A DNA stretch of 64,000 nucleotides from Nitrospirota bacterium (GCA_963796285.1 CAWCKW010000012.1:480001-544000); one strand, 5' to 3'. Shown: positions 1-64,000, counted from the first letter of the stretch. Notes: generated by a model from the sequence alone, not told the origin. Program-made: numbers and translations.

Positions 1-607
<607 letters not shown>

Positions 608-634
608 CGTTAACAGAGCGCCGGGAGGTTATCC

Positions 635-1825
635 ATGAATCTGAATGAACTGCTCAAAACAACCTTTGAAAAAAAGGCCTCCGATCTGCATCTGAAGGTC
701 GGCGTGCCGCCCATCCTCAGGATCGACGGCAGGCTGGTCCCGATCGAGACCGAAAAGCGGACAACCCAGGAGGAAGCCCTTGCCATTGCCCTGGGTATCA
801 TGAACCCCGCACAGAAGGCAAAGTTCATGGAGAAAAAAGAGCTGGACATGGCCTACGCCGTTCCGGGGATGGGCCGCTTCCGCCTGAATGTGTTCCAGCA
901 GCGCGGCAGCGTGGGAATGGTGTTCCGCATGATCCCGACCAAGATACTGACCTTTGAGGAACTCATGCTTCCGACCGTGCTCCAGAAGGTTGGCAGCGAG
1001 CAGCGCGGTCTCATTCTCGTTACGGGAACGACCGGGAGCGGCAAGTCCACAACTCTCGCCGCGATGATCGATTACATCAACACGTCCCGGACTGCCAACG
1101 TCGTCACGATCGAAGACCCGATTGAATTTTTACATAGGGACAAGAAGAGCATCGTGAATCAGCGCGAGATCGGCTCGGACACATTCTCCTTTGGCGATGC
1201 CCTCCGGAGCGCTCTTCGGCAGGATCCGGATGTGATCCTTGTCGGCGAAATGCGAGACTTCGAGACCATCTCCATCGCCCTGACCGCCGCCGAGACCGGC
1301 CACCTGGTGCTCTCTACCCTGCACACGGTCGATGCGGCTGAGACGATCAACCGCGTCATCAGCGTCTTTCCGCCGTACCAGCAGAAACAGGTACGAATGC
1401 AGTTTGCCGCGGTAGTCAAAGGCATCATTTCCCAGCGTCTTGTTGCCCGGGCAGACGGCGCCGGCCGCGTGCCGGCGGTCGAAGTGTTGCTCGGCACGCT
1501 GTCGGTGCGAGAGGCCATCATCGATGAGACAAAGACCCGTCAGATACCGACGATCATTGCCGGCGGACAGCTTCACTACGGGATGCAGACCTTTGACCAG
1601 TCACTCCTCATGCTCTACAAGAAGGGGACCATCACCTACGAAGAGGCGCTGATGACGGCGAGCAATCCAGACGACTTCGCTCTCAGGGTCAAAGGCATCC
1701 AGTCGACGAGCGATATGTCGATGGAGGCGGAAGAGAAGAGAACTTCAGGTATTAAAGAAAACATTGGCGGAGTAAATAAAGCGACGGACAGCGAATTCAA
1801 GATAGACCGGTTCGGGGACAAGTAG
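635..1825 (+). CDS. pilT: Type IV pilus retraction ATPase, PilT/PilU family
   Basis: ASDLHL, Walker A GTTGSGKST, TIEDPIE, LRQDPDVILVGEMRD, AETGHLVLSTLHT. Confidence 0.93.
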   Translation: MNLNELLKTTFEKKASDLHLKVGVPPILRIDGRLVPIETEKRTTQEEALAIALGIMNPAQKAKFMEKKELDMAYAVPGMGRFRLNVFQQRGSVGMVFRMIPTKILTFEELMLPTVLQKVGSEQRGLILVTGTTGSGKSTTLAAMIDYINTSRTANVVTIEDPIEFLHRDKKSIVNQREIGSDTFSFGDALRSALRQDPDVILVGEMRDFETISIALTAAETGHLVLSTLHTVDAAETINRVISVFPPYQQKQVRMQFAAVVKGIISQRLVARADGAGRVPAVEVLLGTLSVREAIIDETKTRQIPTIIAGGQLHYGMQTFDQSLLMLYKKGTITYEEALMTASNPDDFALRVKGIQSTSDMSMEAEEKRTSGIKENIGGVNKATDSEFKIDRFGDK

Positions 1826-1843
1826 TCAATTGCGGATTGTAGA

Positions 1844-2326
1844 TTGCGGAATTCGGATTTAGAAAAAAAAGAATTGACGAGGGCAAAGAATACCGCCTAT
1901 CGTTTACTCGCCTTCCGGCCGAGAAGCCGGGCGGAGCTTGAAACAAAGCTTCACGATAAGGAATTTGATGCCGCGATCATCTCGGCTGTTCTTGACGACC
2001 TGGCGCGGTTCGGTTATGTGAATGATCGACAGTTTGCGAACCAGTGGGCGCGGAGCAGGATCAGGCTTCGGGGGTTCGGCAGGCGCAGGATCGAGCAGGA
2101 ACTCAAGAACAAGGGGATAGACAGGGAGATTATCAGGGAGGTCTTTGCAGAGGTTTTTATCGATGAAACGGAGATCGAGACCGCGAAGCAGGTTGCGGGG
2201 AAAAAAATCAATGCGATGAAGTGCCTTGACCGAGAGACCCGCAGGCGGCGGCTTGCAGGGTTTCTGGAACGGAAGGGGTTCTCTTTTGAAATTATAGGGG
2301 CCGTTTTGCGTGATGCTTGCAAATAA
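1844..2326 (+). CDS. recX: RecX regulatory protein
   Basis: AYRLLAFRPRSRAEL, GYVNDRQFA, GRRRIEQELKNKGI, FLERKGF; recA-linked; start uncertain (TTG inside a heptamer repeat). Confidence 0.9.
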   Translation: MRNSDLEKKELTRAKNTAYRLLAFRPRSRAELETKLHDKEFDAAIISAVLDDLARFGYVNDRQFANQWARSRIRLRGFGRRRIEQELKNKGIDREIIREVFAEVFIDETEIETAKQVAGKKINAMKCLDRETRRRRLAGFLERKGFSFEIIGAVLRDACK

Positions 2327-2464
2327 CAATTGCCTCTCACGCGGAGGACGCAGAGGAAAACGGTTCCACTGAACAAGCTGATTTGCCGCAATACTATCCT
2401 TCGTCTCTGTTCTCTGGCTCCCCCGTAAGGGAAACAAAACTCTAATGGGGTAAATCTGTAGTAA

Positions 2465-5133
<2,669 letters not shown>

Positions 5134-5416
5134 ATTCCCGAAGAATAGGGCTTTGCGCCGGTTTTGTCGACAGGTTTTTTCCCGTTCTCTCTCACCAGGC
5201 TGCAAGTTATGTTATAATTTAGGTATGCTAACCCGGACAAGCCGGAACATAAACCCTTTTTGCCGCAGAGGATACAGAGTTTAAAATATATGACACATTT
5301 GATTGTCCCGAAATACGACAAGCCTCTATCTAAGTGCTTCGTGGAATCTGGTGCTAAATATTTTAGCCATATTGTGGAGAAGTTGTTTTATAACTAATTA
5401 AACCAAGGAGGTTACC

Positions 5417-5737
5417 ATGACGGTCGCAGATATGCTCAAGAAAGCAATGCTGGCAGGGCTGGGAGCGCAGGAAAAGGCCAAGGAATTCGTCGATGAACTG
5501 GTCAAGGCAGGGGAACTGTCCAAGAGCGATGGCGCCACGCTTGTGAAAGAGTGGGCATCCAAGGCCGAGGAAAGCACCAAGGACATTGACCTTAAGATCA
5601 AGGACGCGATTGGGGGCGCGTTCGAGAAACTGAATATCCCGACACGGGACGACCTTGAAAAGCTTGAGAAGAAGATACAGGGCATTTCGGCCCGACTCTC
5701 GAAAGTAGAGGGCGGGGATGGGAAAGGCGGGGCATAA
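5417..5737 (+). CDS. Phasin-like (PHA granule-associated) coiled-coil protein
   Basis: LAGLGA...ELVKAGELS...LNIPTRDDLEKLEKKI; RBS AAGGAGG; typically paired with an ABC1 kinase. Confidence 0.75.
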   Translation: MTVADMLKKAMLAGLGAQEKAKEFVDELVKAGELSKSDGATLVKEWASKAEESTKDIDLKIKDAIGGAFEKLNIPTRDDLEKLEKKIQGISARLSKVEGGDGKGGA

Positions 5738-5758
5738 GGTCAGAGCCCTGGCGCGCTG

Positions 5759-7465
5759 ATGCCTTTGTTGGGATCCAGGAGAAGACATTTCCGGGACATT
5801 CCGCGGATCGCTCGGATCATCGCGGTGGCATCCCGCCACGGGTTCGGCCACCTTGTCGAGCAGATGGGTCTGCAGCGTTTTTTCTCGCTCGGCAGGCGAA
5901 TTACTACGTTCAAAACACCCCCCTCCCTCGAACACCGCTTGAGCGCTCCGGAGCGCCTCAGGCTTATGTTCGAGGAACTGGGGCCTACGTTCATCAAACT
6001 CGGGCAGGTGCTGGCATGTCGTCCGGACATGCTGCCTATCGAGTACTCCCGTGAACTCACCAAATTAACGGACGCTGTTGCCCCCTTTCCCTTCCAAATA
6101 GCCAAGGAAATCATTGAGCAGGACCTGCATGGTCCTGTTGAGCGCATCTTTGCCGCCTTTGACGACATTCCCGTGGCCGCGGCATCCATCGCACAGGTAC
6201 ACCGGGCAACGCTCCTTGACGGCTCCAAGGTAATGGTAAAGGTCCAGCGGCCCGATATCGACGCCATCATCGATCGGGACATCAGCATCATGCGGGGGAT
6301 CGCCGACCTCATCGAATCGCGGGTCCCGGAGCTGGCGCCATACAATGTCCCGGGGATCGTGGATGAGTTCGCGCATACCATTAAAAAGGAGCTCGATTTT
6401 TTCATCGAAGCTGCAAACGCGGCACAGCTCAGGAATAACTTTGACAAGAGCGATGTCCTGTACATTCCACGCATATACAGTGAGCTTTCGACCAAGCGGG
6501 TGCTGGTGCTTGAGAGGATCGAAGGCATCCGGATCGATGATTTTCAGCGGCTCGAACAGGCAGGTTTCGACCGCCGGGAAATCGCACTCAAGGGCGCTGC
6601 CGCCTTTTTTAAAATGGTGCTCCGGGACGGGCTCTTTCATGCTGACCCGCACCCGGGGAACATCTTCGTCCTCCCCGACGGCCGGCTCGGCCTTGTCGAC
6701 TTTGGCATCATGGGCAGGGTCACGGAAGAGAATATGGAGCTCTTCGCAAATATATTCGTTGCGCTGGCGGAACATAATTATGATGCCCTTGTTCGGCAGT
6801 ATATAAGCCTGGGTTTCGTGTCCGAAGAGTCCGTGAACATAGAAAAATTCGAACGCGAGATGAAAGAGGACCTTGCCGAGCTTCTGGAACCCTATTACGG
6901 CATGCAGGTGAAGCAGATCGACTTCGGTGCCTACATCGACCGCGTTACCCATATTCTCCTTCGCCATAAGCTGAGGCAGCCCTCGAACCTCTACCTTATG
7001 GACAAGGCGCTCATCACGCTCGAAGGGCTTCTGAAGCAGCTCGATCCGTCATTCAACTATTTTGAAGCGGCACAGCCCTATGTGGCCGAACTGGTCCGCC
7101 GCAGACGAAACCCCCTCCGCGCCGTACAGGCCATTCGGAAGAACATGGCGGACTTCGCTGACGTCTTTTCGCAACTGCCGCGACAGTTGAAAGCGACGTA
7201 TCGGAAATTCATGCAGGGCGACCTGAAGGTCACTATCCATCACGAGGGCCTGACTCAGCTGATCAAGGACCTCGATAAAGCGAGCAATCGGCTTTCGTTC
7301 AGCATTATTACCGCGGCCATCATTGTGGCGTCTTCCATCATCATCCATTCGGGCACGGGACCGATGCTTTTCGGCTTGCCGACGTTCGGCCTGATAGGGT
7401 ATGTTATAGCAGCACTGCTGGGACTCTGGATCCTGGTGGGAATCTTACGCTCGGGACAGCTTTGA
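5759..7465 (+). CDS. ABC1/UbiB/AarF family atypical kinase
   Basis: ELGPTFIKLGQ, AAASIAQVHRA, VKVQRP, FHADPHPGN, DFG; two C-terminal TM helices. Confidence 0.93.
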   Translation: MPLLGSRRRHFRDIPRIARIIAVASRHGFGHLVEQMGLQRFFSLGRRITTFKTPPSLEHRLSAPERLRLMFEELGPTFIKLGQVLACRPDMLPIEYSRELTKLTDAVAPFPFQIAKEIIEQDLHGPVERIFAAFDDIPVAAASIAQVHRATLLDGSKVMVKVQRPDIDAIIDRDISIMRGIADLIESRVPELAPYNVPGIVDEFAHTIKKELDFFIEAANAAQLRNNFDKSDVLYIPRIYSELSTKRVLVLERIEGIRIDDFQRLEQAGFDRREIALKGAAAFFKMVLRDGLFHADPHPGNIFVLPDGRLGLVDFGIMGRVTEENMELFANIFVALAEHNYDALVRQYISLGFVSEESVNIEKFEREMKEDLAELLEPYYGMQVKQIDFGAYIDRVTHILLRHKLRQPSNLYLMDKALITLEGLLKQLDPSFNYFEAAQPYVAELVRRRRNPLRAVQAIRKNMADFADVFSQLPRQLKATYRKFMQGDLKVTIHHEGLTQLIKDLDKASNRLSFSIITAAIIVASSIIIHSGTGPMLFGLPTFGLIGYVIAALLGLWILVGILRSGQL

Positions 7466-7714
7466 GCTTGCGCAATGCCGGAATAACACTGTATCCGCTC
7501 CGCTGCCCCTTCCCTTCGAGAAGTGAGAAAAGGGAGGGGATGGATCTTGGTAGAATATGGAATAAAGACATATTTGTGCTACGACAGTCATTGTATGTAC
7601 AAGATAAATCCAGTCAATCTTATGCTTCTGTTCGAGTCTATTTAGCAAGACAGCTTGTCTGGAACTGACGTTTGGAATACATGATTCAATAACCTCCTTG
7701 TTGTGTGGGGAACG

Positions 7715-8773
7715 ATGCGAAAAATAGCAAAAAAGAATCTCTGGCTGTTATTCCTGATCTCTACCGCGGCGCTGACAGCCGTTATCCATCTGTATATTGC
7801 CCTCTTTATCCCGCCCTCCAATGAGAAGGTTTGGAAAGAGGTCCAGGTGACCGAAGGGATGAGCTTGAAAGCGATCGCGGGGACCCTGCAGAAAGAAGGC
7901 ATCATCCGCTTCCGGGTATACTTCGAGATCATCGGCAGGTTGCAGGGCTTCAGCCGCAATGTACACGTGGGCTACTACGGGTTGAACACGCACATGAGTT
8001 TATGGGAGGTCCTGGATATCCTGCGAAAGGGCAGGATCATCGAATATGAGATCGTGGTCCCCGAGGGATATAACCTGTACCAGATCGCCTGGACACTGTC
8101 CGGCACTCCGCTTATTTCCGAACCCCATGAGTTCATTGATCTGGTGAAAAATAAGAAATATGTCCATTCTCTCGGTATCGAGGCTGATACCCTCGAAGGA
8201 TACCTCTTCCCTGACACGTACTATCTGCCCAAGGGCATCAAGCTTGAAGATATTCCAAAAAAGATGGTTCAGCGATATAAGGTTGTATTCACTGACAGCA
8301 AAAGAAAACGTGCGGAGGAACTCGGGTTCACCGAGCAGCAGATCATTACCCTTGCTTCGATCGTGGAAAAAGAGGCCAAGGTTGATTCGGAGCGCAAGCT
8401 CATCTCCGCAGTGTATCATAACCGGCTGAAGCTGGGGATGAAGCTCCAGGCAGATCCCACCGCAGTGTACGGCACCAAGGCGTGGATCACAACGGTCACC
8501 AGGGAGGACTTGAAGCGACGGTCACCTTATAACACCTATCTCCACAAGGGTCTCCCTCCGGGTCCTATCGCGAACCCTGGTGAGGGTGCGATCCTTGCCG
8601 CTCTTTATCCAGAGAATGTGGACTATCTCTTCTTTGTCGCTCAGGGAGACGGCAGCCACTTTTTCTCAAAGGATTTCGGTTCTCATGAAAAGGCTATTGG
8701 CAGGTACCGGTCGAACAAGAAAAGGGTGAAGCAGCAGGGGCAGGAGAAGCAGTCCGCAGTCAGCAGTCAGTAG
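7715..8773 (+). CDS. mltG: Endolytic transglycosylase MltG (YceG)
   Basis: LEGYLFPDTY, LASIVEKEA, LQADPT, SPYNTYLHKGLPPGPIANPG. Confidence 0.95.
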   Translation: MRKIAKKNLWLLFLISTAALTAVIHLYIALFIPPSNEKVWKEVQVTEGMSLKAIAGTLQKEGIIRFRVYFEIIGRLQGFSRNVHVGYYGLNTHMSLWEVLDILRKGRIIEYEIVVPEGYNLYQIAWTLSGTPLISEPHEFIDLVKNKKYVHSLGIEADTLEGYLFPDTYYLPKGIKLEDIPKKMVQRYKVVFTDSKRKRAEELGFTEQQIITLASIVEKEAKVDSERKLISAVYHNRLKLGMKLQADPTAVYGTKAWITTVTREDLKRRSPYNTYLHKGLPPGPIANPGEGAILAALYPENVDYLFFVAQGDGSHFFSKDFGSHEKAIGRYRSNKKRVKQQGQEKQSAVSSQ

Positions 8774-8850
8774 TCGGCAGTCACGGCCGCGGATCCCTCA
8801 TTCCGCATAGGCACCTATATATCGATCAAGCTGTTTCTCTTTTGACACGA

Positions 8851-9258
8851 TTAATTATCAAGCATGACGGAGAATCCCGAGAAGGGGGGGAAGGAACTCA
8901 CCTTTGCCGGAAGGCCCCGCGAATCGAATTTTCCATATGCCATCGAGTCGTCGAAGAATCTGATGGTCTGTTTTGTCGCGTCGATCTCGAATTTTCCCCC
9001 ACCGACGATGTCCCATTCCTGGTCATAGATATCGTATCGCTTTCTTTCAGGATCATAGCTCCCCTCAATCCCCTTGTCGAGGCAGAACCGCTCCACGATG
9101 TTGGCATGATATTTAGTAAATTCCTTTGGCGACAGAATGAGATATTCCATTGATCCGTTCCGGATCTGGACGAACTTGCCGATGATTACCGGCGGAACGT
9201 CTGTCTTCGCGATGGCGGTATAGTAGAGAGGCGAGTAATCGATCAATTCGAAGGCCAT
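8851..9258 (-). CDS. Putative phosphohistidine phosphatase, PHPT1/Janus-Ocnus-like
   Basis: Ordered motifs GKFVQIR, YHANI, GGGKF, TIRFFDDSMAYG match PHPT1 FKYVLIR, YHADI, GGGRI, KIHVYGYSMAYG; 135 aa. Confidence 0.7.
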   Translation of the reverse strand: MAFELIDYSPLYYTAIAKTDVPPVIIGKFVQIRNGSMEYLILSPKEFTKYHANIVERFCLDKGIEGSYDPERKRYDIYDQEWDIVGGGKFEIDATKQTIRFFDDSMAYGKFDSRGLPAKVSSFPPFSGFSVMLDN

Positions 9259-9405
9259 GGCTAAAGTATATCATGTGTTAGCGACCAGGAGGAAGGGGAG
9301 AAGGGTAGAGGGGGGAGGAAGCTAATAGGTTGGCATAAAGACTACACCTACAACTCTGCAATTTCATTCGACGCAACAAGCATGTAAATACGGGTTGTTA
9401 ATTAG

Positions 9406-9465
9406 CACGAACGACTCAGCTGAGGGTGCGATTTTAGCGACCTTCTCCAGCGACAATGGCTAGAC
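9406..9465 (+). other. Degenerate attC-like hairpin
   Basis: CACGAAC...GCTGAGGGTGCG / GCGACCTTCTCCAGC...GCTAGAC, 60 bp; both core boxes imperfect. Confidence 0.3.
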
Positions 9466-9514
9466 ATCTGTGTAGGTTCCAATCCAGTTTACACGACCTG
9501 CCGACTGAATGAAT

Positions 9515-10510
9515 TTATTGCCACACCATGATTCGACCTTCATTACCCTTAAGTTGCTCTCTTTCCCCGTCTTAACATTTAATACAAATATCATATTGAT
9601 TACATATTGCCTGTCATTATACATAAGTAACAAGCATCAGGTGACCAAACTGCTGGTTCTTCAACCCATATTTCTTCGGTTAGCTTCTTGCTAGTCTGTG
9701 GAGCCAGAATATAGATAAATGAATGCTTAATCTGATAGTTCTCTATTTCAAGCAAAGCAGTTTTTTCTTTACTTTGTGATGACATTATTTTCTCAAATTC
9801 TCCGGTCTTCATTTTGGAATGGGCTATTATCCTCTTAATTATGGACTCGTCTACATCATGAGATAGGTACACAATTTTAGTCCCATCATTAGACACAGTT
9901 GGTGCATAGCCAAAATCAATAATCTTTGTTTCTTCATTTGTTACACTGTCAAAGATGTATATTTTATAGTCCTTCGTACTAACCGCTAATCTTTTTCCGT
10001 CCGGGAACCATGATGGTTTGAATCGCGCCAAGCCAAGATAGAAATTTGCACGTTAGCTGAGCCATCATTTCGAGTAAAATCAAATACCAATCCTTAATCC
10101 AGTCTTCTTGTAATCTCTCATCTGGGTTTCTTGTTTTTACCTGCAAGTAGGCAATGCTTTTACCATCGGGAGAAAAAGATGGGTTCCTCGTAACGTTTTT
10201 CGATGAGATTGTGTTCGACCTTTTGTTATCTGAATATATTAGTAACCTAAAGTCTTCATCTCCTGTAGTCGTAATCACCCTTTTTCTTCCATCACGCGAC
10301 ACGTCAAAATCGTTTACAAGGGAAACAGAGTCGATTGTAATTGCTTTCTGATTGTCCTGAAGATAAGCCAAACTTTTCCATGTGCCAATTTGATACAACT
10401 TCGACATAACCAACACATTTGTCGAGCATGTTTCTGGCGCTTTAAGCATTTGTTGTCATTTGAATTGTAAGAAGTAATATGATTGTTGAGAGATAAAAGA
10501 ACCTCTTCAT
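9515..10510 (-). CDS. Secreted TolB/PD40 beta-propeller protein, several frameshifts, AT-rich
   Basis: RBS AGGAGG then MKRFFYLSTIILLL signal peptide; NPSFSPDGKSIAY, PSWFPDGKRLAV, PTVSNDGTKIVY, PAVWSPD repeats. Confidence 0.7.
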
Positions 10511-10562
10511 TTAGAATGCCTCCTACGATTGAAACAATATATTAAAGACGACTAGCTATTTA

Positions 10563-10609
10563 TTGAGTAGACCCCTATGATTATGCGCAAATCTACGGGG
10601 TCTACTCAA
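10563..10609. repeat. 13-bp perfect inverted repeat
   Basis: TTGAGTAGACCCC ... GGGGTCTACTCAA. Confidence 0.8.
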
Positions 10610-10717
10610 CACCGCAATATGGGTTCATAGTTAGGTAGTCGATTGCACAATTCTAAGTGAACTCTTGGTTTTTCGATGTATATGCTAATTGCAATAGTAC
10701 AGGAAGTAATGCTCAGC

Positions 10718-11524
10718 CTACTCCCGCTGCCTCGGGTCGAGCGCATCGCGAATTCCTTCTCCGAGCAGGTTGTAGCCGAGTACGGTGATGAGGATCGCAA
10801 GGCCGGGGAAGGCCGAAAGCCACCAGGCGATCTCGATGTTGTCCTTGCCTGAGGACAGCAGGCTGCCCCAGCTCGGGGTAGGGGGCTGAACGCCGAGGCC
10901 GAGAAAGCTCAAGGCCGACTCGATAAGGATCGCGCCGCCGATGCCCATGGTTGCGGAGACGAGGATCGGGGAGAGGCCGTTCGGCAGGACGTGCTTCATG
11001 ATGATGCGGCCGTCGGTGGCGCCGATGGCGCGCGCGGCGATCACGAACTCGCGTTCTTTGAGCGAGATGAACTCGGCGCGGATGAGCCGGGCAGGCTCCA
11101 TCCAGCTGGTGAGCCCGATCACGATCATGATATTGATGATGCTCGGTTCGAGGATGGCGATCACTGCCAGGATCAGGAAGATCGTGGGGATGCTCAGCAT
11201 GATATCCACGGCCCGCATGATCGCGCTGTCGATATAACCACCGTAGTAGCCTGCAATGGCGCCGAGAATGATGCCGAGGATCGTTGCTATTCCGACTGCC
11301 ACGAATCCCACCTCAAGCGAGATCCTTCCGCCCCAGAGCATGCGCGAGAGCACGTCCCTGCCGAGGTCGTCCGTGCCAAGCAGGTGCGAAAAACTCGGTC
11401 CGACGAGGATGTTCTTGATGTCGATGGTGGAGGGGTTATAGGGCGCGACCAGCGGAGCGAAGATGGAAAGGATGAAGATGAGCAGCACCAGCATCCCGCC
11501 GATGACGGCGAGCTTGTTCTTCAT
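10718..11524 (-). CDS. Peptide/nickel ABC transporter permease, OppC/DppC family
   Basis: HLLGTDDLGRDVLSR, EFVIAARAIGA, ESALSFLGLGVQPPTPSWG. Confidence 0.95.
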   Translation of the reverse strand: MKNKLAVIGGMLVLLIFILSIFAPLVAPYNPSTIDIKNILVGPSFSHLLGTDDLGRDVLSRMLWGGRISLEVGFVAVGIATILGIILGAIAGYYGGYIDSAIMRAVDIMLSIPTIFLILAVIAILEPSIINIMIVIGLTSWMEPARLIRAEFISLKEREFVIAARAIGATDGRIIMKHVLPNGLSPILVSATMGIGGAILIESALSFLGLGVQPPTPSWGSLLSSGKDNIEIAWWLSAFPGLAILITVLGYNLLGEGIRDALDPRQRE

Positions 11525-11600
11525 GAGGTAATGAAGCGTTTGGGATGTGAAGGATTCGTTGTTAATTGCTCATGTATATGCCCTGATTGTTTGCTTCAAT

Positions 11601-11623
11601 CGCAGGCTAAAGCCTGCGGCTAC
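11601..11623 (-). repeat. GTAG-type REP-like palindrome
   Basis: Minus strand GTAGCCGCAGGCTTTAGCCTGCG. Confidence 0.55.
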
Positions 11624-11649
11624 CAAATTTGCCCTTGACCCTATGACAC

Positions 11650-12622
11650 TTATTTCAATCTCACCCTCGGATCAGTAAAGGCATACCCGATGTCCGCCAG
11701 GAAGTTCCCGAGCAGGGTCAGAAACGCGGCGGGCACTAGAATTCCCATGACAAGGTTATAGTCCCGCGACATGACCGACTGGAACATGAGCTGCCCCATG
11801 CCGGGAATGCCGAAGACCTGTTCAATGATCACACTGCCGCCGATGATGCCGGGGAGTGACAGGCCTAAAATGGTGATAACCGGCATGAGCGCGTTCCTGA
11901 GCGCGTGTTTGTAAATGACCACGCTCTCGGAAAGCCCCTTGGCCCTGGCTGTGCGGATGTAGTCTTGCCGCATGACCTCGAGCATGTTATTCCGGACGTA
12001 ACGCGAGAATCCTGCCAGCCCGCCGAAGGACAACACGAAGACCGGCAGGATCAGATGCTGGGACCTGTCCATGAGCCTGTCCCAGCCCGAGAGACCCGTC
12101 ACATCCAGGCTCTGGATGCCGGATATCGGAAGCACACCCCACTGCACACCGAACAGATAGATGAGCAGGAGCGCCAGCCAGAACGAGGGCGTGGAAAATC
12201 CTATGAAAACGAAGATGGTCGTGAACCGGTCGAGGAGCGAGTATTGCCGGGTGGCGGACATGATACCGATGGGGATGGCGATCAGCAGCACGAGCCCGAG
12301 TGAGAGCAGATTGATCGTGAGCGTGATCGGAAGGCGTTCGAGGATCTTGTCCTTGACCTTGCGGCCGTCGGCAAAGGCCTCGCCGAAATCGAGGGTCACG
12401 AACTTTGTGAGCCACGTGGCGTACTGTTTGTAAAAGGGCTGATCAGCGCCGTAGAGCTTGCGGAGACGCTCCCGCGCCTCTGCTGATGCCCTGTGCGGAG
12501 AATTCCATCTGCGCTTCGGCCGGTCCGCCCGGGGCGAGGCGCATGACGCCGAAGCTCAGCACGGTGATGCCGAGGAGAATGGGGATCATCAGGAGCGTGC
12601 GTTTAATAAAGTAGATGAGCAT
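11650..12622 (-). CDS. Peptide ABC transporter permease, OppB/DppB family, frameshift ~12490
   Basis: [20 protein letters not shown]...LAPGGPA; [31 protein letters not shown]. Confidence 0.93.
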
Positions 12623-12632
12623 TGCCAGGCGT

Positions 12633-12886
12633 TTATCCAGTGACCTTGTATACAAGATCGAAGGGCTTTGCAGTCTGGGAAAGCTTGATGCCGATGAACT
12701 GGCCGCGGATGGCTTTCTGGACCGGATGGTGGTCGAATTCCAGATCTCGATCTTCTGCGTAAAGTCGGTGTCGTTTCCCTTTACGTGGATGGAATCACCC
12801 ATCGCGAGGTCGCCGAAATCCAGCTTGACCGCTGCGATCGAGGTTTTGTCGAAAAATTTGATCACTGATCCGATTCGCTCTTCCAT
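12633..12886 (-). CDS. Small 'translation elongation factor-like' beta-barrel protein (U32 peptidase C-terminal-like), frameshifted
   Basis: MEERIGSVIKFFDKTSIAAVKL..GDSIHVKGNDTDFTQKIE; second frame ...GQFIGIKL...DLVYKV. Confidence 0.7.
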
Positions 12887-12993
12887 GAGGGTAATCATAG
12901 TATAAATTGAGCGTCATTTCAAGGGAAAAGGGTTTTGCCCAAAGACAGGGAGGAGAGAGCGCCGAAAATGCATACGAGACGGGCACATAGCGC

Positions 12994-13022
12994 TTGACAA
13001 TACAGGGGAGTGTGAGTATTAT
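12994..13022 (+). promoter_or_regulatory. Sigma70 promoter of tRNA cluster
   Basis: TTGACA-17-TATTAT. Confidence 0.75.
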
Positions 13023-13059
13023 ATGGCCTACCAGTCAGGGTAAATGTGTGGTTATACCT

Positions 13060-13136
13060 CGGGGCGTGGCGCAGCCCGGTAGCGCGTCTGCTTTGGGAGC
13101 AGAAAGCCGGAGGTTCAAATCCTCTCGCCCCGACCA
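13060..13136 (+). tRNA. tRNA-Pro(TGG)
   Basis: Cloverleaf, anticodon arm TCTGC-TT TGG GA-GCAGA, 3' CCA. Confidence 0.97.
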
Positions 13137-13214
13137 GTTTAAAATTGGAAATGAAGATTAAATTGTAAATTTTAAATATTTCAATCTGTACTTTTCAATG
13201 GAGTGTAGCGACAA

Positions 13215-13291
13215 GCGCCTGTAGCTCAGCTGGATAGAGCAACAGCCTTCTAAGCTGTGGGCCATGGGTTCGAATCCCGTCAGGCGCACCA
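13215..13291 (+). tRNA. tRNA-Arg(TCT)
   Basis: ACAGC-CT TCT AA-GCTGT, GTTCGAATC, CCA. Confidence 0.97.
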
Positions 13292-13386
13292 ATAGATGAA
13301 AATAATAAAAAATAAATAGAAATATTATATTTTTTAAGGTATCATAACCCCTGTTATTTTTTTCATCAATTTCTTGGTTTTTTCAC

Positions 13387-13463
13387 GGTGGGCGTAGCTC
13401 AGTTGGTAGAGCTCCAGGTTGTGGCCCTGGTGGCCGCGGGTTCAAGCCCCGTCGCTCACCCCA
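13387..13463 (+). tRNA. tRNA-His(GTG)
   Basis: G-1 present, CCAGG-TT GTG GC-CCTGG, CCA. Confidence 0.97.
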
Positions 13464-13473
13464 ATTTTCGATC

Positions 13474-13501
13474 GTAGAGACGGTCATCTCGCCGTCTCTA
13501 C
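13474..13501. repeat. GTAG-type REP-like palindrome
   Basis: GTAGAGACGG-TCATCTCG-CCGTCTCTAC. Confidence 0.6.
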
Positions 13502-13527
13502 AGCTTTTATGAGGTGTTTTATCTGCC

Positions 13528-13604
<77 letters not shown>

Positions 13605-13686
13605 AAGATAAAGCAAATGAAAGATGCGGAACGAGACCAACGACGCAGTGCAGCGTCCAATCGAATCCGAAGCGAGTTAATTAATC

Positions 13687-13763
13687 GCGCCCGTAGCTCA
13701 GCTGGATAGAGCGTTGGCCTCCGAAGCCAAAGGTCGCGTGTTCGACTCACGCCGGGCGCACCA
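13687..13763 (+). tRNA. tRNA-Arg(CCG)
   Basis: TTGGC-CT CCG AA-GCCAA, CCA. Confidence 0.96.
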
Positions 13764-13779
13764 GAAAAAACAAATACTT

Positions 13780-13810
13780 AAAGCCAATAGAGTATCTATT
13801 GGCTTTTTTA
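13780..13810 (+). terminator. Intrinsic terminator after tRNA cluster
   Basis: AAAGCCAATAGA-GTA-TCTATTGGCTTTTTT. Confidence 0.8.
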
Positions 13811-14397
13811 TTGTTCATGGTTTGGGTCGTATATGCTTTTAACTTTATGAAATAAATAGATAGAGCGTTTGTTTTTTAGGCCAACATCCTTTTTCCAAGA
13901 ACTAAGGGCACTCCTCCCACATTATCTGATTATATCTTGTGCCTCTTCCCCGAGTAATACTGGCGCATGATCCGAACCTGCCGCTTCGAACTCTTTTTAA
14001 AGATTTTATTGTATGATATAGTCTTGAGTGTTGACTTTATCCGATTTCTGTTATAGTCACAATACTTTGAAATTCAAAAAGTTTCACCCGTGTTCAATAA
14101 CGGTTTACAATACAATACCCGTCGGAATTCTTGACAACTCAGTCATCCAAAGATACAATCATTAAAGATGCCCTGAGTAGTGCAGCTTTTTATTTGATAA
14201 ACCGGATAATACCGTAAATCTGATCTTATCAAGGGAACTGATCAATAAATAGTCGGATGTGGAAACAGCCTAACAAAATGATATGGTGATTGTGGTACAA
14301 TTAATCACGGTGATTTAAACAATTGCATGAAAAATTAATTTCTGTTTTCCAGGAAAAGAGAAACTCAATCACAAAGAGACAAGGAGGAGAAACGATT

Positions 14398-14823
14398 ATG
14401 ACTACGAGAGGATCTATTATTGGAGGTACAGGCACGTTGGCGATGCTGATTCTGTTTTGCATGGGTGTGGTGGGATGCGGCAGAGGCGGTGGCGGCTCTA
14501 GCGACGGAGGCGGCACGCAACGCTCGTCCAGTTAGTCACGTGTCCTCAGGTACGGGAAGCACGGAAAACGTATCGATATACGGAGTTCGAATCACTCCGT
14601 CAAACTCCGAAAACAGTGAACTCCATTGTAAAATGGACGAACAACACGGCCTTGACAACACACACGGTTACCAGCACCACGGTGCCGACGAATGGTTCCT
14701 TCGATTCAGGGTAACCTGACCGCAGGCTCATCAGTCTGTTACCAATTCACAGCAGCGGGGACGTACCAGTACTGGTGCTCGATCCATACGACGCTAATGG
14801 AGGGAACCGTGGTTGTGCAGTGA
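14398..14823 (+). CDS. Plastocyanin/azurin-like cupredoxin lipoprotein 1, frameshifted
   Basis: RBS AAGGAGGAG, lipobox VVGC, HTVTS, FDSG, YQYWCSIHTTLMEGTVVVQ (type 1 Cu ligands). Confidence 0.8.
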
Positions 14824-14882
14824 TCTGACTTGCTTTCGGTCAAGTAGCCTTTTTCGAAGTTCAACTCAGGAAAGGATAAATT

Positions 14883-15291
14883 ATGCTCATACGACCTTGG
14901 GCAACGATTAATATGCTTGTGCTGTTTATTGCTGTACTGTTGAGCGCGCTGGGGTGCAGTGGCAGTACCCGCGATTCTTCTGGAGTTTCGACAACGAGCG
15001 CGCAGCTTGTGACCTGCCCCACAGCGTCGTTTGAATCCGTTGCGATCACATCAAGCAAGACTTTTTCGCGAACAGCGTGACGATCACCGTGAACGACATC
15101 GTCAAATGGACGAACAACGATTCGACCACGCATACGGTCACGAGCGGCGCTCCGGGGGCCACGGACGGCAAGTTCGATTCAGGCAATTCACTGCGGGCTC
15201 GACGGTCTGCATACAGTTCCTGGTTACAGGAACGTTCGATTATTTTTGTAATATTCACACCTTCATGACAGGGGCCGTGATCGTACAATAG
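14883..15291 (+). CDS. Plastocyanin/azurin-like cupredoxin lipoprotein 2, frameshifted
   Basis: Lipobox ALGC, VKWTNNDSTTHTVTS, FDSG, FDYFCNIHTFMTGAVIVQ. Confidence 0.8.
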
Positions 15292-15694
15292 ATGCTGCGA
15301 TGCGAATGCTGGGGTATATCGACACTGATGCGCTGTCGCATCTTCAGGATCCCGGCCGAGAGATCCTCTCTTATTGCATCGAACCATGATATCGATCGAG
15401 ATGGCGCAGTACGTAATGAGCCCACATCTTTGCAATATGCCGTATTTCAATCGATTATTCATAAACAATCTTAGGGCTCGTTGCTGCAAACGTTGATAGA
15501 GCAAAACAATATTCGCGAACGATGAAGATGATAAAGAGATAAATCCTCTTGACCGCTGAACACGGTTTGTGTTACATTGACGCCTGCTTTGGCAGATAAC
15601 GACTCCTAAAGAATCTGACCTTCATGTAAAATAAACAAGTTTCTTGCGGATAAAGCGCCGGATCATGAAAAAGCAAGCGCGGTAAAAGCGATAA

Positions 15695-16036
15695 TCGAAG
15701 TTCAAATCCTTCACGGCTCACCATAAAAAGTCAAGCCCCGTAAGCAGTTACGGGGCTTTTTCTTTTTTGAAATATCCCACCTCTGAATATTAATGTGTAT
15801 ACAAGTGTTTATATTAATCAGCGGTTCGATGGTTAGACTTCTTCATAGCTCATCATAAAAAGTCAAACGTCGTAAGCACTTATGTGGTTTATTCTTTTCT
15901 TAATATAGCCTATTTTTGAATAATTAAAGTGTATAAAAGTGTCTATATAAATCAGCGGTTCGAAAGCTCTACATCTTCACGACTCACCATGAAAAAGTAA
16001 AACCCTGTGGGCACTTAAGGGGCTTTTTCTTTTTTT
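15695..16036 (+). repeat. Three degenerate ~133-bp tandem units, each a tRNA-Lys 3' fragment plus hairpin
   Basis: tRNA-like ends at 15723, 15855, 15989 resembling 20019-20066; each followed by AAAAAGT and a hairpin/U-tract. Confidence 0.8.
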
Positions 16037-16246
16037 GTCCTGTCGCATAATAAAAAGTGAATACATTGTTTGTTTATTGAAGATTCCCGCCTTAGACTAC
16101 TTCCTGAACTTGTTGTAGTTGCAACCCTTGGTAACACATAAAGCTTCAATCAGTATTCTTCAGCGCAAACCCGTCAAATACCACATCAACATTATTGACA
16201 ACTCAGAGCATCAGGCATATATTCGTGAACACTACTGTGAGCGGTT

Positions 16247-16262
16247 TGGCACATTCATTGCT
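16247..16262 (+). promoter_or_regulatory. Sigma54 (-24/-12) promoter
   Basis: TGGCAC-ATTCA-TTGCT, 73 bp upstream of the 16335 ORF. Confidence 0.65.
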
Positions 16263-16334
16263 AAATCCATCAATACCGAAAAATCGTGCTTATCGGGGCG
16301 GTTTTCGTTCCGATAATATTTTGTTAGTCATACA

Positions 16335-19300
16335 ATGATGATAAAGAAAGATCGACAAGATAAGAATAAAATCAAGAAGCAGCACTATGTGCCGCAACTC
16401 GATAAGGCGTCGGGTAACATGCAAAAAAGTGGCCGTCGTCTGTTCTTTATTATTTTCATTGCATCCGGCTTTGCCGGACTTCTCTACGAATCAATCTGGA
16501 CGCACTATCTAAAACTTTTTCTCGGTCATGCAGCCTATGCTCAGACCCTGGTTCTTGCCGTCTTTATGGGAGGCATGGCGCTTGGCTCCTGGTTCAGCGC
16601 GCGCTATTCCAAAAGATGGAGCAACCTATTGCTCGGTTATGCCATCGTGGAGGCGATCATCGGGGTTTTTGCGATGGTTTTTCATCCGCTCTATGTTCAA
16701 TTCCTTGATCTGGCCTACACCCGGTTAATCCCCGAGATAGGTTCACCGACGGCCATAACGTTCTTTAAATGGATAACTGCGAGTTTTTTTATCCTTCCCC
16801 AATCAATTCTTCTGGGAATGACCTTCCCGATGTTAACCGCCGGCCTCATTCGAAAATATCCCGAGAACCCCGGCTCTACCATCGCCATGCTGTATTTTTC
16901 GAATAGTATTGGAGCAGCGGCTGGCGTTTTGGCAAGCGGTTTTATGTTCATTGCATTGGCGGGACTGCCCGGTACGCTTATTATTGCCGGATTGATCAAT
17001 ATTGGCGTGGCGGCCATCGTTTGGCACAAAGTCCGCGATGACAAGTCTTTTGCCGAAAGAAACCGAAAAACGGCAGTGCAACCGGATGTGAACACGACCT
17101 CTACCTACCGGATACTGCTTACGGTAGCCCTCCTGACTGGAACGTCGTCACTCATATACGAGCTCGGCTGGATACGCATGTTGAACCTGGTGTTAAGCAG
17201 TTCCACGCACGCTTTTGAACTTATGCTGAGCGCGTTCATTACGGGTCTGGCTCTCGGAGGATTGTGGATCAGACGCCGTATCGAAGATTTGCAGCAACCG
17301 ATACGTTTTTTGGCATTCGTACAGATAGCCATGGGGCTTCTGGCACTGGCAACCCTGCCACTGTATGGAAAGACCTTTGAAGTGATGGCATGGCTTGTGG
17401 GCAACCTGGAAAGATCAATGATCGGCTATACGATCTTTAATGTTATCAGCCACAGCATGGCCCTGGCTATCATGCTCCCGGCCACGTTTTGCGCAGGTAT
17501 GACCCTGCCGCTCATTACCGCTATTTTGCTTCGGGATGGATATGGCGAGAAAAGCATCGGTGCGACCTATGCGTTCAACACCGTCGGTTGTATTATAGGC
17601 ATCTTTTTAGCCGTTCACCTTGTCATGCCGATACTCGGGCTAAAGGGGATGCTCGGTCTGGGGGCGGGCATCGACATTGCGCTGGGTTTGGCGCTGGCAT
17701 GGTGGGCCTTCCCTGCTAGGCGTATTCCGGCCATATTAACTGCCATGAGTACAGCGATCCTCCTGTTCTCCATGATCTGGATACAGTTCGACACTCGGAA
17801 TATGTCCTCTGGTGTATATAGAACCGGGCAACTGTTCCGCGCAGGTGAAGAAGAGGTGTTATTTCACCACGATGGTAAGACCTCGACGGTATCCGTGGTT
17901 AAATATCGAGACGGCGTCCTTTCGATTGCAACAAATGGAAAACCCGACGCAAGCATCAATGTTATACAAGAAGCGGTCTCAAGTGATGAGTCGAACCAGA
18001 TCTTGCTTGGTGCCATGCCACTCGTCTTTCACCCGCATGCGAAGACTGCCGCCGTCATCGGATGGGGCTCGGGGATGACGACGGATATTCTTTTAACCAC
18101 AGCGCAGCTCGATCGCGTGGATTCCGTGGAGATCGAGCCGACCATGATCAAAGCCGCCATGTTTTTTCGTCCTCGCGTGGAACTGGCTTATATCGATCCC
18201 CGCAGTCATATCCACATCGAAGATGCGAAGACATTTTTTTCCACCTACAATAAGAAATACGACATCATTGTTTCGGAACCTTCCAATCCGTGGGTCAGTG
18301 GCGTCGCAGGACTTTTTTCAAAAGAGTTCTACCTAAGAATAAAAGACCACCTTAACAAAGACGGCCTCATGGTTCAGTGGTTACACCTCTATCAGATTGA
18401 TATGCCACTGGTAGCATCGATATTCGAGGCGTTATCATCTCAGTTTGCCGACTATGCGGTCTATAGCACGAATGAAGCGGATATCGTGATCCTCGCGCGA
18501 CCTGCCGGTGCCGTTCCCGAGCCTGATCCGGGTGTGATACGGGAGAAGGGGCTTTCATACGAATTGAGAAGGATGGGGATCAACGGGCCCCAGGACATGA
18601 TCGTACGAAGAGTCGGCAATAAGCGCTCCCTGGAGCCTCTGTTCGAGAGCTATGGGGTAGAGGCCAATTCCGATTATTACCCGCTGCTGGATCTGAATGC
18701 TGCCCGCGCGCGATTTATGGGAACCACGTCTACAGATCTTGTGACCGCTAACGCTCACTTAACTCTGCTGCCGGTTATGGAGATGCTCGGGCAATACCCT
18801 TCAGACCTGAAAACCACGGAAGTAAGTTATTCGAATTATGACCGATCGAAAAAAATTCACGTATCCGCCTTGTTGAATGAGTATATACTTCATGGTTTAT
18901 GGAAATGGGAACATCCGGACACTCGTCTGTCCGAAAACTTTCGTAAGTATGCTGAAATGGTCAGGCAGTCGCTATCGGATTGTTCGGATAAGACGCGCGA
19001 CAAAAAATGGTGGGATGGCATGCTCTTCATGGTGGCACAGCAGATATTACCCATTCAATCACCCAATCAGCTGGGAAAACTCTGGGGGAAAGCTGATTCC
19101 TCCTGCAGGGCACAGCTTTCTACGTCCCAAAGGGACTTCATAACACTTCTCAGAGCCATTGACAAGCGAGACGCACCATCTATGTCTCATACCGCTCGAA
19201 AGCTTCTCGAAGAAATGCCTGGAGCGAATTCGGCTCTTCGATCCTATATACTCGCATCCGGCATGCTGGGCGATCTTTCCAACGGGGAAAAACGGGCAGC

Positions 19301-19400
19301 GCAAGGATTGTGGGAGCAATACGGGAATCGCTTGGACGCAAAAGACTCGCAGACATTGTTGATGCGTCTATTGACCGCTCATGCCAAATTAGCTAATTAG
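16335..19400 (+). CDS. Fused MFS-like membrane / spermidine synthase-like SAM-binding protein
   Basis: Two 6-TM repeats (SGFAGLLYESIW; TGTSSLIYELGWIR), NGKPDAS, VIGWGSGMT, VEIEP, YDIIVSEPSNPWVSGVAGLFS. Confidence 0.88.
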   Translation: MMIKKDRQDKNKIKKQHYVPQLDKASGNMQKSGRRLFFIIFIASGFAGLLYESIWTHYLKLFLGHAAYAQTLVLAVFMGGMALGSWFSARYSKRWSNLLLGYAIVEAIIGVFAMVFHPLYVQFLDLAYTRLIPEIGSPTAITFFKWITASFFILPQSILLGMTFPMLTAGLIRKYPENPGSTIAMLYFSNSIGAAAGVLASGFMFIALAGLPGTLIIAGLINIGVAAIVWHKVRDDKSFAERNRKTAVQPDVNTTSTYRILLTVALLTGTSSLIYELGWIRMLNLVLSSSTHAFELMLSAFITGLALGGLWIRRRIEDLQQPIRFLAFVQIAMGLLALATLPLYGKTFEVMAWLVGNLERSMIGYTIFNVISHSMALAIMLPATFCAGMTLPLITAILLRDGYGEKSIGATYAFNTVGCIIGIFLAVHLVMPILGLKGMLGLGAGIDIALGLALAWWAFPARRIPAILTAMSTAILLFSMIWIQFDTRNMSSGVYRTGQLFRAGEEEVLFHHDGKTSTVSVVKYRDGVLSIATNGKPDASINVIQEAVSSDESNQILLGAMPLVFHPHAKTAAVIGWGSGMTTDILLTTAQLDRVDSVEIEPTMIKAAMFFRPRVELAYIDPRSHIHIEDAKTFFSTYNKKYDIIVSEPSNPWVSGVAGLFSKEFYLRIKDHLNKDGLMVQWLHLYQIDMPLVASIFEALSSQFADYAVYSTNEADIVILARPAGAVPEPDPGVIREKGLSYELRRMGINGPQDMIVRRVGNKRSLEPLFESYGVEANSDYYPLLDLNAARARFMGTTSTDLVTANAHLTLLPVMEMLGQYPSDLKTTEVSYSNYDRSKKIHVSALLNEYILHGLWKWEHPDTRLSENFRKYAEMVRQSLSDCSDKTRDKKWWDGMLFMVAQQILPIQSPNQLGKLWGKADSSCRAQLSTSQRDFITLLRAIDKRDAPSMSHTARKLLEEMPGANSALRSYILASGMLGDLSNGEKRAAQGLWEQYGNRLDAKDSQTLLMRLLTAHAKLAN

Positions 19401-20018
19401 AGTCTGTATTTTAACTGTTGATCCGCTGATTCATGGAAAAACTACCTGCGAACTGATGATACGAATATTTTTGCGAAGGTCAAAAAGACAATATCGGATA
19501 AATCAAAAAAAACTAAAACAAGAAAGACCAAGAAGGGCAGAACGAAAACCGCCATATGATCCTACATGCGCGTCGAGAGGGTCGCCGAGAAACGTGCCCC
19601 TCACGCGCGCGTTAAAGTGTGCTTATTCCTTTCCATTGCCCTGATTCATCATGTCCGGAGAGCCGTGAAAGACTCGATCTGTCATTTCATTATACTATCT
19701 ATCAGGTTTATGCATTGCATGTTTCACTCGGTAATCGGGAATAGTCGCTATTTCTCTGAAGCACACAGTTGTAGGTGAACTTACCTATTATGATAGAAAG
19801 TCCAGGACGCGAACCAGACCTCGACTAGATGCGCCCCGCCAGAAGCTCAAAATCCTCCGCTGTGTGTAATCTGAAAAAACCCTTGACCTGCTTATGCCCT
19901 ATATGATAGTATCCACACCCGTTGAAGGATTGCCGGACATAAAATGTAGACACCGGTGACTACATTTTATACAATAATAACCTATTGATTATATGGTAAA
20001 AGTAAGCACTTACCTTTA

Positions 20019-20066
20019 TGACTCTTAATCAGCGGGTCGAAGGTTCAACTCCTTCACGGCTCACCA
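20019..20066 (+). pseudogene. 3' half of tRNA-Lys(CTT), att-like remnant
   Basis: TGACTCTTAATCAGCGGGTCGAAGGTTCAACTCCTTCACGGCTCACCA; no D-arm or 5' acceptor strand upstream. Confidence 0.85.
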
Positions 20067-20146
20067 TAATTAACTCAGGGAGCAGTGCGCAGCAGGCAGC
20101 GGGTCACGAAAGCTGCTTCACGTTCACTGCTCTCTTTGTTCATGCA

Positions 20147-20229
20147 GCGAGAGTGGCGGAACTGGCAGACGCGCCAGACTTAGGATCTGGTGGGCGACCA
20201 TGGGGGTTCAAGTCCCCCCTCTCGCACCA
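20147..20229 (+). tRNA. tRNA-Leu(TAG)
   Basis: CCAGA-CT TAG GA-TCTGG, variable arm, CCA. Confidence 0.96.
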
Positions 20230-20343
20230 AATACTGTACAAAGAACTAACGTCCAGAGTGTTGTAATGCAACCTTCGCATCTTCTTCATGCTGAGGGCGC
20301 TATAGATAAACGGACACTATTAACTCTTAAAAGGTGGTTGCCA

Positions 20344-21624
20344 ATGAAAGCGGTCGTCGAAGAAATCAATTCAGTAAAGAAAAAGATCACGATAGAAATT
20401 GAGCCGGATTCAGTGGCGAACGAGATGGATAAGGCCATTAAGGACGTTGCCAAAAAGGCAAAGATACCCGGCTTTCGTCCCGGTAAGGCGCCGAAGAATG
20501 TCGTGGAACAGCATTATGGAGAAGAGGTCCGGTCCGAGGTCATGAACAGGCTCATCTCGGACTCGTATCTCACGGCGGTCAGGGAGCACAATCTCAACCC
20601 CGTGGGTATGCCGCAGATCGAGAATATGACGCCGCTTGCCAAGGGATCTTCCCTGAGCTATACAGCTATCGTGGAAGTACGGCCGAACATCACGCTTGGC
20701 ACCTACGATGGCATCGAAGTGAAGGAACAGGACCTTGCGGTGACGGATGAGGAATTGAACCAGACCCTTGACCGTCTCCGCGAGATGTATGCCCAGCTCG
20801 AAGTCGTCGAGGGCCAGGCGCTTGCGAAGGACCACACGGCGATCATCGACTTCGAAGGGTTCCACGACGGGAAACCCATCGAAGGCGCCAAGGCCGCGGA
20901 CCATATGCTCGCCATCGGTTCGGGCAATCTGATCCCCGGATTCGAGGAGCAGCTCATCGGCATGAAGAAGGGCGAGACCAGAGAGATCCAGGTCACCTTC
21001 CCGGCGGATTATACCAATAAGGAAATAGCCGGCAAGGACGCGCGCTTTACGGTGACGCTCAAAGAGGTGAAGAAAAAGGTCCTTCCCGAGCTGAACGATG
21101 AATTCGCAAAGGATACCGGGGGCAATAAGACCGTTGATGAGCTGAAGGCGCGGGTCAAGGAAGACCTCGAGGCCAGGAAGCGCGACGAACTGGGATCTGC
21201 CCAGCGTGAGGAACTGATGACGAAGCTGGTGGACGCCCATTCGTTCGAGGTGCCGCAGGGCATGGTGGAACACGAACTGCAGGCCATGACGCGGCAGCAG
21301 GCCACTCGCTTTGCCCGGCAGGGCATGGACATCAAGTCTTTTGACGTGAAGAACTTCATGGAGAAGAACCGGGACCTGGCGGTGCAGCGTGTCAAAGGGA
21401 TCCTGCTGCTCGAAGAGATAGCGGAAAAAGAAAAGATCGATGTCAGCGACCAGGAACTGTCGGCATCCATCACAGCGATGGCAAAGAGCGCGGGCCAGAC
21501 CGCTGACGCGGTCAGAAAATACTACGAGTCCCAGGACGGCGGTCTTGAGAACCTGCGATCCTCGCTCATTCAGGAAAAGACGCTCGGTCTCTTGCTTTCC
21601 CGTGCAAAGAAGAGCTATAATTAA
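20344..21624 (+). CDS. tig: Trigger factor
   Basis: IPGFRPGKAP, FKBP domain LIPGFEEQLIG, VTFPADY. Confidence 0.97.
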   Translation: MKAVVEEINSVKKKITIEIEPDSVANEMDKAIKDVAKKAKIPGFRPGKAPKNVVEQHYGEEVRSEVMNRLISDSYLTAVREHNLNPVGMPQIENMTPLAKGSSLSYTAIVEVRPNITLGTYDGIEVKEQDLAVTDEELNQTLDRLREMYAQLEVVEGQALAKDHTAIIDFEGFHDGKPIEGAKAADHMLAIGSGNLIPGFEEQLIGMKKGETREIQVTFPADYTNKEIAGKDARFTVTLKEVKKKVLPELNDEFAKDTGGNKTVDELKARVKEDLEARKRDELGSAQREELMTKLVDAHSFEVPQGMVEHELQAMTRQQATRFARQGMDIKSFDVKNFMEKNRDLAVQRVKGILLLEEIAEKEKIDVSDQELSASITAMAKSAGQTADAVRKYYESQDGGLENLRSSLIQEKTLGLLLSRAKKSYN

Positions 21625-21731
21625 AGCAGGAAAGATAAAGAATATTGGCCATGGATGCGCGCTTTCAGTCAAGAGCTTTTTAGTTTTTTTCTTGGGTTTC
21701 GCGGCTGAGTGGTAATCACGAAGGAGACAGC

Positions 21732-22337
21732 ATGTCATTGATCCCCATGGTAATAGAACAGACGAGCCGGGGCGAACGGGCATACGATATTTACTCCCGC
21801 TTGTTGAAGGACCGGATCATCTTCCTCGGTACGCCGATTGACGATCTGGTGGCGAACACGGTGATAGCGCAGTTCCTCTTCCTTGAGGCCGACGACCCGG
21901 ACAAGGACATTTATCTCTATATCAATTCGCCGGGCGGCATTGTGACCGCCGGGCTTGCGATCTACGACACCATGAACTATATCAAGTCCCCGGTCTCGAC
22001 CATCTGTATCGGCCAGGCCGCGAGCATGGGGGCGCTTCTTCTGGCATCTGGCACGAAGGGCAAGCGCTTCTCCCTGCCGCATGCCCGTATCATGATCCAC
22101 CAGCCCATGGGCGGGTTCCAGGGACAGGTTACGGACGTCGAGATCCATGCCAAGGAAATGCTGAAGATGAAGGAAACGCTGAACAAGATCCTGGCGAACC
22201 ACACGGGCCAGTCGATGGAGAAGATCCATGAAGATACGGACCGGGATTACTTCATGTCCGGCGAGGATGCGAAGGCGTACGGTCTTGTCGACGAGGTCAT
22301 TGCCAAGAAAGTGCCCCGGCTGGTGAAGGAGAAGTAA
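21732..22337 (+). CDS. clpP: Clp protease proteolytic subunit
   Basis: [37 protein letters not shown]. Confidence 0.98.
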
Positions 22338-22340
22338 CCT

Positions 22341-23585
22341 ATGACGGAAAAGAAAGAACATAACGCTACCCCGCTCAAGTGCTCGTTCTGCGGCAAGGGG
22401 CAGGACGAGGTGAAGAAACTGATCGCGGGGCCCTCGGTTTTCATTTGCAACGAGTGCGTGGACCTCTGCAACGAGATCATTGCCGAGGAGTGGGAAGAGA
22501 CCAAGGAAGCGAAGACCCCGCGGCTTCCGAAACCCGCTGAGATCAAGCGCAATCTCGATGAATATGTGGTCGGGCAGGAGCGCGCCAAAAAGATCCTGTC
22601 CGTGGCCGTGCACAACCACTACAAGCGCATCGGCGTGCAGCATGAGATCGGCGACGAGGTCGAACTCCAGAAGAGCAATATTCTGCTGATCGGTCCAACG
22701 GGAGTCGGCAAAACCCTGCTCGCCCAGACCCTGGCGCGGATCCTCGATGTGCCTTTTACCATTGCCGATGCCACGACGCTCACGGAAGCCGGATATGTGG
22801 GCGAAGATGTGGAAAATATCATTCTTAAACTTCTTCAGAACGCCAACTACGACGTGGAGCGGGCGCAGCGCGGTATCGTATACATCGATGAGATCGACAA
22901 GATCAGCCGCAAATCCGAGAGTCCGTCGATCACCCGTGACGTCTCAGGCGAGGGTGTGCAGCAGGCGCTTCTCAAGCTCATCGAGGGGACGGTTGCCAGT
23001 GTGCCGCCGCAGGGCGGCAGAAAACATCCACACCAGGAGTTCATCCAGGTGGACACGAAGAACATCCTGTTCGTATGCGGCGGAGCTTTCGTCGGCCTCG
23101 ACACGATCATCGAGCAGCGCGTCGGCCAGAAGACCATGGGGTTCGGCGCCGACATCCAGAGCAAGAAAGAACGGAAACTGAGCGAGACGCTCGCCAACCT
23201 CCAGCCCGGTGATCTGCTGAAGTACGGGCTCATCCCCGAGTTCATCGGCCGTATGCCGGTGGTGGCCACGCTCGAAGAGCTCGACGAGCATGCGCTGATA
23301 GACATCCTCACCCGCCCCAAGAACGCGCTCATCAAACAGTATCAGAAACTGCTTGCGCTCGAAGGCTGCAAACTGCGTTTCACCGACGACGCGCTTATAG
23401 CCATTGCCAGGAAGGCGATCAGCCGCAAGACAGGCGCCCGCGGTCTCCGTGCCATCCTCGAGGACGTGATGCTGAACGTGATGTACGATGTTCCTTCCCA
23501 GCCCGGCATCCGTGAGTGCCTCATCAGCGAAGAGGTGATCACCGAAGGGGCGGAACCGCTGCTTATTTACGAGAAGATCGCGTAA
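22341..23585 (+). CDS. clpX: Clp protease ATPase ClpX
   Basis: CSFCGK Zn domain, [34 protein letters not shown]. Confidence 0.98.
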
Positions 23586-23591
23586 CGAAAA

Positions 23592-23670
23592 ACAGGAGAC
23601 AGAAGTCAGTATTCAGGAGTCGGGATGATATCCGTCTCTCCCTTCTGGCTCCTGTCTCCTGACTCCTGAT
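23592..23670. repeat. Inverted 7-mer tandem-repeat hairpin (representative)
   Basis: ACAGGAG ACAGAAG TCAGTAT TCAGGAG ... CTTCTGG CTCCTGT CTCCTGA CTCCTGA. Confidence 0.85.
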
Positions 23671-23681
23671 TCAGTCTCCCT

Positions 23682-24283
23682 ATGAAAATACTCTCAGCCG
23701 AATTCGTCATCAGCGCCGCGGGACCCAAGCAGTTCCCGCTGGACAGCAGACCCCAGATCGCCATTGCCGGCCGTTCGAATGTCGGAAAATCTCGATCATC
23801 AATTCACTCCTCCACCGGAAGAACCTGGTAAAGACGAGCCAGACGCCCGGGAAGACCCAGCTTATCAACTTCTTCATCATCAACGAGTCCTTCTATTTTG
23901 TAGACCTGCCGGGATACGGTTACGCCCGCGTTCCCTATGCCGTGACCGATGCCTGGGCGCCGATGATCGAGGGGTATCTGAAAAACGCTCCGCAGTTGTC
24001 CGCTGTCGTCGTTCTTCTGGACAGCAGGAGAGAGCCCGATGAGCGGGATGTCCACCTTATCAATTGGCTCCGGCAGTACGATATCCCGGTGATCTTCGCG
24101 CTGACAAAGATCGACAAGCTGAACCGTCAGGAGACAGACCGGGCCCGGCGGAGCATCAGCGCGTCGCTGGGGATCCCTGATGACCTGGTCCTGACATCGG
24201 CAAAGAGCGGGCAGGGGATCAAAGAGCTGTGGGGGGTAATAGTTAAAAAATTAAAGGAGCCAGGAGTCAGAATTCAGGAATAA
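23682..24283 (+). CDS. engB: Ribosome biogenesis GTPase YihA/YsxC, frameshift ~23790
   Basis: [45 protein letters not shown]. Confidence 0.92.
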
Positions 24284-24369
24284 GGAGAATACTGTTGATT
24301 GTCTTTTCCCTTTTTTCTGTATTTTCTATTTCGTCTGGTTCTGGACTTCTGAATTCTGACTTCAAAACA

Positions 24370-24920
24370 TTCAAAGAGGCTCTCAGGGAAATCTTACGCT
24401 ACCTCACCGGTTCGCCTCTTTGGGCCACTGCGCTCAGTATTATCTTCTATGCATCGGCCAGTACCGCTGCCGGTTTTCTCGAGAAGAAATCAGCGCAGTT
24501 GAAACCGATCGGGTCGGGACTCAACCTCATCATCCTGTTCATCTCTGTTCAGCTTTTTCTGCACCTGGGCGCAGCTGTATACTTCCCGAGGGTATCGCAA
24601 CAGCTCAACTTCTTCTCCTGGCCGGCTTTCACCTATGCCGCGCTCCATATCTATGGTGATCTCTTCATCATGCCGTACGCATCGCCAGTATCCACGTGAA
24701 GGAGGATGCAGCGTTCGTCGTTATAGAAAAGGAAAGTTTCGTGTCAATGCTTGCCCAGAACCCCGCAATTACGGAATCGCTGAGTCGCATACTCTCCGAG
24801 CGCCAGGCCGGTCTTGAAGCGGAACGGGAGAGACTTGGTGCCGCTGCGCGTGAGCGCCGCAAGCAAGAAGGACGTTTCCGGTCCGATGCTTTCCAAGATC
24901 AGAGAGTTTTTCGGTGCTGA
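24370..24920 (+). pseudogene. Remnant membrane protein with tail of a cNMP-binding domain (MscS-cNMP-like), internally deleted
   Basis: Three TM helices joined directly to KEDAAFVVIEKESFVSMLAQNPAITESLSRILSERQ...MLSKIREFF. Confidence 0.5.
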
Positions 24921-25590
24921 AATAAATAAAATAGCTATGATCATCTTTTCCACCGTTCCTTTCGTCAGAATCCACCTCATAGTTGATATACTTGAACAAG
25001 TCCCGGATGGTGTCTTTACGGGCGAACGGAACTCACCTGTCCTATCCATCTGAAAAAACTAGATTGCCCCCTCACTTCGATCCTCGCATTGACAATTCGG
25101 TCGGTTTTCCAGAATGTTTCTTTTTTAAATTGAGGTTAAGACTCTTTTTCTGAACCTGTATTTTATAGTTGACATACCAGAATGCAAACAGTATAATATG
25201 TGAAATACAATAAATGTTTGTATTGTTTCCGCAATGAAAATTCATTATTAAATCAAATAGTTAATATATTATCTTTTTGTTTAATTTGATACTGTTTGCA
25301 AATAATTTCGGACAATACCGCTAAAATTTGAATATTGTATTTTGTTTAGTTTTAATTTCATTGACAGATGAATTATCATTTGATATACTTTTTCTGTTTA
25401 AGCGTTTATCAATGTGCTGAAGAGTCTAATCATCGTATGATAGCCTCAGAAACAGTGTATAGATGGAATGCAGTTTGATGAATGAAAGGAGGTGGCATCA
25501 ACATCATTCCCGCTAAATTTTACTTTTAATAGTTTGCCATATGCAAAGAGCGTGAGAAAAAAAAACAATTACAGGGAGGTAACAAAGGTT

Positions 25591-27938
25591 ATGAAGATTT
25601 TTAAGCACAAATATGTATTTTTGGTATTAGCTTTACTCTTTATCCTGCCGCTGATGTTTGTTGGATGTTCGGGCAGTGATGGCTCTGACGGCGCGAACGG
25701 CGTGAACGGCACGAACGGCACGAACGGCACGAACGGCACGAACGGCGCGCCCGGCACGGATGGCACGCCCGCGGTCGTGACCAATGATGCATGTATGGTA
25801 TGCCACACCACCGGCAAGATCGAGGATATCGCGGTTGCGCATCCCGACCCGACCAATAATAATCTGGTCGTTACTATCACTAGTGTGGCAAACGTCGGCG
25901 GGTTCCCAGTGGTTGCTTTCACGTTGACTCAAAAAATCTTACAACCGGGGCTCTTTCGAGTCTCACTACAATTACCAATAGTAATCAGAGCATTAAGATC
26001 GCCGACCTGATCCCTGCCAGTACTGGTACTAATACCTGGTCAACTGATTACTTCGAGATGTGGGTTTCGGAGACACCCAGTACAGTGGCTAAAATTGCAT
26101 GTGCAGCTGGTACCAAAATTAATACGGCTGGCACAGCCTGCACTGTAAGTGCAGGCGCGGCAGGAAATCTGGCAACACCTGCCACCAACCTCCTTGACGT
26201 AAGCGATAAAGCCAACGGCAATTACGTTTATACCTTTGTTACTCCGTTCGGTTCAGCCTGGCCGGGCTACAACAATGCCGACTATGCGGCTGGCAATAAG
26301 AGGCGCGTAGCGATAGAGTTGAGTTCTCCTCCCACCGGATTCAACAAAGCAGTCGGGATCGCGGATTTCACGGGTGATGCCTGTTGATGGTGGCGCTGCT
26401 GCTACCCTGATCGCTTCCGTGCGCCAGTTCGTCACTATCCAGGCCTGCCAGAAGTGCCACGGCCCGTTGATGGATGGTGCGGCCCATGCCAATAACCGTA
26501 ATGATATCCGTGAGTGCGACTTCTGCCACAGTGCGTTATATGGCTCCTTGCCTAGCCATGCCGCGGGCTTTATGGCAGCGGACAACGCCGACCTCCCGGT
26601 CTTCATTCACGGGATCCATGGTTCAACGTGGAATGATACCGATGATCAATTCCCGATGGGACCTGCAGTAACAAGTCCTGTCACCTATCCGCAGGAGCTC
26701 AAAAATTGCACGGTCTGCCATAGCGATCCCAGCGGCTCTGCCCCTGGCGATCTAACGGGCCTCAACAACTGGAAGACCCATCCGACCGGCAGGGTCTGCC
26801 ATTCCTGTCATACGACGAATATCATCACTGCGGCAACTACCACCATCGCCGCTACGTTCACGCATGACAGCACATTAACCACAAAATTCCCCGTTCCCAG
26901 CTGGTCCACTAACCGATGCAGATTGCAGCGGCTGCCATGGGAGTGCCGGAACTGCTGGTAGATAGTACGGACATCGTTACCGTCCATAGCACTGCGGCTG
27001 CCGGTAATGACGTTCCTGAATACGTTGTAACCATTGCAACTAGCACTGCGGCCAACGGCTCGTTCTACGTATCCGGCGAGACCTTTACCGTGGACGTAAC
27101 CTTGGCAACCAATCCGGCCATTACGACCCAGACGCCTGTCCCGGATGCCTATACCACGGCTAAAGATGCTGCTTATCACTCCGGCGGCGGACTTGCTGTC
27201 GCCAGCCTCTACGTCTATGGACCCCGCAGCTTTGCTCTACCGTTGACGGGCACCCAGGCCAACAGCCTCTTTGGTAAGGGCGATGCAACCGGCTTCCATT
27301 ATGCAGTGAAGGTTCCGGCCGGCACGACTAACGGTACCTACCTGATTCGCGCCCGGATTGCTGACTATTCGTACGATAGAAACAATCCAACCGGAGGCGG
27401 TGCACACGCGTACCAGATTGAATCGACTAAACTGGCACTCTTCCAAATTGGTAACGCGACTGTACAGAAGAAAGTTGACGGCAATGCCTGCGTCGACTGC
27501 CATGGCACCACCATGATGCACGCAACCGACCACGCAGCGGCATTCGATACCGATGAATGCACTGCCTGTCACGACCAGTCGGGCGGACATGCGGCCTACA
27601 TCGGCAACCGGGTGCACGCAATCCATTCCGCCTCTGCAACGGGCGATATGGTCGATGGCCGTGACTGGTCACAACTCGTGTACGAACTCGGAAAACCGGT
27701 CACGGAAGAAGGGGCGTTTACTGGGCCAACGGTTACGAGCCCGGTAACCTTCCCGCTTGGCGATATTAGCCCGGCAACTTCAACATCACAGAGCACCTAC
27801 AAATGCGTGATCTGCCATACTTCCGCAAGCTCGGGGACCTATAAGACCAACGCCTATGAGACCCCGTGTCTTGGGTGCCATGGTGATGTTCCCGGCGCAA
27901 CCGACCATATGATCCAGAATGGCGGGAAGTTTCAGTAG
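25591..27938 (+). CDS. MtrC/OmcA/OmcB-like decaheme cytochrome c lipoprotein, about 4 frameshifts
   Basis: RBS GGAGGT, lipobox FVGC, collagen-like Gly-X-Y run, CXXCH x10 (CMVCH, CQKCH, CDFCH, CTVCH, CHSCH, CSGCH, CVDCH, CTACH, CVICH, CLGCH), IHGIH, TYPQ. Confidence 0.85.
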
Positions 27939-27983
27939 AGTCATCGCTTTGAAATGGTAATTTAATTTCAGAGACAGCTTCGC

Positions 27984-28012
27984 AGGGCGGACCGAAAGGT
28001 CCGCCCTTTTTT
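27984..28012 (+). terminator. Intrinsic terminator
   Basis: AGGGCGGACC-GAAA-GGTCCGCCCTTTTTT. Confidence 0.9.
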
Positions 28013-28107
28013 ATAGGCGAACTATGGCTGAATACGAATAAGGGCTCAACGCCTGGCTGCACGTACTTTTTTGCATGAAAACGTTCCGAGTTACGAGGGA
28101 GAATGAA

Positions 28108-28458
28108 ATGAGAATCAAACCAATATATTCCTTTGCATTCCTGCTGTTCATGGTGTCTCTGTTCAGTTTTTCAGGTTGCTCCAAGCTGTCCGGACCTTCG
28201 GATGCAGAAGTGATCAAAGCTGTGAGTGAAAGCCAATTTTTCACACATAATGTTACTTTGATACCACCCGTTGTAATCGTGGAAAAGGCCGGCCGTAATA
28301 AGGATGGCTTCTGGCCTGTCAAAGTTAACGTAATATTTACTTATGAGATAAAGGACAAGCAAATTTCCGCGCCAATGCAACAGACGCTTATATTTAACAT
28401 GGACAAACAGAAAGACAATGAAGGTCATAGCGTTTGGAGGGCTGCCCTCGGTCATTAG
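28108..28458 (+). CDS. Hypothetical lipoprotein
   Basis: MRIK...FSFSGC lipobox; RBS GAGGGAG. Confidence 0.65.
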   Translation: MRIKPIYSFAFLLFMVSLFSFSGCSKLSGPSDAEVIKAVSESQFFTHNVTLIPPVVIVEKAGRNKDGFWPVKVNVIFTYEIKDKQISAPMQQTLIFNMDKQKDNEGHSVWRAALGH

Positions 28459-28588
28459 GAGAAGAGTATGCTAACGTGAATGATGTAACCTGCCTGCCGT
28501 CGGGCGCTTAATGGTTGCTGTTCCCGTGCTGTCCGGTATTCTGTTGGTTGCCACCGCTTTAGAATTCTTAGTGCGTAGCGCTCATCGT

Positions 28589-28621
28589 AGGGCATGCCTT
28601 TAAAACAGGCATGCCTTTTTT
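28589..28621 (+). terminator. Intrinsic terminator
   Basis: GGCATGCCT-TTAAAAC-AGGCATGCC-TTTTTT. Confidence 0.7.
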
Positions 28622-28844
28622 CTTGATTTGTTCTTCGTACTTCTGTATACTTTCAACAATTTTTACAGGCCGTTATGTTACGATGCAGCCCCCGGGTTGT
28701 GGTAAGATGATGCAAAATTCATTCGAATGTAGGACTCGTTTTGAGTCGCAGGCCATCTCTGGCCGGTCACAGTTTAAATTATTAATTGGCCGCTGAAATT
28801 TCAATGGGCGACCTATCACATATATCTGAAAGGAGGAATGCATT

Positions 28845-30143
28845 TTGAGAAGTGACAGGTTCATGCAAACAATTTTGAGCGGTACCCTCGTCAGACGGGC
28901 GGTATCGACGATGGTCGTACTGTTGGTGAGTTCGCTGTTCATTCCGGCCATCTCACAATCAGCCACCGTAACAGGTGATTCCAGTACCTATGTGCAATCC
29001 AGGGAGGCCGAAGACAGTTCTAAAATACTGGGAGTTTATGAATATCTCGATTTTGCCGTGCAGAACATCGGCAACGAGACGATCTCGTTTCACACGGGCG
29101 GCTGGCTTCGCTACGATCTGAAAGAGGAGGAGTTCGGCGATAAATCCGCGAACGATCTGCAGTATTCCTACCTGAGCTTTAAAAGTAAAACCGACAACAC
29201 CGTCGTCAACTTGGGCAGGGTGATGGTCTTTGAGGGTGTGGCTGCGGAGCGGGTGGACGGGCTTTACGCACGCACCGATCTTATGGCCGGGTTCGGCATC
29301 TCGGGATTCGGCGGCAGTCCTGTAGAGACCGGCAGTGATATGCCGGGGAACAATGTGATTTATGGCGGCCGGTTGTCTCATCAGTTCGGCGACGTATATA
29401 AGATCGGGATATCGGCGCTCAAGGAAGAAAAAGACAGTCAGGACTACCGGAGGGAGGAAGGCCTCGATATCTGGGTGCATCCGATCAACAAGGTGGACCT
29501 GACCGGGCGATCGAGCTACAACGACGTCACCAAGGGATGGATGGAACAGAGTTATGCACTGATGCTGGGCCCCTTTGAAAAGCTGCGGCTCAATGCCACG
29601 GCCTCATGGATCAACTACGACGACTATTTTTTCAGGACCACTATGAGCGCGTTCACCTTGCAATCGGGTCTTATTCAACCGAATGAGAAGGTGCGTACCC
29701 TGGGAGGAGAGGCATCCTATCCGATCACGGACCAGGTGCTCATTACCGCTGATTACAAGAATTTCAGCTACGATATCGCGGGCAAGGCGGATTATTTCGG
29801 CGGGAAGGTAAAATATTCCCTGTCCGGATCAGGGGGCGCGGGGATCGGTTATCACGCCATGATGGGAGAGACGGACAAGTTGAAGTACAACGAGTACCGG
29901 GTCTATGCATATAAGAAGTTCGGCCATCTCGACGTGTCCGCTGACGTGATCGATGTTGCCTACGTCAACGCAATAAACGGCGTCAAAGATTCCTATTCCG
30001 CTTCACTCGCGGCCCAGTATGATCTCGCGGAGGCCTGGAAACTTGGTGCGGACGTGGAGTATTCCCATAACCCGGATTTTGACAGGGACATCAGGGTGTT
30101 CTTCAAGGTCCTCTACCACTTCGGCGCGAAAGGAGGAGCATAA
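28845..30143 (+). CDS. Outer-membrane beta-barrel of a porin-cytochrome complex (ExtB-like)
   Basis: Signal peptide, alternating aromatic beta-strands, C-terminal strand VRVFFKVLYHF-like (DIRVFFKVLYHF); upstream of multiheme genes. Confidence 0.8.
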   Translation: MRSDRFMQTILSGTLVRRAVSTMVVLLVSSLFIPAISQSATVTGDSSTYVQSREAEDSSKILGVYEYLDFAVQNIGNETISFHTGGWLRYDLKEEEFGDKSANDLQYSYLSFKSKTDNTVVNLGRVMVFEGVAAERVDGLYARTDLMAGFGISGFGGSPVETGSDMPGNNVIYGGRLSHQFGDVYKIGISALKEEKDSQDYRREEGLDIWVHPINKVDLTGRSSYNDVTKGWMEQSYALMLGPFEKLRLNATASWINYDDYFFRTTMSAFTLQSGLIQPNEKVRTLGGEASYPITDQVLITADYKNFSYDIAGKADYFGGKVKYSLSGSGGAGIGYHAMMGETDKLKYNEYRVYAYKKFGHLDVSADVIDVAYVNAINGVKDSYSASLAAQYDLAEAWKLGADVEYSHNPDFDRDIRVFFKVLYHFGAKGGA

Positions 30144-30144
30144 G

Positions 30145-30585
30145 ATGAACACCGTAAAGACAAAAATGGTTATTTTAGCATTGTTAACGATGCTCTTCGG
30201 AATCTATGCCTGTGCCCATACGGTCAGTAGAGCGGCGCAGCACCCCGTTGAATTGACTGCTCCGCCGATGTGCAGCGACTGCCATCAGGACTGGAGGTCG
30301 GCATTGGACCATACCAGCGATTACTCGACGCGGCACCGGTTCTACGCAGAGCAGCAGAGCCAGACCTGTAAGGCCTGCCACAAAGAGTCCTTCTGCTCGG
30401 ACTGCCACGCGCACAAGGAAGAATTGAAACCGAGCGACAAATTCAAGGATTCTGTTGAGCGGGACATGCCGCACCGGGGAGACTACCTCAGTCAGCACAA
30501 GATCGACGGCCGAATAGACCCGGCATCGTGCATGAAGTGCCATGGACGCTCGAATAATGAGAGGTGCCGCGTATGTCACAAATAA
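30145..30585 (+). CDS. Pentaheme cytochrome c lipoprotein (ExtC-like)
   Basis: Lipobox IYAC; CSDCH, CKACH, CSDCH, CMKCH, CRVCH. Confidence 0.88.
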   Translation: MNTVKTKMVILALLTMLFGIYACAHTVSRAAQHPVELTAPPMCSDCHQDWRSALDHTSDYSTRHRFYAEQQSQTCKACHKESFCSDCHAHKEELKPSDKFKDSVERDMPHRGDYLSQHKIDGRIDPASCMKCHGRSNNERCRVCHK

Positions 30586-31598
30586 CTAAATTCAAGATAA
30601 TGAGTCTGCTCATCCTTGCCGGATTGCTGTTCATGGCCGGGTGCGGCAGCTCTACTCCGAACTCAAAGGCCTCGTCAGGTGCAAATGCAGATGGACAGCA
30701 TGCAGCCGACTGGCTGCCTGCCGGACACATGGTTGCTGCACAGGAGGACCAGAGCGCCTGCACTGAGTGCCACGGGAGCAATTATGATGGCGGAATTTCC
30801 GGGGTATCTTGCACCACGTGCCACCTCGGCGGGGTCGATGCAATCCATCCGATATCCTGGAGTATTGGGGCCGGCATCGACTCGAATCACGCGGCCTATG
30901 TGGCCAGCAATGGGACCAGTGCGTGCGCAAATGCGTTTTGCCACGGCTCCGCACTAACGGGCGTCGTCAGCAGCGGTCCAGCCTGTGTTTCGGCTGCCTG
31001 TCACCAGAACGGATCTCCATTTAACTTTACGGGATGTACGTCCTGTCACGGGAATCCACCATCAGGGTCTGTCGCTCCGAATAGATCAGGAGCACACGAC
31101 TCTGTTGCAGGACACTTTGCTGCGCAGGTCACTCTACCTGATGGGTGCAATACCTGCCATAGCGGTGCGGGATCGGGGACAGTCAATCACAATACCGGAA
31201 CTGTTGTTGTATCATTATTGAGTTCCTACAACGCAAAAAGCGGCATAGCCGCGTATAATGCCGACGGTACCTGTTCAAAGGTGAGCTGTCACGGAGGACA
31301 GACGACGCCGGTATGGTTGACCGGTTCCATCAATGTTACCACCCAGTGTACGTCCTGTCATGCATTTGGCACTTCCGAGTATAACAGTTTCGTGTCCGGT
31401 CAACATGGCTTGCATGTGAATAGTTTACAGATTTCCTGTATCGAGTGCCACGACACCACGAAACTTGCCATAAACCATTTTTCTGCCTTAAATACTCAGG
31501 AACTGGAAGGGCCTGCTGCGGCAACGATAAACAGCAATGTAAACTATGACGGTACATCGTGCACACCGCTATGCCATGGAAAGGATACCTGGCAGTAA
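30573..31598 (+). CDS. Multiheme cytochrome c lipoprotein with CX4CH/CXXCH motifs (ExtD-like)
   Basis: Lipobox MAGC; six CXXCH, three CX4CH, one CX3CH. Confidence 0.88.
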   Translation: MSQITKFKIMSLLILAGLLFMAGCGSSTPNSKASSGANADGQHAADWLPAGHMVAAQEDQSACTECHGSNYDGGISGVSCTTCHLGGVDAIHPISWSIGAGIDSNHAAYVASNGTSACANAFCHGSALTGVVSSGPACVSAACHQNGSPFNFTGCTSCHGNPPSGSVAPNRSGAHDSVAGHFAAQVTLPDGCNTCHSGAGSGTVNHNTGTVVVSLLSSYNAKSGIAAYNADGTCSKVSCHGGQTTPVWLTGSINVTTQCTSCHAFGTSEYNSFVSGQHGLHVNSLQISCIECHDTTKLAINHFSALNTQELEGPAAATINSNVNYDGTSCTPLCHGKDTWQ

Positions 31599-31644
31599 GT
31601 GGTGCTTTCGCCCGAAATTCCTGTCTTTGGGTATTTATGACGAT

Positions 31645-31683
31645 AAAAGAAGGCCCGGACGATATGAGTCCGGGCCTTCTTTC
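31645..31683. terminator. Bidirectional-type intrinsic terminator
   Basis: AAAAGAAGGCCCGGAC-GATATGA-GTCCGGGCCTTCTTT. Confidence 0.85.
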
Positions 31684-32087
31684 TATAAATCCCCAGCATT
31701 TCAGGCTTAATATGTAGGGGCCAGCCGATATCTGGATTCCGTAATCAACCTGTTTGCGCCGGTTCCTGGGCCGATCAAAGTAAAAATGACGTTATCGTTA
31801 TCGGATTATCGAGCGAAAGAGACAAGTCTCATATGTTGAACGAATTCGTTTCACATTTTCGTTATGCTCATTATCGGGCAGCAACAGGCCCGAATTTGCA
31901 AGCCCTCGGAGACCCATGATAGCAGCAGCTAAATTGATTTGGAATGGCTGCCTGGCTAATTATAGTGACCTTTATTTAGGGCTTATTCATGAGGTGATAT
32001 GCTGTGCACCAATTAAAAAGGAGTTGCTGAAATACATACCTCCTCCTTATTAGAAGAAAGATTGCTTATCTGTTTTTATTATAACGT

Positions 32088-32579
32088 TCACTCTTCCTCT
32101 GCATTTTTTCGTCGTTGAGCACGATCTATCGCTCGCTGTTTTTGTCTATTAATAAATTCTTGCTGAGCTGGCGTTGGCCCATATTGTTTTGGAGCAGACT
32201 CCGAAGCGTAATGATCGGCGCTTGGCGGCGAAACGGTTGATCCCGCAATCCTTTCATGAGAGATATACATATCGTATGACATGCCGTCCGTTCCCTTGAG
32301 CGAGATGCTGTCGGAACGAACTGCAACGATCTTTGACCCATCCGGCAAGGTATCGTGCACCCGGTAAAAAGTCTGCTCGCCTTTCGAATCGCTGAATACT
32401 GCGCCGATAAACTTCTTGCTCTGAATCGTCCCGATCAGACGAGAGGCCTGCGGCCCGGTAGCCTGGGCGTCCACCGTGTTGACAAAGAAATGCGGCAAAA
32501 TAAAGACGAATGCCGAACACAACAACGTGCCGACGGTTTTTCCCTTTATCGATCGCAGTCTGATATGCGTTAGGTTCAT
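32088..32579 (-). CDS. GspC/PilP HR-domain-like protein
   Basis: Hydrophobic N-terminal segment then RLIGTI...AVFSDSKGEQTFYRVHDTLPDGSKIVAVRSDSISLK. Confidence 0.6.
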   Translation of the reverse strand: MNLTHIRLRSIKGKTVGTLLCSAFVFILPHFFVNTVDAQATGPQASRLIGTIQSKKFIGAVFSDSKGEQTFYRVHDTLPDGSKIVAVRSDSISLKGTDGMSYDMYISHERIAGSTVSPPSADHYASESAPKQYGPTPAQQEFINRQKQRAIDRAQRRKNAEEE

Positions 32580-32652
32580 AGTTAAAGCGGTAAATCCCTG
32601 CGGCTTTCTAGGGTGAAATTCGGTGTAAGCGCCTAAGTCTGTGAGTATCTGC

Positions 32653-33564
<912 letters not shown>

Positions 33565-33636
33565 TCACAGGGTATGAGGCAGAGAATGAAGAATATAAAT
33601 ATTTGAGGTAATTCTCTGTATCCTCTGTGGTTGCCG

Positions 33637-34980
33637 TTACAGGATATACCTGCTCAGATCTTCGCTCTTCAGGACGTCCTCAAGGCGCTCCTGCACATAT
33701 TTTGCGTTGATGGCGACCTTGAGCCCTTTTTCTCTGGCGCGTCAAAGGAGATCTCGTCAAGCAGGCGCTCCATGATGGTGTGGAGCCTGCGGGCTCCGAT
33801 ATTCTCCGTGCGATCGTTTACCTTGGTCGCGATGTCGGCGATCTCCTCGATCGAGTCCTGGGAGAAGGTGATCGATACCTCTTCCGTGGCAAGGAGGGCG
33901 ACCTGCTGCTTGATGAGGGCGTTCTGCGGCTCGGTCAGGATGCGGATGAACTCTGCCTTGCCCAAAGAATCGAGCTCGACCCGGATCGGGAACCTGCCCT
34001 GGAGCTCGGGGATCAGGTCCGACGGTTTTGACACATGGAACGCGCCTGCGGCGATGAACAGGATATGGTCGGTCCTGACCGGCCCGTACTTGGTCGTGAT
34101 CGTTGAACCTTCGACGATCGGCAGGAGGTCGCGCTGAACACCCTCGCGGGACACGTCGGGACCGTGTGATTCGCGGCCGGCGATCTTGTCGATCTCGTCG
34201 AGGAACACGATGCCGGACTGCTCGATGCGCTGGAGCGCTTCTTTGATGACCTTGTCCATGTCGATCAGCTTCGCCGCCTCTTCCTGTACCAGGAGCCGGA
34301 GCGCGTCAGGCACTTTGACCTTGCGCCGTTTGGTCTTTTCGGGAAGGAGTCCGCCAAGCATCTCCTTGAGATTCATCTCGATCTCTTCCATGCCGACATT
34401 CGAGATGATGCCGAAGGGCATGACTTTCTCTTTTTGCTCGAGTTCCACCATCCGTCCGTCGAGTTTGCCTTCCCGTAACTGCTGACGGAGCTTGTCGCGA
34501 GTGCTCGAGTGCTGCTCTTCCTGTTCGGCCGAAGGGGTTTCGGAACCCGGCCGATGTCCTGGGCGGCGGCAACAGCAGGTCGAGAAGACGTTCCTCGGCC
34601 ATGGCCGCTGCCTTTTCCTGGACCTGTTCCGTCATCTCGGTCTTTACCATGTTGATGCCGATCTCGGTAAGATCGCGGATGATGGACTCCACGTCGCGTC
34701 CCACATATCCGACCTCGGTGAATTTCGACGCTTCGATCTTGAGAAAAGGGGCCTGGACGAGCTTCGCGAGCCTGCGGGCGATCTCCGTCTTTCCAACGCC
34801 CGTGGGGCCGATCATGATGATGTTCTTCGGCATGACCTCGTCGCGGAGGTCTTCGGACAGACGCTGCCGTCTCCAGCGGTTCCGGAGCGCTATGGCAACG
34901 GCGCGCTTGGCCTTGTGCTGGCCGATGACGTACTTGTCGAGCTCTTCTACGACCTGTCGTGGTGTGAGCGAATCTTTCAA
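33637..34980 (-). CDS. hslU: HslU ATPase, frameshifts ~34550 and ~33725
   Basis: [59 protein letters not shown]. Confidence 0.96.
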
Positions 34981-35107
34981 AAAAACCTCCGGTTTAAATT
35001 GCGGATTGTGGAGTGCAGAGTGCGGATTAATCAGGGCCAAAGGCGAAACGTCAAGGGTCATCTTTGCCTTTTATTCCGCATTCCGCAATCCTGAACTCCT
35101 GCAATGA

Positions 35108-35651
35108 TTACAGTTCTTCTATCGTAATAACAGTATTCGTATAAATGCAGATCTCCGCTGCGATCTTCATTGCCTCTTCCACGATCGATCGCGGTATCGA
35201 GTGTGGTGTGGTCCACGAGCGCACGGGCGGCAGCAAGGGCATAGGGGCCGCCTGAGCCGATGGCAGAAATGCCATTTTCCGGTTCGATCACGTCTCCATT
35301 GCCGGAGAGGATAAAGGAGCGTTCATTGTCGGCAACGATCATCAGGGCCTCGAGCCGGCGAAGGACCTTGTCCGTTCTCCAGTCTTTGGCAAGCTCAACC
35401 GCGGCGCGGGTGAGGTTGCCGTGGTACTGGTCGAGCTTGGCCTCGAATTTTTCGAAGAGCGTGAACGCGTCGGCGGTGGCGCCTGCGAAACCGGCAAGGA
35501 TCTTGTCATTGTACATCTTGCGCACTTTTTTTGCATTGTGCTTCATCACCGTCGCGCCGACGGTCACTTGTCCGTCGCCGGCGATCGCTGTTTTCCCGTT
35601 TCGCCGAACAGCCAGGATCGTTGTTCCGTGCAGGGGTGTTATTTCACTCAT
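35108..35651 (-). CDS. hslV: HslV protease, frameshift near C-terminus
   Basis: [34 protein letters not shown]. Confidence 0.96.
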
Positions 35652-35674
35652 AGCTCCTCCGATGATGTTTTATT

Positions 35675-35776
35675 ACCGCAGAGACGCTGAGCACGCTGAG
35701 AAAAACTTTAATTTAAAAAACGCGTCCTGTTTTTATCCGGACCTTGTTTCTCTGCGATCTCTGCGTCCTCTGCGGT
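35675..35776. repeat. Inverted 9-mer tandem-repeat hairpin (representative)
   Basis: ACCGCAGAG ACGCTGAGC ACGCTGAGA ... TCTCTGCGA TCTCTGCGT CCTCTGCGGT. Confidence 0.85.
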
Positions 35777-35792
35777 GAAAGAGAAGTCTTGT

Positions 35793-36680
35793 CTACCGCT
35801 TCCTCGCCTTCGGGTGCGCCTTGTCATATACCTCCATCAGCGAGTCGAGGTTCACGTGCGTGTATCGCTGGGTCGTCGATAGGCTCGCGTGGCCGAGAAG
35901 CTCCTGGATGGCCCGCAGGTCCGCACCGGACTCAAGCAAGTGAGTGGCAAAGCTGTGCCGGAGCGTGTGCGGGCTCGCTTTTTGCTGCAGTCCCAGCTGT
36001 TTTCTATGGTTTTCTAAAATACGCTGAACCGTACGTGCTGTCAAGCGTTTTCCTGACGGCCCGAGGAAGACCGCGGCTTCATCAGAGGTCCCGTCCAGAC
36101 GGCCTAGATACGCATCGATCGCTTCCAGGGCCTTGGTCCCGATCGGCACGATCCGTTCCTTGCGGCCTTTACCCCGGATGCGGATGAGGCTGTCATGTCG
36201 GTCGATATCCTCCCGGTTCATGCCGATGAGTTCGCTCGCGCGGATGCCGGTGGAGTAGAGGGTTTCAAGTACGGCGCGGTCTCTCAGCATGGCGTCTTGG
36301 TCCGCGGGCTTCTTTGCCTTCGGCGATTCCATGAGTCGTATCGCGTCGTCGGCCGTCAGCACGGCGGGAAGGCGCTGTTCGCGGCGCGGTGTGGCGACCA
36401 GCCGGGCCGGATTGCTCGTGAGTATTCCCTCGCGGTTCAGATACCTGAAGAACGTTCGGATGGCGGAGAGTTTCCTGGCAATGGATGATTTTTTTACATC
36501 GACCTGCATGAGGTGGGCAATGAACCGCCGAAGCGTTTGATGGTCCACCGCGGACAGATCTTTATCGCCGAGAAAGGCGGAGAGCTGTTCCAGATCGGAA
36601 TGATAGCTCCGCACGGTGTGAGGAGAAACGTTTCGCTCATTTCTGAGGTAGGTGAGAAAGTCAAAAATGTGCTTCTGCAT
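35793..36680 (-). CDS. xerC: Tyrosine recombinase XerC
   Basis: LYSTGIRASEL, GKGRKER, HTLRHSFATHLL, LLGHASLSTTQRYT; upstream of hslV. Confidence 0.92.
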   Translation of the reverse strand: MQKHIFDFLTYLRNERNVSPHTVRSYHSDLEQLSAFLGDKDLSAVDHQTLRRFIAHLMQVDVKKSSIARKLSAIRTFFRYLNREGILTSNPARLVATPRREQRLPAVLTADDAIRLMESPKAKKPADQDAMLRDRAVLETLYSTGIRASELIGMNREDIDRHDSLIRIRGKGRKERIVPIGTKALEAIDAYLGRLDGTSDEAAVFLGPSGKRLTARTVQRILENHRKQLGLQQKASPHTLRHSFATHLLESGADLRAIQELLGHASLSTTQRYTHVNLDSLMEVYDKAHPKARKR

Positions 36681-36803
36681 GAAGATACTTTAGCGTAACA
36701 GGAGTGAATTTGCAAGGGCAGAGGGAAATGAAAAAGAGAAACTACTTGGCTTGGCCGCAAGAGAACGCAAAGAACTCAAAGAAACAACCCGAAACTCGAA
36801 TTT

Positions 36804-39491
36804 CTATTTTAAATCGTTCTGCGTTCCTTGCGCTCTTTTGCGGCTAACGGATTTTGATCTGGGTAGTTTCTGTTTGTCCGATTGAGATTTTGCTGGAGAG
36901 CCGGAGGCCGGCGATGCCTTTTTCCTCGAAGGCTTCTTGGCCGCCTTTTTGGACGGCGTTCGTTTTTTTCGCCCGGCACCGTTGCCCGCGTTTTCGCGAC
37001 GTATCGCCAGCAGTTCATAAGCGCGTTCAGGTATCATTTCTTCGAGGCGGTCGCTCCGCGTGAGGCTTGCATTGGTTTCCCCATCAGTGACATATACGCC
37101 GAACTTGCCCTCTTTGGCCAGGACCGGTTTGCTGCTCACCGGGTCATTGCCGAACTCGCGCAGCGGAGGCCTTGGTGCAGCGCGCCGTCCGAACTGGCGC
37201 GGCGTTGAAAGCAGCGCAAGGGCCTGTTCGACGGTAATATCGAAGATCTGTTCTTCGCTGGCGAGCGTGCGACTTTCTTTGCCCTTGGTGATATAGGGGC
37301 CATAGCGGCCATTTTGTGCGGTGATCGCCAGGCCATCAGCCGGATCAACGCCCACCACACGCGGCAGCGATAGCAGCCGCGCAGCGTCCGGGAGAGTGAT
37401 GCGAGCCGGATCCATGGTCTTGAACAATGACACCATCCTCGGTTTGTCAAGCCCGGGCGGGGGAGCATCAACAGTGCCCCATTGTACGTACGCGCCGTAG
37501 CGGCCGCTCTTGATAAACAGAGGCAGACCGTCGATTTCGCCGATCGCTTCGGTCCCCTTTGGCGCAGCGAGCAGTTTCAGCGCCGCGTCCAGTGTCAGTT
37601 CATCGGGCGTCATGGTATCGGGAACGCTGGCCGTCTCTTCACCGCGGCGAACGTAGGGCCCGAATTTCCCGGGCTTAACCACGACTTCAAGTCCGGTTTC
37701 CGGATCAATGCCGACGGGGAAGGTGTTGATTGTCGAGGCATCGATCTCGTCCAGGTTGATTGCAACGCGTTGCTTGAGACCTACGAGGCCCTGGTCATTG
37801 CCGAAATAAAAATCAGCGAGCCACTGTTCCTTCTTTTGCAATCCCTGCGCGATCGCATCGAGATCTTCTTCCGTGTTCGCGGTAAAACTGTAGTCGACAA
37901 GACCGGAGAAGTGCTTCACCAGCAGATTAATGACGGAGAATGCAACCCAGTTGGGTACGAGCGCCTGGCCTTTCTTCCACACATAACCGCGATTGACGAT
38001 CGTTTGCATGATGGATGCCCAGGTTGAGGGACGGCCAATACCCAGTTCCTCAAGTTTTTTGATGAGTGAAGCTTCGGTGTACCGCGCGGGCGGCTGCGTG
38101 ACGTGTCCACTCGGTGTGACGTTCGCAATGTCGATCTTGTCACCAACAGCAAGCTTCGGCAGCAGCGCTTCACGCTTGCTGTTCTCGGTATCGTCATCGG
38201 TGGATTCCTCGTACACCTGCCGGTAGCCTGCAAAGGCGATCGTCGTGCCGCTCGCAGTGAATTCGCAGTCAGTTCCCTGGCTCAGTGCGCCCAGACGTAT
38301 GCTGACGGTGGTGCCGTTCGCGTCGGCCATCTGCGACGCGAGCGTGCGTTGCCAGATCAGCTCATACAGGGCAAGCTCCTGGGGGTTGAGATCACTCTTG
38401 AGTTCACGCGGCGACCGCATCGGCGTGCTCGGACGGATCGCTTCATGAGCTTCCTGGGCATTTTTCACTTTCGATGAGTAGCTGCGAGGGGTCGGAGCGA
38501 GGTACTGCTGACCGTATAACTTTCCCACTTCTGCGCGGATCTCTGCAAGCGCCTCATCGGAGATTACGACATTGTCCGTCCGCATATAGGTGATGAAACC
38601 GCGTTCATATAAACCCTGCGCGACGCGCATGACCTGTGCTGCGGACAGACGCAATTTCCGGCCGCCTTCCTGCTGGAGGGTTGACGTCATGAACGGCGCC
38701 TTTGGCGAAGAGCGGTAGGGTTTTTCCTCGACACTGCGTACCGTGAGATGCGTTTTATCAAGGCCGGCTGCCAGCGCCATGGCCCGGGTCTTGTCGAGGA
38801 CGATGACCTTGTCGCCGGCACGACCCGTGCTGTCAAAATCCTTGCCCGTTGCGACTTTGGTGCCGTCGAGAGTGACGAGAACGGCCATAAACGGAGGTGT
38901 CGTCGCAGTCACGACTTCGATGCCCCAGTATCCGGCAGCGACATGAGCGATGCGTTCCTGTTCTCGTTCCACCACGAGACGAAGCGCCGGGCTCTGGACC
39001 CGGCCGGCAGACAGACCGCGATTTACGCGTCGCCACAGCACCGGAGACACCTCGTATCCAAAGAGCCGATCCAGGATCCGGCGCGTCTCAGCAGCATCAA
39101 CCAGCCCGCGATCGATGCCGCGCGGATTGGCGACCGCGTGTTCGATCGCCGATTTGGTGATTTCGTGGAACACCATGCGCCGCACCGGTATCTTCGGTTT
39201 CAGGTGTTCTACAAGGTGCCACGAGATCGCTTCACCCTCGCGGTCTTCGTCGGTCGCGAGATACAGGGCGCTTGCGCTTTTCATCGCTGCCCGGAGTTCT
39301 CGCACCACTTGTGTGCCGCGTTCAGTGAGCTCATAGGTGGGTTTAAATCCATGGTCGACATCAACCGCGAGCCCTTTGCTCGGGAGGTCTGCAATATGGC
39401 CGACAGAGGCGCGCACATCAAAGCCATCGCCGAGGTATTTGGCGATGGTTTTTGCCTTTGCCGGTGATTCAACAATGACGAGGGATTTCAT
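36804..39491 (-). CDS. topA: DNA topoisomerase I, Zn-ribbon-free C-terminal-repeat type
   Basis: LVIVESPAKAK, ATDEDREGE, SAGRVQS, catalytic ITYMRTD; four G[RK][YF]G.Y repeats; Lys-rich tail. Confidence 0.97.
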   Translation of the reverse strand: MKSLVIVESPAKAKTIAKYLGDGFDVRASVGHIADLPSKGLAVDVDHGFKPTYELTERGTQVVRELRAAMKSASALYLATDEDREGEAISWHLVEHLKPKIPVRRMVFHEITKSAIEHAVANPRGIDRGLVDAAETRRILDRLFGYEVSPVLWRRVNRGLSAGRVQSPALRLVVEREQERIAHVAAGYWGIEVVTATTPPFMAVLVTLDGTKVATGKDFDSTGRAGDKVIVLDKTRAMALAAGLDKTHLTVRSVEEKPYRSSPKAPFMTSTLQQEGGRKLRLSAAQVMRVAQGLYERGFITYMRTDNVVISDEALAEIRAEVGKLYGQQYLAPTPRSYSSKVKNAQEAHEAIRPSTPMRSPRELKSDLNPQELALYELIWQRTLASQMADANGTTVSIRLGALSQGTDCEFTASGTTIAFAGYRQVYEESTDDDTENSKREALLPKLAVGDKIDIANVTPSGHVTQPPARYTEASLIKKLEELGIGRPSTWASIMQTIVNRGYVWKKGQALVPNWVAFSVINLLVKHFSGLVDYSFTANTEEDLDAIAQGLQKKEQWLADFYFGNDQGLVGLKQRVAINLDEIDASTINTFPVGIDPETGLEVVVKPGKFGPYVRRGEETASVPDTMTPDELTLDAALKLLAAPKGTEAIGEIDGLPLFIKSGRYGAYVQWGTVDAPPPGLDKPRMVSLFKTMDPARITLPDAARLLSLPRVVGVDPADGLAITAQNGRYGPYITKGKESRTLASEEQIFDITVEQALALLSTPRQFGRRAAPRPPLREFGNDPVSSKPVLAKEGKFGVYVTDGETNASLTRSDRLEEMIPERAYELLAIRRENAGNGAGRKKRTPSKKAAKKPSRKKASPASGSPAKSQSDKQKLPRSKSVSRKRAQGTQNDLK

Positions 39492-39593
39492 TAAGCAATG
39501 CCTTCTTACCACAGAAGTCACGGAGAATAAATGCAGAGTTAAAAAGGACGAGTCACATTCGGTAATCTCCGTGAACTCTGTGGTGGATCAGTT

Positions 39594-40069
39594 CTAATTC
39601 CACGCGGTCTTTTTTGTCCGCCGGACACCCACGGACGCGCTGTGCTCCCGGTCAGGAGGAGAGATGAAGAGGATATAGGCTATCAGGTTCTTGATATCGC
39701 AAGTTCTATCCGTTCAGTATATGTGGTCATGGCCTTTTCCAGCAGTTCTTCCCGCTGGTCCTCGGCAATGATGCCGAGATGGGTGAGCTTCGAGACAAAA
39801 CCAAAGGCGTCAATGGTAAATCGTTCGCGTTCTTCCCGGTTCATCGACCTCATCCTGACCGACGAAGCTTTCGGTTTTGTTGTGAAGAAGCTCTCGGATT
39901 GTTTCTGAACAAGGGTCTGCATCAGGGTGAGCGCGGCGTCAGCCTCCTGAAGACGGAAACCGCTGTTCAGCAGGGCCTGCATGATCTTGCCTTCGTCATC
40001 GAACAGGTCCTGTTTGTTCCGGACCTGGTCCGCAATAAGCGAAAAGAGGTCCATCATTTGTTCGTCCAC
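39594..40069 (-). CDS. Smg/DUF494 family protein, frameshift near C-terminus
   Basis: LLNSGF.LQEADAAL, RSMNREERERF..DAFGFV.KL..LGII...QREELLEK; between dprA and topA. Confidence 0.75.
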
Positions 40070-40155
40070 TTGATCTCCTGTTTATGCCACAAAGACTCGA
40101 AGATACTAAGAAAAGACTTGTCTTTCTTCGCGCCGTGGTGACTGAGCGTCAATAC

Positions 40156-41263
40156 TTATGATTCTTCTCTTACAAAATACTTCCCCGGGAGCTGTTTCGC
40201 AAGTCCTTTCAGCTCCAGGCTGATCAGTACTCCGCTGAGCTTTCCGGCATGAGCACGGCTTTCATTCATGATGATGTCAATGTGCTTCGGTTCGTTCGTA
40301 ATGCAGCAAAGCACCGTCGTTTCCTCCGGGGTGAGCGAGGGCAGGGGTCGCGCCGGAGGCGCCTGTCCTTTGGCCTGCTTTTGCATCCCAAGGTCCCGCA
40401 GGATATCGTCTACGCCTTCTACCAGGGTCGCGCCCTGCTTGATAAGGCTGTTCGTGCCTTTGCTTGTCGATGAACCGATGTTTCCTGGGACGGCATAGAG
40501 CTTGCGGCCCTGTTCGAGCGCGTACTTCGCGGTGATGAGCGAGCCGCTGTCCTCGGCAGCCTCGATGATCACGGTCCCCCGCGAGAGTCCGCTGATGATC
40601 CGGTTCCTCGAAGGGAAGTAGCCGGATTCGGGTTGCGTGCCGAAGGGATTTTCGGTCATCACAGCCCCGCCCACGGCTGATCTCTTCCATCAGTCCCTTG
40701 TTCTCGGGCGGATACGCCACGTCGATGCCGCACCCGAGCACCGCGATGGTCCTGCCTTGTGCCGCGAGAGCGCCACGATGCGCCTGGGTGTCGATACCCC
40801 GCGCCATTCCGCTGACGATGGTAAAACCCGCGGAGGAAAGCTCCGACGCGATCCGGCGAGTTACGGTTATCCCGTAGTGAGTGGGCTTGCGAGTGCCCAC
40901 GATCGCGATCGCGTTCCCGTCATCGAACTGCAGCGCGCCTTTCACATACAGGTAGACCGGTGCATCGGGCGTGTTCCTGAGTTGTTCGGGATACGCGGGG
41001 CTATCAGCGGTGACTATCATAACGTTCGCTTCAGCCGCTTTTGCGATCTCCCGCATCGCATGCTCCTGCCAGGGAAAGGAACCGATTGCCGCGGCAATTT
41101 TGTCGGACAACCCACCGATCTTCCTGAGATCATCGGGGGAAGCGAAGAGCGCCCGCTCCGGTGAACCGAACAGAGTGACGAGTTTCCTGAACGTAACGCG
41201 TCCGATTCCCGGAATGCTGCTGAGGCCTATCCAATAGAGATCCGGAGCAGTAGTGTTTTGCAT
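40156..41263 (-). CDS. dprA: DNA-processing protein DprA, frameshift ~40670
   Basis: AIVGTRKPT.YG, IVSGMARGIDTQAH, FPSRNRIISGLS, SGSLITA, C-terminal winged helix. Confidence 0.95.
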
Positions 41264-41306
41264 AAGGCTGTCCGTGTGCAGGCTCTTTCCGCCTTTAAGG
41301 TTAGGA

Positions 41307-41334
41307 ATTATACAGGCTCGGAGAAGATAGTCAA
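41307..41334 (-). promoter_or_regulatory. Sigma70 promoter of dprA operon
   Basis: TTGACT-16-TATAAT on minus strand. Confidence 0.6.
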
Positions 41335-41456
41335 GTATATTTTTGCGGTCTGTCCTTGAGTGTGCTATGCTAAAACAGAATGCGCGGCAATTTATGATGA
41401 AGCCCTGATCGATGCCAGTGGGTCGCATGGTCGTCCTTGGTAAAAGGGGAGAGGGT

Positions 41457-42063
41457 ATGCAGCATGAGCTTAAAGCGGTCCTCTTTGATTTCGGTGGAGT
41501 GATCGCAGAAGAGGGATTTTGGGAAGGTATTCAGACCATCGGGAAGGAGCATGGGCTCGATCCTGATGCGTTCTTCCGGATGATCGATGCGCTCATTTAT
41601 GAGACTGGGTATCTCACCGGCAAAGCGGATGAAGCCGAGTTCTGGAACGAGGTCAGGAAGAATACCGGCATCAGCTGCACTGACACCGAGCTCAGGACGC
41701 GAGATCCTGAAACGGTTCGTTCTCAGGCCGGATATGATCGCCTCGGTGGACCTTCTGAGGTCAACGGGGCTCATTATTGCAATGCTGAGCGACCAGACGA
41801 ACTGGCTTGAGGAGATAGACAAGGCTACCGGTCTCTTCAGGCACTTTGACCGCGTCTTCAATTCGTTCAGGACCCACAAGAGCAAACGTGATGCGTCGGT
41901 CTTCAGGGAGGTATGCGCGGAACTTGGTGTCAAGAGGGAAGAAACGCTTTTTATCGATGACAATATCGATCACATTAAGCGGGCGCAGGGGCAGGGGATG
42001 AAGACGATTCATTTTACGGGCATAGATGAATACAAACAGCAGATCAGGAATCTCATCGATTGA
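41457..42063 (+). CDS. HAD family phosphatase, frameshift ~41697
   Basis: VLFDFGGVI, LSDQT, LFIDDNIDHI. Confidence 0.88.
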
Positions 42064-42075
42064 GAATGAGACAGT

Positions 42076-42171
42076 ATCACGAATGACACAAATGGGACGA
42101 ATTACACTAATGAGACCGGAAGCATGTATTTTCTAATTCGTGACATTCGGATCATTTGTGTAATTCGTGTT
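42076..42171. repeat. Inverted 9-mer tandem-repeat hairpin, second sequence family
   Basis: ATCACGAAT GACACAAAT GGGACGAAT TACACTAAT ... ATTCGTGAC ATTCGGATC ATTTGTGTA ATTCGTGTT. Confidence 0.85.
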
Positions 42172-42196
42172 AATGTTTTGGTTCAGATTTAGAGGG

Positions 42197-42769
42197 TCAA
42201 GATGAGGGGGAATTTCTAGATGAAAGTTCCAATGCATTCCTCGCCAGCTCAACCAGGCCAAAGACCTTCAGATCCACAAGCGTGCCGTTCGTCTGCGCGG
42301 TATGGAGAAACTCCTGTACCTTCTGGATCGGGACCTCGGTCACCTCGATGATTTCGTTGTCGTCGCCGCCGTTCTTGCCCACGTGCTTGAGATCCGTACA
42401 CAGATAGGCCCGGAGCGCTTCGGTCGAGGCGCCTGTCGAGATCGGACCTTCGGCAAGAAATGCTATTTTCCCCGCTGACCAGCCGGTTTCCTCGATTAGT
42501 TCACGCTTCGCGGCGGCCTCCATGGACTCGCCTGGATCAACGAGCCCCGCGGGGAGTTCAATGACATCCCGACCCATCGGCGGCCGGAACTGCTTTTCAA
42601 GAATAACGTTGCCCGAAGGTGTAACAGCGACCATGACCACGATGCCGTCGATGCCCACACGCTCGAGGGCCTCCCAGGTGCGCACCACTCCCCGGGCATC
42701 GCGGTAGGTGATCTCCACCGCGCTCATGAAATTACCCTTCCAGACGGTTTTTTTGCTGATGATTTCCAT
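42197..42769 (-). CDS. NUDIX hydrolase, ADP-ribose pyrophosphatase-like
   Basis: QFRPP, IELPAGLVDPGE...AAKRELIEETG. Confidence 0.92.
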   Translation of the reverse strand: MEIISKKTVWKGNFMSAVEITYRDARGVVRTWEALERVGIDGIVVMVAVTPSGNVILEKQFRPPMGRDVIELPAGLVDPGESMEAAAKRELIEETGWSAGKIAFLAEGPISTGASTEALRAYLCTDLKHVGKNGGDDNEIIEVTEVPIQKVQEFLHTAQTNGTLVDLKVFGLVELARNALELSSRNSPSS

Positions 42770-42876
42770 GGTTAAGGAACAGGAGGCAGTAGGCAGGAGC
42801 CAGTATTGAGAATAAATTCAGACGAATGATTCTTTTTTATCTGACTTCTGTCTTCTGGCTTCTGAATTCTGGTGAC

Positions 42877-43488
42877 TCACAGCCACTTCGTCAAATCCAG
42901 TGTCAACGCCGCGGGAATGATGGTGTCAACTTCGCGGAGCCGTTTGCGGCCGGCTTTTACGAACATGGCCTTCTGCAATTTCTTTTCTTCCGCATAATGA
43001 TCAAAGATGGGGAAATCGGCTTCGGGAATGTCCTTGCTGAAAAGCCCGCAGCCTTCGAGCCGCACGGCGCGGCGCGGTCCGCGGATGGTCGGCCCGAAGA
43101 TCCGGCAGATGTGCGGCCGCTGGTCATAGATCATGCATGAACCGTTCTCGAGCGCCGGGCAGGACATCTTTGCCGATCTGCGGGAGATCGAGTCGATGGC
43201 CGGCAGGGTCTTGAGCAGCGGGTCCTTGCGTGAAAAAGCCTTCTTCTTTTCAAGGATATCAAGCTGCTCATTGGCCTTAGCGAGGACCCGTTCCCTGACA
43301 GGAGAGGGGACCTGTTTCAGCGCATTGCGGATATAGATCGCGTCAAGGAGCGTGATGTCAAAGAACCCGACCGAACAGCATTCATGGCATCCCTGTTTGC
43401 ATCCGACACCATGTTTAGAAGCGGCCTTGGAATAAACGGTCTTGGATCGTTCGAGGAACAGAGCATACTTCTTGATTATTCGGTTCAT
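42877..43488 (-). CDS. YkgJ family cysteine-cluster protein
   Basis: CKQGCHECC, CPALENGSCMIYDQRPHICR. Confidence 0.88.
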   Translation of the reverse strand: MNRIIKKYALFLERSKTVYSKAASKHGVGCKQGCHECCSVGFFDITLLDAIYIRNALKQVPSPVRERVLAKANEQLDILEKKKAFSRKDPLLKTLPAIDSISRRSAKMSCPALENGSCMIYDQRPHICRIFGPTIRGPRRAVRLEGCGLFSKDIPEADFPIFDHYAEEKKLQKAMFVKAGRKRLREVDTIIPAALTLDLTKWL

Positions 43489-43520
43489 TACACCATACCT
43501 TTCCTGATTGAGTGGCCTGG

Positions 43521-43550
43521 ATTATACGGGTTTGGCAGGCTGTTTGTCAA
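43521..43550 (-). promoter_or_regulatory. Sigma70 promoter
   Basis: TTGACA-18-TATAAT on minus strand. Confidence 0.7.
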
Positions 43551-43914
43551 TATGAAGCATCAGGATGGGATCCTTGTAACGGCGGAACGGCCGTAGTGAG
43601 ATGTGGTCTTCGACGGGATAAATTGGAAATGATAATCACTCAGGAATCATTGAAAGAGGAAAAAAAATCGAGGACAATTTAATCGTTCTACCGCAAAGGG
43701 CGCAAAGGGAGGCGAGGCATATGCTCTTCTTTAACCTTCGCGTTCAGCGCGGCTTTGCGCGAAAAGAATTATTCCGTATGGTTTGACCTGTGCTGTCGCA
43801 AATAAACGGGCACTGAAATGAACTCCGTGCAGGTTGTAAATGGTGGTGCTGTCCAGCGCTTGCCGCTCTGGCACTCTTCCGCGTATTTGACGGACACGGG
43901 GCCATATTCCGACG

Positions 43915-44475
43915 TTACCGTCCATTGCCGCGGGCACCGCGGATCATTCGGCGCATCTCGCGCATGAACTCCTGCTGGAAAATGACGTACCGCCCTTGTT
44001 GTTCTATGGTGAGGATTTTTTTCAGGCCGCTCATTTCTTTATACTTCAGATCTTGCATGGCGCGGTAGTTTTTTTCAAGTTTATCGAGATCGCTCTTGAT
44101 ACGGGACTCTTCAATTTTCGGAGATATGAGAGATTGCTGCAGCATTATCAGTGTTCCCGCTTGTTCGCGTTGGATCGCCCTGCGTTGCTGATCCAGGGAG
44201 CTGAGAAGCGATGACAGCCTTGCGCCGGTGTTGGCGTCGAGCTTCAGTGTTTCGGTGAGGCGCCATATCCTGACGGTCTCTATCTTTCTTCTTATTTCTG
44301 CGCGCCTTTCATCCGATAATGGTTCGCCCCGTCCTGGCCGGCCCAAATTCTCAACACCCCTGTTGTCATTATACTGACTGTTGGTTTGCATTGACGCAGG
44401 ACCCTGCTGTCCAAAAGCGGTCATGGTGATCGTCGTAAGCATCAAGACCATGGATACGATGCAAAATCCTTTCAT
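43915..44475 (-). CDS. Spy/CpxP-like periplasmic protein
   Basis: Signal peptide, helical, ILTIEQQ (LTxxQ) motif; third gene of ECF operon. Confidence 0.75.
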   Translation of the reverse strand: MKGFCIVSMVLMLTTITMTAFGQQGPASMQTNSQYNDNRGVENLGRPGRGEPLSDERRAEIRRKIETVRIWRLTETLKLDANTGARLSSLLSSLDQQRRAIQREQAGTLIMLQQSLISPKIEESRIKSDLDKLEKNYRAMQDLKYKEMSGLKKILTIEQQGRYVIFQQEFMREMRRMIRGARGNGR

Positions 44476-44477
44476 GG

Positions 44478-45099
44478 TTAGCCCTCCTTCATCCTTTGAT
44501 CGATCTTTTGCATAAGTTGTTCAGATTCCCGTTTATTCAATTCCGGAAGCTCATCATACACATCGCTGTCCTGGCCGTTTCCAAGGACTTGTTCGGTCTC
44601 ATGGGCGATGGAGGCGAGTTCAGTTCCGGCCCAGGCATCGATCGTGGCGAGTTCGTCACGGTCGAGTTCACCAACATTCACCTGTTCGGCAGGCATGACC
44701 TCCTCGGCGAATTCAAATTCCTGCGCTGGAGGCATCTCCGGTTCTTTTCTGCCCGGGCCTGATGATGAGCCATGAGATGACAGAACGGTCGCTACTGATG
44801 CTGCTGCCCATGCCCAACGGGGAAGGGCTATCCGGTCCAGAAGCCAGGCGAGGTCGAAGGTTTTCTGTTCCGATTGCTGCGTCTGAACAGCACTGGTATA
44901 CCCGACCCGGCATCGCGGCCCAGAACGCTTCACCGGGATCAGGCACAGCCTCTTCTGCCATCATCCGCAGGAGGGACAGCTCATTGCGGCAGTCCTCACA
45001 GGACGCGAGATGGTTCTCGATCATGAGCATCTCCGTCCGGTCAAGCGCCTGCTCCCGGTAGGCGGGAAGCAATTCTTTTATGGTTGTGTCTTTGCACAT
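44478..45099 (-). CDS. zf-HC2 anti-sigma factor, frameshifted
   Basis: MC...ELLPAY...HLASCEDC, PDPGEAFW, one TM helix. Confidence 0.85.
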
Positions 45100-45673
45100 G
45101 GCGGTTTTCCGATCCCTGTCTCCTGGCTACGGTGTGTTGTCGGTGTTCTTTACCCATCATTGTTTTCAGCTTTTGCACCCCGTGATGGTAATTCGCCTTG
45201 GCCGTGCCGAGCGAGCATTGCATGATCTCCGCGATCTCCTCGAATTTACGGCCTTCCTGTATCCTGAGCATGACCGTCATGCGCTGTTTTTCCGGAAGCC
45301 CCGCGAGCGCCTGCCGGAGCAGGAGCCTGCTCTCTTTCTGGATGAGGCCTTCGAGCGTGCGGGGGTCCCGTCTGATGACCACGTCATCGATCGGGACATG
45401 CTCGGCTTTTGACCGGTCGCGGTAGACGTTCTTGGCAAGGTTGATCGCGATCTGGTAGAGCCAGGTCTTGAAGCTCGAACGCCGCTCGAAAGAGCCGAGT
45501 CCGGTAAAGGCCTTAACAAAGGTTTTTTGCAGCAGGTCCGATGCGTCTTCATGGTTGCTGACCATGCGATAGAGCAGGTAGTAGAGCGGTTTCTGATACT
45601 TTATCACCAGCTCATTGAACGCTTCGCGCTCGCCTGCTGTGGTTCTGTTGATAAGGTCAAGGTCTTCGTCCAT
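45041..45673 (-). CDS. ECF RNA polymerase sigma factor
   Basis: AFNELVIKYQ, FKTWLYQIAIN, EEIAEIMQCSLGTAKANYH. Confidence 0.93.
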   Translation of the reverse strand: MDEDLDLINRTTAGEREAFNELVIKYQKPLYYLLYRMVSNHEDASDLLQKTFVKAFTGLGSFERRSSFKTWLYQIAINLAKNVYRDRSKAEHVPIDDVVIRRDPRTLEGLIQKESRLLLRQALAGLPEKQRMTVMLRIQEGRKFEEIAEIMQCSLGTAKANYHHGVQKLKTMMGKEHRQHTVARRQGSENRHVQRHNHKRIASRLPGAGA

Positions 45674-45695
45674 AGGCGCGCTGTGTTCTGGTTAG

Positions 45696-45724
45696 TGAGA
45701 CCCCGACTTGGGGGAAAAGGTTAA
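45696..45724 (-). promoter_or_regulatory. Possible autoregulatory ECF promoter
   Basis: TAAC-18-GTCTCA on minus strand, 22 bp before the sigma start. Confidence 0.4.
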
Positions 45725-45939
45725 TAGAGACGAAATCAAAGAAGACCGGTTTCCTTCAAGTGCGAATGGGCAACGAGTGGGCTGACTGTGGCCACCACCA
45801 AAGATAATACACGTTGACACGGCAAATGCTGAGAAAGGCAATGATACCAGTCGAATAAATCAAGTCGTTGTAAGAAGTTCAGGATTTTCTTTGCGCACGT
45901 CGTGTCTTTGAGAATGATGACATTCGTCCTTGTGCAGTT

Positions 45940-48082
45940 TCATGACCCCGGCTTTACCGGCGCCGGTTCCGCGTCCTTAACATCCCGGTGCAGGCAGACG
46001 CGGTTCCTGCCCGACCGTTTTGCCTGGTACAGCGCATTGTCCGCCATGTTCACCAGGTCGGCCTTGTTCTTCGTGTCCTCGGGAAAATTGCTGACGCCGA
46101 TGCTCAGGGTGAGCAGCAGGTCCTTGCCGCCCACCCGGGCCGCCACCGTTTTTTCCATGAGCTTTCGTACCCGTTCCGCCATCTGCTCCGCTCCCTTGAT
46201 ATTGGTATCGACCATGCCGATGGCGAACTCCTCGCCCCCATAGCGCGCCACAAAGTCCGAGCCGCGGCCGGTCTCCTTCAGCACCTTTGCCACCGCCTTG
46301 AGCGCGATGTCTCCCACGGGATGGCCATACGTGTCGTTGACGTTCTTGAACTTGTCGATATCCATGAGCAGGATCGAGAAGGGACGCATGTCGCGGTCGA
46401 TGCGCCGGTATTCCTCGGCAAGCTTTTCCATGAACGTCCGGTGGTTCAGGAGCCCGGTGAGGCCGTCGGTCCTCGCCAGGTCCTCGATCTTCCGGTACAG
46501 GAGGGAATTGTACGCCACCATGGAGATCTGGTTCATAAGCGTGTCGAGCAGGTAGTTGCGGTGATATTCCGTGAACGCGTCGGTCTTGAGCGAGGCGAGA
46601 AAGAATGCGCCGATGCAGGCGTCTTTGGCGATCAGCAGCCTTCCGTACAAAGACTTGATCGGTTTTTGAAATTCTTTGAACGGGAAGAGCCCGATGTCCC
46701 TGCCCCGGTCGCCGAAGTCCCCGGTATAGTAGCTGATGATGCCTGCCGTCCTGCCAGTGCTTCTGCATATAGGTCACGATTGCACTGTCCTCAAAGGGGA
46801 AGGCCGTGTTGATCAGTTTGGCGTCATAGCCGTGGAGCGCGATGAACTGAAGGTGCGGTTTGCCTTCCTCCTCGGTCTTCAGGACGCAGGCGCAGAAGTC
46901 AAAGGGCACCAGCTGCTGGATCCGGGGGATCACCTTGTCCATGATCTCGCCGAACTTGAGACTGCTGTTCAGGCCGGAGCTGATCTCGTGCAGGGCGCCG
47001 AAGTGGTCGGCCCGGGTCTTCAGATTGACGCGACAGCTGGATCTTCTCGATGATCTGGATAAAGAAGGTCTCAAAGTAGCTCAGGGTGTCCTGGTCCTCA
47101 AGAGAAAATGCCCCCGCCTCCAGGCTGTCCACCGCAATGACGCCGATCGTGTTCTCGTCCTGCACCACCGGGATGGCAAGGAAGGTCTTGACCGGCACGT
47201 TCCGGACATCATGCTGATAGTAGCCGAGGTTGGAGATGGGCGTGCCCATGCCCGAGATGTCGGACAGGTACTGACGCTGCTTCTGCTCGCCGCAGACGTC
47301 GATGTAGGTCTTGCCCCGCAATTCCGTTCCCACCGGCACGATCGCAGTGCATGCTCTCGGTCTTGATCGCCCGCAGCACAAAAACCTCGCCGTACTCGCG
47401 GCGCTCCTTCAGGAAGAGGGCATAGGAGTGGGCGGGTACGAACCGGGAGATCATGTCGATAAGCCCGTTAAAGGTGGTCTCGCGCTCCCGGGCAGCGCTC
47501 ACGGCGGTCGTCCGCCTGTCCATGAGCGATTCCAGGGTGTTCGTCTCTGCAAGGGGGTCGAGTGCGTCCGCATGGGCGATCAGCCGTTCATGGGCGTCCT
47601 TGACCTGTGCAGCCTCTTTGCGGGTGCGGTGCAGGATGTGCGCAATGGCAATGGACAGACCGGAAAAGGACACGCCGAATCCCGCATACACGGGCCATCG
47701 CTCCGGTTGCCACTGGCCTGACAGCAGGAGATTGGACGCTTCAATGGCGATGATCAGGCAGACCGTTCCATACGTCTGGATCAGCGGAGAGAACGCCGCA
47801 ACCATGACGGCGAACAGGAAATAGGCCGGCCACAGGGAGGAATGGGAGCCGCCGGTGATCTGGATGAAAAAATTCAACAGGACAATGCCGAGGACGATGA
47901 AGGGGAAGTAATTCAGGCGTTCTCTGGAAAAAAAGGAAACAGTAGGACACGGTCAGGGAGAGTACAAGGTATCCCGTCAGCCAGATGATCAGGTGCCAGC
48001 CTGACGGGTCGGCACGAAGAAAAAATCCCAAGCCGGAAGAGAGGGTGTAGAGGACCAGGCCGGGGAAAATAGTTTTTTTCAA
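45940..48082 (-). CDS. Membrane GAF-GAF-GGDEF diguanylate cyclase, several frameshifts
   Basis: N-terminal TM helices, GAF segments, TDGLTGLLN, DIDKFK.VNDTYGH, RGSD I-site, RYGGEEF. Confidence 0.9.
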
Positions 48083-48357
48083 ACTTTTCTTCTCCTGTTC
48101 ATCTCTTCTTCCACATATTTGCGGTAGAGGACATCCCACTCGCGGCTGCCTTCGGGGACCCTGCGCGACAGCGACTGGATCGTGCGGCGAGCCGCCTCGT
48201 CCGCTTCGTCCTCGAACTTGAGCTCATCAGCGATGGTCCGCTTGGTCTCGCGGAGGACCCGCTCCTCGGTCTGGAGGACTTCGATGTTCCTGTTCCGGAT
48301 AAGCATGTCCTGGATCAGGTGGGAGATGTGGGATATTCTGTCTTCGCTTAAGCGCAT
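48079..48357 (-). CDS. DUF507 family protein
   Basis: MRLSEDRISHISHLI...VPEGSREWDVLYRKY. Confidence 0.8.
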   Translation of the reverse strand: MRLSEDRISHISHLIQDMLIRNRNIEVLQTEERVLRETKRTIADELKFEDEADEAARRTIQSLSRRVPEGSREWDVLYRKYVEEEMNRRRKV

Positions 48358-48385
48358 GGCGGCTGCTGTACTCCTGTGAGCGGCA

Positions 48386-48667
48386 TTACAGAACTATTCC
48401 GCGTTCCTTCGCGAGCTTCTGCTTGGTCATATCGAACACCTTGCGGTAGTCCATATTCTCCCTGGCGATCTCGTCCGCGTGCGCGGAAAGGATCTTTTCC
48501 ACGTCCTTGTTCAGCGCTTCTTCCGCAATCATGTCAGCGGTGATCACCTCCGCGATCTTCTCGGCGACAGCGCTTTTTGGCACCTCATACTCCACCAGAC
48601 CCTTGCTCTCAAGGTTCGCGGCAATCGCATCGGCGATGTGTTTGATCATTTCTTTGGGAAGACGCAT
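48386..48667 (-). CDS. DUF507 family protein
   Basis: MRLPKEMI.HIA...MDYRKVFDMTKQKLAKERGIVL. Confidence 0.8.
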   Translation of the reverse strand: MRLPKEMIKHIADAIAANLESKGLVEYEVPKSAVAEKIAEVITADMIAEEALNKDVEKILSAHADEIARENMDYRKVFDMTKQKLAKERGIVL

Positions 48668-49106
48668 AGAAACTCCTTGCGAGGCATTATAACAGAAAAG
48701 GAGGGAAATGGGAGAGGAAAATGCGGGATGGAGGCCATATCAGAAAACATCGGTTAATGAACGTACCGGGATTTCACCGAAGCAATATACAATAGCAAGT
48801 GGCACGGGATTCAGGAGTTAAACGGTTCAGGATGAGGCGCATGAGCACTCTACGATACTGAAACCTGCCGCATCAGCGTTCGCCAAAAATTCTTTTGCAA
48901 AAATAGCATCTCTGTGATAAAGTACGCTTTAAAATATCTGAAAACAGGCGGATTTATTGAATAGGCGGGCGACAACGTCATTATTTGCGGTCATTTAAAG
49001 ACCTCGCCTGTGCGTGGTCGTCATGCATACGGAAGAGTAATGCGGCATAATTTTCATTTCCAAAATGCCAGGCAGGTTCGTCGGGATGTAAATCGGAGGA
49101 TATACA

Positions 49107-49301
49107 ATGGATCCCATTATGTGTCCGTTCTGCGGAGGGACCAACCTTTTTCAGGAAGACGACGTTTCCCTTGAAATGGACTTTGAATACTGGACCATTC
49201 ACCATTGGGCGTGCCTGGACTGTGCTCAGTCTTTCGATAAGATAGAAATATTGCCCGCGTCGAACAAGTTCGAGGAGATCAATGAGAGCACCATCCACTG
49301 A
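49107..49301 (+). CDS. Small acidic Zn-ribbon protein
   Basis: RBS GGAGG; CPFC...CLDC. Confidence 0.6.
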   Translation: MDPIMCPFCGGTNLFQEDDVSLEMDFEYWTIHHWACLDCAQSFDKIEILPASNKFEEINESTIH

Positions 49302-50448
49302 AAGCGGGTCTCACCGATCGGCCGCGACAACATTCCCGTCGGACCGGCCTACGATCGCATTGATTGACATGGATGCGCTTGACCATAATTTCAGGGAAGT
49401 CGTCCGTTGCGCCGAGGGGCAGCAGGTGTTGGCCGTTGTCAAGGCCAGGGCCTATGGCCATGGGGCCGTGAAGATGTCAAAACGCCTCCTGAGGCTTGGC
49501 GCGGACATGCTTGGCGTTGCCCTGGTTGAAGAGGGCAGGGAACTTCGCGAGGCAGGCATCGATGCGCCGGTCCTGGTCATGGGGGCGACATTTCCGGAAC
49601 AGGCCGAAGAAATGGTGTCGCTGAAGCTGACCCCGGCGATCTTCAGTCTTTCTGTTGCGCAAGCGTTGTCAGAGGCGGCCTATACGTGCAGAACAACGAT
49701 CAATGTCCACGTAAAGATCGATACGGGCATGGGCAGGATCGGCATTGCTCCCGAGGACGCTCCTGAACTTATTGCAACGCTCCAGAAACTGCGCAATATT
49801 TCCGTGCAGGGGCTGATGACGCATTTTGCCGATGCGGACTTGCGGGACAAACAGTTCGCTTCGAAACAGATGGACCGTTTCGAGGCCCTCCTTAAGGCGC
49901 TCGAAGCAAAGAAGATCAAGGTGCCTGTGCGCCACGCGGCAAACAGCGCTGCGGTGCTGGATTTTCATCGCGCGTTCTTCACCATGGTCAGGCCCGGGTT
50001 GATGCTGTACGGCTACAACCCCCTTGAAGAAGGGGCCCTTGGCGCAGATCTGCGGCCGGTGTTGTCGCTCCTCACGCGCATCGCGTTCATCAAGAAGGTC
50101 CCGACAGGTGTGCCGATCAGTTACGGCCGCACGTTTACGACGAAACGGGAAAGCGCCATCGCGACCCTGCCGATTGGATATGCCGACGGGTACAGCCGCG
50201 GCCTCTCGAACAGGGGAGAGGCGCTGGTCCGCGGTATTCGTGTCCCGGTGGTCGGCAGGGTGTGCATGGACATGTGCATGATCGATGTCACGGATGTTCC
50301 CTCTGCGCGCGAGGGCGACGACGTTGCGCTGATCGGCAGTCAGGGCGGCGAACGGATCACAGCGGACGATATCGCCGCAAAGACCGGAACCATAGCATAC
50401 GAGGTGCTCTGTGGAATCAGCAGCCGCGTCCCCCGGATATATCAGTAG
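49282..50448 (+). CDS. alr: Alanine racemase
   Basis: AVVKARAYGHG, HVKIDTGMGRIG, MTHFA, HAANSA, GYADG, GRVCMD. Confidence 0.97.
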   Translation: MRAPSTESGSHRSAATTFPSDRPTIALIDMDALDHNFREVVRCAEGQQVLAVVKARAYGHGAVKMSKRLLRLGADMLGVALVEEGRELREAGIDAPVLVMGATFPEQAEEMVSLKLTPAIFSLSVAQALSEAAYTCRTTINVHVKIDTGMGRIGIAPEDAPELIATLQKLRNISVQGLMTHFADADLRDKQFASKQMDRFEALLKALEAKKIKVPVRHAANSAAVLDFHRAFFTMVRPGLMLYGYNPLEEGALGADLRPVLSLLTRIAFIKKVPTGVPISYGRTFTTKRESAIATLPIGYADGYSRGLSNRGEALVRGIRVPVVGRVCMDMCMIDVTDVPSAREGDDVALIGSQGGERITADDIAAKTGTIAYEVLCGISSRVPRIYQ

Positions 50449-51212
50449 GTTCCTTGAGGTGGTGGGCCACAGGACTTCCGGCTTTCTCGCCGAGGTCGGA
50501 AGCGTGCTCATCTTCCTGCTCCAGACGCTCCGCTGGACCTTCACTCCTCCTTTTTACTGGAAGAGCGTGCTGAAGCAGATGGAGCAGATAGGGTTCAACT
50601 CGATCCCGGTGGTGATCACCACGGCGCTCTCGACCGGCATGGTGCTTGCGCTTCAGAGCTATACCGGGTTCAAGCGTTTCGGCGCGGAGACGCTCATCGG
50701 CACCGTTGTTTCACTTTCCATGACCAGGGAACTCGGGCCGGTGCTCACGGGCCTCATGGTGGCGGGCAGGGCGGGAGCTGCCATGGCAGCGGAACTCGGC
50801 ACCATGCGGGTCACTGAGCAGATCGACGCCCTGTCGACACTGGCCACGAACCCGATGAAGTATCTCGTTGTGCCCCGGTTCATCGCAAGCACGGTTATGA
50901 TGTTCTTTCTCACGATCCTCGGCATGATGATCGGCATCACCGGCGGCTATTTCGTCGGCGTAAAAGTGCTCGGTACGAACCCGGTCACCTATATCAATAA
51001 CAGCATCAGACTATACCGAGGTAACGGACATCTGGTACGGATTGATCAAGGCGCTTGTGTTCGGCGCGGTCGTCGGGCTGATCGGCTGTTATAAAGGGTT
51101 TCATACGGAAGGCGGGGCGGAAGGGGTAGGAAAGGCGACCACCGGCGCTGTCGTCGTCTCGTGCATGCTGATCCTCATTCTGGATTATTTCCTGTCCGCG
51201 CTGTTATGGTGA
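50411..51212 (+). CDS. mlaE: MlaE ABC permease, frameshift ~51008; start uncertain
   Basis: RELGPVLTGLMVAGRAG, AELGTMRVTEQIDAL, GGAEGVGKATT. Confidence 0.92.
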
Positions 51213-51216
51213 TGCC

Positions 51217-51969
51217 ATGGCGATGATCGAGATCATCGACGTCCATAAGAGCTTCGGCAGTCTTGACGTGCTCCGCGGGGTGAACCTCACCGTAGAAAAG
51301 GGCGAGAGCATGACCGTGATCGGCGGCAGCGGCAGCGGCAAGAGCGTGCTGATCAAGCATATCATCGGACTGCTGTTCCCGGACAAGGGCAGGGTTATCG
51401 TAGACGGCCAGGTAATGAACGATCTCGATGAGTTCGGCTTGAACGAACTGAGAAAGAAATTCGGGATGCTGTTCCAGATGGCGGCGCTCTTCGATTCGCT
51501 CACGGTCTGGGAGAACGTGGGGTTTTCTCTCAAGCAGCATACGAAGCACTCCGACAAGGAGATCCGGGAGATCGCGACGCAAAAGCTTGCCCTCGTTGGA
51601 CTGAAGGATGTTGAGGACAAGATGCCGTCAGAGCTTTCCGGAGGCATGAAAAAGAGGGTGGGGCTTGCCCGGGCGATCGCCATGGACCCGGCCATCATCC
51701 TGTATGATGAGCCCACGACCGGTCTGGATCCGATCGCAGCCGACGCGATCAACGACCTGATCATCGACCTCAGGAAAAAGCTCGGCGTGACGTCTGTGGC
51801 GATTACGCATGATATGCACAGCGCCTACAAGATCTCGGACCGGATCGCCATGCTCTACAAGGGCGAGATCCTGGAGACCGGTACGCCGGACCAGATCAGG
51901 AACTCAGCGAACCCTATCGTGCATCAGTTCATCACCGGCAGCGCGGTGGGGCCGATAACGGCGGAATAA
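51217..51969 (+). CDS. mlaF: MlaF ABC ATPase
   Basis: GGSGSGKS, LSGGMKKRVGLARA, YDEPTTGLDP. Confidence 0.92.
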   Translation: MAMIEIIDVHKSFGSLDVLRGVNLTVEKGESMTVIGGSGSGKSVLIKHIIGLLFPDKGRVIVDGQVMNDLDEFGLNELRKKFGMLFQMAALFDSLTVWENVGFSLKQHTKHSDKEIREIATQKLALVGLKDVEDKMPSELSGGMKKRVGLARAIAMDPAIILYDEPTTGLDPIAADAINDLIIDLRKKLGVTSVAITHDMHSAYKISDRIAMLYKGEILETGTPDQIRNSANPIVHQFITGSAVGPITAE

Positions 51970-52069
51970 TTCCAATGCGGAATGCGGAGTGCGGAATGCG
52001 GAATAATAAAAAGAACAAAAAAATCCAATGTCTGTGCCTTTTAAAAACCGCACTAACAAAGAGGGTCTC

Positions 52070-53479
52070 ATGGCTAAATTGAACGCAGAGGCAAAGGTGG
52101 GCTTACTGGTTCTTGTGGGATCGGTGCTTCTTCTGTATATGATCTTTGCTGTAGGCAAATACCAGTTCGGTGAAAAAAAGGGATATACCCTGCAGGCGGC
52201 ATTCGACTCCGTGGCGGGGCTCGATACCAAGGCGGCGGTAAGAATGGCCGGGGTGAAGATAGGTTTGGTGGAGAAAGTGGAACTGGAGGACAGTCGGGCC
52301 AAGGTAACGATGCGGATCGATCCCGAGGTGAAGATAATGCGGGGGACCGAGGCCATGATCAAGACCAAGGGCCTCCTTGGCGAGAAGTATGTGGAATTTG
52401 TACCCGTCAAGCAAGGCAAACCACAGCAGCCTTCGACTGCCGGAGAGTCCACGTATCATGACGGCGAGCGGGTACTGGCGACGGTATCGCCGAGCGATAT
52501 AGACAAGCTCATCAACCAGGTTTCGTCGATCTCCGATGACATCAAAAAGGTGACGGAGTCTCTCAGCCAGGTCCTCGGCACCGAGCGGGGCGAGCGGTCC
52601 CTGGAGGATATCCTGGGCAACCTGCGTCAGACCACGGCGAATATCAAGGATTTTTCCATTACGCTCCAGGGTGATGGCAGTGAAATGGTCACGCGGCTGA
52701 ACGAACTGGTCGCCAGCTTGAACGGCGTCGTGGGCGAGAACAGGGAAAACTTGCAGGTAACCATGGAAAATATCAAGGAAGCGTCGAAAAGCGCCGAACT
52801 GGCGCTCGCATCCATCGATAATGCAGTCCGGAAGATCGACCGCGGAGAGGGTACGCTCGGCAAGCTGGTGAATGATGAGGGCATGTACAACAACATCGAC
52901 AGCGCGGCAAAAGGGATCAGCGATGCTACTTCACGCATTGAGCGGATGAAGACGATTGTCGCGTTCCGGAGCGAGTATATGTTCCCCGAGTCCAAGAGCT
53001 ACGTTTCGCTGGAGCTCAAACCCAAATGGGACCAGTATTATATTTTTGAAATAACGTCCGATCCCTTCTCGAACTACAACCGGACGACGACCACGACCAC
53101 GCCCGGAAGCACGGTGGTGACGGAGACCTATGAAGACAAGTTCAAGTTCAGCCTCGAGTTCGCAAAGCGCTGGGGGAACCTGGCGGTCCGTCTTGGTCTG
53201 ATAGAGTCCACGGGCGGCGTGGGTGCTGATTATTATGCCTTTGATGACCGGATCAAATTCAGCGTTGACTCCTGGAACTACAACAGCAAGGAACCCGGCA
53301 ATGAGAACGCACACCTGAAGGCGACGGCAAACATCGGACTCGGCAAGACGATCTTTGTGAACGCCGGCTATGACAACGCCTTGAACTCAAAGCGGGCATC
53401 GGCGTTCGTCGGGCTCGGGCTGCGATTTGACGATGATGACCTGAAATATCTGCTGGGAAGCGTGCCCATACCGAAGTGA
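52070..53479 (+). CDS. mlaD: MCE/MlaD family protein with long helical region and beta-rich C-terminus
   Basis: EAKVGL, FDSVAGL, VRMAGVKIG.V, GLLGEKYVE, GEGTLGKL. Confidence 0.88.
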   Translation: MAKLNAEAKVGLLVLVGSVLLLYMIFAVGKYQFGEKKGYTLQAAFDSVAGLDTKAAVRMAGVKIGLVEKVELEDSRAKVTMRIDPEVKIMRGTEAMIKTKGLLGEKYVEFVPVKQGKPQQPSTAGESTYHDGERVLATVSPSDIDKLINQVSSISDDIKKVTESLSQVLGTERGERSLEDILGNLRQTTANIKDFSITLQGDGSEMVTRLNELVASLNGVVGENRENLQVTMENIKEASKSAELALASIDNAVRKIDRGEGTLGKLVNDEGMYNNIDSAAKGISDATSRIERMKTIVAFRSEYMFPESKSYVSLELKPKWDQYYIFEITSDPFSNYNRTTTTTTPGSTVVTETYEDKFKFSLEFAKRWGNLAVRLGLIESTGGVGADYYAFDDRIKFSVDSWNYNSKEPGNENAHLKATANIGLGKTIFVNAGYDNALNSKRASAFVGLGLRFDDDDLKYLLGSVPIPK

Positions 53480-53578
53480 CGGAAAGGACTGAATGCGGGT
53501 AGGTGGAAGGGGTGCGAAGGTAAGGGTTTCAGTTCAAATAATCCCAAGTCCGTGGTTTCCATCTGTACCCGTCTTTTC

Positions 53579-53607
53579 TTGACATTTGCCGGAGAGTTAC
53601 TTAGAAT
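53579..53607 (+). promoter_or_regulatory. Sigma70 promoter of galU
   Basis: TTGACA-17-TAGAAT. Confidence 0.7.
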
Positions 53608-53628
53608 TACGCAGAGAATAAGGATAGA

Positions 53629-54502
53629 ATGGTGAGTAAGACAATTACGAAAGCTATTTTTCCCGCAGCCGGACTCGGGACCAGGTTTTTACCGGCGACC
53701 AAGGCCTCTCCGAAGGAGATGATGCCGCTTGTGGACAAGCCGCTCATCCAGTATGTGGTGGAAGAGGCCGTGGCGTCGGGCATCGAAGAAGTGGTGATGA
53801 TCACCGGCAGGGGCAAGACGAGCCATTGAAGACCATTTTGATGTGGCCTTCGAACTCGAAGAGGACCTCAAGGCAAAGGGCAAGCACAAACTGCTGTCCG
53901 AAGTGCAGCAGATCGCCGATCTGGTGACGTTCTGCTATATTCGGCAGAAAAAGGCGCTTGGCCTCGGCCACGCAGTGCTGACCGCCAAGAGGATCATAGG
54001 CGATGAACCCTTCGCAGTACTTCTCGGCGATGACATCATCGATGCCAGGGTCCCGGCGCTGAAACAGATGATGAAGGTCTACAAACGGTACCCGTCAACG
54101 ATCCTGGCGATCCAGAAAGTGCCGAAGTCGCAGACGCGGAACTATGGGATCATTGATGGGAAAAGGATCGAGGACAGGATATACCTCGTGAACGACCTGG
54201 TGGAGAAACCGTCCCCGAGCGAGGCCCCCTCGAATCTCGCTATCATCGGCCGTTATATCCTCACGCCGGAGATCTTCACCGCCCTTGAGCATACAGCGCC
54301 CGGCAAAGGCGGCGAGATCCAACTCACGGACGGGATCAGGCTGCTTATGGAAAAACAGCCGGTCTACGCCTATGAGTTTGACGGCGTACGGCACGATGCC
54401 GGCGATAAGCTGGGATTTTTGAAGGCCACGGTAGAATTCGGGCTGAAGAACCATGAGTTCGGCCAGAAATTCAGAAGCTATCTCAAGAAGTTGAAACTCT
54501 GA
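53629..54502 (+). CDS. galU: UTP--glucose-1-phosphate uridylyltransferase, frameshift ~53818
   Basis: [42 protein letters not shown]. Confidence 0.96.
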
Positions 54503-54591
54503 ACCGAATTGTCGTAGCACGAGGGACGAGAAACGAAAGAACAAGCCGTTAGCGTCCATCTTCCATCGGAGATTAAATACAGGAGGCCAGT

Positions 54592-57003
54592 TTGGCAAAG
54601 ACCGAAACAAAAAGCATAGATCTCCAGCAATCAATCGAGATCCCTAAAAAAATACCCCTGCTCCCGATAAGGGATATCGTGGTCTTCCCGTACATGGTGC
54701 TTCCGCTTTTTGTGGGAAGAGAGATGTCCATCAAGGCGATCGAAGTGGCGCTTGAGGGCAACCGCATGATCTTCCTGACCTCGCAGAAGGACATCAATGT
54801 GGAGAACCCATCGCCGTCGGACCTCTATTCCATAGGGACGGTCGGCGTGATCATGCGTATGCTGAAGCTGCCGGACGGGCGCATCAAGATACTCGTCCAG
54901 GGCGTTTCGCGGGCAAAGACGGTCAAGTTCCTCCAGAAGGAGCCCTTTTACCAGGTTGAGATCAAGACGTTCCCCGACATTCCCGTGGTGGTGAATATCG
55001 AGATCGAAGCATTGATGCGGAACGTCAAGGAGCAGATCGAGCGGCTGGTGTCCTTCGGCAAGGTGATCCTCCCCGATATCATGGTGGTCATCGAGAACGT
55101 TGACGATCCCGGCAAGCTTGCCGACCTGGCCATCGCGAACATGGGTCTGAAGGTAGAGCAGGCCCAGGAGATCCTCGAGATCACCGATCCCCTGCAACGG
55201 ATCAAGCGCATCAACGAGGCGCTCGGCAAGGAGATCGAGCTTCTCTCAATGCAGCAGAAGATCCAGGCCGATGTTCGCGGCGAGATCGACAAGACCCAGC
55301 GAGAGTACTTTCTGCGGGAACAGCTGAAGGCGATTCAGCGCGAGCTCGGCGAGACCGACGACCGGTCCGAGGACATGAAGGAGCTGCGCGAGAAGATCAA
55401 AGAGGCCAAGATGCCGGAGAAGGCCGCGAAAGAGGCCGAGAAGCAGCTCCGGAGGCTTGAGCGCATGCATCCCGATGCGGCCGAGGCGTCCATGACCCGC
55501 ACCTACATCGAATGGCTTGCGGAGCTTCCCTGGAGCAAGGCCACCAAGGACAACCTCGACCTCAAAGCGGCGCATAAAGTGCTCGAAGAAGACCACTATG
55601 ATCTTGAGAAGGTAAAGGAACGCATCATTGAATACCTCGCCGTGCGCAAACTGAAAGAGAAGATGAAGGGCCCGATCCTGTGTTTCGTCGGACCGCCGGG
55701 CGTGGGCAAGACCTCGCTCGGGAAATCGATCGCTCGTGCCCTGGGCCGCGAGTTCGTGCGCATTTCGCTCGGCGGAGTACGCGACGAAGCCGAGATCCGC
55801 GGCCATCGAAGGACATACGTCGGAGCGCTTCCCGGCAGGATCATCCAGGGTATCAAGACCTCGGGCAACAACAATCCGGTCTTCATGCTCGATGAGATCG
55901 ACAAGATCGGCGCCGACTTCCGTGGCGACCCGTCGGCGGCCCTGCTGGAAGTGCTCGATCCCGAGCAGAACAACTCGTTCAGCGACCACTATATCGGCAT
56001 GCCCTTTGATCTGTCGCGCGTTATGTTCATCACCACCGCGAACATGACCGATCCGATCCCGGGCCCGCTCAAGGACCGAATGGAGATCATCCGCCTTTCA
56101 GGCTACACGGAGCAGGAAAAGCTCGGCATCGCAAAGAGCTACCTGGTCCCGAGACAACTGGCGGAGCACGGCATCACGGACAAGCAGATCGGCATTCCGG
56201 ACAAGACGATGATCCAGGTCATCGCTCAGTACACGCGCGAGGCCGGTGTGCGGAACCTGGAACGTGAGATAGGGCATCTTTGCCGCAAGGTGGCGCGGAA
56301 GGTCGCAGAGGGTGAAGACGAACTGTACACGATCACCCCGCAGAACCTGCATACGTATCTCGGCGTGCCGAAGTTCATGCCCGAGGTCGAGCGCGAACAG
56401 GACGAGATCGGCGTGGTGACCGGTCTGGCCTGGACCGAGACGGGAGGCGATATCCTCTATATTGAAGCAACGACCATGCGCGGGAAGGGACAGCTTACCC
56501 TCACCGGGCATTTGGGAGATGTGATGAAGGAGTCGGCCCATGCGGCGCTCACCTATGTGCGCTCCCGTGCCGAGAAACTCGGCATCAATCCCGACGTGTT
56601 CGCCAAAACGGATGTCCATATCCATGTCCCGGCAGGCGCGATCCCCAAGGACGGCCCGTCAGCCGGTGTGACCATGGCCACGGCCCTGGCATCGGTCTTT
56701 ACGAATACTCCGGTGCGGAGGGACATTGCCATGACCGGTGAGGTCACCCTTCGCGGCCGGGTCATGCCGATCGGCGGGCTCAAGGAAAAGACGCTCGCAG
56801 CCCGCAGGGCCGGGATCAAGACCGTGATCCTCCCGAAGGAGAACGAGAAGGACCTCGAAGACCTGCCAAAGTACCTGCGCAAGGACATGCAGTTTATCTT
56901 CGCCACGATCGTGGACGACGTGCTCGCCGCGGCGCTCCGCAAGAAGCAGCCGCGTACGACCGTGAAGAAAAAGCTGTCCGCGAGGTCCCGCGCAAAGCAT
57001 TGA
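54592..57003 (+). CDS. lon: Lon protease
   Basis: [36 protein letters not shown]. Confidence 0.98.
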
Positions 57004-57145
57004 GCGGATGGCGGGCAGGCGAGGGACGAAAGACGTTAAGTTAAAGCGAGGCAGAATACGTCCATCGTCTGAGTGAGCGAAGCGAACGATCGTCCATCCT
57101 CCATCGGAGCTCAAGCTTCGTGCCTCTTTGGTGCTGAATGATACC

Positions 57146-58255
57146 ATGAAACTATCAAATATCGGCGAGTTCGGCCTGATCCGTGCTATTCAGAAGTTGT
57201 CTTTCCAAAGCTCGCCTGACACGAGGATAGGCATCGGTGACGATGCCGCTGTTCTGAAGATTGCTCCCGCGACGCTGCTTCTGGCATCGACCGATATGCT
57301 GATAGAGGGCGTGCATTTTGACCTCACCTACACGGATTTTTATTCGCTGGGCTGGAAATCAGCAGCAATAAATCTGAGCGACATAGCAGCGATGGGAGGA
57401 AAGCCCAGGTTTTGTCTCACCTCGCTCGCACTCCCCGTACACATTTCCGTTGAAGCGGTGAAGGAGTATTACCGGGGGTTTACTTCGCTCGTACGGGCGC
57501 ATAAGACAATTCTTGTGGGTGGAGATACCTGCTCCTCCAAAGACGGTCTTGTGATCAGCGTTACCGTACTCGGCGAGGCGAAAAAACGAATGGCCGTCCC
57601 TCGAACCGGGGCGAAGCAAGGAGACCGGATCTTCGTTACCGGAACACTTGGGGATTCGGGGGCAGGGCTGGAACTTCTGAAATCAGGGGTCAGGGGTCGA
57701 GAGTCAGGAGTCAGGAGTCGGAAATCAGGAGCCAGGAGTCAGGAGCCAGAAGTCAGAAAGAACGACTCTACATCCGAAATCCGAGATCCGAAATCCGCAA
57801 TCGCGAAGCTTATTGCGCGTCATCTTCGTCCCGTGCCTCGTGTAGAGTGGGGGATGCAGATCGCGCTTTCCGGGTGCGCGAGTTCGATGATCGATGTCAG
57901 TGACGGCCTTTCGTCCGATCTGTTCCACCTCTGCGAGGAGAGCGGCGTAGGCGCTGTCCTCCTTTCAGATGCACTGCCTCTTTCCAGATCGCTCCTGAAA
58001 TCAGCGGACCAGCTTCGACAACCCCCATTGCACTATGTTTTGTCGGGGGGGGAGGACTACGAGCTCTTGTTCACGGTGCCGTTGTCGCGGATGAAAAGAT
58101 TGGAGGCGCTGCATATTCCTGTAACAGAGATCGGGCGGATCACGGCCGGAAATGAAATGTTTTTAATGAACACTGTCGGAAGAAAAACCGCATTACGGCC
58201 GACGGGATATAATCATTTCAAAAGGACCGGGAATTGCGCGAATCGCTCAACATAA
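57146..58255 (+). CDS. thiL: Thiamine-monophosphate kinase with in-frame repeat insertion
   Basis: IGEFGLI, GIGDDAA, NLSDIAAMGG, GGDT, IDVSDGL, GGEDYELLFT. Confidence 0.95.
   Translation: MKLSNIGEFGLIRAIQKLSFQSSPDTRIGIGDDAAVLKIAPATLLLASTDMLIEGVHFDLTYTDFYSLGWKSAAINLSDIAAMGGKPRFCLTSLALPVHISVEAVKEYYRGFTSLVRAHKTILVGGDTCSSKDGLVISVTVLGEAKKRMAVPRTGAKQGDRIFVTGTLGDSGAGLELLKSGVRGRESGVRSRKSGARSQEPEVRKNDSTSEIRDPKSAIAKLIARHLRPVPRVEWGMQIALSGCASSMIDVSDGLSSDLFHLCEESGVGAVLLSDALPLSRSLLKSADQLRQPPLHYVLSGGEDYELLFTVPLSRMKRLEALHIPVTEIGRITAGNEMFLMNTVGRKTALRPTGYNHFKRTGNCANRST
57683..57800 (+). repeat. Heptamer arrays inside thiL
   Basis: 11 x TCAGGAG-like (57683-57759), then 4 x TCCGAAA-like (57773-57800). Confidence 0.9.
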
Positions 58256-58277
58256 CCCCTCTGCGCAGCATGCTCGC

Positions 58278-58730
58278 ATGATATCTATCAGGGACCGCAT
58301 CAGAAGTCTTTTCCAGTTGAATGAATCGCCGAATGAGCTTGCCCTTGCTTTTGCGTTGGGCGTGTTTATTGCGTTTACTCCGACCATTGGATTGCATACG
58401 ATCAGCTGCCTTGTTTTTGCATGGATGTTCCGCTTAAACAAGCTTGTGGTCTTCACGGCGGCATTCGTGAATAATCCCTGGTCCATGGTTCCCCTCTATG
58501 GATTTTGCCTGTGGTTCGGCATAAAAATAACCGGTCTCAGTGTTGGTACCCCCAACATCGCATGGAAGGCGCTCACCTTTTCCAACGCATACGATATTTT
58601 GAGGCCCTATCTTTGGCCATTCGTTGTAGGGACGGTGGTGGTGGGGACTGTTGCGGCGGTTTTTTCTTATTTCTTCATATACTGGGCAACGGTCCGATAT
58701 CGGCGGGTAAGGGATAGTGAAAAACCGTGA
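58278..58730 (+). CDS. DUF2062 membrane protein
   Basis: SPNELALAFALGVFIAFTP, FVNNPW. Confidence 0.85.
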   Translation: MISIRDRIRSLFQLNESPNELALAFALGVFIAFTPTIGLHTISCLVFAWMFRLNKLVVFTAAFVNNPWSMVPLYGFCLWFGIKITGLSVGTPNIAWKALTFSNAYDILRPYLWPFVVGTVVVGTVAAVFSYFFIYWATVRYRRVRDSEKP

Positions 58731-58881
58731 TGATTGATGCCCGCTCTCCGAGGGCATGCTGTTCAGCGCATGCCGTTTGTTGCCAATGCCAAAGGCTGAC
58801 TGCCTGGCAGCGATGGATTTTGATCGGCAAAGCATATTCGTGCCATTCTCCTCTACAATAGAAAAGGATCAAGTTTTTTTG

Positions 58882-59904
58882 ATGCACGTGCTCATCTCGG
58901 TGGTCATTGTTAATTGGAATGGGAAGCATCTCCTGGGGGAGTGTCTTGATTCGCTGCTTGCGCAGGGCGTCGGCGGGGTCGAGATTATCCTGGTTGACAA
59001 CGGTTCACAGGATGGTTCCGCGGAATATGTGCGGGAGCGGTACCGTGACGTCAGGGTGATCAGCCTGCCGGAGAACCTTGGTTTTGCCGGGGGCAACAAC
59101 GCCGGTATCCGGATTGCTTCGGGCAAGTACATTGCGCTCCTGAATAACGATACCAAGGTTGATCCTGAATGGCTGACAAGCCTGCTGAAGGAAGCGGAAT
59201 CAAGCCCTTCTGGCGTCGGCATGTGGGCCTCCAAGATACTTTCCTATGACCATCCCGATATCATTGATAACGTCGGGCTCCTCATGTATCCGGACGGGTT
59301 GGGGAGGGGAAAGGGGAGGCTGGAGAAAGACGAAGGGCAATATGACCAAACGGCAGAGGCGTTCTTTCCGAGCGGATGCGCAGGCCTCTACCGACGGAAG
59401 ATGCTGGATGAGATCGGCCTGTTCGACGAAGAGTTCTTTGCCTATGCCGATGACGTCGATCTCGGTCTCCGCGCAAGGCTGGCCGGATGGCAATGCATCT
59501 ATGTGCCTTCCGCAAAAGTGTACCACAAGTATTCCGCCTCATCATCAGCCCATTCGCCATTCAAGGCTTTTCTCGTTGAGCGAAACCGGATATGGGTGTT
59601 GCTGAAATATTATCCTTTGGAAATGGTCCTGGTCAGCCCCTTCTGGACACTCACGCGACTTTTCGTCCATCTGTACGGCGCGCTGACCGGCAAAGGGGCA
59701 AGCGGCAGATTTTCCGAGCAGAATTCGGTTTTCTCCGCAATGGCGATCCTGCTCAAAGCCTGGTATTCGGCGCTCTCGGCGCTGCCGGGCATTATCAGGC
59801 AGCGGCGGGCGTTTTCCAAACTACGACGGATCGGACGCCGCGAACTCTACCGATTGTTCTGCAAATATCGGATATCGGCATACGAGATAGCCTTGAAAGA
59901 ATAA
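58882..59904 (+). CDS. Glycosyltransferase family 2
   Basis: SVVIVNWNG, VDNGSQDGS, NLGFAGGNN, LLNND, FFAYADDVDLG. Confidence 0.93.
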   Translation: MHVLISVVIVNWNGKHLLGECLDSLLAQGVGGVEIILVDNGSQDGSAEYVRERYRDVRVISLPENLGFAGGNNAGIRIASGKYIALLNNDTKVDPEWLTSLLKEAESSPSGVGMWASKILSYDHPDIIDNVGLLMYPDGLGRGKGRLEKDEGQYDQTAEAFFPSGCAGLYRRKMLDEIGLFDEEFFAYADDVDLGLRARLAGWQCIYVPSAKVYHKYSASSSAHSPFKAFLVERNRIWVLLKYYPLEMVLVSPFWTLTRLFVHLYGALTGKGASGRFSEQNSVFSAMAILLKAWYSALSALPGIIRQRRAFSKLRRIGRRELYRLFCKYRISAYEIALKE

Positions 59905-60163
59905 CAGGACTTATCAGGTTGCAGGGTTAAGTCTACCAAGGATTTAATCAAAGGCAAATTTTCGCGCGAAGCCGTAGCCTGCTGTTGCCCCCTGCTCTCG
60001 CGATAGCGCGGGGACAAGCCAAAACGCGGCCATAAACAAAGCCGCAAAGGAAAGCACATCAAGTCTTGACCTTGGTTTGAAACAGGAAAAAGAATTTAGT
60101 TCATTGGTTTTCTTTGCGCGCTTTGCGGCTTTGCGCGAGACGGCCGGTCGTTATGTATACCTT

Positions 60164-60859
60164 ATGAAAATACTGATCATCGTACCAGCATACAATGAAG
60201 AGGCAAGCCTCCCCGGAGTGATCCAGGACCTCAGGGAGCACATACCCGCTGCGGATGTGCTCGTGATGAACGACGGGTCTCACGATGCGACAGCGCTTGT
60301 CGCGAGGAAACTGGGGGTACCGGTGCTGGACCTGCCATTTAACCTTGGAATCGGCGGAGCAGTGCAGGCAGGTTATCTCTATGCAGAGCGGAACGCCTAT
60401 GATATCGCGGTGCAGTTCGATGGCGATGGGCAACACCTTGGCAGCGAGATAAAAAAATTGCTTGAGCCGCTTAAGGCGCAGCAGGTGGATCTCGTTGTCG
60501 GATCAAGATTCCTGGCCATTGGGGGTTACAAAGCCCCTATCTTCAGAAAGATGGGGATCGGGATATTCTCATTCGTTATCTCCCGTATTCTGGGAATAAC
60601 GGTGACGGACAGCACATCCGGTTTCCGGGCCGCGAACCGGCGGGTAATTGAGTTCTTTGCACATACCTATCCCGATGACTATCCTGAGGTGGAGTCCCTC
60701 GTCCTTCTGCATAAGGTCGGGCTGCGGATGACAGAGGTGTCCGTTACCATGAGGGAACGCACGAGCGGCAGGTCGTCGATAACGCCCATTCGCTCTGTGT
60801 ATTACATGACAAAAGTGCTCATGGCAATTTTTATCGACCTGATGAAGAAAGTGAGGTAA
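60164..60859 (+). CDS. GT2, polyprenol-phosphate glycosyltransferase (DPM1-like)
   Basis: IVPAYNEE, NDGSHD, NLGIGGA, FDGDGQH, GSRF, DSTSGFRA. Confidence 0.9.
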   Translation: MKILIIVPAYNEEASLPGVIQDLREHIPAADVLVMNDGSHDATALVARKLGVPVLDLPFNLGIGGAVQAGYLYAERNAYDIAVQFDGDGQHLGSEIKKLLEPLKAQQVDLVVGSRFLAIGGYKAPIFRKMGIGIFSFVISRILGITVTDSTSGFRAANRRVIEFFAHTYPDDYPEVESLVLLHKVGLRMTEVSVTMRERTSGRSSITPIRSVYYMTKVLMAIFIDLMKKVR

Positions 60860-60862
60860 CCT

Positions 60863-61237
60863 ATGGACATATTGAAAATATTAGCCATCGTGGTTTGCGG
60901 GATTGGTTTAATCGTGATCGTTGAACTGATCAGGAGAGGACGGCTAAAAGAAAAATATTCCCTGCTCTGGCTCTTTGCCGGCACTATTCTGCTGATCTTT
61001 TCCTTGTCAAGAGGACTGCTGGAATATGTATCCTCTTTGCTCGGCATCTATTACCCGCCTTCGCTTCTCTTCCTTCTCGCTTTTCTGTTCCTGTTGCTGA
61101 TCACACTGCACTTTTCCGTTGTTATTTCCGGATTGTCCGATAAGAACAAAAAACTGGCGCAGGAACTGGCACTATTACAGCAGCAGATGCAGGAAGACAT
61201 GGGCAGGTCTCCGGGCAAGCATGTTGCAAAGGATTAA
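60863..61237 (+). CDS. DUF2304 membrane protein
   Basis: LIRRGRLKEKYSLLWL, LGIYYPP, KKLAQELALL. Confidence 0.88.
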   Translation: MDILKILAIVVCGIGLIVIVELIRRGRLKEKYSLLWLFAGTILLIFSLSRGLLEYVSSLLGIYYPPSLLFLLAFLFLLLITLHFSVVISGLSDKNKKLAQELALLQQQMQEDMGRSPGKHVAKD

Positions 61238-61312
61238 TGCGGGAAATATTCTTTACTTTGACCAATATCCGTGCTAAATAGTTGTACGAACGTAAGGTGC
61301 ACAGGGAGGAAC

Positions 61313-62518
61313 ATGGCAGCTATGCAGGCGTTGACTGAGAAACTGAACACGGTGTTCGCAAGCAGGAGATTCAATCTTATCGCCTTCGGCATTATTGCGG
61401 GTCTGGTCCTGATCGCATATTCCAATACCTTCACCTCAAGTTTCCATTTTGACGATAACCCGTCCATTGTTGAAAATGCGACTATCAAACATGTGACCAT
61501 GGATAATATCATCACCCTGCTTAGGGGTATTCGACCGGTTGTCAATCTGAGTTTAATGCTCAATTATGCATTGGGCGGATTGAACGTCGTGGGATATCAT
61601 ATTTTCAATATCGCAGTGCATATCTCGAATAGCATCTTCGTTTATCTATTAATGCTCTGGACACTGGATCTGCCGGCATTAGCAGCGAAATATCGAGGAA
61701 AGGCCAAAAGGATGGCCTTGTTCGGTGCCCTCCTGTTTGCCGTGCATCCCATTCAGACCGAGGCGGTAACCTATATCATTACGCGTACTGAACTGCTTGC
61801 AACTTTCTTTTACCTCGGAACATTTCTCCTGTTCATTAAAGGTGCGAGGACCAACAGGTCCTCTTATTATGTCGGTGCATTCTTTACCGCGGCCCTCTCC
61901 ATGGGATCAAAGGAATGGGCAGTGACCCTGCCGGCGCTCCTGATGATCTATGATTATCTGTTCATTGCCGACGGGAAGGTTCGCGCCGTCGCCTCCCGAT
62001 GGATGGTGTATGTAGCGGTGACCATCCCGTGGGTGATCGTCTTGCGCAATCTTGACCTTTTTGCCGGTGCGGGCTCGGGCGCCGGTATAGGATTTAATGT
62101 GTCAACAACATCGGGAATCACAGCGAAAACCTTTTGGCTCACCTCTCTCAACGTTATCTGGACCTATATCAGACTCCTGTTCCTTCCCATCAAACAGAAC
62201 CTTGATTATGAATATCCCATTGCCAAGACATTATTCGAGTTCCCGACACTCCTCTCATTCATCGGCCATATTGCTGTCGTGAGCGCCACATTCTGGCTCT
62301 ATAAAAAGAAGGGATGGCTCTTGATACCCTTTGGCGTAGCGTGGTTCTACATCGGCCTGTCGCCTGTCCAGAGCTTCGTGCCGATCATCGATGTTATCTT
62401 TGAGCATCGCCTCTACATGCCATCGATAGGGTTTTTCCTTGCGTTTGTTGTTGCCTACGAGGGGCTCTTTGAGTGGTGGGAGGCCCGGCAAGAGCTCAAA
62501 AAAGGCCCGGTGGTTTGA
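61313..62518 (+). CDS. TMTC-like GT-C membrane glycosyltransferase without TPR domain
   Basis: FHFDD, RPV, YHIFNIAVH, LFAVHPIQTEAVTYI..R.ELL, SKE, EHRLYMPS. Confidence 0.8.
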   Translation: MAAMQALTEKLNTVFASRRFNLIAFGIIAGLVLIAYSNTFTSSFHFDDNPSIVENATIKHVTMDNIITLLRGIRPVVNLSLMLNYALGGLNVVGYHIFNIAVHISNSIFVYLLMLWTLDLPALAAKYRGKAKRMALFGALLFAVHPIQTEAVTYIITRTELLATFFYLGTFLLFIKGARTNRSSYYVGAFFTAALSMGSKEWAVTLPALLMIYDYLFIADGKVRAVASRWMVYVAVTIPWVIVLRNLDLFAGAGSGAGIGFNVSTTSGITAKTFWLTSLNVIWTYIRLLFLPIKQNLDYEYPIAKTLFEFPTLLSFIGHIAVVSATFWLYKKKGWLLIPFGVAWFYIGLSPVQSFVPIIDVIFEHRLYMPSIGFFLAFVVAYEGLFEWWEARQELKKGPVV

Positions 62519-62532
62519 AGTAGAAGTGTACG

Positions 62533-63684
62533 CTAAGGACGCTTCGCGGTTTTTTTGCGGGGCGTGTTCACGCTTATTACACCCAGGGTGTTTATCGCGG
62601 TCCTTTCCCAGGTAAAGGTCTTTGCCCTCTGCATGCCTGCCTCAATGAGATTCATCCGTAAGTCCTTGTCCCTGAAAACAGATAAAATTCCCCGTGCAAT
62701 AGCAGCCGGATCGTAGGGGTCCACCAGGAGAGCCGCGTTTCCCGCAATCTCGATAAGCGGCTCTATCCGGGAACACACGACGGGCACGCCGCTCGCCATT
62801 GCTTCGAGTATCGGAAGGCCGAATCCTTCATGAAGAGAGGGAAATACGAATATCTCCGCTCCCCGATACAAGAAAGGAATGTCCTCAAACGGGATCCAGC
62901 CGAGCAGGATGACGTTGTTTTGCAGGCCTAACTCCAATATCAAATCCGCCAGAGCATCCTGTCCTGTGTCCCAAGCGCCGGATAGTACCAGTTTTGTTCC
63001 AGGCAGCTCTTGTACTATTTCTTTGAATGCCTGCAAAAGCCGCGCATGGTTCTTATGGGGTAGCAAGGCAGCGGCGTAGAGCAGATAGCGTTCCGGCAAA
63101 TTATACTTCGTCCTGAACAATGACTGGGTGTCGCCGCTCCCCGGGAAGTACAGTTCATGGTCAACGGCCAGGTAGGCGACGGTTATTTTCTCGGCCCCGA
63201 TCTTGTAGTATCTTATAATGTCCTTCTTTGTCTGCCCCGAGATCGTAATGATCCCGTCTGAAGATCTGGCGCTCAGAGAGAGGATCGTTTTGAGAAAAAA
63301 GAGATAGAGACGGGAAAAATTTTGCGGCTGATTGATATGCTGAAGGTCGTAAATAACGAGTACTGACGGAACAGGGCAGACAAAGGGGGACGTCATTCCC
63401 GGGGACAGGAGTACATCGATCTTGTGACGCCAAACCTGAACAGGCAATATGAATTGTTCCCAAAGGATGCGTACCGGGCGCCTGGTCGCTGTCAGGGGAC
63501 AGCGTATGATCTTGACGCGCGGGTCTGTTTCCGGGAAGATCCCCGCGCTTTCCTTGTTGATGAAGATGCAGTACGTATTGTCCCTGTCTGTTTCCAACAG
63601 GCTCCGCACCAGGTTCCTGATGTAGGTTTCAGAACCGCCGACTTTTCCCGGCAGCAGGTACAGCGCGTTGATACCTATCCGCAT
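62533..63684 (-). CDS. Glycosyltransferase family 4
   Basis: GGSETY, PHKN, FVFPSLHEGFGLPILEAMASG. Confidence 0.93.
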   Translation of the reverse strand: MRIGINALYLLPGKVGGSETYIRNLVRSLLETDRDNTYCIFINKESAGIFPETDPRVKIIRCPLTATRRPVRILWEQFILPVQVWRHKIDVLLSPGMTSPFVCPVPSVLVIYDLQHINQPQNFSRLYLFFLKTILSLSARSSDGIITISGQTKKDIIRYYKIGAEKITVAYLAVDHELYFPGSGDTQSLFRTKYNLPERYLLYAAALLPHKNHARLLQAFKEIVQELPGTKLVLSGAWDTGQDALADLILELGLQNNVILLGWIPFEDIPFLYRGAEIFVFPSLHEGFGLPILEAMASGVPVVCSRIEPLIEIAGNAALLVDPYDPAAIARGILSVFRDKDLRMNLIEAGMQRAKTFTWERTAINTLGVISVNTPRKKTAKRP

Positions 63685-63686
63685 GA

Positions 63687-64000
63687 TCAGTATTCCTTAT
63701 AGATGTCCGTCCATGTTTTGAAAAGCTTCCGAAGATTGGACGGACGCAGCAGCTTCACATCTTCACGTCTGATCCCCCTGTTCAATCTCAGATAGCACGC
63801 TGCTGCATAGGGGAGGGAGAGCAGTACAAGAACAACAGTGGATTTGCCGAGCGCGGCAGGCAGCCTTGCCTGGAGGAGGGCATGACAGTACATGTATACG
63901 CGATTGAGCGGGGCCCAGCCGTAATGCTTCCTCACAATGTCAAGGGCCTCTTTGTGATTGGCCAGGGCCGCTTTTGGGGAAAGCGTTTTCGATTCTTCGT
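63687..64000 (-). CDS. C-terminus of a probable GT2, 5' end outside window
   Basis: Open frame ...EESKTLS...HKEALDIVRKHYGWAPL... ending 2 bp before the GT4 start. Confidence 0.5.
   Translation of the reverse strand, partial: EESKTLSPKAALANHKEALDIVRKHYGWAPLNRVYMYCHALLQARLPAALGKSTVVLVLLSLPYAAACYLRLNRGIRREDVKLLRPSNLRKLFKTWTDIYKEY

Follow-up and report, generated by a model that had tools for sequence, protein, structure and literature searches.

Phosphohistidine is central to bacterial signalling, in two-component systems, in phosphorelays and in the PTS. A short reading frame in DNA from a Nitrospirota bacterium raises the question of whether a bacterium can carry a relative of the human phosphohistidine phosphatase PHPT1, what such a protein would act upon, and how it would be expressed. 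The frame lies in a stretch of 64,000 nucleotides, here called the window, and a sequence-only reading had assigned its product to the PHPT1/Janus/Ocnus family and proposed that it is translated from a leaderless transcript. The features to which the argument refers are given here in window coordinates.

8851..9258, minus strand: coding sequence of a PHPT1/Janus/Ocnus-family protein, 135 codons and a stop (basis: translation, Pfam, fold and conservation).
Key residues of the 135-residue protein: Lys28, His51-Ala52, Gly86-Gly87-Gly88-Lys89 and Ser105-Met106-Ala107-Tyr108-Gly109.
9259..9264, minus strand: 6-nt spacer TTAGCC from the -10 element to the start codon, without a Shine-Dalgarno (SD) sequence.
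9265..9273, minus strand: TGATATACT, an extended -10-like element ending 6 nt before the ATG, a putative leaderless promoter.
7703..8773, plus strand: mltG (YceG family), a convergent neighbour whose stop lies 77 nt from that of the PHPT1-like gene; context only.

Translation of 8851-9258 on the minus strand yields the 135-residue protein (P0001), with the stop following codon 135, and confirms all five motif strings that had been quoted from it, in the order given: GKFVQIR (27-33), KYHANI (49-54), GGGKF (86-90), KQTIRFFDDSMAYG (96-109) and AKVSSFPPFSGFSV (118-131). The ATG occupies 9256-9258 (minus strand) and an in-frame TGA lies five codons upstream, so that there is no earlier start; the start codon is well defined, since most relatives align from Met1 onwards. 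Homologues at E ≤ 0.001 make up 405 of 407 candidate proteins drawn from a collection of 5.8 billion, and the 120 listed among the 405 share 59-97% identity with the protein and are 113-158 aa long. Of the 135 codons, 103 are the same in a 90%-identical orthologue at locus L014, 19 show synonymous and 13 non-synonymous differences, and identity over the upstream 300 nt is only 50%. As judged from these codon differences and from the homologues, the frame is a real gene under purifying selection.

Several comparisons bear on the family of the protein. Ocnus (PF05005) is the sole Pfam family matched at E ≤ 10, residues 31-113 aligning to profile positions 8-93 of 108, and its score clears the gathering cut-off by a narrow margin (25 bits vs 23). 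Searches of NCBIfam, PHROGs and PADLOC with the protein returned nothing meaningful, and phmmer with the single sequence against the PDB did not return PHPT1, its lone match being unrelated (E 0.4). Family profiles recovered PHPT1 from the PDB at E 0.0084 when built from 30 close sequences (A1), at E 5.8e-7 from 75 diverse sequences (A2) and at E 1.4e-5 from nine Arg-type members (A3), with alignments that span the C-terminal half only. An AlphaFold2 model built from a 30-sequence alignment has a mean pLDDT of 93.9, a pTM of 0.87 and every residue at or above 70. Human PHPT1 is its sole strong structural match: it takes the first five places among the Foldseek matches in the PDB (E 2.1e-7 to 2.1e-5, followed by a match at E 0.095), and VIA-align superposes the model on three PHPT1 entries with Z scores of 12.9, 12.4 and 10.5 and an rmsd of 2.9-3.1 Å, 104 residues being aligned at 23-24% identity over residues 1-135 of the model and 8-122 of the chain. 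Below these entries, VIA-align places a PPK1 domain at Z 4.5. The likeness to PHPT1 exceeds chance at the level of Pfam (E 2.2e-5), profile (E 5.8e-7) and fold (Z 12.9), and the protein almost certainly belongs to the PHPT1/Janus/Ocnus family, as had been proposed. The Pfam model itself under-calls bacterial members, the precomputed PF05005 label being absent in 33 of the 120 close relatives listed.

Human PHPT1 (14 kDa; PDB 2hw4, 2nmm, 2ai6) offers the closest comparison, having the same fold (Z 12.9 over 104/106 residues, 23% identity) and, like the bacterial protein, a single domain (125 vs 135 aa). The two have in common the GGG loop, the Ser-Met-Ala-Tyr-Gly loop and a His-Ala pair that opens the first long helix. 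Counted in residues, the segment from the catalytic His to the GGG loop is longer in the bacterial protein by about 13 and that from the Lys to the His is shorter by about 9; the bacterial family also conserves positions of its own: Asp7, Tyr8, Arg57, Phe58, Cys59 and Trp82. Drosophila Janus A/B and Ocnus, the founders of PF05005, share the Pfam family with the protein, a likeness known at the Pfam level; they are insect sex-regulated testis proteins.

The catalytic site of human PHPT1 is described as comprising Lys21, His53, Ala54, Arg78, Ser94 and Ala96 (PMC4817053), in agreement with the human residue numbers Lys21, His53, Arg78 and Ser94 that the earlier reading had used. All three profile alignments (HMMER; A1, A2, A3) place Gly86-88 on human Gly75-77, position 89 on Arg78, Ser105 on Ser94, Ala107 on Ala96 and Tyr108-Gly109 on Tyr97-Gly98, the S-M-A-Y-G loop (Ser105-Gly109) falling directly onto human S94-M-A-Y-G98. 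Human His102, which a review reports to matter for PHPT1 activity (PMC11277029), aligns with Ser113 of the bacterial protein, a numbering derived from the A2 profile alignment. Since HMMER aligns only the C-terminal half, the two remaining pairings rest on other evidence. That His51 corresponds to human His53 is strongly suggested by the range of the Pfam match (31-113), by the superposition over the full length and by the invariance of the histidine. Lys28 may correspond to Lys21, a pairing that draws on the same match range and superposition, on near-invariance and in part on the human PHPT1 motif around Lys21. In the AlphaFold2 model, helix 51-62 starts with His51, a position that would fit a phosphate site at the N-terminus of that helix.

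Conservation was scored in an alignment of 128 sequences, namely the 135-residue protein (P0001) and 127 of the 149 cluster representatives listed besides P0002 (P0122-P0270), the 22 representatives outside 120-160 aa having been omitted. These sequences are otherwise just 22-56% identical to the protein, yet His51, Ser105 and Gly109 are kept in all 128, followed by Gly87 (127), Gly86 (126), Lys28 in the G-K-F-V strand (124), Tyr108 (123), Gly88 (118) and Ala52 (107). The invariance of His51, Ser105 and Gly109, with a nearly invariant GGG, points to a pattern made by selection on a catalytic site. The position equivalent to Arg78 varies, with His in 35 of the 128, Arg in 21, Lys in 17, Met in 9, Leu in 8 and Trp in 8; on this alignment the change from Arg78 to Lys89 is a conservative one in the protein, at a position that is variable across the bacterial family. 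Of the earlier proposal that the lysine, histidine and serine are kept and that Arg78 has become lysine, the equivalents of His53, Ser94 and Ala96, the GGG loop and the replacement of Arg78 are thus upheld by profiles, superposition and conservation.

The surroundings of the gene were compared across 76 loci. In the window, the order upstream on the gene's strand is a 1.1-kb low-GC stretch followed by OppC- and OppB-type permeases; in the closest clade it is OppB, OppC, sometimes a GGDEF protein, then the PHPT1-like gene, beyond which come convergent MltG, UbiB and AlaS. Convergent MltG directly follows the gene in 13 related loci, and 20 of the 76 have a member of the MltG cluster. Clustering of the reading frames shows synteny at the clade level only, and distant members have unrelated neighbours: a lipoyl E2 acyltransferase with DUF4388 and a PilT-like ATPase, an Fe-S protein with HemB, the HrpB helicase, CN-hydrolase, HEAT or TPR proteins, MoaA, and MazEF or PIN toxin-antitoxin pairs. 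This pattern shows no conserved operon partner, and genes for histidine kinases, Hpt, PTS or NDK proteins are not recurrent neighbours at the 76 loci. At two loci from Thermodesulfovibrionales/Nitrospirota MAGs (L051:5657-7188 and L052), MazE/MazF lie on one side of the gene and MazE-like/PIN genes on the other, which fits a variable, accessory location. In the gammaproteobacterium Ca. Venteria ishoeyi (L088:5959-7749), mltG (YceG) lies 334 nt after the PHPT1-like gene on the same strand. MltG is the sole neighbour to recur across phyla, though its recurrence may be due to chance.

Longer forms of the protein are rare. A search among proteins of 250-2000 aa gave one match in 8000 scored candidates, the 422-aa metagenomic protein P0343, in which OppC_N, BPD_transp_1 and Ocnus lie in one chain; the 278-aa P0255 has no second Pfam domain. 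At L020:5092-6405 an open frame of 437 aa runs through the end of OppC and the gene, but OppC itself terminates there in its own frame at a TAG. Both long forms are probably read-through or frameshift artefacts. Real domain fusions were not found, the sole longer form being this OppC-Ocnus read-through or frameshift, and because the lone 422-aa form is read in this way and no operon partner recurs, the PHPT1-like gene stands alone, in keeping with the stand-alone protein originally described.

Some irregularities of the window are of separate interest. The low-GC stretch between OppC and the PHPT1-like gene (9400-10700) has 35-40% GC vs 50-60% in its flanks and holds two overlapping fragments of PD40/TolB-like frames (9600-10031 and 9979-10449, both minus strand); it looks like an inserted, decayed segment, since several relatives have OppC about 70-220 nt from the gene. 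The alanyl-tRNA synthetase gene (2489-5133, plus strand) is split over frames 2489-3712, 3366-4103 and 4231-5133, which differ in phase, and is a single long frame in relatives (e.g., 878-935 aa); assembly indel errors are a likelier cause than a pseudogene of an essential gene, and other broken frames in this genome should be read with that caution. The frame at 12443-12898 (minus strand) resembles, at its beginning, the conserved 96-aa protein encoded before OppB in relatives and, at its end, the OppB N-terminus, which suggests a further frameshift fusing two genes.

The region immediately before the gene bears on how it is expressed. No GGAGG-type ribosome-binding site occurs in the 18 nt before the ATG, and the spacing of the -10-like element from the start codon had led to the proposal of a leaderless transcript. 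Upstream sequences were compared for 56 regions, the window and 55 related loci whose match begins at residue 1; the other 21 loci were left aside because their start codon is not fixed. A -10-like hexamer ending 5-8 nt before the ATG occurs without an SD-like motif in 11 of the 56 and together with such a motif in 3, an SD-like motif alone is present in 19, and neither is found in 23. The hexamer is concentrated among close relatives, being present in 11 of the 13 regions at a protein identity of at least 61% (the window and 10 of the 12 closest orthologues). Exact TATAAT or TATACT occurs in 10 of the 56 regions (the window and nine of the 55 loci), all among the closest orthologues, and ends 6 nt before the ATG in nine regions and 7 nt before it in one, amid flanking sequence that has diverged. 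In more distant orthologues, GGAGG or GAGGT precedes the start at the spacing normal for an SD sequence. For comparison, 1167 frames of at least 150 aa with an unambiguous ATG were taken from the genome, a set that surely includes some spurious frames: in 12 of these frames (1.0%) TATAAT or TATACT has its end 5-8 nt ahead of the ATG, and a wider set of 11 hexamers is similarly placed in 35. An arrangement that is rare in the genome and yet conserved at this gene looks like a promoter that sets the start of the transcript at the ATG.

These comparisons suggest that the gene is expressed from its own promoter and that its mRNA is probably leaderless, starting at or next to the ATG. It is rather unlikely, though by no means negligible, that the mRNA instead carries a leader, arising from a promoter further upstream or by read-through and translated from an SD-independent start, with TATACT kept for some other reason. 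Such a reading gains from the lack of a clear -35, from the GGAGG-type sites of distant orthologues and the 19 regions with an SD-like motif only, and from some relatives in which OppC ends about 70-220 nt upstream on the same strand. Against it stand the nearly fixed distance of TATAAT/TATACT from the ATG amid differing flanks, the rarity of the arrangement genome-wide, and, in the window, the 1.1-kb low-GC stretch that separates the gene from OppC. A two-hexamer promoter scan did not call the -10 site and found no terminator, its silence at the -10 site being due to the absence of a good -35, and Rfam and tRNA scans of 8600-10800 and 8000-11000 returned nothing. The leaderless transcript proposed earlier has thus gained comparative backing (11 of the 13 closest regions vs 12 of 1167 frames genome-wide) and has drawn none from the generic promoter scan.

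The bacterial family is large. A profile search of 1.84 billion cluster representatives returned 331 proteins at E ≤ 0.001, of which 216 reach 1e-10 and 21 reach 1e-30, nearly all of them 125-145 aa long; the bacterial family amounts to 331 clusters at 50% identity. Within the window's phylum the Pfam model matched 47 of 401 sampled genomes (41 above cut-off) and none of 14 control genomes, and the more sensitive profile A2 (E ≤ 1e-5) matched 59 of the 401. Counting the genome of the window (G000), A2 matched 30 of 64 genomes in its family and two of nine in its genus, and of the seven genomes in the genus that lack a match, four have a completeness of 98% or more; the distribution is patchy, even within the genus. 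The 76 loci come from species-representative genomes, and 67 carry Nitrospirota-type titles (Nitrospirota, Nitrospirae, Nitrospiria, Nitrospiraceae, Thermodesulfovibrio(nales) and Ca. Sulfobium, the last of which we take to be Nitrospirota), in a scan that favours close relatives because its patterns came from close sequences. The other nine are from Pirellulaceae (3), Planctomycetota, Zixiibacteriota, Deltaproteobacteria, Betaproteobacteria, an 'uncultured bacterium' and Ca. Venteria ishoeyi. In a Planctomycetota sample the gene occurs in four of 301 genomes, counting the seed genome, a Pirellulaceae MAG (G401) that has three copies (L090, L094, L095). The homologues of this MAG and of Ca. 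Venteria (G402) are missed by PF05005 and found with the bacterial family profile, which detects homologues missed by PF05005 at E values down to 8e-46.

Existing names tell a similar story. Homologues are titled 'hypothetical protein' at source, save for two JGI entries named 'Janus/Ocnus family (Ocnus)'; Ocnus is assigned to 28 of the 30 nearest ESM Atlas clusters, the best of which, with 343 members, is automatically named 'Janus/Ocnus family domain-containing protein'. A paper on metagenome-aided structure prediction states that PF05005 members in Pfam are largely from Proteobacteria or Cyanobacteria (PMC10989767), and by that statement bacterial members are already visible in Pfam. The view that the family is mainly eukaryotic, and the novelty attached to it, are weakened by the 331 bacterial clusters and by the automatic names in JGI and the ESM Atlas; the protein is one of hundreds of bacterial copies, automatically annotated, in an apparently unstudied branch centred on Nitrospirota. 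The third-ranked ESM Atlas cluster (66 members, labelled Ocnus) is given as 40% viral (Uroviricota), a figure that comes from 10 members with known phylum. A phage link on that ground is unsupported: tblastn against 50,697 phage records gave no match, an IMG/VR pattern scan confirmed none of 20 candidate stretches, PHROGs gave nothing meaningful, and the best BFVD match by Foldseek was just E 8.3e-3.

What the protein does must be argued from homology. In human PHPT1, His53 is described as the general base for the activation of water, no phospho-enzyme intermediate being formed, the activity is insensitive to vanadate and okadaic acid, and bacterial CheA is dephosphorylated in vitro (PMC11277029). 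By the same mechanism, the bacterial protein would be a small cytoplasmic single-domain enzyme that hydrolyses P-N bonds, above all those of protein phosphohistidine. The phosphate would sit where helix 51-62 begins, bound by the main-chain NH groups of His51 and Ala52 and taken up also by the Ser105-x-Ala107 loop; Lys28 and Lys89 would supply positive charge, and His51 would act as the general base that activates water, again with no phospho-enzyme. The gene would be accessory in Nitrospirota, held by purifying selection where it is present. Taken as a whole, the account of a PHPT1-type P-N phosphatase encoded by an accessory gene with its own promoter and, probably, a leaderless mRNA is on balance probable, its functional part resting on homology. 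No characterised bacterial PHPT1 homologue was found in the full-text literature, as covered outside subscription journals.

Candidate substrates can be named from the genome, which has one HPr-family gene (an HPr/NPr-like protein) and two Hpt domains in long reading frames, in addition to histidine kinases; any of these might carry the phosphohistidine on which the enzyme would act. The same job, phosphate removal from phosphohistidine carriers, is proposed for SixA of the histidine-phosphatase superfamily, whose fold and mechanism are unrelated to those of the PHPT1-like protein; the latter has no His_Phos_1/SixA (TIGR00249) match in Pfam or NCBIfam at E ≤ 10. SixA itself does not reach the cut-off in the host genome (best 26.9 vs 74.5 bits). 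Among 64 genomes of the window's family, SixA is above cut-off in 23 and Ocnus (Pfam) is found in 27, with both in 10, SixA only in 13, Ocnus only in 17 and neither in 24. Complementarity between the two is ruled out, since 10 co-occurrences against 9.7 expected amount to no association, and the PHPT1-like gene is thus no replacement for SixA. The more specific proposal, a second and structurally distinct class of bacterial phosphohistidine phosphatase beside SixA, accessory and leaderless, that resets the phosphohistidine of HPr/NPr, Hpt domains or kinases in Nitrospirota, is put forward tentatively, as a possibility with somewhat less than an even chance.

The same chemistry might be directed elsewhere. 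The enzyme could hydrolyse small-molecule or non-histidine P-N compounds, such as phosphoramidate or phospholysine, in metabolism or detoxification and not in the reversal of protein phosphohistidine, and limited evidence of PHPT1 action on phospholysine has been reported (PMC11277029). The lack of a recurrent signalling or PTS partner beside the gene is compatible with such a role, as are its varied housekeeping and accessory neighbours (OppBC, GGDEF, E2 acyltransferase, HemB, HrpB, CN-hydrolase, MoaA, toxin-antitoxin pairs), the freedom with which the substrate-anchoring Arg78 position varies in the family, and the patchy, accessory distribution (59 of 401 genomes of the phylum, two of nine of the genus including that of the window). 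The catalytic residues, however, are the same as in the protein phosphatase PHPT1, and a recurrent metabolic gene cluster is likewise absent; this role is considered distinctly unlikely. Less probable still, and very improbable in absolute terms, is a non-catalytic binding or regulatory protein of PHPT1 fold: the phosphohistidine phosphatase role of the Drosophila Janus proteins has been called unclear (PMC4817053), Arg78 is variable across the family and the equivalent of His102 is missing from the 135-residue protein, but His51, Ser105 and Gly109 persist in every one of 128 sequences at 22-56% identity, beside a nearly invariant GGG. That the frame is a chance one, or a shadow of the 103-aa plus-strand frame that overlaps it at 8842-9153, is refuted by the homologues (405 at E ≤ 0.001), by the spread of the family over 331 clusters at 50% identity, by the confident AlphaFold2 model and by a codon substitution pattern indicative of purifying selection.

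For the reading of the protein as a PHPT1-type phosphatase, interest is tempered by a family that is already automatically annotated, by organisms that are uncultured and by the absence of a pointer to a particular substrate. Among the side results, the most useful are that expression is probably leaderless and that the positions of Arg78 and His102 vary. Phosphohistidine phosphatases with proposed in vivo targets are named as SixA, PHPT1, PGAM5 and LHPP (PMC7948535); SixA is the lone bacterial entry among these four, and a bacterial family of the PHPT1 type would be another kind of off-switch beside it. Comparative work also gains a clean example of a Nitrospirota gene that is probably leaderless, in the -10 box conserved at its start codon. 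The family would also supply small, easily expressed proteins for probing the PHPT1 mechanism, including the need for Lys21, Arg78 and His102, since it varies at two of these positions. Finally, the origin of eukaryotic PHPT1 becomes a question for study, and the diversity of the bacterial family, with its 331 clusters, may mean that the eukaryotic enzyme came from a bacterial ancestor rather than the reverse.
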